NCBI RefSeq assembly: GCF_964213995.1
Contig: NW_027590177.1
Span: 434,001-498,000 of the forward strand
DNA length: 64,000 bases
Reading direction: 5' to 3'
Origin: Mustelus asterias
Lineage: Eukaryota
In this document: positions 1 through 64,000 of the stretch, piece after piece
Layout of the letters: each line of letters opens with the position of its first letter
Position numbering within the stretch: the stretch's first letter is position 1
Notes under the pieces: model-generated
Seen by the model: the letters and a program-made list of their open reading frames with translations, nothing else
What the model was told of the DNA's origin: nothing
Databases searched by the model: none
Program-made: the position numbers and the translations under genes

Positions 1-859
1 ATTTAAAGGGCCTCTCACTGGTGTGAGTGACTTTGTGACTCAGCAGGTTGGGTAAATTAGTGAATCCCTTCCCACACACAGAGCAGGTGAATGGCCTCTC
101 TCCGGTGTGAACTCGCTGGTGTGTCAGCAGGGTGGATAACTGCGTGAATCCCTTTCCACAGTCAGAGCAAGTGAATGGTCTCTCCCCGGAGTGAACTCGC
201 TGGTGGTTCCGCAGGTTTGATGATGATCTAAATCTCATTGTGCAGAGAGAGCAGCTGAACGGTCTGTCCTCAGTGTGAATGCGCTGGTGGGACATCAGAT
301 CCCGAGAACTTTTGAAGCAACTCTCACAGTCAGAGCATTTAAAGGGTCTCTCATCGGTGTGAGTGACTTTGTGCGTCAGCAGGGCGGATGACCGAAAGAA
401 TCCCTTCCCACACACGTTGCAGGTGAACGGTCTCTCCCCAGTGTGAATTCGTTGGTGTGCCCGCAGTTCGGAGGACCGAGAGAATCCCTTCCCACACATG
501 GAGCAGCTGAACGGTCTCTCCCCGGTGTGAACTCGCTGGTGTCTCCGCAGTGTGGATGACCATTTAAATTTCATTGTGCAGTGAGAGCAGCTGAACGGTC
601 TCTCCTCACTGTGAATGCGCTGGTGGGACACCAGATCTCCAGAGCTTTTGAATCCGCTCCCACAGTCAGAGCATTTAAAGGGTCTCTCATTGGTGTGAGT
701 GAGATTGTGACTCAGCAGGTGGGAGAACTTACTGTATCCCTTCCCACAGACTGAGCAAGTGAAGGGTCTCTCCCGAGTGTGACTGCGTTGATGGATTTTC
801 AAATCACAGGGCAACATGAATCCTTGTCCACAATCGTCACATTTCCACAGTTTCTCCAT
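1..859 (-). CDS. C2H2 zinc-finger protein gene A (partial, runs off window start; 10 fingers visible)
   Basis: Manual translation from ATG at 859 (MEKLWKCDDCGQGF...) is open to position 1 with canonical CxxC-x12-HxxxH fingers and TGERPF-type linkers; inverted paralog of gene C. Absent from the ORF track because no stop lies in the window. Confidence 0.9.
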   Translation of the reverse strand, partial: MEKLWKCDDCGQGFMLPCDLKIHQRSHTRERPFTCSVCGKGYSKFSHLLSHNLTHTNERPFKCSDCGSGFKSSGDLVSHQRIHSEERPFSCSHCTMKFKWSSTLRRHQRVHTGERPFSCSMCGKGFSRSSELRAHQRIHTGERPFTCNVCGKGFFRSSALLTHKVTHTDERPFKCSDCESCFKSSRDLMSHQRIHTEDRPFSCSLCTMRFRSSSNLRNHQRVHSGERPFTCSDCGKGFTQLSTLLTHQRVHTGERPFTCSVCGKGFTNLPNLLSHKVTHTSERPFK

Positions 860-1924
860 GATGCGGGTGTCCTTGTGACTCTCCAGGTTTGATGATCAGT
901 TGAATCCTTGTCCACACAGAACACGTGTACGGTCTCTCTTCACTGTAAACGGTGCAATGTTGTTTCAGCCTGTGTAACCGGTTAAAGCTCTTTCCACTAT
1001 CAGTGGACTGGAACACTCTCACCCAGGTGTGTTCCAGTCACACTGATGTTTAAAATCTCCTGAAGCAAACAGATCAGACAAACATTGCTTTTCTAGATAC
1101 AAAGGTCGATGATATTCAGGTCCCAATAAATCTAATGACTCTGTCAAATCTTGATGTGATGTTTAGTTTGAAATTTCTGTCTGTAAGTTCTCACCTCCTG
1201 ATATCTATGAAAGGAATTTACAACAGGCATCACTGTCAGTACAGGATAGAAATTCAGAACAGACAATTCTAGTTTCTATGGAACATTCTTTCCTCTCTCA
1301 TTCCCCAAAATCTGTCAATCTCCATCCCACACACTCTCCCTCAATTCTCCCTCTGCTCTCCTGAGTATACAACCTCCCAAGTCTATTGAAGGTGCTGATT
1401 CAGGCTGATTAACAGATCCATGCTGACCACTTTCTGCATTGGACACAGAGATCTGAAAATCTACGTGTAACGACCGGCCTACACACCAGAAACTAAAATC
1501 TGTGCCATATGTGGGACCGGATAACTGGATTGGGAGAAGGAGAAGGATGTGGGGAAGAATTTTATTTTGGTGCAGAAAGGTCATTACCTGGAACCCGCTG
1601 CCTCAGAGGGTTGTGGAAGTGCAAATGATCCATGATTAATCTTCAAGCTGACAGCCACGTTAAAGTTTTACATTTGGCCATAAATGAGCAGCCTGATGCT
1701 GTGTGTAATGCACTGTATTACCTGGTTACAGATACATGAAGAATGTGAGGAGGATTTTTATTTAGGCAGCGAGTGGTGACCTGGAAGTTAAAAATTCAAC
1801 AAGTCCCCAATTTCCCCCAGAATGCAAAAGAAACACAAAAGCGGAGCAAAGAAAGTGTTTTACTCACAGATGTTGGCCTCTTTTAGGTCAAGAGGAGCTC
1901 ACGAACTATTTTTCAAATTGACAT

Positions 1925-1997
1925 TGAGCCAGCCAGGAGTCGCACCTGGAATCTTCTGATCCGTAGTCAGACGCGTTATCCATTGCGCCACTGGCCC
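1925..1997 (-). tRNA. TRNAR-ACG: tRNA-Arg(ACG), probably impaired (T-loop GTGCGA instead of GTTCGA; discriminator A)
   Basis: Reverse complement GGGCCAGTGGCGCAATGGATAACGCGTCTGACTACGGATCAGAAGATTCCAGGTGCGACTCCTGGCTGGCTCA differs from the canonical vertebrate tRNA-Arg-ACG at 2 positions. Confidence 0.9.
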
Positions 1998-2134
1998 ACA
2001 CTCTCACAGATGTTGGAGAGACAGGAGGAAGTTTGAGTCTGTCTGAAGCTCAATCTTCATTCAGAGAGAGAGCAGCAGCAGCTTTGCCGGGCAGGAATGA
2101 GCAGCTGAACAAGCTCATTGTGCAACTTCCGCAT

Positions 2135-2375
2135 GTAAATCCCAAACATTTACCCTGCTAATTCCCCCCGACACAAGGGTCAATTTAGCATGGCCAATCC
2201 ACCTAACCCGCACACCTTTGGACTGTGGGAGGAAACCAGAGCACCCGGATGAAACCCACACAGACATGGGGAGAACATGCAAACTCCACACAGACAGTGA
2301 CCCAGGCTGGAATTGAACCTGGGTCCCTGGTGTTATGATGCAGCAGTGCTAACCACTGTGCTGCCGTGCTGCCCC
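2135..2375 (-). mobile_element. HE1-type (V-SINE) tRNA-derived SINE, 3'-truncated
   Basis: GGGGCAGCACGGCAGCACAGTGGTTAGCACTGCTG head with A/B boxes and TGTGTGGAGTTTGCA core, shared with many copies in the window. Confidence 0.85.
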
Positions 2376-2778
2376 ATTTTATAAATACCATGGAAGCAGA
2401 GGAGGTTTCCTAGATTGATTCCCAATCCAGTAGTGTGAAATGTTAACTCTGTTTCTCTCTCCACAGATGCTGCCAGACCTGCTGCGTTTTTCCAGTCCTT
2501 TCTGTATTTATTTCAGATCTACCTGTAGTGGGGGGAAAAACACTATTTACTATCCAGGATAAAATAAATGTCCTTCATCAGCTTTTGTGGATCATTTCAG
2601 TGGCAATGTGCTCTCCCAGGCTCAAAGAGCATCAGCCCACTGGAAGCAAAGTCGTGCGATCGGCCAGTCCAGCAGAAAGAATCTCTCCCACCCTTCCACT
2701 TCACCAACTATAAGAATAAACATGGTTCAGTCCTGGATGTGATTAATGGCAGGAATAACAGCAGAATCCAACCCGTCA

Positions 2779-3789
2779 TCACTTGTGAACTTGCTGGTGT
2801 GTCCGCAGGCTGGATGACTGAGTGAATCCCTTCCCACACACACAGCAAGTGAACGGTCTCTCCCCAGTGTGAACTCGCTGGTGTATCCGCAGGTGTGATG
2901 ACGTTCTAAATCTCTTTGAGCAGTGAGAGCAGCTGAATGGTCTATCCTCAGTATGAATGCGCTGGTGAATCATCAGTTCCCGAGAGCTTTTGAAACCACT
3001 CCCACAGTCAGAACATTTAAAGGGTCTCTCATTGGTGTGAGTGAGATTGTGGTTCTGCAGGCTGGATGACTGAGTGAATCCCTTCCCACACACAGAGCAG
3101 GTGAACGGTCTCTCCCCAGTGTGAACTCGCTGGTGTATCCGCAGGTGGGATGGCGTTCTAAATTTCTTTGCGCAGTGAGAGCAGCTGAACGGTCTCTCCC
3201 CAGTGTGAATGTGCTGGTGGATAATCAGTTCCCGAGAGCTTTTGAAACCACTCCCACAGTCAGAGCATTTAAAGGGCCTCTCATTGCTATGAGTGACTTT
3301 GTGTTTCGACAGGTTGGATAACTGCGTAAATCCTTTCCCACACACCAAGCAGCTGAACGGTCTCTCCCCAGTGTGAATGCGCTGGTGAATCATCAGTTCC
3401 CGAGAGCTTTTGAAATCACTCCCACAGTCAGAGCATTTAAAGGGTCTCTCATTGCTGTGAGTGACTTTGTGTTTCGACAGGTTAGATAACTGCATAAATC
3501 CTTTCCCACACACCAAGCAGGTGAATGGTCTCTCTCCAGTGTGAACACGCTGGTGTTTCTGCAGATCGGGTAAATGAGCAAATCCGTTCCCACACTCAAA
3601 GCAGATGAACGCTCTTTCTCCAATATGAACCAGCTGATGTCGCTGCAGATGATATAACCGAGTGAATCTCTGCCCACACACAGAGCAGGTGAATGGCCTC
3701 TCCCCGGTGTGACTGCGTCGATGAATTTCCAATTTACAGGGAGCTCTGTATCTTTTTCCACAGTCCCCACATTTCCACCGTTTCTCCAT
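2779..3789 (-). CDS. C2H2 zinc-finger protein gene B (336 aa, 12 fingers, no effector domain)
   Basis: ORF track; 12 x 28-aa fingers; upstream acceptor TTTACAG|GATAT at 4148/4147. Confidence 0.92.
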   Translation of the reverse strand: MEKRWKCGDCGKRYRAPCKLEIHRRSHTGERPFTCSVCGQRFTRLYHLQRHQLVHIGERAFICFECGNGFAHLPDLQKHQRVHTGERPFTCLVCGKGFMQLSNLSKHKVTHSNERPFKCSDCGSDFKSSRELMIHQRIHTGERPFSCLVCGKGFTQLSNLSKHKVTHSNERPFKCSDCGSGFKSSRELIIHQHIHTGERPFSCSHCAKKFRTPSHLRIHQRVHTGERPFTCSVCGKGFTQSSSLQNHNLTHTNERPFKCSDCGSGFKSSRELMIHQRIHTEDRPFSCSHCSKRFRTSSHLRIHQRVHTGERPFTCCVCGKGFTQSSSLRTHQQVHK

Positions 3790-4604
3790 GGTGCGGGTGT
3801 CCTTGTGACTCTCCAGGTTAAACAGTCAGTTAAATCTCACAAAGAACACGGGTACAGTCTCTCCCCGCTGTGAATGCTGCGATGTATTTTCAGGCTGTGT
3901 AACTGGTTAAAGCTCTTTCCACACTCAGTGCACTGGAACACTCTCACTCGGGTGTATCTGTGCCTTGGTGCTTTTCCAGTCACATTGATATTAAAGACCT
4001 GTTTTCGCAGACAGAACAGAGAAACATTTCTCCTTCCAGATTCAAAGACTGATAATATTCAGGTCCGATGAATTGAGTGATGGTGTCAGATGCTGATGTG
4101 ATGTTTGTTTCAAGATTTTGGTCTGTCAATCCTCACCTTCTCATATCCTGTAAACGAGTTTGAAAAATTCATCAATGTCAGCACAGGATAGAAATTCAGA
4201 ACAGACAATTCTAGTTTCTATGGAACATTCTTCCTCTCTCATTCCCCAAAAGCTGTAAATCTCCATCCCACACACTCTCCCTCCATTCTCACTCTGCTGT
4301 ATCTAATATTCACCCTCCCAATTCTCCTGAAGGTGCTGATTGAGGCTGATTGACAGATCCATGCTCACTGCTTCCTGCCCTGGACACAGAGAGCTGGAAA
4401 TCTCCATGCAGGCGGCCAGACAGATATATGTCTATCTGACTGGACTAACAATGTGTGGAATGTACAGACTGGATTCACTTCCTTTCCCTTCAGTTGCTGC
4501 AAGTCCCCAATTTCCCCCAGAATGAGAAAAGAAATGGAAAGGGGGAGAAAAGAAAGTGTTTTACTCACAGATGTGGGCCTCTTTGAAGGTAAAACAAGCG
4601 GCTT

Positions 4605-4674
4605 TGCATTGCCCGGGATCGAACCCAGGCCTCCTGCATGGCGGGCGAGAATTCTACCACTGAACCACCAATGC
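4605..4674 (-). tRNA. TRNAG-GCC: tRNA-Gly(GCC)-derived gene, degenerate (likely pseudogene)
   Basis: Reverse complement GCATTGGTGGTTCAGTGGTAGAATTCTCGCCCGCCATGCAGGAGGCCTGGGTTCGATCCCGGGCAATGCA; A and B boxes recognisable; U33>C, CpG-type transitions in the anticodon arm and a 1-nt deletion in the T arm; TTTT about 10 nt downstream. Confidence 0.85.
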
Positions 4675-4824
4675 ACAGGGCAGAGAAAACTGCTCAGTTC
4701 TTTCAACCAGTGCTTTCACATGCAAAGAAATGTTGATGATTTGCAGCAGCAAATTCAATGCTGCTAACACACACACACAACAACACTGTTGGAGAGAGGA
4801 GGAAGATTGAATCTGTCCACTCCC

Positions 4825-5000
4825 CTTCCGGGGCCTTCCGGGGCTGCGCATGTCCAAGGGAGGGGGGAAGCTGCGCATGTGCGGGGGAGTGCCCACCCAC
4901 TGACCTTCATTCTGAGGTGTTGACCAATGGGAACTCTGGAGGACCGGAAAGACTCTGGTCCTCCAGCCAATCAGAGCTCCCCATTGTCTGAATGCGGAAG
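4825..5000. promoter_or_regulatory. Putative bidirectional Pol II promoter between divergent tRNA-ZNF cassettes B and C
   Basis: Two TGCGCATG (NRF1-like) sites, ETS-like CTTCCGG/CGGAAGT, CCAAT at 4924 and 4967, palindrome CTGGAGGACC-N11-GGTCCTCCAG (4936-4966). Confidence 0.65.
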
Positions 5001-6917
5001 TGGACAATGAGCTTGTTCAGCTGCTCATTCCTGTCCAGCAAAGCTGCTGCTGCTCTGTCTCTCAATGAAGATTGAGCTTCAGACAGACTCAAACTTCCTC
5101 CTGTCTCTCCAATATCTGTGAGAGTGTGGGTCAGTGGCGCAATGGATAACGCGTCTGACTATGGATCAGAAGATTCCAGGTTTGACTCCTGGCTGGCTCG
5201 ATGTCAATTTGAAAAATAGTTTGTGAGCTCCTTTTGACCTAAAAGAGGCCAACATCTGTGAGTAAAACACTTTCTTTGCTCCGCTTTTGTGTTTCTTTTG
5301 CATTCTGGGGGAAATTGGGGACTTGTTGAATTTTTAACTTCCAGGTCACCACTCGCAGTCGAAACAGAAATCCTCCTCACATTCTTCATGTATCTGTAAC
5401 CAGGTAATACAGTGCATTACACGACCATCAGTCAGCTCATTTATGGCCAAATGTAAAACTTTAACGTGGCTGTTAGCTTGAAGATTAATCATGGATCATT
5501 TGCACTTCCACAACCCTCTGAGGCAGCGGGTTCCAGGTAATGACCTTTCTGCACCAAAATAAAATTCTTCCCCACATCCTTCTCCTTCTCCCAATCCAGT
5601 TATCCAGTCCCACATATGGCACAGATTTTAATTTCTAGCGTGTAGGCCGGTCGTTACACGTAGATTTTCAGATCTCTGTGTCCAATATAGAAAGTGGTCA
5701 GCATGGATCCGTTAATCAGTCTGAATCAGCATCTTCAATAGACTTGGGGGGTTGTATACTCAGGAGAGCAGAGGGAGAATTGAGGGAGAGTGTGTGGGAT
5801 GGAGATTGACAGATTTTGAGGAAAGAATGTTCCATAGAAACTAGAATTGTCTGTTCTGAATTTCTATCCTGTACTGACAATGATGTCTATTGTAAATTCC
5901 TTTCATAGATATCAGGAGGTGAGGATTTACAGACAGAAATTTCAAACTAAACATCACATGAAGATTTGACAGAGTCATTCGATTTATTGGGACCTGAATA
6001 TCATCGACCTTTGATCTGTTTGCTTCAGGAGATTTTAAACATCAGTGTGACTGGAACACACCCGAGTGAGAGTGTTCCAGTCCACTGATAGTGGAAAGAG
6101 CTTTAACCAGTTACACAGGCTGAAAATACATTGCACCGTTTACAGTGAAGAGAGATCGTACACGTGTTCTGTGTGGACAAGGATTCAACTGATCATCAAA
6201 CCTGGAGAGTCACAAGGACACCCGCATCATGGAGAAACTGTGGAAATGTGACGATTGTGGACAAGGATTCATGTTGCCCTGTGATTTGGAAATTCATCAA
6301 CGCAGTCACACTCGGGAGAGACCCTTCACTTGCTCAGTCTGTGGGAAGGGATACATTAAGTTCTCCCACCTGCAGAGTCACAATCTCACTCACACCAATG
6401 AGAGACCCTTTAAATGCTCTGACTGTGGGAGTGGATTCAAAAGCTCTGGAGAACTGGTGTCCCACCAGCGCATTCACACTGAGGAGAGACCGTTCAGCTG
6501 CTCTCACTGCACAATGAAATTTAAATGGTCATCCACACTGCGGAGACACCAGCGAGTTCACACCGGGGAGAGACCATTCACCTGCAACGTGTGTGGGAAG
6601 GGATTCTTTCGGTCATCCGCCCTGCTGACGCACAAAGTCACTCACACCGATGAGAGACCCTTTAAATGCTCTGACTGTGAGAGTTGCTTCAAAAGTTCTC
6701 GGGATCTGATGTCCCACCAGCGCATTCACACTGAGGACAGACCATTCAGCTGCTCTCTCTGCACAATGAGATTTAGATCATCATCAAACCTGCAGAACCA
6801 CCAGCGAGTTCACACCGGAGAGAGGCCATTCACCTGCTCTGTGTGTGGGAAGGGATTCACTAATTTACCCAACCTGCTGAGTCATAAAGTCACTCACACC
6901 AGTGAGAGGCCCTTTAA
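4992..6917. repeat. Right arm of a ~2 kb inverted segmental duplication (left arm 1-2134)
   Basis: Direct comparison: tRNA-Arg, donor, intron and ZNF exon are near-identical reverse complements. Confidence 0.92.
5128..5200 (+). tRNA. tRNA-Arg(ACG)-derived pseudogene with anticodon mutated to ATG
   Basis: GGGTCAGTGGCGCAATGGATAACGCGTCTGACTATGGATCAGAAGATTCCAGGTTTGACTCCTGGCTGGCTCG; three C>T changes versus Arg-ACG (position 4, anticodon, C56). Confidence 0.88.
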
Positions 6918-7587
6918 ATGCTCGGACTGTGGGAGTGAATTCAAAATTTCTGGGGAACTGGTGTCCCACCAGCGCATTCACACTGCGGACAGACCGTTCA
7001 GCTGCTCTCTCTGCACAAAGAGGTTTAAGAGGTCATCCACACTGCAGAGACACCAGCAAGTTCACACCAGGGAGAGACCGTTCATCTGCTCTGTGTGTGG
7101 GAAGGGATTCAGTCAGTCATTCACCCTGCTGACACACCAGCGTCTTCACACCGAGGAGAGACCGTTCACCTGCACCGAGTGTGGGAAGGGATTCACTCAG
7201 TCATCCACCCTGCTGACTCACCAGCAAGTTCACAGCGGGGAGAGACCGTTCACCTGCTCCGAGTGTGGGAACAGATTCACTCGGTTATCCAGCCTGCAGA
7301 GACACAAAGTCACTCACTCCCAGGAAAGACCCTTTAAATGCTCTGACTGTGGGAGTGGCTTCAAAATTGCTGAGCATCTGATAGACCACCAGCGCATTCA
7401 CACTGGGGAGAGACCGTTCAGCTGCTCTCACTGCACAAAGAGGTTTGGAAGGGCATGCACACTGAGGAGACACCAGCGAGTTCACACTGGGAGAGACCAT
7501 TCACCTGCTCTGTGTGTGCGGAAGGATTCACTCCATACCCCAGCTGCTGAGGCACAATGTCCCTCACACCCAGGAGAGACCCTTTAA
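6229..7587 (+). CDS. C2H2 zinc-finger protein gene C (452 aa; 15 intact fingers then a frameshifted tail)
   Basis: ORF track; 1-nt deletion at ACTGGGAGAGA (~7486-7496) shifts frame; decayed fingers continue to the ancestral stop CACAAGTGA at ~7721. Acceptor TTTCATAG|ATATC at ~5908. Confidence 0.88.
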   Translation: MEKLWKCDDCGQGFMLPCDLEIHQRSHTRERPFTCSVCGKGYIKFSHLQSHNLTHTNERPFKCSDCGSGFKSSGELVSHQRIHTEERPFSCSHCTMKFKWSSTLRRHQRVHTGERPFTCNVCGKGFFRSSALLTHKVTHTDERPFKCSDCESCFKSSRDLMSHQRIHTEDRPFSCSLCTMRFRSSSNLQNHQRVHTGERPFTCSVCGKGFTNLPNLLSHKVTHTSERPFKCSDCGSEFKISGELVSHQRIHTADRPFSCSLCTKRFKRSSTLQRHQQVHTRERPFICSVCGKGFSQSFTLLTHQRLHTEERPFTCTECGKGFTQSSTLLTHQQVHSGERPFTCSECGNRFTRLSSLQRHKVTHSQERPFKCSDCGSGFKIAEHLIDHQRIHTGERPFSCSHCTKRFGRACTLRRHQRVHTGRDHSPALCVRKDSLHTPAAEAQCPSHPGETL

Positions 7588-7999
7588 ATGCTCTGACTGT
7601 GGGAATGGTTTCAAAAGCTCTCAGGAACTGATGATCCACCAGTCCATTCACAGCTGCTGTGTGTGGGAAGAAATTCACCAGTTCATCCCTCCTGCTGAGA
7701 CACCAGCGAGTTCACAAGTGATGACAGGGGTTGGATTCTGCTGTTCTTGCTGCTGTTAATCACATCCAGGACTGAACCATGTTCGTTCTGACAGTGGGTG
7801 AAATGGGAGGGTCGGAGGGTTTCTTTCTGCTGGACTGGCCGCTCTCACAATTCTGCTTCCAGTGGGTTGATGCTCTTTGAGCCTGGGAAAGCACATTTCC
7901 ACTGAAATGACCCACACAAACCGACGAAGAACATTTATTTTATGCTGGAGAGTAAATAATGTTTTTCCTACCACTACAGGTAGATCTACAGTAAGTACA

Positions 8000-8690
8000 T
8001 TTGTCTCTGTTCCATTGAGTCTACAGCACAGGGCCAGGCCAGTCGGCCCAATTGGTCTGTGTCAGTATTTATGCTCCACCTGAGCCTCCCCCCACCCCTC
8101 TTCATCTCCCCCCATCAGCATATCCTTCTATTCCTCTCTCCCTCATGTATGTATCCAGCTTCCCCTTCAATGTATTCATGCTGTTCACCTCAACCACTCG
8201 CTGTGATAGTGAGTTCCACATTCTCACCACTCGCTGGGTAAAGAGGTTTCTCACTGAAATCCTGGTGGATTATTGAACCCCTTCATAATCTTAAATTCTT
8301 CCACCAGGTCACCCTTCAGTCTTCTCTTTTCTAGAGAAAAGCAGCCCCAGCCTTTCCTGAGGGTTAAATGCTCTCAGTTCTGGGATTATTCTTGTGAATC
8401 TTTGTTGCTCCTTCTCCAGTGCCTCTATTTCCTTTTTCTAAATGGAGATCACAAATGTTGACAGTGCTCCCAGTGCAGTCTAACCCTGGCTCTGAACAAG
8501 TTGAACTGAACCTCCCTGCTGTTCAATTCTATCCCTCTGGAATGGAACCCTATACATGGGCCCCACACTTTAGGAAAGATGTGAAGTTCTTAGAGAGGGT
8601 GCAGAGGAGATTTACAAGAATGGCTCTGGGGATGAGGGACTTCAGTGAGTTGGAAAGACTGGAGCAGCTGAAATTTCTTTCTTTAGATCA
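8000..8690. mobile_element. Old CR1 LINE 3' fragments in both orientations
   Basis: WAPHFRKDV..LERVQRRFTRM motif on + (8550-8680); decayed antisense CR1 3' sequence 8000-8540. Confidence 0.6.
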
Positions 8691-9372
8691 GACAGGCATT
8701 AGGATTGGGAATGGGGCCATTCATCCCATTGAGTCCATGCCAGCTCTCTTTGGACTAAACTGTTCCCCTGATCTCTCTCCGTGTCCCTGTAGATTTATTT
8801 CCCTGAAGTTCCCATCCAATCTCCTTTTGGAAACATTCCGTTATCTCTGCTTCAGCCGCTCGTAGGAAGTGAGTTCCAGATATTTACCACTTTCTTCAAA
8901 TGCAAATGAGGAGCAGAGAGCACAAAAGGAGGCCGTGTGACCCATTGTGCCCCTGCTGCCTCTTCAAACATTCTCAGCAACAAGGTAAAGGAAGCCATGT
9001 TAAATTCGAACATGTGACTGGAGCCTTATTTTAAACATTAATGTTGGATTCACCTACATGCTTGTGGAAGCTGCATTGCTGGCAGGAATTGTCTGAACTA
9101 AGAATTTCTTCTATGAATTTGATCAGTTGGAGGACATTATATTCTGTCAAATCTGGCTCAAGAATAAGGGTGATTGCTCAGTTCAAGTAAGAAGGAAAGC
9201 TATTGTCTTTTCGAACCAGTATATCTTGTATGAACCTTATTCAGTTGTGGGACATGGGCGTCGCTGGCTGGCCAACATTTATTGCCCATCCCTAGATGCC
9301 CTTGTTCAGAGGGCAGTTGAGAGTCAACCACATTCTATGAACCAAATGTGTTCATTAAATATTACTGTATTT

Positions 9373-12300
9373 AGAACAAAGAAAATTACAGCACAGGAAC
9401 AGGCCCTTCGGCCCTCCAAGCCTGCACCGACCATGCTGCCTGACTTAATGAATACCCCATACTCTTCCGGGGACCATATACCTCTATTCCCATCCTATTC
9501 ATGTATTTGTCAAGATGCCCCTTAAAAGTCACTACCGTATCCGCTTCCACTACCTCCCCCGGCAACGGGTTCCAGGCACCCACTACTCTCTGTGTAAAAT
9601 ATCTGCCTCGTACATCTCCTTTAAACCTTGCCCCTCACACCTTAAACCTGTTCCCCCTAGTAATCGACACTTCCACCCTGGGAAAAAGCTTCTATCCACT
9701 CTGTCCATTCCTCTCATAATCTTGTAGACTTCTATCAGGTCCATAAGACCATAAGACATAGGAGCGGAAGTAAGGCCATTCGGCCCATCGAGTCCACTCC
9801 ACCATTCAATCATGGTTGATTTCAACTCCATTTACCCGCTCTCTCCCCATAGCCCTTAATTCCTCGAGAAATCAAGAATTTATCAATTTCTGTCTTGAAG
9901 ACGCTCAACGTCTCGGCCTCCACAGCCCTCTGTGGCAATGAATTCCACAGACCTACCACCCTCTGGCTGAAAAAATTTCTCCTCATCTCTGTTCTAAAGT
10001 GACTCCCTTTTATTCTAAGGCTGTGCCCCCGCGTCCTAGTCTCCCCTGCTAATGGAAACAACTTCCCCTACGTCCATCCTATCTAAGCCGTTCATTATCT
10101 TGTAAGTTTCTATTAGATCTCCCCTCAACCTCCTAAACTCCAATGAATATAATCCCACGATCCTCAGACGTTCATCGTATGTCAGGCCTACCATTCCTGG
10201 GATCATCCGTGTGAATCTCCGCTGGACCCGCTCCAGTGCCAGTATGTCTTTCCTGAGGTGTGGGGCCCAAAATTGCTCACAGTACTCCAAATGGGGCCTA
10301 ACCAGTGCTTTATAAAGCCTCAGAAGTACATCCCTGCTTTTGTATTCCAAGCCTCTTGAGATAAATGACAACATTACATTTGCTTTCTTAATTACGGACT
10401 CAACCTGCAAGTTTACCTTTAGAGAATCCTGGACTAGGACTCCCAAGTCCCTTTGCACTTTAGCATTATGAATTTTGTCACCGTTTAGAAAATAGTCCAT
10501 GCCTCTATTCTTTTTTCCAAAGTGCATGACCTCGCACTTGCCCACGTTGAATTTCATCAGCCACTTCTTGGACCACTCTCCTAAACTGTCTAAATCTTTC
10601 TGCAGCCTCCCCACCTCCTCAATACTACCTGCCCCTCCACCTATCTTTGTATCATCGGCAAACTTGGCCAGAATGCCCCCAGTCCCGTCATCTAGATCGT
10701 TAATATATAAAGAGAACAGCTGTGGCCCCAACACTGAACCCTGCGGGACACCACTTGTCACCGGTTGCCATTCTGAGAAAGAACCTTTTATCCCAACTCT
10801 CTGCCTTCTGTCTGACAGCCAATCGTCAATCCATGTTAGTACCTTGCCTCGAATACCATGGGCCCTTATTTTACTCAGCAGTCTCCCGTGAGGCACCTTG
10901 TCAAAGGCCTTTTGGAAGTCAAGATAGATAACATCCATTGGCTCTCCTTGGTCTAACCTATTTGTTATCTCTTCAAAGAACTCTAACAGGTTTGTCAGGC
11001 ACGACCTCCCCTTACTAAATCCATGCTGACTTGTCCTAATCCGACCCTGCACTTCCAAGAATTTAGAAATCTCATCCTTAACGATGGATTCTAGAATTTT
11101 GCCAACAACTGAGGTTAGGCTAATTGGCCTATAATTTTCCATCTTTTTTCTTGTTCCATTCTTGAACAGTGGGGTTACAACAGCGATTTTCCAATCCTCT
11201 GGGACTTTCCCTGACTCCAGTGACTTTTGAAAGATCATAACTAACGCCTCCACTATTTCTTCAGCTATCTCCTTTAGAACTCTAGGATGTAGCCCATCTG
11301 GGCCCGGAGATTTATCAATTTTCAGACCTTTTAGTTTCTCTGGCACTTTCTCCTTTGTGATGGCAACCATATTCAACTCTGCCCCCTGACTTTCCTGAAT
11401 TGTTGGGATATTACTCATGTCTTCTACTGTGAAGACTGACGCAAAGTACTTATTAAGTTCCTCAGCTATTTCCTTGTCTCCCATCACTAGATTACCAGCG
11501 TCATTTTGGAGCGGCCCAATGTCTACTTTTGCCTCCCGTTTGTTTTTAATGTATTTAAAGAAACTTTTACTATCATTCCTAATGTTACTGGCTAGCCTAC
11601 CTTCATATTTGATCCTCTCCTTCCTTATTTCTCTCTTTGTTATCCTCTGTTTGTTTTTATAGCCTTCCCAATCTTCTGACTTCCCACTACTCTTTGCCAC
11701 ATTATAGGCTCTCTCTTTTGCCTTGATGCATTCCCTGACTTCCTTTGTCAGCCATGGCTGCCTAATCCCCCCTCTGATAACCTTTCTTTTGTTTGGGATG
11801 TCGCCCCTCAACCTCCGTCGTTCCAGTGAGAACAAACCAAGTTTCTCCAACCTCTCCTCATAGCTAATGCCCTACATACCAGGCAATATCCTGGTAAATC
11901 TTTTCTGTACCCTCTCCAAAGCCTCCACATCCTTCTGGTAGTGTGGCGACCAGAATTGAACACTAGATTCCAAGTGCGGCCTAACTCAGCTTCTATAAAG
12001 CTGCAACATGACTTGCCAATTTTTAAACTCAATGCCCTGGCCGATGAAGGCAAGCATGCCGTATGCCTTTTTGACTCCCTTCTCCACCTGCATTGCCACT
12101 TTCAGTGACCTGTGTACCTGTATACCCAGATCCCTTTGCCTATCAATACTCTTAAGGGTTCTGCCATTTACTGTATATTTGCTATCTGTATTGGACCTTC
12201 CAAAATGCATTACCTCACATTTGTCTGGATTAAACTCCATCTGCCATCTCTCCGCCCAAGTCTCCAACCGATATGCTGCTGTATCCTCTGATGGTCCTCA

Positions 12301-13560
12301 TCGCTATCCGCTAATCCTCCAACCCATGGGTCGTCCGCAAACTTACGAATCAAACCAGTTACATTTTCCTCCAAATCATTTGTATATATCACAAACAGCA
12401 AAGGTCCCAGCACTGACCTCTGAAGAATGCCACTTGTCACAGCCCTCCATTCAGAAACGCACCCTTCCACTGCTACCCTCTGTCTTCTTTGACCGAGTGA
12501 GTTTTGTATCCACCTTGCCAGCTTACTTCTGATCCCATGCTTCTTCACCTTCTGCATCAGTCTGCCATGAGGGACCTTGTCAAAGGCCTTACTGAAGTCC
12601 ATGTAGACAACATCCACTGCCCTACCCTCATCAATCATCTTCGTCACTTCCTCGAAAAACCCGATCAAGTTCGTGAGACACGACCTCCCCTTCGCAAAAC
12701 CATGTTGCCTCTCACTAATACGTCCACTTATTTCCAAGTGGGAATAAATCCTGTCTCGAAGAATCTTCTCCAATAATTTCCCTACCACTGATGTAAGGCT
12801 CACCGGCCGGTAATTACCTGGATTATTCTTGCCACCCTTCTTAAACAAAGGAACAACATTGGCTGTTCTCCAATCCTCTGGGACCTCCCCGTAGCCAGTG
12901 AGGATACAAAGATTTCTCTCAAGGCCCCAGCAATTTCTTCCCTTGCCTCCCTCAGTATTCTGGGATATATCCCATCAGACCCTGGGGATTTGTCTACCTT
13001 AATGTTTCTCAAGAACCCCAATAACTCCTCCTTTTTGATCTCAACATGACTCAAACTATCTATACACCCTTTCCCAGATTCATTATCCACCAAGTCCTTC
13101 TCTTTGGTGAATACTGACGCAAAGTACTCATTTATTACCTCACTCATTTCCTCTGGCTCCACGCATAGATTCCCTCCCTTGTCCTTGAGTGGGCCAACCC
13201 TCACCCTGGCTACCCTCTTGCTCTTTATATATGTATAAAAAGCCTTGGGATTTTCCTTAATCCTGCTGGCCAAGGCTTTTTCGTGACCCCTTTTAGCCCT
13301 CCTTACTCCTTGCTTAAGTTTCTTTCTACTTTCCTTGTATTCCACACTTGCTTCGTGTGTTCCCAGCTTTCTCGCTTTGACAAATGCTTCCTTTTTCTCT
13401 TTGACGAGGCTCACAATATCTCTCGTTATCCAAGGTTCCCAAAACTTGCCATACTTATCCTTCATCCTTACAGGAATGTGCTGGTCCTGAATCCCTATCA
13501 ACTTACACTTGAAAGCCTCCCACATGCCAGATGTTGATTTGCCCTCAAACATCTGCCCCA
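9373..13560 (-). mobile_element. CR1 LINE (family X, TTCTTTG tail), 5'-truncated, frameshifted, split by a nested CR1 at 9742-11799
   Basis: RT-domain ORF pieces 12800-13561, 12210-12848, 11986-12267; sequence at 9730-9741 resumes at 11800 as shown by the uninterrupted copy at 16320-16360. Confidence 0.92.
9742..11799 (-). mobile_element. Young CR1 LINE (family Y, TCTTATGG tail), 5'-truncated, RT domain open
   Basis: About 585 stop-free codons including YRPISLTS, QHGF, GVPQGSVLGP, FADD; one frameshift near 10066; 3' microsatellite tail. Confidence 0.93.
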
Positions 13561-14198
13561 TCTGGTAGCTATTTATTAGCTACCAGTCATTAACAGATGA
13601 GAAATTAATGAGCCTTAATTGAGTTATAGTTAATCAATGATAGTAAAAGATTGAGTTTTATTTGCTGTAAAAATGTAAAAGCTTAATTGCTGTGTATGTA
13701 AAGAATGTGCAATGAGGATAAATGTACTGGCGAGAGAGACCTTCAAGCTCTGATTAGCCTCAACATTTGAAACTGTGAGAATAAGGGATTGTACAGAATC
13801 AGATAAAGGGACAGCATGAACCAGTTCTCTTGTATTCCTGTCTAAGATAATGAGAGAAAGTGGTGTCAGTAATTGAGGATCCAGTTAAATTAATCTAGTG
13901 ATCAAATTGACCAATTGTCATGATACAACAGGCCCAACTCTGACGTGAGGTAATGGTCACTTTGTGGATAAAAGTAGAGGTTCCGAAGGTCTTCCTTGCG
14001 AGCCAAATACTGAAGACTCCCGAGGCTGAGTTCCAAGGAAATTACTGTCAGAGAAGGAGCCAGAGAGGGTTACTCTTCTACGGACCGATCACCCGCATGA
14101 AGTTGTAAAAGTCAATGTCCTAAAGTTGTTCAGTAAAACTTTTTCATTCAGTAAACTTCTTTTTAAATTTGCTATCCAGAGAATTCTGCCTTTACCAC
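13561..14198 (+). mobile_element. Possible solo LTR fragment
   Basis: AT-rich block with a TATA-like GATAAAAG (~13967), two AGTAAA signals and a ...TACCACA end; 5' end and TSD not found. Confidence 0.3.
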
Positions 14199-15964
14199 AA
14201 AGAGGGCAGGGAACAGGCTACAGATGAATTAAAGAGAAACCATTTGTGTCCAGAACGTTGTGAACATCCTTTTACTCTGGTTGTCTTTGATCTTCAAGTC
14301 ATTTTCTGATTGTTTTAACCATGTTCTGTTTCATTAATAAACTTTTATCAGTAAAATATTTGACTTTTCTGGATTTTTTCTGATTATATTGATGCACTTT
14401 AGGGAACGTGGGTGAGAGGGGTTGGCAGGCTCTTCAACAGAAAGTGAGTCCCTCTAAGGTAATTGGCAAAGGAGCCAGAGGGGGAGATGAGATTTTATTT
14501 TATTTTTTGACACAGCAAGACATTCTGATCTGCCTGAAAGCAGATTCAATAGTATCTTTCCAAAGGGTAAAAACTTGAAAGGGAAGAATTTGCAGGACTG
14601 TGAGGACAGATCAGTGTGGTAGGATGAATCAGAGAGTCCTTTCAAAGAGATAGCAGGGGCACGATGGGCTGAATGGACTCCTGCATCCTGTCAATCTCAG
14701 TCTCCTGCTTTTGTGCAGGTTAGAAGGGTAGATTTCAGTGCAGACTCTTCCCTGTATATGTATTTAAAGAGACAGGTTTCTCTTTTGGTCTGAGTGACTG
14801 ATATAACAATTGATTGGAGGCCCATTTCTCACTCAGTCCTCCAGCACCTTCCTGTCCCTCAATTTGTGCGACGCCCAGGGCAGTTTCCCAACTGGGGCGC
14901 AGGCCCCATTATTCTCAGCTAAATTCAGCCCTCAGCTCCGTCGCCTGGCTGTCATTGACACGAGCAATAGAGAGACAGAAAGGTGCCACAGGCTCAAATG
15001 GGAAGTCAAAACATGTGGCTTTAAATGAACTGTTAGGATCTCTGACGATCAACAATTTTAAAAAATGAATTCTGAACTCAGTAAACAAATTAAAGAATCA
15101 CACGACAAAACTTCAAGTTTTCTGATGTTTATTCCAACAAACTGGAAGCAACAATGATTAAACACTTTTTTATAGGGAACATAGCCCTTAAACTGTACAA
15201 TTAAACTTTGCCCTTTTACTCTTAACACCATTAAATATCCACTCAATGAATATATTTTACTTTGCCTTAGAATGTTGACACTCTTTCTCCAAAAACCAGC
15301 CCAAAGTGATTCTTTACTCCCCAAGGGTTTATTTCCATTGTTTTCCTTTTCCAGTCTGGCAACCTTTAATCCCAGAACTGTCCTTCACAGTGATGGTTCT
15401 CCTGGACATTTTCCCACTAACACAAGCAAGGCGAATCTTCCAGCCTTGTTTCACAATTCTCAGGAATTTGTGACCAACATTCGACATCGGAGCAGAAGTC
15501 GGCCATTTGGCCCTTTGAGTCGGCTCCACCGTTTATTTAGATCATGGCTGATCTGTTTGTGTTGCGTTCTCGTGCTATACCCGATACTTTTGATGCCCTG
15601 ATCCAACAAGAACTGGTATTAAGGCAAAATTCTGCTGTTGCTGGAATCTGAAACAAAAACAGAAAATGCTGGACAATCTCAGCAAGTCTGACAGCATCTG
15701 TAAAGAGAGAATGGAGGCAACATTTTGAGTCAGGATTACTCTTTGTCAGAGCTGAAGACAAGGAAGTTCTGACAAAATTTATCCTGTGAGGGTCAAGAAT
15801 TGGGAAGCAATTATTAAACCTCCTCTGAACCACTTTCAATGCATTTGTATCATTTCTTAAATAGGAGACAAAGCTGCAGCCAGTGTTCAAGATGCAGTCT
15901 CAGCAACGCCCTGTATAACTGAACTACAACATCTTTACTCCTGTGTTCAATTTCTCTCGTAATA

Positions 15965-16765
15965 GAACAAAGAACAAAGAAAATTACAGCACAGGAACAG
16001 GCCCTTCGGCCCTCCAAGCCTGCACTGACCATGCTGCCCGACTTAACTAAAAACCCCTTCTGGGGACCATATCCCTCTATTCCCATCCTATTCATGTTCT
16101 TGTCAAGACGCCCCTTAAAAGTCACTACCGTATCCGCTTCCACTCCCTCCCTCGCCAACGAGTTCCAGGCACCCACCACTCTCTGTGTAAAAAATCTGCC
16201 TCGTACATCTCCTTTAAACCTTGCCCTTCGCACCTTAAACCTGTGCTCCCTCGTAATTGACTCTTCCACCCTGGGAAAAAGCTTCTGACTATCCACTCTG
16301 TCCATGCCTCTCATAATCTTGTAGACTTCTATCAGGTCTCCCCTCAACCTCCGTCGCTCCAGTGAGAACAAACCAAGTTTCTCCAACCTCTCCTCATAGC
16401 TAATGCCCTCCATACCAGGCAACATCCTGGTAAATCTTTTCTGTACCCTCTCCAAAGCCTCCACATCCTTCTGGTAGTGTGGCGACCAGAATTGAACACT
16501 AGATTCCAAGTGCGGCCTAACTAAGGTTCTATAAAGCTGCAACATAACTTGCCAAATTTTAAACTCAATACCCCGGCCGATGAAGGCACGCATGCCGTAT
16601 GCCTTCTTGACTACCTTCTCCACCTGCATTGCCACTTTCAGTGACCTGTGTACCTGTACACCCAGATCCCTTTGCCTATCAATACTCTTAAGGGTTCTGC
16701 CATTTACTGTATATTTCCTATCTGTATTAGACCTTCCAAAATGCAATACCTCACATTTGTCCGGA
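15965..16765 (-). mobile_element. CR1 family X 5'-truncated copy inserted in an older CR1
   Basis: Open CR1 ORF2 C-terminus; TAATA duplicated at 15960-15964 and 16767-16771; flanks rejoin as older CR1 sequence. Confidence 0.9.
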
Positions 16766-17637
16766 ATAATAAAGGATAACATTCCATTTGTCAGAACTTT
16801 GATTTATTTGAACTAAGATTTATGGGTGTTCTCTTGTTTACAATAACCTCCCTCATCGTAAATCACACCAGGTTCCAGTGACTTAACCATATGGCAAGAA
16901 AGAACACTTTAAATCATGAATTCAGAAAGTTTATTAATCATTAAAAATGTAACAAGTCAGAAAGATAAAAAACAGAATGTCGATTAACAATTAATAGAGA
17001 AAGTTTAACATTAACAATTGAACAGACTTCTCTCCATCCCTCTCAGACCAGGACATGAAGTGACCGCTCCAAAAACATGGATAACTTGTAAAACCAACAG
17101 CTCTCCACACCTCTCTGTAAACATATCTCTCTCCACCTCTCTCCCAAATTGCCTTCTCAAGACCACGTTTTTATACTTTAAAAATGTCAAAAGACCATCT
17201 TAGCCAATTCCCATAAATCTTCAATTCTGAACTAAAATAGACAGATGAGTCTTCAGGCGATTTAAAAACAAATGAACTGTCTGCTGAAAGGGTTAACGTT
17301 TCGACAGAACCTAAAGGGGTGGGGAGTGAGCAGCAAAAACTTGGCCCACAATTACGTCACTTTACACAAGTTTAAAACAAAACAAATGATTTTAAACATC
17401 ATCTATTAATTTTTTTGTTTTATTCCTCAACCTACTTAATTTGATCAGTTTTTGTTAGGGATGGGTAACTTCTGTTCTTTATAAACTGATTCACTCATTT
17501 TGTTAATCCTACATGGGCTCAGAGAATCAGAACCCAGACTTTATCATCCTTATCCTTTTTCTCCCTTTGCCACCACTCCCTCTGTTTTGCGGGAGGGTCG
17601 TGGGAATTCCAATCAGACCGAATCATTTTATCATAAA

Positions 17638-17812
17638 AATAAAATACTGCGGATGCTGGAGTCTGAAACAAAAACAGAAAATGCTGCAAGATCTCAGCAG
17701 GTCTGACAGCATCTGTGGAGCGAGAATAGAGCCAATATTTCGAGTCTGGATGACCCTTTATAAGAGCTCTTACGAAGTGTCATCCAGACTCGAAAGGTTG
17801 GCTCTATTCTCT
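17638..17812. mobile_element. Penelope-derived foldback (palindromic) element
   Basis: TTTCGAGTCTGGATGAC...GTCATCCAGACTCGAAA inverted arms; same family at ~15620-15770, 28105-28335, 29098-29250, 29810-30010, 31403-31630, 42160-42255. Confidence 0.65.
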
Positions 17813-18387
17813 AATCATTTTAATCGATAAGTTTCTTGTTCTTAGTTCCCAGGTTCCTGGCGCTGTGAGGCAGCAGTGCTAACCACTGTGCCGCCCCAGT
17901 TTAATTCTAACTCATTCTGAGTAAATATTCTCACCAAGTCCTCTGTTGGGGCCCTGCTTAGCAGTTTAATGGTCCGTGATTGCAGAAACTGAGCAGTCAC
18001 AGGAATGTGGTCACGATAGTCCAGTCCCATAATGCCTCACATTCAATCTGCAGTCCTTCAATTATAACAGAATATGTGGCTGTATGTAGCTGCCTCGGCC
18101 ATGGTCAACCCCAACACTGCCTTCCTGAACTGCTGCAATGCCTGAGGTGTAGGTACACCCACAGTGCTGTTAGGGAGGGATTTCCAGCTACACATTCCAA
18201 AACTTTCACTAGACTGTAGATGGATACCAGATTGATATATTCCATTCAACCACACCCAAGGTGAGTTATTCCAATTCCTTTATTGTCCAGGACAATATAT
18301 TCACAATATCTTTAAAACAGAAATTAAACATTCCCATTTGATTTCAGGTATTAACATATTCTGTTAGTTTGTTCTTTATTGTCAATG

Positions 18388-18695
18388 TCAGGCTGGGGTT
18401 GTTCCTCTTGGAGGAAAGGAGGTTGAGGGGAGATTTGATAGAGGTGGACAAGACTCTGACAGGTTTAGATGAGGTGGACAAAGAAAAGCTGTTCCCATTA
18501 GCTGATGGCACAAGAATAAGGGGGCATAGAGTTAAGGTTTTGGGTCAGAGATGCGGGGGGGGGGGGGGGGTATATGAGGAAGAATATTTTGATGCAGTGA
18601 ATGATAATGACCTGGAACTCGCTGCCTACGAGGGTGGAGGAAGTGGAGACAATAAACAATTACAAAGGAAATTGGATGAACATCTGGGGGAGTTT
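18388..18695 (+). mobile_element. Decayed CR1 3' fragment
   Basis: LGLFLLEERRLRGDLIEV...TRIRGH motif. Confidence 0.75.
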
Positions 18696-18952
18696 CAAAC
18701 AGAAATAGTGACTAAATATTTCTTAACTTCCTAACACCCTGTTACTCTGTGATCCGTCTGAAATTTGAAACCAGGTATTCGCAACAAGACTCAAAGAGCA
18801 TCAGCCCACTGGAGGCAAAGTCATGAGACCGGCCAGTCCAGCAGAAAGAAACCCCCCGACCATCCCCATTGACCAACTGTGAGAATGAACAAAACGCAGT
18901 CCTGGATGTAATTGAGAGCAGAAACAATAACAGCAGAATCCAACCCCTGTCA

Positions 18953-19627
18953 TCACTCGTGAACTCGCTGGTGTCTCAGCAGGTGGGATGACCGACTGAA
19001 TCTCTTCTCACACACAGGGCAGGTGAAGGGCCTCTCTCCAGTGTGAACTCGTTGGTGTGTCCGCAGGCAGGATGACCGAGTGAATCCCTTCCCACATTGA
19101 GAGCAGGTGAATGGCCTCTCCCCAGTGTGAACTCGCTGGTGTGACAGCAGGCTGGATGAATCACAGAATCCCTTCCCACACTGAGAGCAGGTGAACGGTC
19201 TCTCTCCAGTGTGAACTCGCTGGTGTATCCGCAGGTGGGTTGACTGAGTGAATCCCTTCCCACACTGAGGGCAGGTGAATGGCCTCTCCCCAGTATGAAT
19301 GCGCTCATGTGCCCGCAGATTGGATGACCGAGTGAATCCCTTCCCACACTGAGAGCAGGTGAATGGCCTCTCCCCAGTGTGAACTCGCTGGTGTGTCTGC
19401 AGGTTGGATGACTGAGTGAATCCCTTCCCACACTGAGAGCACGTGAACGGTCTCTTCCCAGTGTGAACTCGCTGGTGTGTCTGCAGGCTGGATGACTGAG
19501 TGAATCCCTTCCCACACTGAGAGCAGGTGAATGGTCTCTCCCCAGTGTGGTTGCGCCGATGAGCTTCCAGCTCATTTGGGTATCTGTATCCCTTCCCACA
19601 GTCCGCACATTTCCATGGTTTCTCCAT
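18953..19627 (-). CDS. C2H2 zinc-finger protein gene D (224 aa, 8 fingers)
   Basis: ORF from ATG 19627 (MEKPWKC); the ORF-track start at 19663 is a TTG. Acceptor TTTCACAG|GATAT at 19978/19977. Confidence 0.92.
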
Positions 19628-20496
19628 GGTGCAGGTGTCCTTGCCTCTGTCTTGGATGGACAATCAATTGAAGCCTCATCCACACACAGAACACGGGTAC
19701 AGTCTCTCCCCGCTGTGAATTGTGTGATATTTATTCAGGCTGTGTAACTGGTTAAAGCTCTTTAGTCAGTGCACTGGAACACTCTCACTCCAGTGTGGCA
19801 GAGTGTTGGTGCTTTTCCAGTCACACTGATGTTTGAAATCTTTTCAAATCAACAGACCGGACAATCATTTCTCCTTCTCGATTCAAAGTCCGATGATATT
19901 CAGCTCCCAAGGAATATGACTCTGTCAGATCTGACGTGATGTTTGAGATTTCGGGCTGTGATTCCTCTTTCAATATCCTGTGAAATGAGTTTACACATAT
20001 CATCAGTGTCAGTACAGGATAGAAATTCAGAATAGGATTCTATTTAAAAATGAAAGTGGATGGGCACTTGAAGGAAATAAACTTTCAGGAGAATGGGGAT
20101 GTAGAGTGGGAATGGGACTGGAATGTTATACAGAGAGTCAGCCTGGACTCGAGTTACCAAATTGATTCCTTCTGTGCTGTAATGACTTTATGATTGGAAA
20201 TGTATAACATTGCTACAGTATTATATTACAATGCAAGAAATAATAATAAATGTATTTTATTACAGAAACATAAATTATATATCTAATCTGGGTACCATAT
20301 AATAACACTAGACATATCTCTGTTCTATATTAATTTACTGTCCCCTTAAATGTCAGCCATCTCCTGCCCTTTAATTGTGTACATGAGGAAAGAGACCATC
20401 CTTTTAGACAGAAAGAAGATTAACGTTTCAGGGTGGGCAGAATGAATTACAGGGAATAAAAATGTATCAGATTTTGTTGGTCAATATAAGCTCAGA

Positions 20497-21582
20497 ATGG
20501 GGGAGGTGGCTAGATGGGTGGAGAACTGCCTTGGTCACAGAAGACAGAGGGTGGTAGTGGAAGGGTCTTTTTCCGGCCGGATGCCTGTGACTAGTGGTGT
20601 TCCGCAGGGCTCTGTATTGGGACCTCTGCTGTTTGTGATTTATATAAACGATCTGGAAGAAGGTGTAACTGGGGTGATCAGTAAGTTTGCGGACGACACA
20701 AAATTGGCAGGACTTGCAGATAGTGAGGAGCATTGTCAGAAGCTACAGAAGGATATAGATAGGCTGGAAATTTGGGCAAAGAAATGGCAGATGGAGTTCA
20801 ATCCTGATCAATGCGAAGTGATGCATTTTGGTAGAAATAATGTAGGGAGGAGCTATACGATAAATGGCAGAACCATAAAGGGTGTAGATACGCAGAGGGA
20901 CCTGGGTGTGCAAGTCCACAGATCCTTGAAGGTGACATCACAGGTGGAGAAGGTGGTGAAGAAGGCATATGGCATGCTTGCCTTTATAGGACGGGGCATA
21001 GAGTATAAAAGTTGGGGTCTGATGTTGCAGATGTATAGAACGTTGGTTCAGCCGCATTTGGAATACTGCGTCCAGTTCTGGTCGCCACACTACCAGAGGG
21101 ACGTGGAAGCTTTGGAGAGAGTACAGAGGAGGTTTACCAGGATGTTGCCTGATATGGAGGGGCTTAGTTATGAGGAGAGATTGGGTAAACTGGGGTTGTT
21201 TTCCCTGGTAAGACGGAGGATGAGGGGAGACTTAATAGGTGTATAAAATTATGAAAGGCATAGATAGGGTGAACGGTGGGAAGCTTTTCCCCAGGTCGGT
21301 GGTGACGTTCACGAGGGATCAGAGGTTCAAGGTGAAGGGGGGGAGGTTTAACACAGATATCAGAAGGACATATTTTACACAGAGGGTGGTGGGGGCCTGG
21401 AATGCGCTGCCAGGCAAGTTGGTGGAGGCGGACACACTGGGAACGTTTAAGACTTATCTAGATAGCCATATGAACGGAGTGGGAATGGAGGGATACAAAA
21501 GAATGGTCTAGTTGGGCCAGGGAGCGGCATGGGCTTGGAGGGCCGAAGGGCCTGATCCTGTGCTGTATTGTTCTTTGTTGTT
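20497..21582 (+). mobile_element. CR1 LINE (family Z), 5'-truncated
   Basis: GVPQGSVLGP/FADD RT C-terminal ORFs 20497-21246 and 21239-21511; TGTTCTTTG tail. Confidence 0.9.
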
Positions 21583-21630
21583 AGAAGTGGAAGGGAAATG
21601 ATCTCCAGTGGAAGAGAAACAATTCTCTTG

Positions 21631-21972
21631 GGGGCAGCACGGTAGCACAGTGGTTAGCACTGCTGCTTCACAGCTCCAGGGTCCCGGGTTCGATTCCCGG
21701 CTCGGGTCACTGTCTGTGTGGAGTTTGCACATTCTCCTCGTGTCTGCGTGGGTTTCCTCCGGGTGCTCCGGTTTCCTCCCACAGTCCAAAGATGTGCGGG
21801 TTAGGTTGATTGGCCAGGTTAAAAATTGCCCCTTAGAGTTCTGAGATGCGTAGGTTAGCGGGATTAGTGGGTAAATATGTGGGGGCAGGGCCTGGGTGGG
21901 ATTGTGGTCGGTGCAGACTCGATGGGCCGAATGGCCTCCTTCTGCACTGTAGGGTTTCTATGATTTCTATGA
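21631..21972 (+). mobile_element. Full-length HE1-type SINE
   Basis: tRNA-like head, V-SINE core, CR1-derived tail GGGCCGAATGGCCTCCTTCTGCACTGTAGGG(TTTCTATGA)n; nearly identical to the copy at 30656. Confidence 0.9.
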
Positions 21973-22179
21973 ATTCCTGAACATTGTAAGACTAAGCTGG
22001 TAAATCAGCAGTGAATAGAGTTGTGAAGTGGTAAAGACCTCATCAAGACATAGCTTGTGGAAATAATAGTTAAAATACACCCATTATTAGAGGCAGAGGA
22101 AGGTAGACAATGGCAGAGAGCTGATCAGGGAGGGCAGAGGTGAAACAGAGAAATGGATGGCCGTTTAAAAATTCATAAA

Positions 22180-23430
22180 AAGCATGGTTAGTAAGTTTGC
22201 AGACGATACTAAATTAGGAGGTATCGCTGATAGTGAAGAAGGTTATCAAAAATTACAGGGGGATCTTGATCAGTTGATCGGTTAGGGAAGTGGGTCGATG
22301 ATTGGCAAATGGATTTCAGTACAGATAATACAGAGTACAGAGGCACAACCTCAGGCTAAAGGGACGATCCTTTAAAACAGAGATAAGGAGGAATTTCTTC
22401 AGCCAGAGAGTGGTGAATTTGTGGAACTCTTTGCCGCAGAAGGCTGTGGAGACCAGGTCATTGACTGTCTTTAAGACAGAGATATATAGGTTCTTGATTA
22501 ATAAGGAGATCTGGGGTTATGGGAAAAAGGCAGGAGAATGGGGATGAGAAAAATATCAGCTGTGATTGATTGGCGGAGCAGACTCGATGGGCCGAGTGGC
22601 CTAATTCTGCTCCTATGTCTTATGGTCTTAAGTGTGAGTGTTGCATTTTGGAAAGTCAAATCAGGGTAGAACTTATAAAGTGAATGGTAAGGCCCTGGGG
22701 AGTGTTGAGGAACAGAGGAACCCAGGAGTACAAGTATATAGTTTGGTGAAAGTGATGTCACAGGTAGACAGAATGGTGAAGAAGGCATTTAGCACACTGG
22801 CCTTCATCAGTCAGGGCACTGAGTATAGGAGTTGGGACATTATGTTATAGTTGTATAAGTCGTTGGTGAGGCTGCACTTGGAGTATTGTGTACAGTTTTT
22901 GTAACCCTGTTATAGGAAAGACATTGATAAACTGGAAAGAGTGCAAAGAAAATTTATGAGGATGTTACCGGGACTAATGGGCCTGAGTGATCGCGAGAGG
23001 TTGGACAGGCTCGGGTTTATTTCTTCGAACGTAGGAGAATGTGGGGTGACTATAATGAGGTGTATTAAATAATGAGGGGCATAGATTGGATGAACCCACA
23101 TTGTCTTTTTGCCAGGGTAGGAGAATTGAAAACTAGAGGGCATAGGTTTAAGGTGAGAGGGGAAAGATTAAAAGGGACCAGAGGGGCAACGTCTTCATGC
23201 AGAGGGTGGTGCGTACATGGAATGAGCTGCCAGAGAAAGTGGTTGAGGCAGGTTCAAACAGCAGGTTTAAACATTTAAAAAGCATTTGGATAAGTACATG
23301 AATTGGAAAGGATTAGAGGGATATGAGCCAAACATGGGCAATTGGGACTAGCTGGGAGGGCACCATGGTTGGCATGGATCAGTTGGGCCGAAGGGTCTGT
23401 TTCTGTGCTGTATTGCTCTATGACTCTATG
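22180..23430 (+). mobile_element. Decayed CR1 with a nested family-Y 3' fragment (~22335-22630)
   Basis: KFADDTK and MLHFGKSN motifs separated by a fragment ending CCTATGTCTTATGGTCTTA. Confidence 0.75.
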
Positions 23431-23434
23431 TACT

Positions 23435-23690
23435 GGCTGCGTCAGCATCTATTGCCCTTGAACTGAGTGGCTTGCATTGCTGGGGGATGTAGTAATTTCC
23501 TTCTTTAAAGGACATTATTAAATTGGATGAATTTTTACAACAATTGTCATCAATGGACTTCTAATTCTAGATTTGTACTGAATTCAAATTTCAACATCTG
23601 GCCATTGTGGGATTCGAACCCAGGGTTCACAGTGCATTGCCCTGGATCCCTGTATTACTAGTCCAATGACACTAATACTGCACCATTGGC
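23435..23690 (-). mobile_element. SacSINE1/DeuSINE-like SINE, decayed
   Basis: tRNA-like head (GGACTAGTAAT...GGGTTCGAATCCCAC) followed by TAATGTCCTTTA.AGAAGGAAAT core; related tail at ~9250-9333. Confidence 0.55.
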
Positions 23691-24207
23691 AAAGGAGCCA
23701 CAATAGCCCGAGATCCATGGAATCAGAGCATGCTCTAAATTTAAATTAATGCTCACCAACACTCACCCCAAAACAATTTCACTGTTTTCAACATTTTAAA
23801 TCTGCTGGAGTCTACATCTGCAAAGATCTCAGAGAGTTTGGTGTCCGGGCAAAATGTTGCAATCTTCAAATCTTCGCCCTGTAAATGAGGAAAGTTATAG
23901 GTGTAATTCAAGGTTTGTAATTCAGGACAAACATTTCTTTTGGTCTGAGTTTGCTGTGAGTAAATCCTCCCCTTCTAACCCCCTGTAAAAGGAGTTTCCA
24001 AAATCCATCAGCATTTGTCCAGAACAGAAATTCAAAACATTCTCTCCTATTGCTTGCACAGAATTACTTTAGTGGGACAAAATTGCAGTGGAGGCAGTTC
24101 AGAGAAGATCCAGTTGGTTGATTCCTTTCAGGTTGAGCAGTTTGGGCCTGTACTCTTTGGAGTTTAGAAGACTGAGAAATAATCTTATTGAAACATCTGG
24201 GAATTTA

Positions 24208-24525
24208 AGGGTGGCATCGTGGTTAGCACTGCTGCCTCACAGCACCAGGGTCCCAGGTTCAATTCCGGCCTTGGGTCACTGTCTTTGTGGAGTTTGCACA
24301 TTTTCCCCATGTCTGTGTGAGTTTCTTCCGGGTGCTCCGGTTTCCTCCCACAGTCCAAAGATGTACGGGTTAGGTGGACTGGCCATGCTAAATTGACCCT
24401 CGTGTCAGGGGGATTAGCAGTGTAAAAGCAGGGGGTTGTGGGGATGGGGCCTGGGTGGGATTGTGGTGGATACAGACTTGATGGGCTGAATGGCCTCCTT
24501 CTGCACTGTAGGGATTCTATGATTC
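24208..24525 (+). mobile_element. HE1-type SINE inside a CR1 fragment
   Basis: Same head/core/tail as the 21631 copy. Confidence 0.85.
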
Positions 24526-24761
24526 ATATGATATAAGGTGCTTGACAACGTAGATGCTGAGAGGATGCTTCCTTTGGTGTGGGAATCAAGAAAAAATAAA
24601 GGATTTAAGGTTAAGATGGAGAGATCTTTTTTCTCAGTGGCCTGTTGATCTTTGGAACTCTGTTTTCACCAGAGAGGATTGGAGGCAGGTCATTGAATAT
24701 ATTCAAAGCTGAGGTTCTGAACCACAAGAAACTCATGGGTATGGATGGGGTGGGGGTAGCA

Positions 24762-26521
24762 AAGTCATAGAGATTTACAGCATGGAAAACGGCCCTTTGG
24801 CCCAACTTGTCCATGCCACCTTTTTTTAAAACCCCTAAACTGGTCCCAATTGCCCACATTTGGCCCATATCCCTCTCTACCCATCGTACCCATGTAACTA
24901 TCTAAATGCTTTTTAAAAGACAAAATTGTACCTGCTTCTACTACTACCTCTGGCAGCTTGTTCCAGACACTCACCACGCTATCGAATTACAATGGGATCT
25001 TGATCAATTGGACCAGTGGGCTGACGAATGGCAAATGGAGTTTAATTTAGACAAATGCGAGGTGATGCATTTTGGTAGATTGAACCAGGGCAGGACTTAC
25101 TCAGTTAATGATAGGGAGTTGGGTAGAGTTACAGAACAAAGAGATCTAGGGGTACATGTTCATAGCTCCTTGAAAGTGGAGTCACACGTGGACAGACTGG
25201 TGAAGGCGGCATTCAACATGCTTGGTTTCATCGGTCAGAACATTGAATACAGGTGTATTCAAGACTGGGACGTCTTGTTGAAGTTGTACAAGACATTGGT
25301 AAGGCCACACTTGGAATACTGTGTGCAATTCTGGTCACCCTATTATAGAAAGGATATTATCAAACTAGAAAGAGTGCAGAAAAGATTTACGAGGATGCTA
25401 CCGGGACTTGATGGATTGAATTATAAGGAGAGGCTGGATAGACTGGGACTTTTCTCTGGAGCATAGGAAGCTGAGGGGTGATCTTTTAGAGGTCTATAAA
25501 ATAATGAGGGACATAGATCAGCTGGTCAATATCTTTTCCCAAAGGTAGGGGAGTCTAAAACTAGAGGGCATAGGTTTAAGTTGAGAGGGGAGAGATACAA
25601 AAGTGTCCAGAGGGACATTTTTTTCACACAGAGGGTGATGAGTGTCTGGAACAAGCTGCCAGAGGTAGTAGAAGAGGTGTGTACAATTTTGTCTTTTAAA
25701 AAGCATTTAGACAGTTACTTGGGTACGATGGGTATAGAGGGATATGGGACAAATGCGGGCAATTGGGATTTTAATATAAAGACGGCATGGACAAGGAGGG
25801 CCGAAGGGCCTGTTTCCATGCTGTAGACTTCTCTGACTCTATGACTCTCTGTGTGAACAAATTGCTCCTCTGGGTACTTTCGTATCGCTCCCCTCTCACC
25901 TTAAACCCTTGCCCTCTAGTTTTAGACTGCCCCACCTTTGGGAAAAGCTATTGACTATCTAGCTGATCTGTGCCCCTCATTATTTTATAGACCTCTATAA
26001 GATCACCCCTCAGCCTCCTACGCTCCAGAGAAAAGTCCCTGTCTATCCTACCTCTCCTTATAACTCAAACCATCAAATCCCGGTAGCATCCTAATAAATC
26101 TTTTCTGCACTCTTTCTAGTTTAATAATATCCTTTCTATAATAGGGTGACCAAAGAACAATACAGCACAGGAACAGACCCTTCGGCCCTCCAAGCCCGTG
26201 CCACTCCCTGGTCCAAACTAGACCATTCTTTTGTATCCCTCCATTCCCACTCCGTTCATGTGGCTATCTAGATAAGTCTGAAATGTTCCCAGTGTGTCCG
26301 CCTCCACCACCTTGCCCGGCATTGCTCCTCTGGGCACTTTTGTATCTCTCCCCTCTCACCTTAAACCCTTGCCCTCTAGTTTTAGACTGCCCCACCTTTG
26401 GGAAAAGATATTTACTATCTCGCTGATCTGTGCCCCTCATTATTTTATAGACCTCTATAAGCTCACCCCTCAGCCTCCTACGCTCCAGAGAAAAAAGTCC
26501 CAGTCTATCCAGCCTCTCCAA
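24762..26521. mobile_element. Composite of CR1 family W copies in opposite orientation plus a family Z fragment
   Basis: W(-) 24762-24977 resumes at 25847; W(+) 24980-25846 lies between; Z(-) tail 26152-26320; duplicated W(-) 26321-26521. Confidence 0.8.
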
Positions 26522-26619
26522 AGTAGACATGATCTTATTGAATGATGCAGCAGGCTCGATGGGCCGAATGACTGGCTCCTTTTCCGAATTCTTATGTTCT
26601 TATTCCGATGTTCTTGGAT

Positions 26620-27065
26620 AGCTGCGCATGCGCCCTGCTACCTATTGTCCCTCTGAAGGTAGAAGTTCTGAACCAGCCCCTGAAACCACGCCCATTGTGA
26701 CCCGCCACCGACGGCAGCGCATGCGCTCTCCTTCCCCGCTGAAACAAGATGGCGACCGAAAACCGGAGCCTGTTCGCGGGAAAAAACCCCGGGAGCTGCA
26801 AACCCGGAACCGGCATGGTCTTATTCAGGCCTTGCAACCTGGCGCGGGCATTTCTGAAGCCTCCGCTCCCTCCCCACCCCGACTCCATTCCTCCCTCCGC
26901 CATACTGACTCTCACCCGCTGGAAAAAGCGTCCCCTGCACTCGCAGGGCTCCGAGCAAAGTGGCACTGCGCACACTCCAGATTCAGCACTGCGCCTGCGC
27001 AATAGGCTCCTGTGGAATGAAGAGGACACTTTCCCACCCGCAGGCGTGCTTGGGAATTAACGGCG
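26620..27065. promoter_or_regulatory. CpG-island promoter-like region
   Basis: CpG-rich; GCGCATGCGC (NRF1) at ~26625 and ~26717; CAAGATGGCG (YY1) at ~26745; candidate minus-strand donor G|GTGAGA at 26915. Confidence 0.6.
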
Positions 27066-27632
27066 CCATTGTCAAAGACATAATAGAAAACTATCTGGTG
27101 CAATTGAGATGAATTAATTTTTTTAATACATTCCTCTGAATTTGTGATTAATTGGCCTGTGTACTAAGCAGATATTAATGTTCCACTTAAAATTAAAAGA
27201 GAAGGTGCAGGAAAAACGCAGCAGGATTGAGAGAGAACCCACAGAGGCAAGTTATGAATAGAGTTCAGACTGAAACAACAATAAAAAAACCCACACGGGG
27301 GACCAGGAACTGAGTTCTGCATCCAACAGACAGCCTGATTTAAGCCAGCTCCTAACTGTGTTTCTAAAGTCGAACCTATAAAACAGTAACACAGAAACAA
27401 AACTCTGTAGAGATTGTTTCTGGGACAAAGAAAATAAATACTGGAGATATTCATCAGGCCAGACAGCCTGTGAGAGTCACAAACAGAATTGAGGGTTCAG
27501 GTTGCTGACCTGCCCTCAGTCTGCAATTAAACATTTAGAGTTAGTCACTGACTAATGGCGGTCACAATTCCCACAATGCTCGGCGCCTCAGAAACCCCTC
27601 CATTCAAAAGTTGTTCGCCAGAATTCACTAAT

Positions 27633-28468
27633 CATAGAATCCTTACAGTGCAGAAAGAGGCCATTCGATCCATCGAGTCTGTACTGCAACGGCAACAATA
27701 TATTCTGCACCCTACTCTTTTCCTTTCCCCCTATGTACTCTATCAATTTACTTTTTTTCTGTATAGCACGCAGGAAATAATACTTTTCACTGTATCCCAG
27801 AACATGCGACAATAATAAATCAAAGTAGACACTACATATCTTGGACACCAAGGGACAAATTTACCTAACCTGCACATCTTTGGGCTATGAGAGAAAAAAC
27901 GGAGCACCCAGAGGAAATGCACACAGACAGAGGAAGATTGTGCAAACTCCACACATGAGGTGGAGATGCCAACGCTGAACTGGGGTAAGCACAATAAGAA
28001 GCCTCACAACACAAGGTTAAAGACCAACAGGTTTATTTGGAACCACAAGCTTTCAGAGCGCTGATGAAGGAGCAGTGCTCTGAAAGCTCGTGATTCCAAA
28101 TAACCAAAAGAGAAAATGCTGGAAAATCTCAGCATGTTTGGCAACATCTGTAAGGACAGAAAAGAGCTGACATTTCGAGACCAGATGACTCTTTGTCAAA
28201 GCTTTGACAAAGGGGCATGTGGATTCGAAGCATCAGTTCTTTTCTCTCCTGACAGATCCTGCCATATCTGCTGAGATTTTCCAGCAATTTCTCTTTTGGT
28301 CTCAAATTCCAGCATCCGCAGTAATTTGCTTTAATTCCAAATAAACCTATTGGACTTTAACCTGGTGTTATGAGACTTCTTCCTGAGCAAACTCCACAGA
28401 GACAGTCACCCACCGCTGGAATCGAACCCAGACTCAATGAGGCAGCAGTGCGAACCACTGTGCCACAG
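27633..28468. mobile_element. Nested repeat stack: HE1 SINE(-) interrupted by a LINE tail and by Penelope-derived palindromes
   Basis: SINE pieces 27633-27684, 27830-27953, 28387-28468; GCAAACTCCACA duplicated at 27942-27953 and 28387-28398; inverted ends 27995-28043 and 28335-28381. Confidence 0.75.
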
Positions 28469-30189
28469 TGAAGGTAGTTTGCCGCAAATTTGGGGTGATA
28501 ACAATGGGCTGGATGTTGCTCAGAATGTGGAGCACTGCAGCAAAGTACAGAGAGACAGAGACAGAGCAGCAAACTGGACTGAGAAATGGAGTCTGCAGAC
28601 TGGAACTGGCAGCATGAGGAGAGGTTATTTAGTCTAACACTCACAGCAATCTACAACCCACCCCCATTACCGAGACAGTGAGACAGAGATTACAAACACT
28701 CACCAACACAGCTCCACTGAAACGTCCCAGGAAAAAGGGGGAATCTGTGGCAGTTCCTGTCCTGATATAGCCCCAGGACTGTCACTCAAACCCCCAACCC
28801 GGCCCAGTTTACAGCTCAGCCTCTCAGCTTGCAGCTTCCTGCACCTTGAGCCAACCCTATCCAGGTGTGGGAGGGATGTGGAACCCCAGAGTGGGGGGAG
28901 GGGTGACCTCCTGCTGTGCCCCAAATAGTTTCTCCTTCCCCTCCCCCTTGGCGCTCTAAGGTCTGAATGTGGATGTGTTGATGGACATTGCAGAGCCTCA
29001 CTGATATGTGCCTGTACCTTATCCTGGGTCACCCCCTCCCCCTGGGTTCAGTGTGTTCAGTTCCCTGCTTCTTTCCCTGCTGAACCTTCAGTTAATCAAA
29101 AACAGAAAGTGCTGGAAAACCTCAGCAGGCCTGACAGCATCTGTGATCATCCAGACTGGAAGCATTAACTCTATTCTCTCCACAGACGCTGAGATTTCCA
29201 GCATTTTCTGTTTCTGTTTCAGATTCCAGCACCCGCAGTATTTTGCTTTTATCTTCATTTAAACAAGCATTCTTTGACGGCCTTTACCCTCCGTGCTCCT
29301 TTCCAGAGCTTCCCACCTTCTGCTATTGTCCCTGACTCCCACATTAACTCTGTCATTCCTCCCCTTTACCCCGCTCACCCTGTCTAAAGTCAGGCTCAGA
29401 GTTTTACCGCCATCTCCCCCTCCCCCAGCCTCCACATCCCAACACCCGGAATCTCTAACCCAGCGGTTCCAGTTTGTCTGGTTTGAGTTCAGATTTGCCG
29501 CAGCACCGACAGGATTTCACTTCAAACCAGCCGGAACTGACTGCTCACAAATCCCAAAATGTTTCTCCAGCAGCCCGGGCTTGTTAACGTTGTTTAAAGT
29601 CAGCGCCCAAATGCAGTTACTCTCCTCAGTTTAAAAAACTTCTCCGTTTAATCTAAGGTATTATTCACACCAGACACAAATATAAAATTGTGACCGTTAC
29701 CCCCCCCCCCCTCCCCCACCCGGCCACCCAGACCCGAGCTGGGGTGTCCTGAGTAAGAGACATCTGTTCCAGGTGTGACAATTCTTACACATTGTCTGGT
29801 TGACATCAAACGGAAAACGCTGGAAATATTCATGAATGAAAGCAAATTGCTGCTTTTGTCAAAGGGGTCACCTGGACTCGAAACCTCAGCTCTTTCTGTC
29901 TCCTGCCAGACCTGCTGAGATTTTCCAGCGTTTTCTCTTTTGGCTGGAAATACTCAACAAGTCAGGCAGCCTCTGTGGAGAGAGAAACAGACTGAATGTG
30001 ACCTGTCATCGGAACTGGGAAATATATTATTATTTCTCGCACCTAAAAGAGACACTTTACAGCCTTCAGAACAAAACTGAGTCCAACAATTTTACACCAC
30101 AATCTCTGCCCCCATTGTGTTCTGTGTTTCGTTGCTGCTTTTTTCACCTCATTTCCCTCTTGTTTACTTTACATTCAGACTATCGCTCA

Positions 30190-30475
30190 CCGGCGATTCA
30201 CACCTCATCCAGAACATCTTTTGTGTCTTTACTTGTCCCATTACCACTCGCTTTGGTCTTGGGCCGTGAAACATTTTGTCAGTTTGCAGATCTTTCATTT
30301 TGTCTCCTCCACCTCCCTCTCTCAATTCTTCAGAGATCAGTCTTTGACAAAGGGTCATCTGGACTCGAAACGTCAGCACTTTTCTCTCCTGACAGATGCT
30401 GCCAGACCTGCTGAGATTTTCCAGCATTTTCTCTTTTGGTTTCAGATTCCACCATTCACTGTAATTTGCTTTTAT
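30190..30475 (+). mobile_element. Penelope-like terminal repeat with degenerate hammerhead motif
   Basis: TTGACAAAGGGTCATCTGGACTCGAAACGTCAGC at ~30343-30377 followed by CAGATGCTGCCAGACCTGCTGAG end sequence. Confidence 0.55.
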
Positions 30476-30655
30476 CCTGATTTTCCCTGTGTGGCTCTGG
30501 AGAGCGCTTGAGACGTTAGGGACAGAGAAAACGAGATTTTTCACTCTCTCTCAGAGGGCCTTTGGTCTGTGGAATTCTCTTCCCTAGAGAGCAGTGGAGG
30601 CAGAGTCAATGAATATTTTTAAGGCTGAATAAATGGATTCTTGATTGACAAGAGA

Positions 30656-31036
30656 GGGGCGGCACGGTAGCCCAGTGGTTAGCACTGCTGCTTCACAGCT
30701 CCAGGGACCTGGGTTCGATTCCCGGCTTGGGTCACTGTCTGTGTGGAGTTTGCACATTCTCCTTGTGTCTGCGTGGGTTTCCTCTGGGTGCTCCGGTTTC
30801 CACCCACAGTCCAAAGATGTGCGGGTTAGGTTGATTGGCCAGGTTAAAAATTGCCCCTTAGAGTTCTGAGATGCGTAGGTTAGAGGGATTAGTGGGTAAA
30901 TATGTGGGGGTAGGGCCTGGGTGGGATTGTGGTCGGTGCAGACTCGATGGGCCGAATGGCCTTCTTCTGCTCTGTAGGGTTTCTATGATTTCTATAGGGC
31001 GGCACGGTAGCACAGTGGTTAGCACTGCTGCTTCAC
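30656..31036 (+). mobile_element. Full-length HE1-type SINE plus tandem 40-bp head duplication
   Basis: Near-identical to 21631-21972; second head starts at 30997. Confidence 0.88.
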
Positions 31037-33253
31037 TGAGATCAAGGTTGATAATCTACCTCAACCCCACCTCCCCCCACTGTCCCCATATCGCTTAACT
31101 TCTCTTTGTACCCAAATATTTATCAATCTTTGTCTTAATTACACCCAATGCCGAGCATCCACTGCTCCCTGGGGTAGAGAATTCCAGGAATTCACAACTG
31201 AGTGAAGAATTTTCTCCTCAATTCAATCACAATGATTGACCCCTTATTCTGAGACTGTGACCCAGTGTTCCAGGTTCCGCAGTCAGGGGAAACATTTTCA
31301 CACCATCGAACCTCTCAGGCCCATGAAGAATCATATACTCTGATCAGATCACCTCTCATTTTTCTCACCACCATTAATTTGATCCTAGTCTGATTTTATT
31401 GGTAAAAGCAAAATACTGTGGATGCTGGGATCAGAAACAAAAATAGGAAATGCTGGAAAATCTCAGCAGGTCCGACAGCATCTGTGGGGAGAGAACAGAG
31501 CCAACATGTCGAGTCTGGATGACTGTCTGTCAGAGCTGACAAAGGGTCATCCAGACTTGAAACATTGGCTCGATTCTCTCTCCACAGATGCTATCAGACC
31601 TGCTGAGATTTTCCAGCATTTTCTGTTGTTGATTTTATGAGTACCCTGTTAACAAGTCCCTAACAATAAGATTTCTAATATTTCACCCACAACCGATGTT
31701 AACTGGTCTATATTCCCCATTTTCTCTCCTACTTTCTGGACTAGTGAGGTTAATGGTTGCTGACTTCCGATCCTTGGGAACTGTTCTAGGGTTTAAGGAA
31801 TTCTGGAAGATCAAACTAATGCATCCACTATTTCTGAAGCTCCCTCTTTTAAACCCCCAAGATGCAGGTTGTCTGGTCCAGGGAATTTGTCACCATTTAG
31901 TCCCATTAATTTCTCCAGTCTCTATTTCTATAAGACCCTCATTCTTATTGGACAAGGGACTGTGTAACCGGTCTCCAAATCCACCACAGCTTTGGACTTG
32001 TGCAGCTCCCACCATTGATCAATCAAACCCATTTTAATGGGAATTAAATGGCTAGTTTCATTTTAAAAAACTTTTATTCACATTGCACTTGTCAGAAAGG
32101 ATCATTTAATTAACAACTTTTCTGTAAAGTTCCATAAAATGAGGTTGGAACATGTCTGTCTAGTTTTTCATTATTATTGACATTTGATGAACAGCATTAC
32201 AACTCAATATTGTATTGGTGACTAATGTTTAAAAATGGCTCTTCCTTGTATTAAAGTTCCCGCCCCCTTGCACTAACCCCTTGGTTCCCCATTATTAGAA
32301 TTTTTCTTTTGTCTTCTACCGTGAAGACAGATAGATACAAAGTATTTGTTGCATTTCTCCGCCATTTCCTTGTTCCCCATTATATGTTGACTTTTATCTG
32401 CCTCTCATAGAGAATGTTTACTTTCACTCGCTTCTTCCTATCCACATACCTACAGAAACATTTAAAAATCTACTTTCTAAACTCTTACTGGTCTGCACCC
32501 AAAAAGGGAATTGAGCTCAGAAGCGATTTTAAAACAGTTTATTGAGAAGCAACAGTTAAAACAAGATGTGTGAGTTAAATAGATAGGAAAAGCACCTGAC
32601 CTGTGACAGGTGAGAGAGATTTACAGATCCCAGAGGACAAGCAGACGGATGAAGCCAAGTGAATGCTGATGTCCATAACTGGTGCCTATGGAAGGTTCAC
32701 TTCAATGAGCCTGATTGTGGGTGTTGGGGAGAAGCCAGTCAATTTGAAATCTCCTTGCTCTTGAGGGCCTGTTTTAACCTTTACATGGAGTTAGTTACTA
32801 TAAGAGCCAATGGTATGAAGGTTAAAAATGTCCTGCCTCAGGGCCTGTGCTAGAGACAGGTCCTTGGCAGGGAGAAAGGCTTGTCCTGTGTTTGTCAGCC
32901 AGCAAGCTTTCTTCCGAAGACAGAGGGAAAGCTCTTTCTATAATATTCCATCAGTATCCAAAGATTTTATAAGGCTATTAGATGGTGATTTCTTACAATC
33001 TGTTACTTGGATTTGACTTTTCTCCATTCCTGTGCTGAGGGGATTTCTGTACCAGACGGGATGGGTGATATTTGGAGACTCTCGATTCTCCACCAATTCC
33101 CATTCCCCTTCTTTCTGGGGGATACTGGAGGTGTCACTGTGTGTAGGTCAGTAAGAATTCTCAGCAAGGATTAATCAGCACTTTCTAATTGGAGATGTTC
33201 ATCAGTGGAACCTCTCAGACACTGAATTGTAGAATTCGGGCCAAAGATCAATA

Positions 33254-33555
33254 GGACGGCAGAGTGGTTCGCACTGCTGCCTCACAGCGCCAGGACCCGG
33301 GTTCGATTCCTGATTTAGGTCACTATCTGTGCGGACTCTGCACATTCTCCCCGTGTCTGCATGGGTTTCCTCCAGGTGCTCTGGTTTCCTCACAGTCCGA
33401 AAGATGTGCTGGTTAGGTGCATTGGCCATGCTGAATTCTCCCTCAGTGTAACCCGGACAGGCGACTAGTGTGGCGACTAGGGGATTTTCACAGTAACTTC
33501 ATTGCAGTGTTAATGTAAGCCTACTTGTGACACTAATAAATAAACTTAACTTAAA
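33254..33555 (+). mobile_element. V-SINE with alternative tail (CTTGTGACACTAATAAATAAACTT)
   Basis: HE1-like head/core with a different 3' tail; same type at 35978-36244(-), 36459-36765(-), tail only at ~49598-49672. Confidence 0.8.
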
Positions 33556-33780
33556 CAATTTAAGATTGAAGTAAAAGTTCTGAATCTTGTTGTGAACTAA
33601 TTTCAGATGGACCGCGGTAACTGCAGCCCCAGGAGCACAATCACCTCTAGATCCAGAGTATTAAACTCCAGCCCAGTTACCGGCTGTATTAACATCAGCA
33701 GAAACAAACTCCAGCTGTCAGAATGAAAGGCCCTGGGTGTCATTAACAGCAGCAATAACAGCAGAATCCAATCCCTGCCC

Positions 33781-34482
33781 TCACTGGTGAACTCGCTGGT
33801 GTTTCAGCAGCTGAGATGAATCAATGAATCCCTTCCCACACTCGGAGCAGGTGAACGGCCTCTCCCCGGTGTGAACACGTTCATGTCTCAGCAGTTGGCA
33901 TGAATCAGTGAATCCCTTCCCACACATGGAGCAGGTGAACGGCCTCTCCCCAGTGTGAGCTCGCTGGTGTACAGTGAGACTGCCTGAGTGTCTGAAACTC
34001 TTTCCACAGTCAGTGAAGCTGAATGGCCTCTCCCCAGTGTGAACTCGCTGGTGTTTCAGCAGGGTGGATGAAAGCCTAAAGCTCATTCCACAGTCAGTGC
34101 AGCTGAATGGTTTCTCCCCGGAGTGAACTCGCTGGTGTGCCACTAGATTAGAGGAATTAATGAATCCCTTCCCACACACGGAGCAGGTGAACGGCCTCTC
34201 CCCAGTGTGAACCCGCCAGTGTAACGCTAGATTGTATGACTGAATGAACCTTTTCCCACACACAGAGCAGCTGAACGGCCTCTCCCCAGTGTGAACACGC
34301 TGATGTAATGCTAGGTTGGATGACTGAGTGAAATCCTTCCCACACATGGAGCAGGTGAAGGGTCTCTCCCCAGTGTGGGTGCGTCGATGTGTTTCCAGTT
34401 TGGATGGGCAAGTGAATGCTTTCCCACAGTCCCCACATATCCACGGTTTCTCCGTGGTGTCAGTGTCATCATGTCTCTCCAT
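33781..34482 (-). CDS. C2H2 zinc-finger protein gene E (233 aa, 8 fingers, 6th with Cys>Phe)
   Basis: First in-frame ATG at 34482 ([14 protein letters not shown]); family ATG mutated to ACG; acceptor TTTTTACAG|GTGTT at 34817/34816. Confidence 0.85.
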
Positions 34483-35269
34483 GTTGATGATCAGTTGAAG
34501 CTTCGTCCACACACACAACACGTGTACAGTTTCTCCTCACTGTGAATGGTGATGTTTTTTCAGGCTGTGTCACTGGTTAAAGCTCTTTCCACAGTCAGTT
34601 CACTGGAACACTCTCACTCGGGTGTGCGTGTGTCTCGGTGATTTTCCAGTCACACTGATGTTTGAAATCTTTTCCCACTGACAGAACAAACAAACATTTC
34701 TCCTTCCACTTTCCAAGTCCGATGATATCCAGGTCCTAATGAATCGAGTGATTCTGTCAGATCTTGATGTGATGTCTGGTTTGAGATTCCCGTCTGCAAT
34801 CCTCAACTTCTAACACCTGTAAAAACCGTCAATAAAAATCATCACTGACTGTCCAGGATAGAAATTCTGAACAGACAATTCTAGTTTCTCTGGAATTTTT
34901 TCCTCTCGAACCCCCAAAGTTGCAGATCCCCATCCCACACAATCTCCCTCCTCCCTGAACTGAAATCCAAATAAATTGACAGATAATCATTTCAGTATCC
35001 TTTTAAAAAATGTGTACAACTAGAGATAGTATTTTTGATGATTCACTTCATTCATAACACATGAGAAAACATTAATCTGAATCACCCTGACCCGATCAGT
35101 CAGAATAGCAGATGTTAACTTTGTGTCCAGAACTGACTGTTTAGAGATTTGATGAGAAATTGTGAAGGGGGTTTCTCCAAACCTCCCTCTCTAACTAAGT
35201 TAAACCTGGTATCAGTGTCAGGGCCCATTCTGCTTTCTGGTTCTCTTCCTGCTGACTAATTAACCTCAA

Positions 35270-35975
35270 TTAAATATCAAGAATACTGAAGCCACTGCTT
35301 TTGGTCCCCCTTCCAAGTCTTGTTCCTTTGCAATCCACTCAATCCCTCTTCCTGGCAAATATCTGAAATTAAGCCAGTTTGTTCATAACCTCGGTGTCCC
35401 ATTTGATCCCAAGTTTCTGGGACTGCCTATTTCCACCTCGGTAACATCACATGCCCTCAACTCTGCCTCAGTGCATCTGCTACTCAAACCTTCATTCAGG
35501 CCATTGTTACTTCCAAACTCAACTATTCCATTGCACTTGACGTTTTACCCGTGGAAATGTGAAGTCATCCAAAAGTCTGCTACTCCTTTCCTAATTAACA
35601 GCAAGTCCCTGATCACCCCTGTCCTCCATGACTTGCCTTGGCTCCCAGTCATGCAACACCTTGATTGTAAAATTCTCATCTTTGTTTTCAAATCGTTCCA
35701 TGGCTTCAGCCCTCCTGATCTCTGTAATCTTCCCACAAACATCCGAGATATCAGTGCTGCTCTTGTACATTCCCTACTGTAATTGCTCCACTACTGGTGG
35801 TCGTGTCTTCAGTTCTTCAGCCCCAGGATCTGAATTCCCACCCTACACCTCTCTGTCTCTACCTCACTTTCCTCCTTTAAGCCTCTTTTAAACTCACCTC
35901 TTTGTCCAAGTTTTTGGTCATCTGTCCTAATATCTCCTGATGTATCTGGGAATCTCACTTTGTTTTATAATGTTC
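35270..35975 (+). mobile_element. Decayed L2 LINE 3' region
   Basis: ITPVLHDLPWLPV...KILIFVFKS.HG motif typical of the L2 ORF2 C-terminus. Confidence 0.7.
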
Positions 35976-35977
35976 CT

Positions 35978-36765
35978 TAAAGTTTATTTATCAGTCACAA
36001 GTAAGACTTACATTAACACTGCAATGAAGTTACTGTGAAATTCCCCTAGTCGTCACACTCCAGCACCTGTTTGGGTCGATGCACCTAACCAGCACATCTT
36101 TCCGACTGTGGGAGGAAACCATAGTACCCGAAGGAAACCCACGCACACACAGGGAGAATGTACAAACTCCACACAGTGACCCAAGCCGGGAATCGAATCC
36201 TGGCGCTGTGAGGCAGCAGTGCTAACCACTGTGCCGCCGTGCCACTTGTGTGAAGTGCACTGGGATGATTTATGATATTATAAATAGAAGTTGGTGTTGG
36301 CTATAATTCTGACCTCCTGTTTTACAACAACCCACTGATTTCACAACAAACTCTATCTCTGATGTTTTGTTTGCTGAGGATTATCCATTTGGTTTTGCCC
36401 TTAATAAAGATGGCCGATGTTAACGTCTGAGGATTTTGCCTCACAAATTGAGGGATTAAAGTTTAATTATTAGTGTCACGAGTAGGTTTACATTAACACT
36501 GCAATGAAGTTACTGTGAAATTCCCCCAGTCACCACACTCCGGCACCTTTTCGGGTTACACTGAGGGAGAATTTAGCACGGCCAATGCACCCTAACTAAC
36601 CAGCACATCTTTCAGACTGTGGGAGGAAACCGGAGCACCCGGACGAAACCCGCACAGACACGGGGAGAATGTGCAGACTCCACACAGACAGTGACCCAGG
36701 CTGGGAATTGAACCCGGGTCCCTGGCGCTGTGAAGCAGCAGTGTTAACCACTGTGTCACCCATGC
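35978..36765 (-). mobile_element. Two V-SINE copies (35978-36244, 36459-36765)
   Basis: Reverse complements of the 33254 element. Confidence 0.8.
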
Positions 36766-36799
36766 CCGAGATCCGGCACCTGACCGACACCGGGTGTTT

Positions 36800-37760
36800 A
36801 TGAAGCCTCACCGCCCGGATCCATTTATGTTTCCGGTTTTCTATCGGGCTCTGGATCCGCGCCATTTAAAATTCCCATTGAAAACCCGCCGGCTCGAGCT
36901 CCTTCCCGCCTGCGGATCCACAAAGTGTTTCCAAATCCTCCCAGCCACCGCCTAACGCTGACTCCGCTTCTCCGGAACAAACAAGCGCCAAGGACAGCAA
37001 TGACACTGCGCATGCTCCACATCACAATGACGGCAGCTCCGGACCAATAGGAAGAGGGGGCGGCGCTGGAGGACCGAGCCGAGCGGCTGGTCCTCCAACC
37101 AATTGGAGTGAATGAGGGGCGGGATTGGAGGACCGAGCGTGAGCGGCTCGTCCTCCAACCAATCAGAATAAATGAGGGGCGGAGCTGGAGGACTGAGCCG
37201 GAGCGGCTGATCCTCCAACCAATCGGAGTAAATGACAGGCGGGTCCAGGCTGGGAGTGGAGCATGCGCAAAGATGATCAGGCGTTGGGGAGCCTGGGAAC
37301 GCACTGCGCAGGTGTGGTGTGCACAGGAAGAAGTCACAACACCAGGTGAAAGTCCAACAGGTTTATTTGGAATCAGGAGCTTTCGGAGCTCCGCCCCTTC
37401 ATCAGGTGACTCACCCAGTCCAACACCGGCACCTCCACATCAGGTGGTGTGGGTGTGCGCTCTGAGCATGCTCAGTGTCAGTCATGGTGTTGGGCAGGGT
37501 TCGGGAGGAGATTGTGAGCACAGGGTGGGAATGGAAACCACGGCTGCACTGGAAACAGCACCAACTTCTGGCCTAGGCCGCAGGCCCCGGCTTTACCACA
37601 GGGACAGCGCTGAAACCGGTGGCTGGACATTGAGGAGGATTTGGAAACACTTTGTGGATCCACAAACCCTTCAGAATCATTGTCAGCTCCCTGGTTTGCA
37701 GCTGCGGGGCTTCTCCCTCCCTCCCTCCCGGGAACAGGCCCAGGTTAACGGCCCCATCCT
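36800..37760. promoter_or_regulatory. Bidirectional CpG-island promoter between genes E(-) and F(+)
   Basis: Three tandem ~60-bp units (37055-37245), each with a GC box, TGGAGGAC..GTCCTCCA palindrome and CCAAT; NRF1-like GCGCATGC; 28-bp inverted repeat 36914-36941 / 37634-37661; candidate donor G|GTGAGG at ~36811(-). Confidence 0.75.
37374..37408 (-). ncRNA. Minimal type I hammerhead ribozyme motif within a Penelope-derived fragment (37327-37445)
   Basis: CAC-CTGATGA-A-GGGGC-GGA-GCTCC-GAAA-GC-TC-CTG: catalytic core CUGANGA/GAAA/UH and stem II intact; stem I has a mismatch. Confidence 0.55.
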
Positions 37761-38089
37761 GGCTCAGCCACTGGAGGATGGTTCACATCAGAGGATGGGG
37801 GAGGGGGACAATAAATAAGAGGTTACACTTTGGCCTCAAATCAATGAGGACTCTGATCTCTGGGAAGGAAGGAAACCCTGGGAGGTGGGCGGGGAGGATT
37901 CACAAACACCAGCTGGAGGCCCCAACACCCCCAATAAGACCCATTGGTTTTATTGTCAGTCTGCAGACAGCAGCTGGAGAACTGAACCCAGACAGAGGAG
38001 AGGGAGGGAGAAAACTGGGAGTGGAGAAAAGAAAATTGTCTGTTCAGCGTTTCTATTGTGGATTGACAGCTGCTTTATAGATGCAAGAT

Positions 38090-38408
38090 GGGGCAGCACG
38101 GTGGCACAGTGATTAACACTGCTGCCTTACAGCGCCAGGGACCTGGGTTCAATTCTGCCCTTGGGTGACTGCCTGTGTGGAGTTTGCACATTCTCCCCGT
38201 GCCTGCGTGGGTTTCCTCTGGGTGCTCCGGTTTCCTCCCACAGTCCAAAGATGTGCAGGTTAGGTGGATTGGCCATGCTCAATTGCCCCTTCGTGTCAGA
38301 GAGATTAACAAGGTAAATATTACGGGAATGGGTGGGATAGTTGTCGGTGCAGACTCGATGGGTTGAATGGCCTCCTCCTGTACCTTGAGGATTCTCCGAT
38401 TCTATGAT
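38090..38408 (+). mobile_element. HE1-type SINE
   Basis: Head/core/tail as in other copies. Confidence 0.85.
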
Positions 38409-39330
38409 GGATGTTTGAAAACTGCTTTTACACACGGTTACATGTTGACGATTTACACACAGAAAACTCAACCCCAAGAGAAATGTTTGTCTCTCTGTGA
38501 TTTCTATTCTGCATTGACTGTGATGATTTTTGTAAACAGAGATTACAACTTTCAGGAAAGGTTAAATGGACTGAAGTTTTTTCCTATCGAGCAGTGACCT
38601 GATAAAAGTCTTTCAAATTATTAGTGGCTTGGACAGGGGAAATGTGGAGAGAATGTTCCACTTGTGACAGAGTCTAAAAGAAGGAATGATCAATAAACGA
38701 AGAGTCATAAATACAAGATAGTTACCAATAAATCCAAGAAGCAATAAGGACAAATTTCTTCACTCACAGGTTTAGAATTACCATAGAAATGAGTTGAGGA
38801 AAGTGCTGAGATTGTTTCAAAAGGAAATGGGAGAAACACACAAGAGAAAAAGAAATGGAAAAATCAACTGAAAGGCTGAGATGAGGTCTATGGGACAGGA
38901 GAAGATGTGTCAAGTATAAAGAATTAAACTGAATGGCTTGTTTGTGTCTTGTGTATTCAAAGTAATTCAATGTAAACTCCTTTTCCAGAATATCTGCAGA
39001 CGGGCGATTTAAACCAAACGTCTCGGGATCTGACAGTGTCACATGATTCTTCAGGATCTGAATATCAAAGGCCCATGAATGTGGAAGGAGAAACGTTTGC
39101 CTATTTTGTCTTTGGGAAATTATTCAACATCAGTGTGACTGGAAAAGCCCCGAGACACAGACATCTCAGTTACTTTTCCACAGTCAGCTGGAACAGAGCT
39201 TTAACCAGTCACACAGCGTGAAAAGAAATAGCACATTTTCATCAGGTAGACACCGCACTCGTGTTCTTTGTGTGGACCTGGTTTCAACTGATTAAATAAC
39301 CTGGAGAGACATGAGGACACCGGCACCATG

Positions 39331-39455
39331 TGAACAAGGAGCAGCAATAGGCCATTCGGCCCCACGGGCCAGTTCCGCCATTTAATAACATCATGGCTGA
39401 TCTGATAGTGAGCTCAAATCTGCATCCCGCCTACACCCGATAGCCTGTCAATAAT
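39331..39455 (-). mobile_element. CR1 3'-end fragment inserted at the start codon of gene F
   Basis: GGAGCAG..TAGGCCATTCGGCCC..CCGCCATTTAATAACATCATGGCTGATCT is antisense CR1 3' UTR; CATG at both flanks (39327-39330, 39456-39459). Confidence 0.8.
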
Positions 39456-39456
39456 C

Positions 39457-40605
39457 ATGGAGAAACCGTGGAAATGTGCGGACTGTGGGACGGGATTCAA
39501 TTACCCGTCTGAATTGGAAACCCATCGACGTATTCACACTGGGGAGAGACCATTCACCTGCTGTGTGTGTGGGAAGGGATTCACTCAGTCATCCAGCCTG
39601 TACACACACCAGCATGTCCATACTGGTGAGAGGCCATTCACCTGTCTTCAATGTGGGAAGGGATTTAATGCTTTATCAAACCTCCGGACTCACCACCAGG
39701 TTCACTCTGATCAGAGACCGTTTAAATGTTGTGAGTGTGAGAAGAGCTTTAAAAGCAGAAAGGATTTGTTGATTCACCAACGCACTCACACTGGGGAGAG
39801 GCCATTCATCTGCAACATGTGTGGTAAGGGATTCACCCAGTCATCCCACCTCCTGACACACCAAAGTGTTCACACTGATCAGAGACCATTTAAATGTTCT
39901 GATTGTGAGAAGAACTTTAAAAGTAAAAAGGATTTACTGATTCACCAGCGCACTCACACTGGGGAGAGGCCGTTCATCTGCTCCGTGTGTGGGAAGGGAT
40001 TCACTTGTTCATCCCAGCTCCTGAAACATCGATTTGTTCACACAGATCAGAGACCTATCAATTGTCCTGAATGTGATAAAACATTTAAAAGCAAAAAGGA
40101 TCTTCTGAAACACCAGCACACTCACACTGGGGAGAGGCCATTCACCTGCTCTCTCTGTGAGAAGGGATTCACTCGGTTAGCTCACCTTCTGAGACACCAT
40201 CGAGTTCACACTGGGGAGAGGCCGTTCACCTGCCCTGTGTGTTGTCAGGAATTCATTGATACATCTGATCTTCTGATACACCGGCGAGTTCACACTGGGG
40301 AGAGACCGTACACTTGCCTCCTGTGCGGCAAGAGATTCACTCAGTCATCCCACCTGACTACACACCAACTTGTTCACACTGATCAGAGACCTTTTGAATG
40401 TTCTGATTGTGAGAAGAGATTTAAAAGTAAACAGAATCTGCTGAAACACCGGCGAGTTCACACTGGGGAAAGGCCGTTCAACTGCTCCATGTGTGGGAAG
40501 GGATTCGCTCAGTCAAACAACCTGCTGAAACACCAGCAAGTTCACAGGCGACAGCAGGGGTTGGATTCTGCTGTTATTGCTGCTGTTAATCACACCCAGG
40601 ACTGA
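39457..40605 (+). CDS. C2H2 zinc-finger protein gene F (382 aa, 13 fingers, C-terminal extension)
   Basis: ORF track; acceptor CTTTTCCAG|AATAT at 38988/38989. Confidence 0.92.
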   Translation: MEKPWKCADCGTGFNYPSELETHRRIHTGERPFTCCVCGKGFTQSSSLYTHQHVHTGERPFTCLQCGKGFNALSNLRTHHQVHSDQRPFKCCECEKSFKSRKDLLIHQRTHTGERPFICNMCGKGFTQSSHLLTHQSVHTDQRPFKCSDCEKNFKSKKDLLIHQRTHTGERPFICSVCGKGFTCSSQLLKHRFVHTDQRPINCPECDKTFKSKKDLLKHQHTHTGERPFTCSLCEKGFTRLAHLLRHHRVHTGERPFTCPVCCQEFIDTSDLLIHRRVHTGERPYTCLLCGKRFTQSSHLTTHQLVHTDQRPFECSDCEKRFKSKQNLLKHRRVHTGERPFNCSMCGKGFAQSNNLLKHQQVHRRQQGLDSAVIAAVNHTQD

Positions 40606-40611
40606 ATAGTG

Positions 40612-42134
40612 TCTGGTTGCCAGTGAGGTTCCACAGTTTTGTGGTATATATCAATGACTTAGACTTAAATGTAAGGCTCATGATTCAGTTTGCAGATGAA
40701 ACAACAATTGTATTTATGTTTAACAATCCAGAAGAAAGCCGTGGACTGCAGGAAGATATCAGTGGGTTGGTCAGATGGGCAGAAAAATGGCACATGGAAT
40801 TCGATCTGGAGCAGTGAGAGAGAATGAATTTGGGACATTAGACAAGACAAGGGAATGAACAGTAAAGGGATGATGCTGAGAATTATAGAGGATCAGAGAG
40901 AACCTGGAGTCAACATCCAGGCATCTGTGAAGGAGGCTGGACAGGTAGATCATAAGACCATCAGATGTAGGAGCAGAATTAGGCCATTCAGCCCATTGAG
41001 TCTGCTCTGCCATTCAATCAAGGCTGATCAGTGTCTCAATCAGGTGGTCAAGAAGACATTTGGCCCAAGCCTAGTGTATAAGAGGAGGGAGATTATGCTC
41101 AAACTGAAGCAGAGAGTGGGAATAAATGGATCCTTTTCAGAGTGGGAAGCAGTGACTAGTGGGTGCGGCAGGTTCAGTGCTGCAACCCCAGCTGTTCATA
41201 ATATACATTAATGATTTGGATGAAGGAATTGAATGCAATATCTCCAATTTTCAGCCGACACTAAGCTGGGTGGCAGTGTGTGCTGTGAGGAGGATCCTGA
41301 GAGGTTACAGGGGGGCTTGGACAGGCTGAGTGGGCAGATACTTGGCAAATGCAATATAATGTGGATAAATGTGAGGTTATCAACTTTGGTGGCAAAAACA
41401 GGAAGAAAGATTATTATCTGAATGGTGGCAGTTTAGGAAAAGGGGAAGTGCATCGTGACCTGGGTGTCATGGTGGGACAGTTGCTGAAGGTTGGCATGCA
41501 GGTACAGCAGGCGGTGAGGAAAGCTAATGGCATGCTGGCCTTCATAGCAAGAGGATTTGAGTACAGGAGTAAAGATGTCTTGCTGCAGTTGTACAGGGCC
41601 TTGGTGAAGCCACACCTTGAGTATTGTGTGCATTTCTGGTCTCCTAGTCTGAGGAAGGACATTCTTGCTATTGAGGGAGTCCAGCTAAGGTTCACCAGAC
41701 TGATTCCTGGAATGGCAGGACTGACATATGAAGCGAGACTGGATCGACTGGGCTTTTACTCACTGGAATTTAGAATGAGAGGGGATCTCATAGAAACATT
41801 TAAAATCCTGATGGGACTGGACAGGCTCGATGCAGTCCCAACATGTTCCCAATGTTGGGGAAGTCCAGAACTAGGGGTTACAATCTTAGACTGAGATGAG
41901 GAAGAGCTTCTTGTTGTGAACCTGTGGAATTCTCTACCACAGAAAGGTGTTGGGGCCAGTTTGTTAAATATGTTCAAGAGGGAGCTGGATGTGACTCTTG
42001 TGACTAAAGGGACCACAAGGGGTATGGAGAGAAAGCGGGACTGTGATACTGTAAGTCCATGATCTACCATGATCATATTGAATGGTGGTGAAGGCTCGAA
42101 GGGCCGAATAGCCGACTCCACCTATTTTCTATGT
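40612..42134 (+). mobile_element. Decayed CR1 fragments (40612-41100 and 41105-42134)
   Basis: YINDLD/FAD motifs and ORF 41349-41894 (KCEV..FG..LYRALVKPHLEYC). Confidence 0.8.
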
Positions 42135-43156
42135 TTATAAAATGCTTCATAAAACATTCTGTAGAAGGATCATTTAGATCCAAAAGATTAACTCTGTTTC
42201 TCCCCACAGATGCTGCCAGACCTGCTGAGGTTATCCAGCATATTCTGTTTATATTTATAAAATGCTCGTTGGAGCAAGCTGGAGTACTGAGCACAGTTCT
42301 GGTCACCAGATTAATCAGTTATAAAAGTATATGTCTAGTAAAGCTGTGTGGCAGAAAGCTGAAGCCAGTTGATGAATTTTTAATATAATTCCAATCTGTT
42401 CAATTTTCAAATCTAGTGAATAAAGGATTGAAGAATTGGGAGGGTTTGTGGAGGAATCATTTCACCCGGAGAGTGATGGGGATCTGGAACTCACTGCCTG
42501 AAAGGACGGGAGAGGCAGAAACCCTCATCACATTAAACAGGAACTCAGATACACAGCTGAGATTCTGTAACACACAGAGGGACAGATCAAGAGCTGGAAA
42601 GTAGGGTGAAACTGGACAGTACTTTGCCAGCCAGCACAGACCTGATGGGCTGAATGGCCTCCTGCTGTTCAGTGAATTTTCTATATTTCAGTTCTGACAG
42701 TTGGAGTTTGTTTCTGCTGATGTTAATAACTCCTCGAACTGGGCTGCAGTGTAATATTCTGGATAAATCAGATTTGATTAAAACATCAGAGTAGATTTTG
42801 TCTTACCCACCTGTGTTATCTGATTGTACTCTGACTTTCTGATCAGTAACACAACTAACCTCAGCCGCCCCAATCTGTGAGTGACTCAAATTCCCCAACA
42901 ACACTGTGGGTGTCCCTCAAACCACAGGGACTGCAGCGGTTCAGGAAGGGCAGCTCACCACCACCTCAAGGGCAATTAGGAACAGGCAATAAAAATACTG
43001 GTCTGGCCAGCGACACCCACACCCCATGAAAAGAAAATGTCTGTTTAAACAAGACTTAATTAAGGCAGGACAGGATTCTGTGGATAATAAATTTTATAAC
43101 ATTAAATTAACATTATTATTAAAGGAAAGAGGTTTGCATAACAATTCAGGAAAACT

Positions 43157-43381
43157 TCCAAGATGGCGCAAGAGCAAGGTGACTTCTTGCAAGCTGTGCC
43201 CAGCATACCCTCTAATTCTATCTTTTACTCTCGTTCTGTGCTTCTAAAACTTTATTCTGACTCTTATAACACTACATTCTGCATCCTCTCCTTCTTTATG
43301 AACAGTATGTTTTGTCTGTATAGCGCGCAAGAAACAATACTTTTCACTGTATCCTAATACATGTGACAATAATAAATCAAA
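43157..43381 (+). mobile_element. Short non-autonomous/internally deleted LINE-like element (Rex1/Babar-like ends)
   Basis: Starts TCCAAGATGGCG, ends CTTTTCACTGTATCC..CATGTGACAATAATAAATCAAA; the same tail occurs at 27750-27823. Confidence 0.4.
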
Positions 43382-44440
43382 TTAGACAATGATTTTTACA
43401 ACTTTATCGAGGTGTTGATCCATCACAGCGTTCCCCTCTCAAGACTCTGTCTCAGATACAGTCCCACTTGCTGAGGTGGACATGTGATTCTTGCCTCGAG
43501 TGAGTGTCTTCAGTAATCAGCCAGCAACAAATCATTATGGAGCCTTGACTTTTCACCCCTGAGTGGCCAGCACCCTGTGTCAGAGTCAAGCTTTTCCTCA
43601 GTTAATAATTGACTCAGGGCTGCTACTTGAGTTAATCTAATTAGTTCTTGGTAACAGTGGCCACCCGGCCTCAGTATAGCAGACAAGAACACAAGAGAGC
43701 TAAAATCTGTTGAGTTTAACCAATTCTCCACCCACCGGGTCAAACTAAAGGATTGTGATGTGCCATTCCCTGGGACCTTTATCAGGGGTCCTTTATTGTT
43801 AGAACAGATGTCTGCACAAACGCAGAGACATACAATAACTGAAGCTAACGAGTTTTGAATGAAAAACCAGTCTTTCCAATATGATTATTGATTCATTATT
43901 TATACCATAATCAAGGCTCATTACCTGTACAGGCATCTGTTTCATGACTGGTTACTCCCTTCACACAGTGATCTGATCAATACATGTGGTTAATACAGAA
44001 AACAAAATGGCCCCTTTGGATATGTTAGTATCAAAATGACTTCCTTGACCTTGTTAGTTATTATTAGATACAATATAAAACTGGTGCAATTAAATTAAAG
44101 TCCAACCACCCAGACCTTACAGTTAGAAACATGATTTAATGCACCATAAATGAGAAAGGATTAATTGTAAAATTGAAACTGAGGTGTGGTCTAGTGCAGT
44201 TTTAAAAGAAATGATTCAGGCTAATATAAGCTGATGCAATCGAATGTAACAGTAACTAAGAATGATCCCTGTGAATTATAAGCAGAGACATGGTCTTCAG
44301 TGGTAATAAAACCAGGGCCTCCTATGATTTAAACATAGAGATGTTTTGTCTAATTATTAATAAGGAAGGGTTAAGTGTCGAATAGAACAATTGTCTAGTG
44401 TAAAATAAACTGAGACACAACCTGGTTTAACATAAATATA

Positions 44441-44713
44441 GGGCGGCACGGTGGCACAGTGGTTAGCACTGCTGCCTCACAGTGCCAGGGACCCAGCCTT
44501 GGGTTACTGTCTGCATGGAGTTTGCACATTCTCCCTGTGTCTGCGTGGGTTTCCACCCACAGTCCAAAGGATGTACAGGTTAGGTGGATTGGCCATGCTA
44601 AATTCTCCCTCAGTGTCAAGGGGACTAGCTGGGTAAATATGTGGGGTTGCGGGGCTATGGCCTGGGTGGGATAATTGATAGTGCAGGCTCCTTCTGCACT
44701 GTAGGGATTCTAT
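44441..44713 (+). mobile_element. HE1-type SINE
   Basis: Head/core/tail as in other copies. Confidence 0.82.
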
Positions 44714-44925
44714 GCTTTGAAATATGAACATGGTCTAGAAACAGTGTTTAACAAAGGCAGGGCGTGCAGTTATTTAAGTTAGGACATGGCTGGCACAGTA
44801 ACTGAGTAAGAAGTCTCACAACACCAGGTTAAAGTCCAACAGGTTTATTTGTTAGCACAAGCCACAAGCTTTCAAAGTGCTGCTCTTTCATCAAGTGAGT
44901 GGGAGTTGTGTTCACAAACAGGGCA

Positions 44926-46737
44926 TATACATAAAGGGCAAAAGAGTAACAAGGGAGAGAGTAGAGCCTCTTAAGGATCAACAAGGTCATCTATGTGCGG
45001 ATCCACAAGAGATGGGTGAGATCCTAAATGAATATTTCTCATCAGTATTTACTGTTAAAAAAAGCATGGATGTTAGGGAACTTGGGGAAATAAATAGTGA
45101 TGTCTTGAGGAGTGTACATATTACAGAGAAGGAGGTGCTGGAAGTCTTAAAGCGCATCAAGGTAGATAAATTCCCGGGACCTGATGAAGTGTATCCCAGG
45201 ATATTGTGGGAGGCTCGGGAGGAAATTGCGGGTCCCCCAGCCGAGATATTTGAATCATCGATAGTCACGGGTGAGGTGCCTGAAGATTGGCAAATGTTGT
45301 GCCTTTGTTTAAAAAGGGCTGCAGGGAAAAGCCTGGGAACTACAGGCCAGTGAGCCTCACATCTGTGGTAGGTAAATTGTTGGAAGGTATTTTGAGAGAC
45401 AGGATCTACAGGCATTTAGAGATGCAAGGACTGATTAGGGACAGTCAGCATGGCTTTGTGAGTGGAAAATCATGACTCACAAATTTGATTGAGTTTTTTG
45501 AAGGGGTAACCAAGAAGGTAGATGAGGGCAGTGCAATTGATGTTGTCTATATGGACTTTAGCAAGGCCTTTGACAAGGCCTACCGCATGGTAGGTTGTTT
45601 CATAAAGTTAAATCTCACGGGATCCAGGGTGAGGTATCTAAATGGATACAAAATTGACTTCTTGACAGAAGCCAGAGGGTGGTTGTAGAGAGTTCTTTTT
45701 CAAACTGGAGGCCTGTGACCAACGGTGTGCCTCAGGGATCAGTGCTGGGTCCACTGTTATTTGTCATTTATCTTAATGATTTGGATGAGAATATCGGAGG
45801 CATGGTTAGTAAGTTTGCAGATGACACTAAGATTGGTGGCATCGTGGACAGTGAAGAAAGTTATCTCCAATTGCAACAGGATCTTGATCAATTGGGCCAG
45901 TGGGCTGACGAATGGCAGATGGAGGTTAATTTTGATAAATGCGAGGTGATGCATTTTGGTAGATTGAACCAGGGCAGGACTTACTCAGTTAATGGTAGGG
46001 CTTTGGGGAGAATTACAGAACAAAGAGATCTCGGGGTACATGTTCATAGCTCCTTGAAAGTGGAGTTACAGGTGGACAGAGTGGTGAAGAAGGCACTCGG
46101 CATGCTTGGTTTCATTGGTCAGAACATTGAATACAGGAGTTGGAATGTCTTGTTGGAGTTGTCCAAGACATTGGTCAGGCCACACTTGGAATACTGTGTG
46201 CAATTCTGGTCACCCTATTATAGAAAGGATATTATTAAACTAGAAAGAGTGCAGAAAAGATTTACTAGGATGTTACCGGGACTTGATGGATTGAATTATA
46301 AGGAGAGGCTGGATAGACTGGGACTTTTTTCTCTGGAGCGTAGGAGGCTGAGGGGTGATCTTATCGAGATCTCTAACATAATGAGGGGCACAGATCAGCT
46401 AGATCGTCAATATCTTTTCCCAAAGGTAGGGGAGTCTAAAACTAGAGGGCATAGGTTGAAGGTGAGAGGGGAGAGATACAAAAGTGTCCAGAGGAGCAAT
46501 TTTTTCACACAGAGGGTGGTGAGTGTCTGGAACAAGCTGCCAGAGGTAGTAGTAGAAGTGGGTACAATGTTGTCTTTTAAAAAGCATTTAGATAGTTACA
46601 TGGGTACGATGGGTATAGAGGGATATGGGCCAAATGCGGGCAATTAGGATTAGTTAGGGGTTTTTAAAAAAAAGGGCGGCATGGACAAGTTGGGCCGAAC
46701 GGCCTGTTTCCATGCTGTAAACCTCTCTGACTCTATG
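44926..46737 (+). mobile_element. CR1 LINE family W, 5'-truncated, frameshifted
   Basis: ORFs 44877-45353, 45287-45475, 45485-45688, 45679-46647 cover the RT; CTCTATG tail. Confidence 0.92.
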
Positions 46738-47150
46738 AACCTTAAATGAACAGACAGGGTCTGGAGTAGTATGAAAAGGCTCAGATGCAATAATAATAAG
46801 ATAGTAATAACCGAGACAGGGCACATATTAAAATAACCAGAGATGGGAATCAGGATTGTATGGCCCTTCCTGGTCAGTGGTACATTATTGTCCCATTGAA
46901 CTAAATGGAGATTTAAATGGTTCACCGCCTTCACTGGAGGGAGACAAGCTGTGGTGGGGCCATAAATTTCTGGCCAGAGTTTACCTAAAGTAAACAGAGT
47001 CATGATCTTGTGTAAAATGAACAGAGAAATATCTACTTCATATAAATGTACAAAGTTGCAAGTGTATTATCAGCAGAGACCTGGTCTAGTGCTGCAATCT
47101 CTGAGATACGGTCTTGTATAATATAAATGGAGTCTTAGTCTGGTACAGAG

Positions 47151-47355
47151 CAACAATACAGAGCACAGTACAGCAATACAGAGTACAGTGCAACAATACA
47201 GAGCACAGTGCAACAATACAGAGCACAGTGCAACAATACAGAGCACAGTGCAACAATATAGAGCACAGTACAGCAACACAGAGTACAGTGTAACCATACA
47301 GAGCACAGTACAGCAATACAGAGTACAGTGCAACAATATGGAGTACAGTACAACA
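47151..47355. repeat. Minisatellite, ~10 copies of 20 bp (CAACAATACAGAGCACAGTG)
   Basis: Direct tandem periodicity. Confidence 0.92.
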
Positions 47356-48136
47356 GAGAACTAGCCTCGTTTTTCAGGAACCAAGACACTGTCTAATGCA
47401 ACAAGAAGTTAGAGGTTTTGTAATGTAAACAGAGAGATTTAAAGGGAGCTTTAATGGTGATGTATAAAATTGTGAAGGGTTTTGATGGTGTTCATTGTTA
47501 GATGCTCTTTTTAACTGGCGGACATGATTGCCTTGGTAACAATATGACCAAAGTGGAATAAAAAAAAAGGTATCAAATAATCTGCAATTACATTTTAAAG
47601 TAAATAAGAAATGCTGTAAAATAATTCTTAAAATAATTATATTTCTGGAATTCATTTGCAAACAATAATGGGGTCTGCACACAAGTACAGACATGATATA
47701 AGTTAAACTAGAAGAGTACCAGGAGATGAGAGTCTGCAGTTCAGTGGAAGCGTGAGAGAATTGTGGAATTATACAACACAAAATGAGACCATTCAATCCA
47801 TCGTACCTGTGTTGTCTCTTTGAAATAGTTATCAAATTAATCCCGCTAGTCGAATCTTTCCCCACAGCCCTGCAATTTTCCACTTTAAGTATATATCCAA
47901 TTGTTTTTCAAAAGTAATTATTGAATCTGATTCCATAACCCAGTCAGTCAGTGCACACCAGTTCACATCTTATTGTGTCCCATAGCCGTCTCCTCATCTT
48001 GTTTCTTTACAGATTATTTTAAATCAGTTCATCCTCTGGTTACCAACCCTCTTGTTGGTGCAAATAGTTCCTCCCCATCTATCCTATCAAAACCCTTCAT
48101 GACTTGAACACCTCAATTCAATCTTGCCTTAATCTG

Positions 48137-49450
48137 CTAACATTTCTCCCAGATGGTCTGTCCAATGAGGTGCAACTTCATTGCATCATTGCTGATGTAT
48201 TTACCTTGCTCTGACAAGGGGATTAGATCTTTAATCTCAGCATTCTCTGAGTGCGGAACCTGGAGGGTCTTCACTTCATTCACAAACCACACACCATTGA
48301 CACATTGGTAAAGCAGAATGCTCAGCTTGTGAGAATGTGTCTTGCCAGCTAGTTCACAATTGCTCACTGAGACAAGGAGAGTGGAAAAGTCATCCTCCTG
48401 CTGAATCTCACCATATCGCATGCGATTGTGAAAATTGTTCCTTGGCCGCTGGATCCTTTGACGATTTGGGCAAAAGGTAACACGCCATTGAGTCTTCAGT
48501 TTGAAATGGCTGGTCGAGAACGATGTCCCAATAGATGTTTGATTCATCATCTGATATCCTGTGATGTCCCAGAGGTGGCTGAAACTTCCTGATGTATACA
48601 GCCTCATGGTAAATGGGATGGTGGTGATATCATGGTGTTGGCTGATGGAGTCCATGGGCAAAAGGTGCACTTGGTAAACCAGCAAGCTCTCCCGGAGCAG
48701 GTAGGTAGAGATTGCCTCAGGTAGGCTTCCTCTGGCTTGGAGGTCAAACAGTTTCTCTGGGGGCATCATAGGATAGCGAATGTGGTGCAGCATTTCTTCA
48801 ATATAGGCAGGATGCAGTGAAAGCCATCTCACCAGGGCTTGGAAAAGGATCACTTCATTCTCCAGCACCAGGTCAGACCTTTGGAGGAGAGCAGAGAGTT
48901 CATGGCACTCCATCGATGACCAGTCTGGCGACTTTATGACGCTACCAATGTTCCAGGCTATCAACCGGAGGCATTTTTCTTCCAGTTGGGTCAGACCAGT
49001 CAGCTTGGCATATTTCTGCCATGTGATGGCGCGGTTGGAGGAGTCTGGGGCAGCCACATTGGCCAACATGAATTGCTGGCAGCTTTCTCTCAGCTCCTGG
49101 ACATTGTACTTCTCTGACAGACGGTGAAGGGGCTGCACATTCTCGGTGCTGAGGGTGACACTCCCACTGTACAGATACCTCAGGAAGTCCTGGAAGTGAT
49201 CCAGGCACTCCTCTTCCTCAGTGAGGTGGACAGTCCGGCCTTTAGCATCCGACCAACGCTCAGTGTCCAACAGGGTCCTGAAGACGTCACTTCGCACGAC
49301 CAGGATGAACCTGTGGGCGTTCAGTGTGAGCTTTTTGTTCACAACCAGTTTGATGTCACTGAAATCCTCCTTGTTGAACAGGGCAGAGAAGGTATTAACG
49401 AAACTAGTCTGGTGATTGAGGTTCTCCGATGGCCCAGTGACATCCATCAT
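48137..49450 (-). CDS. BTB/POZ-BACK domain protein, BTBD17-like (437 aa, single coding exon)
   Basis: FSDIKLVV..AHRFILVVRSDVF..FLRYLYSG..L (BTB); LSALLQRSDLVLENEVILFQALVRW..HIRYPMM (BACK); C-terminal MATH-like end YISNDAMKLHLIG; acceptor TTTCACTGACAG directly precedes the ATG. Confidence 0.88.
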   Translation of the reverse strand: MMDVTGPSENLNHQTSFVNTFSALFNKEDFSDIKLVVNKKLTLNAHRFILVVRSDVFRTLLDTERWSDAKGRTVHLTEEEECLDHFQDFLRYLYSGSVTLSTENVQPLHRLSEKYNVQELRESCQQFMLANVAAPDSSNRAITWQKYAKLTGLTQLEEKCLRLIAWNIGSVIKSPDWSSMECHELSALLQRSDLVLENEVILFQALVRWLSLHPAYIEEMLHHIRYPMMPPEKLFDLQARGSLPEAISTYLLRESLLVYQVHLLPMDSISQHHDITTIPFTMRLYTSGSFSHLWDITGYQMMNQTSIGTSFSTSHFKLKTQWRVTFCPNRQRIQRPRNNFHNRMRYGEIQQEDDFSTLLVSVSNCELAGKTHSHKLSILLYQCVNGVWFVNEVKTLQVPHSENAEIKDLIPLSEQGKYISNDAMKLHLIGQTIWEKC

Positions 49451-49801
49451 CTGTCAGTGAAATGCAAACAGTCAATAACTGATTAGGAGGAAGGAGACAG
49501 TGAGCAGGGATAATGGATACCAATGGAGAGCAGAATGTGACTGATGGAGCCCCCTCAGGCTAGCCCTCTGCCAGGGATCTGTACTGGGGCCTCAACTGAG
49601 GAATTTCACAGTAACTTCATTGCAGTGTTAATGTAAGCCTTACTTGTGACTAATAAATAAACTTTACTTTAACTTTTCACTACATTTATAAACAAGTCGG
49701 GTGAAAGACTAAAGAGACATATCTAAGTTTGCTGATGACATTGTTACGTGGTAAAATAAGTAATATATCCCTCTCTTCCACTCTCTCTGTTTCTCTCACT
49801 C

Positions 49802-49962
49802 CTTACCTGTATTGCAGAAAAACTTTAAAGAAAAGTGCTGAGTTCTCACCAACGATTTGAATGTGCGAATGAACAGCACTCTATATTAGAGCCAGTGGGA
49901 ATCTTTAGCTCCTCACTTTCACTTTCAGTTCCCGGTTCTGACGAGGTATTCAGTGGGCGGGA
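49802..49962 (-). promoter_or_regulatory. Putative promoter/first exon of the BTB gene with ISRE
   Basis: Minus strand: GC box ~49955, GGAACTGAAAGTGAAAGT (49932-49915), weak TATA-like TAATATA ~49885, donor CAG|GTAAGG at 49807/49806. Confidence 0.55.
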
Positions 49963-50417
49963 ACAATAAAACCCACCCTCCCACACAGGAACCACCCACA
50001 TAAAACCCTTAAAAATAGAGTTAGACAAAAAAAATCTCCCGAGGGATATCACGTGTGTGCAACATCAGACAAAATAAATGTTTACCGAGCCAAAGAAAGA
50101 GGTGTTCAGAGCAGTGATCAGAATATCCATCCGTGAAGTGGGTTTGACAGCCAGCTCTCCCTCACTACACTTCTCCTGACTCTCCCCACTGACTCTGAAT
50201 TCTCACACTGAGCGTCTGACAGTTCCTGAATAACAGAAATCTCAAATCAAACACTGGGAAGCGGGAAGCTTTTACATTCTGTGTCAGACACAAACTCTGT
50301 CCCCTAGCCAATGACTCCGTCGTTCTCCTGGCCAGTGTCGGGCTGAACCAGAGAACTCACAACCTTTTCTCCCATTTGACCCACAGATCAGCTTGCAATC
50401 CCCAAATATCAGCCTCC

Positions 50418-50747
50418 TCATAGAATCCCTACAGTGCAGAAGAGGCCACTGAGTCTGCACTGACTCTGACAGAACGTCTTACGCAGGCCCTCTCCCCCAC
50501 CCAATCCCCGTAACCCCACACCTTCCCCATGGCTAATCCACCTAAGCTACACATCTTGGGACACTAAGGGGCAATTTAGCATAGCAAATCCACCTAACCT
50601 GCACATCTTTGGACTGTGGGAGGAAACCAGAGCATCTGGAGGAAACACATGCAGACACATGTGGGAGGACATGCAAACTCCACACAGACAATGACCCAAG
50701 GCCAGAATTAAACCCCGGTCCCTGGAGCTGTGAGGCACTGTGCCACC
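50418..50747 (-). mobile_element. HE1-type SINE
   Basis: Reverse complement of the family consensus. Confidence 0.82.
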
Positions 50748-51905
50748 CGGGAAGGAACACATGAAATTGGGAGGATTGCAGGGATAGAGTGGGGCGGGGG
50801 GGGGGGGGGGGGCGGAGAGGGGGGGAGCAGCGTCTACAGAGGTTTACAGGGATTATTCAGGGAATTGAACAGATTGAGAATTTTAAAATGGAGGCATTAC
50901 TGGTCAAGTTAGATCAGTGAACAAAGGCGTGATGGGTGAACAAGACTTGTGCAAATTAGGATACGGGCACCAGAATTCTGGATGAGATGCTGATGATGAA
51001 GGGAGATGGATGGGAGGTGGGCCATATATGTGATGGAATATACACCAGTCTAGAGATAATAGATACACAATGAGGCCATCAACAACAGAGCTGAGGCAGA
51101 GATGGAGATGGATGACATTATGGACATGGAAGGAGATAATTTTAAAGGGGACATGGGAGTTTGGGAATACTATTTTGGAACAAAAAGGTGGAGGTTTGCG
51201 ATCAGTCCGGTTTAGCCTCAGTGATCATCCCAATCAGAATCACCAATGGGACAGTTAATGGATTGGTCTTGAATGAAGTTAAAGGCTGTGCAAACTCTTC
51301 ACTGTCTCAGGATGGCTGTGATGCCTACACAGGGCCATTCTGCAAAGATGGTGACACTGCTGACAAGCATAACTAGCACCCACAACAGTTTATTCTGCCT
51401 GTATCAAAGATGGTGATGTCACAGCGAGGTCCTGTCTTTATCAAAGATGGTGAAATAGGGCATTTTGGCATTCTGATTGCCACACAGATGGAGAGTAACA
51501 TGGTGCTGATGAGCTTGTCCCTAAATTTTAATGTTTCTCTCGGGATTTGGTCTCCAATTTGTAGCAAACGGCATAAGAAGTAGTCTGAGTAATTAACATC
51601 ACTTCCTGATAATAGTCATCGTGAGGGTCCTTGGATTAAAATCCTAAACTGAGGGAATTTCTGTACTGGGGGAGGGGTAACATTTGGGGACTCTCGATTC
51701 TCGATGGGCTTGGGTAAGATGCTCTGTTGGGGAGTCAGTGCAGACTTGATGGGTTGAATGGCCTCCTTCTGTACTGTAGGATTCTATTGTCATTCTATGA
51801 ATACTTGTGATATTCCCTGTCTGCCCAGTTATTCCATTAAATCAGCCTTTAATTGTTTGTGAATTACTCTCTCATGCTTCCACATCTCAGTGGTAAATGT
51901 TGATG

Positions 51906-51999
51906 TGTTTGCTCCGCACCCACAGGGCTCCATCTGTTTGCTCCGCACCCACAGGGCTCCATCTGTTTGCCCCCACACCCACAGGGCTCCATCTGTTTG
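51906..51999. repeat. Tandem repeat, ~3 copies of 29 bp (GTTTGCTCCGCACCCACAGGGCTCCATCT)
   Basis: Direct periodicity. Confidence 0.88.
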
Positions 52000-52164
52000 A
52001 AGCCACAAACAGAAAGGTCCAGTTTTCTTTTTTTTAATACTTTTCCAATTCAATCAAATCAAATCCAATTCAGAGTCTCAACAAGTTGAGACATTTCAGA
52101 TCCAGGCTGACAAGGTCCAGTTTTCTCCTGGAGTTTGACACAAAGCAGCTTCACAATGATGCAG

Positions 52165-52620
52165 AGTTTCAGCCAATGAGAGAGATCCGGGCTCAGCCCC
52201 GCCTCTCATTCACTCTGGTTGGTTGGAGGACCAGCTTCTCCCTCTCGGTCCTCCAGCCCCGCCCCCTCTTCCTATTGGTTCGGAGCTGCCGTCAATCAGT
52301 CCCCCGGGCATTGTGATGTGGAGCATGCGCAGTGCCGATAGTGGAGGTAGAAATTGGAGTGATTCATAGTAAGAGATCGCCGGGTAAACGGGGAACGATC
52401 GAGCCGGTGTGTGGGTTGGAAGGCTTTGAAAACATCTGATAGAGGCTCCAAACCCCGAATAAAAAGCTCCCGGTTCCGCGTTTGCAACAAACGGGCCGCG
52501 TTCGCGGTTCTGGGTTAACGGCCGCTGCCGTTAACGCCAGCAGGGCGTTGCTGGCAATGTGAAGGAGGGCGCATGCGCAGAGTGTGAGCCTGGGATTCCA
52601 GGTCAGCCCCGCCCCCTCAC
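52165..52620. promoter_or_regulatory. CpG-island promoter homologous to 36990-37140 (upstream of pseudogene G)
   Basis: CCAAT/ATTGG, GC boxes, TTGGAGGACC-N14-GGTCCTCCAG, GCATGCGC and GCGCATGCGC sites. Confidence 0.68.
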
Positions 52621-52689
52621 AGGGACATGTTTATCGACAATTGCAGGAATTTGTTATTTATTCTTTCACAGGGCGTGCCCCTCAGTGGC

Positions 52690-53460
52690 ATTCATTGTAT
52701 GTAGAGGAATATTCACGGTCTAAAATTGTTGAACTCAATGTTGAGTCCAGAAGGCTGCAATGTACCTCATCGGAAGATGTGGTGTTGTTCCTCCAGTTTG
52801 TGTTGGGCATCACTGGAGCATCGCAACAGGCCAAGGACAGAGATATGGGCATGAGACCCAGGTGCTGAGTAGAAATGGCAAATGAATGGAAGATTAGGGT
52901 CATGCTTGTAGATTAAGCAAAGGTGTTCTGCAAAGCTGTCACCCAGCCTCTCCCCAATGCAGAGGAAACAGCATTAACCGTAAGATACAGGAGCAGAATT
53001 AGGCCATTCAGCCCATCAACTCTGCTCTGCCATTTGATCATGCCTGATGATTCTCAACTTTATTCCTCCGCCTTTTCCCTGTAACCTGTGCAGTGAATGC
53101 AGTAGACTAAATTGAAAGAGGTGCAAGTGAAAGGCTGCTTCACCTGAAAGGAGTGTTCAGAGCCTTGGACAGGGGAGAGGTAATGGAGCACACATTGCAT
53201 CTTCTGTGAATGCATAGGAAGGTAATGCATCATGATTGAATGGTGGAGAAGACTCAATGGGCCAATGACCTAATTCTGCTCCTATATCTCATGGTCCTAT
53301 GGAAGGGATTGTGGGTACAGTGTGATGGAGGAGTTGTCCAGGGTGTCACAGAGGTAGCAGTCCCTGCAGAATGCTGACTGGGGTGGTGGTGCAGATGTGG
53401 CTCATGGTGTCAGCATGCTAGAGTTGGCAGAAATGGCAGATGATGTTCCTTTGGATTCCG
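52690..53460 (-). mobile_element. Decayed Penelope-like element (GIY-YIG region) with CR1 tail insertions
   Basis: SFQVKQPFTCTSFNLVYCIHC motif in ORF 53060-53257. Confidence 0.6.
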
Positions 53461-54127
53461 TGGCTGGTATGGTGAAAAGGAAAGACATATTGAGTGACAG
53501 ATCAGGCTTGATGGAGTGAATGGCCTGCTTCTGCTCCTATTTTTTATGATCTCTCAGTCCAAGACAGGATGCAGTGAGCATAGATCTGTCCATCAGCAGA
53601 ATTGCAAGGATGTAGAAGGGTGTACAGCAGAGAGGAAGACTGTATGGTCTGGAGATTTGCAGATTTTGAGGATTGAGGGAGAAAAGAATATTCCTCAGAA
53701 ATTAGAATTGTCTGTTTTGAATTTCTATCCTATTCTCATCGTGGCGAATTTTATAAACATCTTTCCCAGGATATTAGAATGGGAGGATTTGTAGACAGAA
53801 GTATCAAAGCACACATCATATCAAGAAATGACTGTCACTCACTTCATCAGGACATGAGTATCACTGGTTTTTGAATCTAGAATGAGGAATATTTTTCTGT
53901 TCTATCTGTGGGAAAAGATTTCAAACATCAGTGTGACTGGAAAAGCACTGAGAGACACACACACCCGGGTGAGAGTGTTCCAGTGCACTGACTGTGGAAA
54001 GAGCTTTAACACAGCCTGAAAAAAACATCACACCATTCACAGCAAGAAGAAACCGTACACCGGTTCTGTGTGTGGACAAGGCTTCAACTGATCATCTAAC
54101 CTGGAAAGACACGAGGACACAAACACT

Positions 54128-54970
54128 ATGGAGAAACCATGGAAATATGGGGAGTGTCAGAAGGGATTCTGCCCTCCCTGTGAGCTGGAAACTCATCAAC
54201 GCAGTCACAGTCGAGAAAGGCCATTCACCTGCTCCACCTGTGGGAAAAGATTCATTGATTCATCACCCTGCATAGACATTAGCGAGTTCACACCAGGGAG
54301 AGGCTGTTCTCTTGCTCTGACTGGGAAGGGATTCACTCATCCCTCCTGCTGATATACCAATGCATCCACACTGGGGAGAGGCCATTCAGCTGCTCTGACT
54401 ATGGGAAGAATTCACTCAGTCATCAAGTCTGGTGAGACATCGACGCATTCACACCAGGGAAGGGATTCAGGCAGTCTGCTGGGACAACAAGGCACCCACA
54501 CCAACGAAAAACATTTTAAATGCTCTGTCCGTGGGAGTGCTTTATGCAATCTGTGCAGATGGACACTGAGGAGAGACCGTTCAGCTGCTCTCACTGCACA
54601 AAGAACTTTAGATTGTCATACGATCTACTGAGACATCAAAGAGTTCACACTGGGAAGAAGCCATTCTAACTGTGGGAAAAGATTCAGTGATTCATCCAAT
54701 CTGCAGTGACACCGAGTTAACACTGGGCAGAAGCCATTCTCCTGCTCTGAGTGTGGGAAAGGATTTACTCAGTCACCCCACCTACAAACACACCAGCGAG
54801 TTCAGAATGGAGAGAGACCATTCATCTGCTCCATGTGTGGGAAGGGATTCGGTGCTTTATCCATTCTACTGAGACACCAGCGTGTTCACAATGGAGAGAT
54901 TCATTCACCTGCGGTGTGTGTGAGAAGGGATTCATTTGTTCATCCAACTGCTGTGACACCAAGGCAGTTA
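54128..54970 (+). pseudogene. C2H2 zinc-finger pseudogene G
   Basis: [10 protein letters not shown] start, then many frameshifts, stops and lost Cys/His; family acceptor at 53769/53770; followed by a CR1 W 3' end (~55000-55262). Confidence 0.88.
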
Positions 54971-55264
54971 CAACTTTGACTGTGACTGTCAATGTATCAA
55001 ATGAGAGGGGAGAGATACAAAAGGGTGCAGAGGGGCAATTTATTCACTCCAAGGGCGGTGAGTGTCTGGAGCAGGCTCCAGAGGCAGTAGTAGAGGAGGG
55101 TACAATTTTGTCTTTTGAAAAGCGTTTAGAAAGTTAGATGAGTAAGATGGGTATAGAGGGATATGGGCCAAATGCGAGCAATTGGGACTAGCTTAGTGAT
55201 TTTTAAAAATGGGCAGCATGGACAAGCTGGGCTGAAGGGCCTGTTTCCATGCTGTAAACCTAAA

Positions 55265-55905
55265 CTGAGTCTGTCTCTCTCCCTAGGAACTGTCTGAGGC
55301 TGAACCACACTCTTCACAAGTTCGGTATCAGATTTGACCTCAAAGATGAGTTTCCAACCACATATCCACACCATGTCTAATACCAGATATTTCAATCTCC
55401 ATAATGTCACCTGTGCCCACTCCAACCCAGCTCAAGTCCTGATCAAACGCTCATCCATGTTCGTGACACTTTAGATTTGATGATTCCAATACATTCCTGA
55501 CCAACCTCTCACCTTCACCTCACCCCCACACGGGAACATGTGATTATCCAGAACTCTGCTGCTCATGTGTTGTTCACCCATCACATCCTTGCTCACTAAA
55601 CTATATCGGGCCTAGGTCAGATAATGCATTGCTTTTAACATTTGCATCCTTGTTTTCAAATCCATCCACAGCCTTGTCCCCCCCAGTCTCTGATCTTCAA
55701 TAACACACTCTCTGAAATATCTGTGCTCTTCTCTTTCTGGCCTCTTGAACATCTCTGATTTTAATAACTCCATCATTCATGGCTGTGTCCTGGTATGAAG
55801 TTCTGAAATTCCCTCCCTAAGCCTCTCCATCCCTCCATCCTCTCCATCCTGATTAAAGATTCCCATTAAAATCTCCCATTCAAATCAAGCTTTTGACCAT
55901 CTGTT
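55265..55905 (+). mobile_element. Decayed L2 3' region
   Basis: Similar to 35270-35975. Confidence 0.55.
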
Positions 55906-55911
55906 CTCAAA

Positions 55912-58368
55912 TCATGGAGGATTTTAATCTGCGTATCAATTGGTCAAACCAGTTCGGTCAAGGCAGCCTTGAGGAAGAGTTCATAGAATGTATCAAGCCT
56001 CTTTGAACAGTATGTAATGGAACCTACGAGGGAGCAAGCTATCCTAGATCTGGTCCTGTGGCATGAGACAGGAAAAATTAATGATCTGACAGTTAGGAAT
56101 CCTCTTGGAAGGAGCGATCACAGTATGGTTGAATTTAAAATACAGACGGAGCGTGAGAAGGTAAAATCCAATATCAGTGTCTTGTGCTTAAACAAAGGAG
56201 ACTACAATGGAATGAGGTAGGTGTTGGCTAAGGTAGACTGGGAGCAAAAACTTTATGGTGGGACAATTGAGGAACAGTGGAGGACTTTCAAAGCAATCTT
56301 TCACAGTGCTCAGCAAAAGTATATACCAGTGATAAAGAAGGACTGTAGAAAAAGAGATAATCAGCCATTGATATCTAAGGAAATAAAGGAGGGTATCAAA
56401 TTGAAAGAAAAGGCAGACAAAGTGGCAAAGATTAGTGGGAAACTGGAGGATTGGAAAATCTTTAAAGGTCAATAGAAAGCCACGAAAAAAGCTACAAAGA
56501 AAAGTAAGATAGATTGAGAGTAAACTGGTTGAGAATATAAAAACAGATAGCAAACGTTTCTCCAAATATATAAAATGAAAAAGAATGGCTAAAGTAAACA
56601 TTGGTCCTTTAGAGGATGAGAAGGGGGATGTAATAACTGGAAATGAGAAAATGGCTGAGGCATTGAACAGGTATTCTGTGTCGGTCTTCACAGTGGAAGA
56701 CACAAATAACACGCCAAAAATTGATGACAGGAAGGCTATGGCAGGTGAGAACCTAGAAACTATCATTATCACGAAAGAGGTAGTGTTGGGCAAGTTAATG
56801 GTGCGAAAGGTAGACAAGTCTTCTGGTCCTGATGGAATGCATCCCAGGGTACTAAAAGAGATGGCGGGAGAAATAGCAAATGCACTAGCGGTAATTTACC
56901 AAAATTCACTGGACTCTGGGGTGGTTCCCGCAGATTGAAAATGTGACACCACTGTTTAAAAAAGGAGGTAGACAAAAGGCAGGTAACTATAGGCCGGTTA
57001 GCTTAACTTCTGTAGTAGGGAAAATGCTTGAATCTATCATCAAGGAAGAAATAGCGAGACATCTGGATATAAATTGTCCCATTGGTAAGACGCAGCATGG
57101 GTTCATGAAGGGCAGGCCATGTTTGACTAATTTGGTGGAATTCTTTGAGAAAATTACATGTGCAGTGGACAATGAGGAACCTGTGGATGTGGTGTATCTG
57201 GATTTCCAGAAGGCATTTGACAAGGTGCCGCACCAAAGACTGCTGCATAAGATAAAGGTGCACAGTGTTACAGGTAATGTATGAACATGGATAGAGGATT
57301 GGTTAACTAACAGAAAGCAAAGAGTGGGGGTAAATGAGCGTTTTTCTGGTTGGCGATCAGTGACGAGTGGTGTGCCTCAGGGATCAGTGTGGACCGCAAT
57401 TGTTTACGATTTACATAGATGGTTTGGAGTTCGGGACCAAATATAGTATGTCAAAATTCGCAGATGACACGAAGATGGGTGGCAGAGCAAAGTGTGCAGA
57501 GGACGCTGAAAGTCTGCAATGGGATATAGATAGTCTAAGTGAGTGGGCGAGGGTCTGGCAGATGGAGTACAATGTTGGTAAATGTGAGGTCATCCATTTT
57601 GGTAGGAATAACAGCAAAATGGACTCTTATTTAAATGGTAAAAAAATTGCAGCATGCTGCTGTGCAGAGGGACCTGGGTGTCCTTGTGCAGGAATCTCAA
57701 GGAGTTGGTTTGCAGGTGCAGCAGGTAATTAAGAAGACAAATGGAATTTTGACCTTCATTGCGAGAGGGATGGAGTTTTAAAACAGTGAGATTAAGTTGC
57801 AGCAGTATAAGGTGCTGGTGAGGCCACACCTGGAGTACTATGTACAGTTTTGGTCTCCTTACTTGAGAAAGGATATTCTGGCACTGGAGGGGATGCAGAG
57901 GAGACTCACGAGGTTGATTCCAGAGTTGAGAGGGTTGGCTTATGAGGAGAGACTGAGTAGACTGGGGCTATACTCGTTGGAATTCAGAAGAATGAGGGGA
58001 GATCTTAGAGAAACATATAAGATTATGAAGGGAATAGCTAAGATAGAGGCAGGGAAGTTGTTTCTAGCGGCGGGTGAAACTAGAACTAGGGGGGCATAGC
58101 CTCAAAATAAGGGGAAGCAGATTTAGGACTGAGTTGAGGAGGAACTTCTTCACACAAAGGGTTGTGAATCTGTGGAATTCCCTGCCCAGTGAAGCAGTTG
58201 GGGCTACCTCATTGAATGTTTTTAAGGCAAGGATAGATAAATTTTTGAACAGTAAAGGAATTAAGGGCTATGGTGAGCGGGTGTGTAAGTGGAGCTGAGT
58301 CCACAAAAAGATCAACCATGAGGGCTCGAGGGGCCAGATGGCCTACTCCTGCTCCTAGTTCTAATGTT
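55912..58368 (+). mobile_element. CR1 LINE, long decayed copy (end of endonuclease through RT and tail)
   Basis: PTREQAILDLV..LGRSDH (APE end), NYRPVSLTS, FADD in broken ORFs 56017-58298. Confidence 0.92.
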
Positions 58369-58369
58369 C

Positions 58370-58460
58370 TTCCCACAATCCCCACATTTCCATGGCAGCT
58401 CTCTGTGACTGCAATTATGTTCCAAAAGGCCAGATGATTGGTTGAAGCTTTCACCACACC
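58370..58460 (-). pseudogene. Isolated ZNF fragment (CGESFNQSSGLLEHNCSHRELPWKCGDCGK)
   Basis: Translation within ORF 58312-58647; cut by the CR1 3' end. Confidence 0.65.
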
Positions 58461-60118
58461 TGACTAAACCTCTGACTAACCTGACTAAAACTGAGGATAA
58501 AGTATTGGTGTCTGTAAGGGCTAAAACAATACCCTTGGCTTCCTTGTAGATCTGTGGCACCAAGTTCAAGACTCCTTCATGAAGCATCCTCTTGGCCTCT
58601 AGCCTGTCAACTGCCCATGAGAATCTTATATGCTTCAGAATGTTCACTGCTCATTCTTCCAAACCTAATGAGTATAGGTGCAACCCTTCCCCAAAAGACA
58701 ACGAGTTGGATTCTGCGGCCTCACTTGCCCCAAAACTGGAGAATCCCCCCCGAGGTCAAATAACCTTTGTGTGGTCCACCCCCCGGCCTGCTACGATTCC
58801 TGTGGTGGGTGGGATGGGAGAATTCTCCCCTACACCTTCACAACCTTTCCTCAAAAGACAACACCTTCATCTTAGGAATGGACCTGGTGAACTTTCTCTG
58901 AACTCATTCCAATGAAAACATTCCATAAGTAGGGAGACCAAAACCGTACACAGTATTCCAGCTGCTATCTCAGCAATGTCCTGTGCAGGTGTAGCAAGTT
59001 CCCTTTTTCAAACTCCACCCCCTTGCAGTAAAGTCCAACACTCCATTTGCCGCCTTCTTTACTTGCTGTACCTTCATCCTATTTTTTCACGATTCATATA
59101 CAAGGACACCCAGATTCCTCTCTACGGCAGTATTCTTCAGTTTCTGTATATTTAAACAATTTTTTGCTTCTCTATTCTTCCTGCCAAAGTGGAAAAGCTC
59201 CCACTTTCCCGCACTATACTCCATCTGCCATTTTTCTGTCCATTCAGGTAACTTATCTGTGTCCCTTACAGATTTTTTGTAATAACCTCACAACTTGCTT
59301 TTCTACCTATCTTTGTATCATCAATTCTGGCTTCATCCAAGTCATTGATCAAGGTGGCTGTTTTTCTCTCTCTCAGTTGTGGGTGATATTTGTCTCTATT
59401 CTCCTGGAAACTGAATGAATCTTGTTCCAAACTGGGTTCAATATCAGACATTTCAGGGAGTCAGGAATCATTCGCCCCTAAACCTACACTGGTAAAACCC
59501 CAGGCAGTTCCTCAGTAAGGATTTTTCTGATTCCTCACCATATATTAGTCAGGATACTGAAACCCAGCTTTTTTACAGTCCACTCCTGGAGGCCCCACTC
59601 CCTGAGCCGACAACATTCAGCAGTGTCAGTGCTGAAGTTTCACAGTGGGAGTGATTCCCAGAGTAACTGTCAATCAGATCACCATTGATGTCCAGGTTTG
59701 TGTAGTTTTAGTTATCCGGATGTCTAACACACACACATCAATAAAACAGGGAATTCCTGCAAACAAACTGCAGCTTCTTCTCTATCTGGAGATCCAATGT
59801 TTGTTGAATAATTGTACCAGCGGTTAACAGGCTCCTGTGAACTCATCCAACTCGTATTTTAATACTGACTTTAACAAATATATTTTAAATAGGTTTATTT
59901 TAAATGAGTTAAAACCAGCCTTAAAATGGTAGATATAGAATAATAACCAGAGTAATTTTCAGACTGGAAACTTTAACCTGCTGTTTCACTTTCATTGAGG
60001 AGCAGATCCCAGTTTTACACCAATCTCTGATTCATGTATCCAGCATTCACCGTCATTCTAAAAACAGAAGTTGCTGCAAAATCTCGATGTGATTAACAGC
60101 AAAATTCAGTCCTTGCAG

Positions 60119-60524
60119 TCACTCGTGAACATGATGGTGTTTCAGCAGGTGAGGTGACTGAGTGAATCCCTTCCCACACACGGAGCAGGTGAATGGCCTG
60201 TCCCCAGTGTGAATTCGCTGGTGCTTTACCAGGTTGGATGATTGACTGAATCCCTTGCCACAATCAGAGCAGGTGAATGGTCTCTCCCCAGTGTGAACTC
60301 GCTGGTGTCTCAGCAGTTTGGATGAATCAATAAATCCCTTCCCACAACTGGAGCAAGTGAATGGCCTCTCTCCAGTGTGACTTGGCTGGTGTTTTAGCAG
60401 GTTGAATGACTGAGTAAATCCCATCCCACACTCGGAGCAGATAAATGGCCTCTCCCTATTATGAATTCTCTGGTGTTTCAGCAGGTCGGATGATATCAGT
60501 GAATCCCTTCCCACAATCAGAGCA
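60119..60524 (-). pseudogene. 5'-truncated ZNF remnant (~5 fingers) joined to the 3' UTR of gene H
   Basis: Begins abruptly at TGCTCTGATTGT (CSDC) after H 3' UTR; 1-nt insertion in first finger; ORF-track start is TTG, not ATG. Confidence 0.75.
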
Positions 60525-60617
60525 TCCTCCCCATTGACCAACTGTGAGAATGAACAAAATGCAGTCCTGGATGTAATTGAGAGCAGAAATAATAACAGCA
60601 GAATCCAACCCCTGGAA

Positions 60618-61376
60618 TCACTTGTGAACTTGTTGGTGTCTCAGTAGGTCGGATGAAACTCTGAATCCCTTCCCACACTGAGAGCAGGTGAACGGCCTCT
60701 CCCCAGTGTGAACTCGGTGGTGCGTCCGCAGGTTGCATGGCTGAGTGAATCCCTTCCCACACTGAGAGCAAGTGAACGGTTTCTCCCCAGTGTGAACTCG
60801 CTGATGTGCCCGCAGGTTGGATACCCGAGTGAATCCCTTCCCACACTGAGGACAGGTGAATGGCCTCTCCCCCGTGTGAACTCGCTGGTGCCTCCGCAGG
60901 TGGGATGAACAAGTGAATCCCTCCCCACACTGAGAGCAGGTGAATGGCCTCTCCCCAGTGTGAACTCGCTGGTGCATCCGCAGGCTGGATGAACAAGTGA
61001 ATCCCTTCCCACACTGAGAGCAGGTGAATGGCCTCTCCCCAGTGTGAACTCGCTGGTGTGACTGCAGGTAGGATGATCGAGTGAATCCCTTCCCACACTG
61101 AGAGCAGGTGAACGGCCTCTCCCCAGTGTGAACTCGCTGATGTCTCTGCAGGTCGGATGACTGAGTGAATCCCTCCCCACACTGAGAGCAGGTGAACGGT
61201 CTCTCCCCAGTGTGAACTCGCTGGTGTCTCTGCAGTTCGGATGACCGAGTGAATCCCTCCCCACACTGAGAGCAGGTGAACGGCCTCTCCCCAGTGTGGC
61301 TGCGCCGATGAGCTTCCAGCTGAGATGGGACTCTGTACCTCTTCCCACAGTCCACACATTTCCATGGTTTCTCCAT
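60618..61376 (-). CDS. C2H2 zinc-finger protein gene H (252 aa, 9 fingers)
   Basis: ORF from ATG 61376 (MEKPWKC); acceptor TTTTCCAG|GATAC at 61728/61727; paralog of D. Confidence 0.92.
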
Positions 61377-62635
61377 GGTGCAGGTGTCCTTGCCTCTCCC
61401 TTGGGTTACCAATCAGTCGAAGCCTCGTCCACACACAGAACACGGGTACAGTCTCTCCCTGCTGTGAATGGTGTGATATTTATTCAGGGTGTGTAACTGG
61501 TTAAAGCTCTTTAGTCAGTGCACTGGAACACTCTCACTCGAGTGTGACAGTGTGTTGCTGCTTTTCCAATCACACTGACACGTGAAATCTTTTCAAATCA
61601 ACAGACCGGACAATCATTTCTCCTTCTAGATTCAAAGGCCGGTGATATTCAGCTCCCAAGGAATATGACTCTGTCAGATCTAGACGTGAAGTTTGAGATT
61701 TCAGTCTGTGATTCCTCTTTCAGTATCCTGGAAAATGAGTTTACAAAAGTCATCAGTGTCAGTGCAGGATAGAAATTCAGAACAGACAAATCTAGTTTCT
61801 ATCGAACATTCTTTCCTATTTCAGTCCTAAAAAGCTGTGAATCTCCATCCCACACACTCTCCCTCCATTCTCACTCTGCTGTATCTAATATTCACCCTCC
61901 CAATTCTCCTGAAGGTGCTGATTGAGGCTGATTGACAGATCCATGCTCACTGCTTCCTGTCCTGGACACAGAGACCATAACAAATAGGAGCTGCAGTCGG
62001 CCATTTGGCCCATCGAGCCTTTTAAACTATTCAATGAGATAATTCGTTCATCTACCTCAGCATAATTCTCCCCACACTAAACCCATATCCCTTGATATCT
62101 TCAATATCTAGAAACCAATCAATCTCTCTCTTGAAAATAGTTGATGACTGAGGCTTCACTGTCCTCAGGGGTTGAAAATTCCAAAGCTTTAGCACATCCT
62201 TGAGTGAAGAAATCCCCTCACATATTAGCTTTTGCTCCATCTTCTTGTCTGTTCCCCATAACTCTTGACACCCTTGTCAGTCAAAGATCTGTCTAACGGG
62301 AATATATTCAATGATCCTCAGCCTCCACTGGTCCCTGTGGAAGAGAAATCCAAAAGACTAACAACCCTCTGAGGGAAGAGATGTCTTGAAATATATAACG
62401 TAGCTACAGTTCCGTATTACAAGATATTCAGATCCCAAGGAATATGACTCTGTTTGGATGTGACGGTTGAGATTTTTGCCTTTGATTCCTCATTCAATAT
62501 CCTATGAAATGAGTTTGCAAAAGTCATCACAGTCAGTATAGGATAGAAATTCAGAGCAGACAATTCTAGTTTCTATGGAACATTCTTTCCTATTTCATTC
62601 CCAAAAAGTTGTAACTCTCCATCCATATCTATGGA

Positions 62636-63020
62636 TTCTATTTAAAAATGAAAGTGGATGGGCATTTGAAGGAAATAAACTTTCAGGAGAGTGAGGATAT
62701 CGAGTGAGAATGGGACTGGAATGTTATACAGAGAGTCAGCATGGACTCGAGTTACCGAATGGATTCCTTCTGTGCTGTAATGACTTTATGACTGGAAATG
62801 TATAACATCGCTACAGCATTATATTACAATGCAAGAACTAATAATAAAAGTATTTTATTACAGAAACATAAATAATATATCTAATCTGGGTACCATATAA
62901 TAACACGAGACATATCTCTGTCCTATATTAACGTTCTGTCCCCTTAAATGTCAGCCATCTCCTGGGGAAAGCTGCCCTTTAATGTGAACATGAGGAAAAA
63001 GACCATCCTTTTAGACAGAC
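62636..63020. repeat. Direct duplicate of 20035-20410 (intron of genes D/H)
   Basis: GGATTCTATTTAAAAATGAAAGTGGATGGGCA...GACCATCCTTTTAGACAGA shared at high identity. Confidence 0.88.
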
Positions 63021-63034
63021 AAATAAATGTGTCA

Positions 63035-63530
63035 AGCTGAGGGAGCAAAGGATGTTCACCAGGCTGATTCAGGGAATCGCGGGACTGATGTATGAGGAGA
63101 GACTGACTGGGTTAGGATTGTTTTCATTGGAGTTCAGATGAATGAGGGGGGAATCTCAAAGAGATTTATAAAATTCTAACAGGTCGAGACAGGATAGATG
63201 CAGGGAGGATGTTCCCGATGGAGTCCAGAACCGGGGGTCACAGTCTGAGGATTCAGGGCAGACCATTTAGGACGGAGGTGAGGAGACATTTCTTCACCCA
63301 AAGAGTAGTCACCCTGTGGAATTCATTACCACAGGAAGTAGTTGGTGCACAAAACATTGAATGTATTCAAGAGGCGGCTGGATAAAGCACTTGGGGTGAA
63401 TGGGATCACAGGTTATGGGAAAAAGCAGGATTAGGCTACTCAGTTGGATGATCATCCATGATCATAATGAATGGCGGAGCAGGCTCGAAGGGCCAAATGG
63501 CCTCCTCCTGCTCCAATCATCTCTGTTTCT
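63035..63530 (+). mobile_element. Decayed CR1 3' fragment
   Basis: TATGAGGAGAGACTG...GGCTCGAAGGGCCAAATGGCCTCCTCCTGCTCC tail. Confidence 0.8.
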
Positions 63531-63714
63531 ATATCAATGTCTTTAAGAGAGAGAGAGAGGGAAACCTGGGCCAACCTTTCCAGAGTCTGCAGCCTCCCTG
63601 GATTCACTTCCTTTCCCTTCAGTTGCTGCAAGTCCCCAATTTCCCCCCAAAATGAGAAAAGAAATGGAAAGGGGGAGAAAAGAAAGTGTTTTACTCACAG
63701 ATGTTGGCCTCTTT

Positions 63715-64000
63715 TAGGTCAAAACAAATAAACAAACTCAGATTAAGTCAGGACAAAGTAAAAGGGGCAGCTCCCCAAAAAGGAGGGGGAACAGCCCGAA
63801 CAGAAATCAAAGTACAAAGGAAACTTAAAAACATCAAATTAAAATGTGATTATTAGGGTCAATAATGCACCCCAACCCCTGCGGTGCCCAGCGGGCGCGG
63901 AAAGCGTCAACCTCGCCCGTGGACACCACATGCTCCCTCTCCAGGGACACCTGGCCGCGAACGTAGCCGCGGTAGAGGGGAAGACAGTCAGGATGGACGG
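63715..64000 (-). mobile_element. 3' end of a Tx1-clade (L1 group) non-LTR retrotransposon, continuing beyond the window
   Basis: 63998-63834 translates openly as VHPDCLPLYRGYVRGQVSLEREHVVSTGEVDAFRARWAPQGLGCIIDPNNHILI*, resembling Tx1 ORF2 C-termini (recognised from memory); CpG-rich; T-rich ~110-nt 3' UTR. Confidence 0.65.

Follow-up and report, generated by a model that had tools for sequence, protein, structure and literature searches.

Why tRNA-derived sequences of different isotypes should repeatedly stand at the front of zinc-finger (ZNF) genes, beside one and the same donor-like sequence, is the question raised by a 64,000-nucleotide stretch of the Mustelus asterias genome (NW_027590177.1, positions 434,001 to 498,000, hereafter the window). 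A sequence-only reading had proposed that tRNA, splice donor and ZNF gene form a fixed functional cassette. The analysis described here leads to another, probable answer, in which the common module consists of a LINE tail and the duplicated target of that LINE, the tRNAs likely being unprocessed transcripts that entered by template switching and were then spread by gene duplication.

Zinc-finger loci of the window

Rfam and ARAGORN both call the three tRNA-derived copies, at 1925-1997 (-), 4605-4674 (-) and 5128-5200 (+), and C2H2 arrays lie downstream of them on the same strand, as had been proposed. The module was also correctly recognised as common: it occurs four times in the window (1855-1880, 4556-4581, 5245-5270 and 63686-63711, with GTGAGT starting at 1867, 4568, 5258 and 63698), none being expected from 100 shuffles. 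The features of these loci are listed below (TSD, target-site duplication).

2-895 (-): gene A C2H2 array, running past the window edge
1863-1876 (-): gene A target-site copy (TSD) on the downstream side, putative donor GTGAGT at 1867
1877-1891 (-): gene A, 3' tail of the Tx1-clade LINE, 15 nt
1892-1924 (-): gene A, 3' trailer of the captured tRNA-Arg gene, T4 broken, homologous to the flank of true tRNA-Arg genes
1925-1997 (-): gene A tRNA-Arg(ACG) copy, 2 changes relative to the true gene, with a 5-nt leader at 1998-2002
2003-2016 (-): gene A upstream TSD, donor-like GTGAGA at 2007
2017-2135 (-): gene A putative non-coding exon 1, the same sequence being found 5' of empty sites
2779-3825 (-): gene B C2H2 array, one more finger lying upstream in a different frame
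4564-4577 (-): gene B target-site copy, putative donor GTGAGT at 4568
4578-4590 (-): gene B, 3' tail of the Tx1-clade LINE, 13 nt
4591-4785 (-): gene B, segment captured from two tRNA-Gly genes in tandem, 90-91% to the C2058 tRNA-Gly array
4786-4792 (-): gene B upstream target copy, truncated to CCAACA and lacking a donor
4825-5000 (no strand): putative divergent promoter-like region common to genes B and C, with CCAAT and GC-rich motifs
5001-5108 (+): gene C putative non-coding exon 1
5109-5122 (+): gene C upstream TSD, donor-like GTGAGA at 5118
5123-5235 (+): gene C captured pre-tRNA-Arg, with 5-nt leader, tRNA copy (5128-5200) and 35-nt trailer ending in T4
5236-5248 (+): gene C, 3' tail of the Tx1-clade LINE, the junction TTT fitting trailer and LINE alike
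5249-5262 (+): gene C target-site copy, putative donor GTGAGT at 5258
6193-7587 (+): gene C C2H2 array, 15 fingers followed by a frameshift
63694-63707 (-): fourth target site, without tRNA
63708-64000 (-): ORF2 3' end and 3' UTR of the same Tx1-clade LINE, 1524 bp in total, continuing past the window end

A second copy of the 14-nt target CCAACATCTGTGAG is found 5' of both Arg copies (2003-2016 and 5109-5122), each insert therefore being bounded by a target-site duplication, and both upstream duplicates hold a second donor-like GTGAGA (2007 and 5118); at copy B only CCAACA remains of the upstream target. Loci A and C form a single inverted duplication (93.5% across 1706 bp), so the three cassettes of the window represent two events, and at the fourth module a truncated LINE of 1.5 kb takes the place of a tRNA. 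Upstream of gene A exon 1 a repeat, which we take to be SINE-like, adjoins in place of the CCAAT promoter, and the assignment of named factors to the CCAAT and GC-rich motifs between genes B and C is likewise our assumption.

None of the three tRNA copies has all that is expected of a functional tRNA gene (intact cloverleaf, promoter boxes and T4). Copy A carries a T-loop change and, as had been noted, has no T4 terminator before the donor-like site, a run that copies B and C possess; copy C has 3 changes, affecting the anticodon (now ATG) and the T-loop, while copy B has several changes and a 1-nt deletion.

The module is the tail and target of a Tx1-clade LINE

Rather than being a cassette built on a tRNA gene, the module consists of the 3' terminus of a Tx1-clade LINE (AAAAGAGG) in one half and, in the other, of the duplicated target of this LINE at the putative exon-1 donor of a large ZNF family. 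The intact ORF2 of the element (1304 aa, with endonuclease and RT) is 48% identical over 99% of its length to ORF2 of Xenopus Tx1L, its closest named protein, and a quick tree of 17 rows unites the two with a turtle element (SH-aLRT 100); in copy L247, PF03372 and PF00078 (APE-type endonuclease and RT) score above cut-off. A 786-codon frame lies 5' of ORF2, with a zf-CCHC match below the curated cut-off. Intact ORF2 copies are 99.2-99.6% alike, and TSDs of 13-16 bp together with variable 5' truncation characterise both dispersed copies and those in ZNF genes.

The 5' end of the LINE holds remnants of exon-1 and target sequence, and full-length elements carry a captured tRNA-Val head whose leader is GTT, as in true tRNA-Val genes. 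Older heads start 3 nt before the mature end, and the young subfamily has inherited the head with its stems kept and its promoter boxes changed. Release of the head by RNase P was considered and marked down on account of the early start of the older heads, the exon-1 relic of about 65 nt kept upstream of the head in young elements, the changed T-loop, and the intact ORF2 of L366 and L367, from which most of the relic is absent.

An insertion hotspot in putative exon 1

Genome-wide, the module has 250 exact copies, of which 100, taken in contig order, were examined. A tRNA stands directly upstream at 29 (22 Arg, 3 Gly and 4 partial Phe), LINE bodies occupy 39, and 32 hold tiny tails or other captures; nested insertions are among them. 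The proposal that several isotypes occupy one slot independently was borne out, with Arg, Gly, Phe and Val found there; 71 of the 100 sites have no adjacent tRNA. Exact paralogous empty sites, moreover, number 58, and those inspected, 30 in all, consist of exon-1 sequence with no tRNA within the 150 nt read upstream, which tells against a fixed functional cassette.

Insertion at this place has been repeated. Among the 79 sites with an exon-1 anchor, 36 scripted junction classes were found; about 30 distinct junctions are left once four Arg classes are united, and three anchors that lie far away are discarded, on visual inspection. Many different truncations thus meet the target at one base. 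An upstream copy of the target lies within 300 nt at 28 of the 100 sites (reversed control, 0); a broader count of any upstream target-like 14-mer (64/100) was set aside, since distant matches include chance ones.

The targeting is a preference, as 803 of the 875 exact older tails are dispersed; 72 are followed by CCAACATC, where simple arithmetic, given that CCAA is the start at 7 of 30 dispersed tails, would lead one to expect about 0.8. The younger subfamily inserts in paralogues at the TCTCTC-AATGAAG position, homologous to gene C exon 1, so that two LINE subfamilies use two exon-1 sites about 40 nt apart. Of the 58 young tails listed on contigs C71-C91, 47 lie at exon-1-type sequence (15 of them in one tandem array), against 2 of 30 on C1-C14, one a loose match. 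PMC4494074 calls a Tx1 family target-specific when one sequence type makes up more than 20% of its flanks; the older tails at the donor site (72/875, 8%) fall under this value, and young tails lie at the target in at least 48 of 217 cases (22%), 129 of the 217 being outside the count and 15 belonging to the one array.

Origin of the captured tRNAs

The inserts contain the flanks of tRNA genes. Arg and Gly trailers extend as far as the Pol III T-run, where 13-16 bases of LINE tail directly follow; the Arg trailer agrees with a true gene flank in 29 of its 35 positions and stops at T4, and the Gly insert, composed of a spacer of about 110 nt, the tRNA-Gly copy (4605-4674) and a T4-ending trailer, corresponds to two tandem tRNA-Gly genes that are not separated by a T4. 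In Arg copies A and C the small RNA lies 5' of a truncated LINE, in the same sense, within a single TSD around both.

These structures suggest that the Arg and Gly inserts are likely pre-tRNA/LINE template-switch chimeras that were later spread by ZNF gene duplication. The LINE would nick ZNF exon 1, copy 13-16 nt from the tail of its RNA and then switch to a nuclear pre-tRNA at the oligo-U end, copying then reaching the 5' leader (Arg, Val) or a read-through spacer (Gly). The Phe junction, which has no T4, speaks against this course of events. Pieces of tRNA genes might instead have been taken from genomic DNA during repair of the break made by the LINE. The long Gly spacer could stem from such DNA-templated capture, true tRNA genes share contigs with ZNF clusters, and other captures also occur at the hotspot; nevertheless, the transcript-like ends of the Arg and Gly inserts at the T-run, and the transcript-like starts of Arg and Val 3-5 nt before the mature 5' end, make this origin extremely improbable.

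A LINE aimed at tRNA genes themselves, such as those of the Dewa or TRE type, was also considered and ruled out, the TSD being ZNF sequence that encloses the tRNA.

Probable spread by gene duplication

Amplification of tRNA and ZNF as units was correctly anticipated: the Arg cassette has 57 exact matches, which gives at least 55 copies once two dispersed ones among the 30 read are subtracted. Young SINEs retrotransposing themselves into the same target would also produce a tRNA head with a LINE 3' tail, and Gly inserts do sit behind either exon 1 or the tail of a second element, while two dispersed Arg-plus-trailer copies exist on C7. However, 27 of 30 Arg loci lie in ZNF genes and share both insert boundaries and the target, where tRNA-derived SINEs would show independent insertions with TSDs of their own, and none of the 30 is a dispersed copy with tail and own TSD; in addition, Pol III transcripts would mostly lack the LINE tail because T4 precedes it. 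The Arg copies also share their flanks, with one intron variant at 18 of 22 sites that none of the 78 other filled sites has and that occurs at 1 of 30 empty ones. The different variant at the remaining 4 of 22 fits SINE mobility too, and makes a second insertion or gene conversion possible. On balance SINE activity is most unlikely, and duplication of the ZNF genes is preferred.

Are the tRNAs functional?

The tRNA could, whatever its origin, be a selected part of the unit as promoter, TFIIIC insulator or cleavable 5' UTR. This would suit the copy number of the Arg unit, the perfect tRNAs in 5 of 27 fetched Arg copies and the position of the gene B tRNA. Yet tRNA-less tiny LINE tails have been amplified too (one class accounts for 10 of the 79 sites), most of the module sites examined lack an adjacent tRNA, and the B-box region, anticodon and CpGs are altered at an intron-like rate. 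In 29 copies, 7 of 12 CpG positions of the Arg tRNA are changed, and non-CpG variable sites number 7 of 61 in the tRNA and 37 of 293 in the intron (P=1.0), a test of low power in which the locus-picking pattern fixed the tRNA 3' end. We therefore regard selected function as very unlikely, and the three tRNAs of the window are most likely passengers. The assembly contains 17 perfect tRNA-Arg(ACG) sequences, and the five inside cassettes could be working genes.

As to splicing, GTGAGT is invariant in 12 of 12 distinct putative donors, chosen by the LINE tail and adjacent AAAACA, while the exon side varies. In genes A and C the upstream donor copy could place the tRNA in the intron, and in gene B, where the downstream GTGAGT is the sole donor-like site, the tRNA would fall in exon 1. 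Positions 5205-6700, a stretch containing neither the tRNAs nor the upstream donor copy, were compared with four presumed-RNA contig sets from three other organisms: cover was low at 5305-5754, and no joint at 5257 was among the 15 of 163 joints listed. A spliced-retrocopy search with one guessed junction as query gave no matches.

Comparison with known elements

Xenopus Tx1L and the families Keno, Kibi, Koshi and Tx1-Mar (PMC4494074) share with the shark LINE an ORF2 with APE-type endonuclease and RT, to which an ORF1 zinc knuckle may be added in view of the sub-cut-off match, and target-preferring Tx1 LINEs likewise insert repeatedly or in tandem at one multicopy target, with TSDs. That source lists as their targets transposons of the DNA and LTR kinds, RNA genes, satellites and microsatellites; the shark LINE differs in using the first exon of a protein-coding family, at two sites by two subfamilies. 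The crocodilian U1/U2-headed Tx1-Mar and SINEU, for which transcription from the flanking target has been proposed (PMC4494074), also bear recurrent small-RNA 5' heads, some on autonomous families, although in the shark the heads derive from pre-tRNAs (Arg, Gly, Phe, Val) and include a leader and a trailer, and the short shark chimeras have probably spread by host gene duplication instead of SINE mobility.

U6/L1 chimeras (PMC4476161) and human tRNA/LINE-1 chimeras (bioRxiv 10.1101/2025.02.02.635956) similarly place a small RNA 5' of a truncated LINE within one TSD. The 21 human cases are mostly antisense half tRNAs, whereas the shark captures of Arg, Gly and Val comprise the whole tRNA in sense orientation and unprocessed form, are concentrated at one target and are nearer to the U6 chimeras. 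Co-transcription of R2 with 28S rRNA and the 5' transduction of SVA-MAST2 (via PMC4494074) are parallels for the apparent dependence on a target promoter and for carrying upstream target sequence, the shark host being instead a Pol II gene family. In literature outside Repbase entries, Kojima and Fujiwara (2004) and article supplements, no published case of Tx1 insertion into the first exon of a protein-coding family was found; the available part of PMC8869645 names repeats and RNA genes only as targets, that of PMC13343379 does not mention Tx1, ZNF or tRNA, and that of PMC10547256 does not mention sharks or Tx1.

Implications

The link between tRNAs and ZNF genes is explained as the footprint of a LINE homing to the first exon of a protein-coding family. 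Because its 5' end contains exon-1 and target relics, we infer that the element lives on ZNF promoters; its choice of target may, more weakly, be aided by pairing of read-through RNA with the nicked site. A wider picture is tentative and rather unlikely to hold in full: an active Tx1 lineage would live on the promoters of ZNFs that may police it, choose sites partly through such pairing, retain tRNA-Val as a selected 5' UTR cloverleaf (stems kept, promoter boxes lost) that aids processing, stability or translation of its RNA, and seed new, sometimes intact tRNA genes in ZNF clusters.

PMC10547256 describes the evolution of ZNF families as a presumed conflict with transposons, and a LINE nesting in ZNF first exons would be a testable twist in this host-parasite relationship; with intact ORF2 copies so alike, the targeting is made assayable. 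The hotspot offers a natural series of probable pre-tRNA captures, and in one case (Val) the captured tRNA has come to be inherited with an autonomous LINE as a component of it; if hotspot seeding of tRNA genes in ZNF clusters is true, it would be a cause of the co-localisation of tRNA and ZNF genes.

The module as a LINE-target junction

The three tRNA copies in the window (Rfam and ARAGORN), the four copies of a short module at the putative exon-1 splice donor of zinc-finger (ZNF) genes and the C2H2 arrays downstream of the modules are all present as the sequence-only reading had described them. Across the 3.68 Gb assembly searched there are 250 exact copies of the module, and upstream of the first 30 lie mostly pieces of one repeat ending TTTGACCTWAAAAGAGG, with varying 5' cut points. 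The repeat tail occurs in 875 exact copies, with target-site duplications (TSDs) of 13-16 bp at dispersed ones, and an intact copy encodes a 1304-aa endonuclease-reverse transcriptase protein. Its ORF2 is 48% identical to that of Xenopus Tx1L, with which it groups in a quick tree, and ray and shark protein fragments are the most identical partial matches. One variant of the empty site is found in 58 exact copies, and the 30 examined have no tRNA upstream but exon-1-like sequence instead. The module is the junction between this LINE and its target.

Within the window, a 14-nt TSD, CCAACATCTGTGAG, brackets both Arg inserts; in genes A and C, which are inverted duplicates of each other, its two copies provide a donor-like GTGAGA on the 5' side of the tRNA and GTGAGT on the 3' side. 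At B the downstream donor-like site is the only one left. Splicing at the upstream site would place the tRNA of A and C in the intron, and splicing at the downstream one would place it in exon 1. The fourth module is the end of a 1524-bp truncated LINE. The reading frame of gene C shifts after its 15th finger (7490-7590), and in gene B the first finger and main array are in different frames (3825-3935). A near-identical copy of the A-B-C triad (loci L133, L134 and L138 on contig C110) represents either recent segmental duplication or the alternative haplotype.

Census of module sites

The census took the first 100 sites out of 250. Of these, 22 carry Arg, three Gly and four partial Phe tRNA copies, seven a full-length LINE with a tRNA-Val head, two a full-length LINE without one and 30 a truncated LINE, the remaining 32 being short tails or other captures. 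ZNF-intron hallmarks lie downstream at 88 sites. An exon-1 anchor is present at 79 sites, which a script sorts into 36 junction classes; combining those of Arg and setting aside, on inspection by eye, three anchors that lie far away leaves about 30. Nested insertions occur at some sites.

Captures at ZNF exon 1, and 5S rRNA copies
L217, L241, L246, L263: 3' part of a tRNA (which we take to be tRNA-Phe) with a 50-nt trailer that runs directly into the LINE tail at the donor-site junction; below Rfam threshold
L220, L227, L232, L256 and L238, L244: captures of about 100 and 140 nt, respectively, each joined within exon 1 to a tiny LINE tail; the two loci scanned against Rfam gave no match
L335:864-972, L356:842-950, L217:2111-2219: 5S rRNA copy, at L335 and L356 with a short upstream flank within ZNF exon 1, then a SINE-like repeat

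A second, apparently non-coding element (tail AATAAACAAAAAGAAA, 226 exact tails, TSD 13-16 bp, often tandem) uses the same donor-site base as the LINE (L008, L066, L072, L141). Short LINE-tail units of 132 bp and about 255 bp are tandemly amplified at ZNF exon 1 (L358 on C89, L216 on C71), and LTR-retroelement-like gag/protease/RT frames, presumably Gypsy-like, are nested in a Tx1 copy (L065:3381-5419).

Origin and spread of the tRNA inserts

In the Arg insert a 5-nt leader precedes the tRNA, and a 35-nt trailer that closes with a Pol III terminator (T4) lies between the tRNA and the LINE tail; 29 of the trailer's 35 positions agree with sequence flanking true tRNA-Arg genes. The Gly insert is 90-91% identical to a tandem tRNA-Gly gene pair, covering the spacer, second gene and trailer up to the T-run; as the source spacer lacks T4, a read-through transcript is a plausible source. 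Such pairs, with T4 absent between the paired genes, form a tandem array of 1.8 kb period on C2058 (L154-L163) and are a candidate dicistronic pre-tRNA. The Val head begins with a GTT leader, as in true genes. Since the ends of the Arg, Gly and Val inserts are those of Pol III transcripts, tRNA capture likely involved template switching, in which LINE reverse transcription would pass onto a pre-tRNA. U6/L1 chimeras (PMC4476161) and the U1/U2 heads of Tx1-Mar (PMC4494074) are alike in template switching onto small RNA, whereas human tRNA/L1 chimeras, mostly antisense halves, are unlike the cassette tRNAs (10.1101/2025.02.02.635956).

Common boundaries are found at 27 of 30 Arg loci; the other three (L107 and L108, on C7, and L113), excluded from the variation count, have the Arg tRNA and cassette-type trailer outside the cassette, without the LINE-target junction. 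The L107 copy begins precisely where the mature tRNA does and has one change in common with cassette copies, hinting that a cassette tRNA may once have been transcribed, then recopied. An intron variant common to 18 of 22 Arg sites, and nearly absent elsewhere, together with the inverted duplication of A and C, indicates that the Arg unit probably spread mostly along with ZNF genes. The tRNA copies decay at CpGs, and at non-CpG sites they are about as variable as the intron (7/61 variable sites across 29 copies versus 37/293), a weak test. The assembly contains 17 perfect copies of tRNA-Arg(ACG), and five of them lie in cassettes.

Target preference of two LINE subfamilies

Tails of the older subfamily are followed by CCAACATC in 72 of 875 cases, a count inflated by duplication, against about 0.8 that our own arithmetic predicts from the first four bases favoured where copies are dispersed. 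The younger subfamily (217 exact tails) inserts at a site that lies about 50 nt 5' of the donor, and its five intact ORF2s are 99.2-99.6% alike:

L247:2117-6028 (-), L360, L361, L364, L366: young Tx1 subfamily, intact ORF2

On contigs C71-C91, 47 of the 58 young tails listed are at exon-1-type sequence (15 of them one tandem array), against 1-2 of 30 on C1-C14, the remaining 129 lying outside the count. The young elements form head-to-tail arrays in ZNF exon 1, with a unit of about 7 kb, their target being recreated by the element's own 5' end. The first bases beside dispersed copies are those seen at the respective ZNF sites, GCAA/CCAA in 21/30 for the older and TCTC/ACAA in 21/30 for the younger subfamily, a match that would fit priming by read-through RNA and also an endonuclease preference.

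The young 5' end is a diverged exon 1 copy, after which come relics of tRNA-Val and then of the donor; this order suggests that the element may be transcribed from ZNF promoters. In four young variants the tRNA-Val relic differs from a true gene at 4-6/40 stem and 15-17/32 loop positions (Fisher P 0.0001-0.004) and keeps 18-19/20 base pairs (P 0.008-0.08 versus the same changes at random positions), but the variants are related, so that these statistics are close to one observation. Pairs are retained through wobble under an A>G bias, and some intact young copies lack the relic. The kept pairing hints at a selected structure, which is the boldest of the readings offered here.

Conclusions

A literature search, which had Repbase entries outside its reach and covered its sources in part, found no paper on a Tx1-clade LINE targeting ZNF first exons. 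In conclusion, this genome, probably that of a shark, holds a Tx1-clade LINE with a preference for ZNF first exons, and small-RNA/LINE chimeras are made at that site; both belong to known kinds of thing, and the variant found here is new.

Follow-up and report, generated by a model that had tools for sequence, protein, structure and literature searches.

Preferential insertion of a Tx1-clade LINE family near the end of putative ZNF first exons, with precursor tRNAs delivered as cargo

We consider it likely that a family of Tx1-clade LINEs has repeatedly hit a single base close to the end of a putative first exon in zinc-finger (ZNF) genes, and that the tRNA inserts found at this base arose by template switching of the reverse transcriptase (RT). 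New here are the recognition of the tRNA cassettes as insertions, the tRNA-Val head of older copies and the shift of the first target bases among subfamilies. PMC3747384 and PMC5786205 provide background on the subject. The Tx1 targets described in the papers cited here are RNA genes, microsatellites and other transposons, and to these a first exon of multicopy protein-coding genes would add a new niche. Searches of papers gave no account of ZNF exons as a Tx1 target or of tRNA cargo of this kind; an unpublished or subscription description may exist.

The window copy and its family

The window, the whole stretch of 64,000 nucleotides analysed here (G000:C145:434001-498000, in a genome of 3.68 Gb), ends within a copy of the family, for which the following features were recorded:

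63708-64000, minus strand: 3' end of a 5'-truncated, broken Tx1-clade LINE, extending past the window to G000:C145:499231
63834-63998, minus strand: C-terminal 54 codons of ORF2 plus stop (codons 63837-63998 open, stop 63834-63836)
63694-63707, minus strand: 3' copy of the target 14-mer CCAACATCTGTGAG, overlapping a putative splice donor GTGAGT
63598-63693, minus strand: start of a putative ZNF intron 1, common to cassette B and empty sites

The last bases of the element are AGAGG, up to 63708, and from 63707 the target follows with CCAACATC; this boundary was chosen because the target duplications of dispersed copies begin directly behind AGAGG. A poly(A) tail is lacking, and a target duplication right behind AGAGG, mostly of 12-15 bp, was seen in 28 of the 79 dispersed copies with the 5' junction in view. 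Including the part beyond the window, the copy measures 1,524 bp and shares 92.5-96.9% DNA identity with a young intact copy. The original prediction had described a young element with a 3' UTR and an open ORF2 end. A minus-strand 3' UTR and an open end of 54 codons are indeed present, and the last 84 codons are 96% identical to the intact ORF2, but the frame upstream is broken by stops, frameshifts and an 84-bp deletion, so that the copy cannot be called young; its truncated peptide gave no Pfam match.

Neither the tRNA nor the target duplication that had been expected beyond the 5' end was encountered, as ARAGORN found no tRNA in the 20 kb from C145:497001 and a 5' target duplication was looked for at the locus without success. 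The promoter half of the site appears to have been lost or rearranged, because the 5' flank is the start of another exon-donor-intron unit. Because the same 5' junction is common to at least 26 fetched loci (some of which may be haplotypes) within a duplicated block of several kb, the window copy appears to represent one middle-aged, now dead insertion multiplied by ZNF gene duplication. The flagged copy is an ordinary dead duplicate. Raw reads from a run with another species code contain both the element and the empty site; in that run 178 reads leave at 63707 into promoter-side sequence, and the filled junction is not certain.

An uninterrupted ORF2 of ~1,300 aa was found in 5 of the 8 tandem full-length copies examined, and an intact member of the family (L305) matched the Pfam domains Exo_endo_phos (E 6e-13) and RVT_1 (E 3e-37), corresponding to an APE endonuclease and an RT. 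A putative zinc knuckle of ORF1 scored 18.3 bits as zf-CCHC (E 0.0024), below the curated cut-off of 20.8, and the motif is present in all long copies. The best named full-length relative of the family ORF2 is the Xenopus Tx1 ORF2, with 49% identity at 100% cover. In a quick, unrooted tree of 26 selected ORF2 rows with no L1 outgroup, the family fell in a starred clade with P0005 (Xenopus Tx1L) and turtle, sturgeon and stingray proteins; the teleost 'pol-like' proteins BAC82609 and BAC82603, to which no family name is attached, belonged to another clade. With a stingray protein as sister, a cartilaginous fish is the likely host. By this ORF2 resemblance the family is placed in the Tx1 clade of non-LTR retrotransposons, as had been predicted.

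A preferred site at the end of a putative first exon

The window copy and three tRNA-bearing inserts, cassettes A, B and C, each lie upstream of a ZNF frame in the same orientation:

60621-61412, minus strand: C2H2 zinc-finger frame, 9 fingers, downstream of the Tx1 copy in the same orientation
6193-7584, plus strand: C2H2 zinc-finger frame, 15 fingers, downstream of cassette C
2782-3825, minus strand: C2H2 zinc-finger frame, 12 fingers, downstream of cassette B
2-895, minus strand: C2H2 zinc-finger frame, 10 fingers in view, downstream of cassette A
4793-5108, no strand assigned: putative bidirectional promoter (CCAAT boxes) and non-coding exon-1 sequence between the divergent ZNF genes B and C

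The near-identity of 63598-63720 to 4469-4590 on which the original prediction was built proved correct (94.6% match over 130 bp, 63598-63727 vs 4469-4597). Cassettes A and C form a pair because 6-2134 and 4992-7082 of the window are an inverted duplication with 87% identity. Amid the ZNF cluster there is also a 438-codon frame (48140-49453, minus strand), the start of which presumably resembles a BTB-domain protein. The sequence of 4793-5108 also precedes empty sites, and we infer that it functions as promoter and exon 1, with insertions falling where a non-coding exon 1, driven by the CCAAT promoter, would reach its splice donor.

The empty site (AAACTTCCTCCTGTC..CCAACATCTGTGAG, followed by TAAAAC) had 230 exact matches and its reversed control had none, and no tRNA was found within 1.5 kb of the 30 empty sites examined. 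AGAGG stands directly before the site at 294 sites. Exact tail patterns gave 918 five-A ends, including 217 of the TAC type, and 210 TT ends. Lying at the exon site were 56 of the 210 TT ends (27%) and 64 five-A ends vs 918 in total, the latter share of ~7% being approximate since the on-site and total patterns differ slightly; these on-site counts are inflated by gene duplication and perhaps also by uncollapsed haplotypes. A strong site preference within a putative ZNF exon 1, the other expectation of the original prediction, is thus borne out. Against a published definition of target-specific elements, by which more than 20% of flanks are of one kind (PMC4494074), the values are 27% for TT and ~7% for five-A ends, duplicates included. 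Because most copies lie off-site (73% of the TT-tail and >90% of the five-A ends), the family shows site preference and not strict specificity. Among copies examined on the largest contigs, none of 30 with a TT tail and one of 44 with a TAT tail lay at the site. The young TAC subfamily, of which 179 of the 217 ends lie outside contigs C1-C25, uses a site ~47 nt upstream of the exon-end site (about a dozen flanks examined).

Inserts at filled sites range from tails of ~7 to 50 nt through pieces of 87, 347, 388 and 1,901 nt to full-length copies, and several carry their own 14-bp duplication; distinct on-site insert lengths with their own duplications are 13, 24, 49, 347 and 388 nt and full length. 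Stacked insertions separated by the 14-mer were found at loci L154 and L158. Rough clustering of 5' junctions yielded ~52 classes, of which 18 have promoter or exon sequence within 450 nt, with twice-fetched sites not removed and some classes reflecting later rearrangement. By a rough estimate, a preference for 4-5 bases alone would place <1 of ~1,100 copies on ~1,000 such sites, as compared to the at least 18 classes observed. On-site and off-site copies are intermixed across the element tree. An unrooted tree of 127 3' ends joined 26 TC copies in a starred, short-branched clade, and the longest branches belonged to CCA copies.

A long form of the empty site, with an extra CT, was considered as resistant to insertion, an idea that was dropped when a wider pattern showed both long and short forms. 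The lone ACCTAAAAGAG at 30041-30051, to which the original prediction had pointed, is present, but its origin by insertion is unsupported, as no duplication is visible by eye and the 10-mer with one mismatch occurs 5 times vs 5.46 expected.

Other arrangements were noted at or near the site. A U2-headed element lies a few to tens of bases behind the exon-end site (L135, 1571-1671; L141, downstream flank), and L384 holds a 5S rRNA copy (911-1019, Rfam 63.5 bits) that is ~600 nt away from it, beyond the bidirectional promoter. Internally deleted derivatives of 1.7-2.6 kb that keep the 5' leader and the 3' end occur at the site in L182, L189, L190, L193, L196, L197 and L199 and make up a candidate non-autonomous family. 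At locus L319 (G000:C89:2431519-2433798) an insertion has become a minisatellite, in which a unit of ~132 bp made up of a Tx1 3' end and exon-1 sequence is repeated in tandem at least 15 times. At least 12 Tx1 ends ~680 bp apart form a tandem array on a large contig (G000:C4:68681754-68691939).

First bases of the target and priming

The first bases behind the element end differ among subfamilies. Off-site copies with a TT tail were followed by CC in 30 of 30 cases and those with a TAT tail by GC in 19 and CC in 6 of 26 (a further 18 TAT copies: 13 GCA, 5 CCA), whereas the two TAC types were followed by TC (21 of 22) and AC (4 of 5); the copies share ancestry, and a chi-square is not a clean test of these counts. 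In the 28 of 79 copies where a duplication is visible, the 5' duplicate also contains the subfamily bases, which must therefore have been part of the target before insertion. The same bases recur in on-site flanks, with CCAAC and GCAAC at the exon end and TCTCT ~47 nt upstream for the young type; the ACA subfamily fits less well, its off-site flanks being ACAA and its on-site flank ACAG, and this counts against the pairing model below.

On balance we lean towards RNA-DNA pairing at priming, atop a weak protein preference. The endonuclease would nick the bottom strand next to a weakly conserved motif on the upstream side, with C at -7 (22 of 28). The RNA, probably made from the host ZNF promoter, would run past AGAGG into the source locus, and the extra read-through bases would likely pair with the nicked DNA end, whereby each subfamily would come to prefer sites starting like its source site, which may have been CCA, then GCA, then TCT. 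After 13-16 nt the enzyme might sometimes jump to the oligo-U end of a Pol III precursor, or the RNA might be ligated there, and ZNF gene duplication would then multiply each insertion event. Pairing of target-like RNA bases with the nicked strand has been proposed for SART1Bm and R1Bm (PMC7265360), which are alike in the few RNA bases involved; their target is fixed (rDNA, telomere), whereas the bases preferred here shift by subfamily. A poly(A) retrocopy (L277, G000:C3:156.44 Mb) leads from an element end into the leader of the next copy, with the poly(A) joined where the leader exon has its putative splice donor; a duplication of 10 bp flanks the retrocopy, and read-through RNA therefore existed.

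Alternatively, with the same target and tRNA cargo, the endonuclease alone could set the site, changed by amino-acid substitutions, while the RNA ends at AGAGG. We regard this as possible, though rather doubtful. In vitro, nicking by the Tx1L endonuclease is almost entirely confined to its target, and the hairpin loop of the enzyme may read downstream bases (PMC1950540); in keeping with this, the CCA- and TC-type endonucleases, with 6-10% DNA difference, differ at ~15 recurrent residues, including F/Y in the hairpin loop, and the shared C at -7 points to protein read-out. However, the first bases flip from CCAA to GCAA to TCTC among lineages 90-97% alike, and off-site flanks mirror the home site for only 3-5 bases, which together with the read-through RNA of L277 and the precedent of SART1Bm and R1Bm argues for pairing. 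The identity of GCA- and TC-type endonucleases was dropped as proof of RNA guidance, since the only GCA-flanked full-length copy (L203) has mixed halves (5' half 99% TC-like, 3' half 94-97%) and is probably a recombinant; no GCA-type endonuclease was found in 20 further loci. Copies nested in same-family copies at matching TC or GCA bases were observed at L060, L110 and L301.

A tRNA-Val gene heads older full-length copies right behind the 5' duplicate (ARAGORN, 5 of 13 loci scanned), and the leader of young copies is 74% similar to this head region. Combining pairing with these heads, we tentatively propose, as a plausible scenario that falls somewhat short of probable, a vertebrate LINE in which read-through RNA programs the choice of target, each lineage taking over its landing sequence from the locus of its transcription. 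Such a LINE would have walked along the ZNF first exon from the CCAAC site to upstream sites, captured the exon and a tRNA-Val gene as leader, and planted whole Pol III precursor-tRNA genes in dozens of ZNF 5' UTRs. Subfamilies with different first bases offer a natural experiment on endonuclease versus RNA-DNA pairing in LINE site choice, a question that bears on LINE-based tools for targeted insertion.

tRNA precursors as cargo

The cassettes in the window consist of the following parts:

1877-2002, minus strand: cassette A insert, 126 bp (5-nt leader, tRNA-Arg(ACG) 1924-1998, trailer, Tx1 tail 1877-1891)
2003-2016, minus strand: 5' copy of the cassette A target duplication, perfect 14 bp
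1863-1876, minus strand: 3' copy of the cassette A target duplication
5123-5248, plus strand: cassette C insert, 126 bp, a duplicate of the A insertion (Tx1 tail 5234-5248)
5109-5122, plus strand: 5' copy of the cassette C target duplication, 1 mismatch
5249-5262, plus strand: 3' copy of the cassette C target duplication
4578-4786, minus strand: cassette B insert, 209 bp (tRNA-Gly dimer spacer, tRNA-Gly(GCC) 4604-4675, trailer to the T-run, 13-nt Tx1 tail 4578-4590)
4564-4577, minus strand: target 14-mer behind cassette B

On the 5' side of cassette B, ~6 bp of the target are repeated at 4787-4792, and the anticodon of cassette C is mutated to ATG, so that its tRNA is called tRNA-His. Because the tRNAs lie inside the target duplication, they are cargo delivered with the Tx1 tail and not the target. 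The tRNA inserts open with a short leader (or with array spacer) and reach up to the T-run ending the source trailer, and the Tx1 tail measures 13-16 nt, with a variant form in cassette B. The shared motif of the cassettes had been correctly located, and of the two origins then offered for it in A and C, a conserved target or the element's own end, the latter is supported.

The tRNA-Arg trailer pattern had 57 matches, with tail and site in 28 of the 30 examined. Because the downstream flanks of all 28 form one clade (98*), these Arg cassettes appear to descend from one insertion. The variation in their 5' duplicate had been considered as a sign of RNA-templated 3' copies, and is explained by one insertion plus upstream recombination. 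The inserted tRNA-Arg gave no sign of selection (96.9% pairwise identity in the insert vs 96.4% in the downstream flank), and no intact source gene was found for it. Two other loci are events independent of cassette A: L381 (C11), at an unrelated site and with a duplication of 12 bp, combines a different tail variant with the trailer and the 3' portion of this tRNA-Arg, and L321 (C7) has leader, tRNA and trailer as in cassette A without a Tx1 tail.

Cassette B, with 19 hits for the tRNA-Gly cassette, corresponds to part of a tRNA-Gly dimer that recurs at 1.8-kb intervals in an array on C2058, namely to its spacer, its second gene and the trailer, and its Tx1 tail begins where the source T-run ends; the native tRNA-Gly genes examined (10 array loci and one on C1) bear no Tx1 tail. 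At G000:C2058 and C1:83.09 Mb tRNA-Gly(GCC) dimers recur every 1.8 kb, the first gene having no T4 run behind it, which suggests that they are transcribed as dimeric precursors.

Of 30 filled sites sampled at first without selection, 2 contained a tRNA. Among 39 loci picked to skip already-seen sites, a third tRNA-like fragment was found at the site (L407, E 0.0076, below the Rfam gathering score), as were two unnamed cargos of ~100-150 nt with a 12-nt Tx1 tail (L385, L392, L397; L162, L167, L404, L410), for which L392 and L404 gave no Rfam match.

Precursors in sense orientation that end at the terminator are what one would expect if the enzyme switched template, or RNA was ligated, at an oligo-U end; both routes have been described for U6/L1 chimeras (PMC11838501; compare PMC4494074). 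As in these and the tRNA/L1 chimeras, the small RNA stands 5' of the LINE 3' end within a single duplication (cassette A, 14 bp perfect; L381, 12 bp). Human tRNA/L1 chimeras contain mostly antisense tRNA halves (PMC11838501), whereas the inserts described here have sense orientation, mostly comprise a whole precursor tRNA up to its terminator, have only 13-16 nt of tail and are delivered to a preferred site.

Among known systems, the closest named relative, Tx1L of Xenopus laevis (YTX2_XENLA, P14381; P0005), shares the APE and RT ORF2, with 49% identity over the whole length, and a site preference. Tx1L inserts into the DNA transposon Tx1D (PMC4494074, PMC1950540), whereas the preference of the shark family is for a putative first exon in protein-coding genes and is much looser. 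Crocodilian Tx1-Mar and SINEU (Kojima 2015, PMC4494074) share with the shark family a partial target preference, two sites in one target and template-switch small-RNA heads on passengers and full-length LINEs, and transcription from the flank has been proposed for them. Their heads are U1/U2 and their target is a Mariner transposon (PMC4494074), in contrast to precursor tRNAs with trailer and a ZNF gene exon.

Given the SINEU and Tx1-Mar precedent (PMC4494074), as well as 57 tRNA-Arg trailer matches and 19 tRNA-Gly cassette hits, the cassettes could be seen as a true SINE family with a tRNA head and a Tx1 tail that moves itself with Tx1 help. This seems improbable to us, as the single clade of the 28 Arg flanks indicates no independent amplification of the head-tail unit, the T-run before the tail should stop Pol III, and the off-site copy has a different tail and junction. 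Capture of precursor tRNAs by the LINE remains our preferred reading, and the cassettes would then record how a SINE is first born, by fusion of a tRNA head with a LINE tail, in three or four instances at a single site. They also place Pol III promoters beside ZNF promoters.

We find it very improbable that there is no targeting and that a few chance insertions were multiplied by ZNF duplication and recombination, the short tails being deletion remnants. Although duplication accounts for the window copy (at least 26 loci) and the tRNA-Arg cassettes, and upstream flanks recombine with empty paralogs, it does not explain the varied lengths with their own duplications, the different subfamily tails at one base, the stacked insertions or the several unrelated cargos; moreover, on-site and off-site copies are mixed in the element tree, and the data point toward more than ~10 origins of on-site copies.

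The zebrafish element Dewa, which we take to be a Tx1-clade member, is like the shark family in this membership and in its closeness to tRNA. Dewa targets a tRNA array, namely the tRNA-Leu gene spacer (PMC3706591), whereas here arrays donate cargo and the empty site has no tRNA. That a Dewa-like family targets the trailers of native tRNA genes in tRNA-ZNF cassettes, as originally predicted, has next to no probability, for although the tail adjoins a tRNA in A, B and C, there is no tRNA in the 20 kb beyond the window copy or at the 30 empty sites, the tRNAs lie inside the duplication, the native tRNA-Gly genes examined lack the tail and tRNAs occur in just 2 of 30 unselected filled sites. In its mode of insertion the family works like Tx1-Mar with SINEU and not like Dewa. 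A SINEU-like chimera was also observed at L091 (G000:C1:112.24 Mb, 1862-2545, minus strand), where two tandem U2 snRNA heads (Rfam U2, 99.5 and 99.7 bits) are each joined to ~400 nt of the Tx1 3' end.
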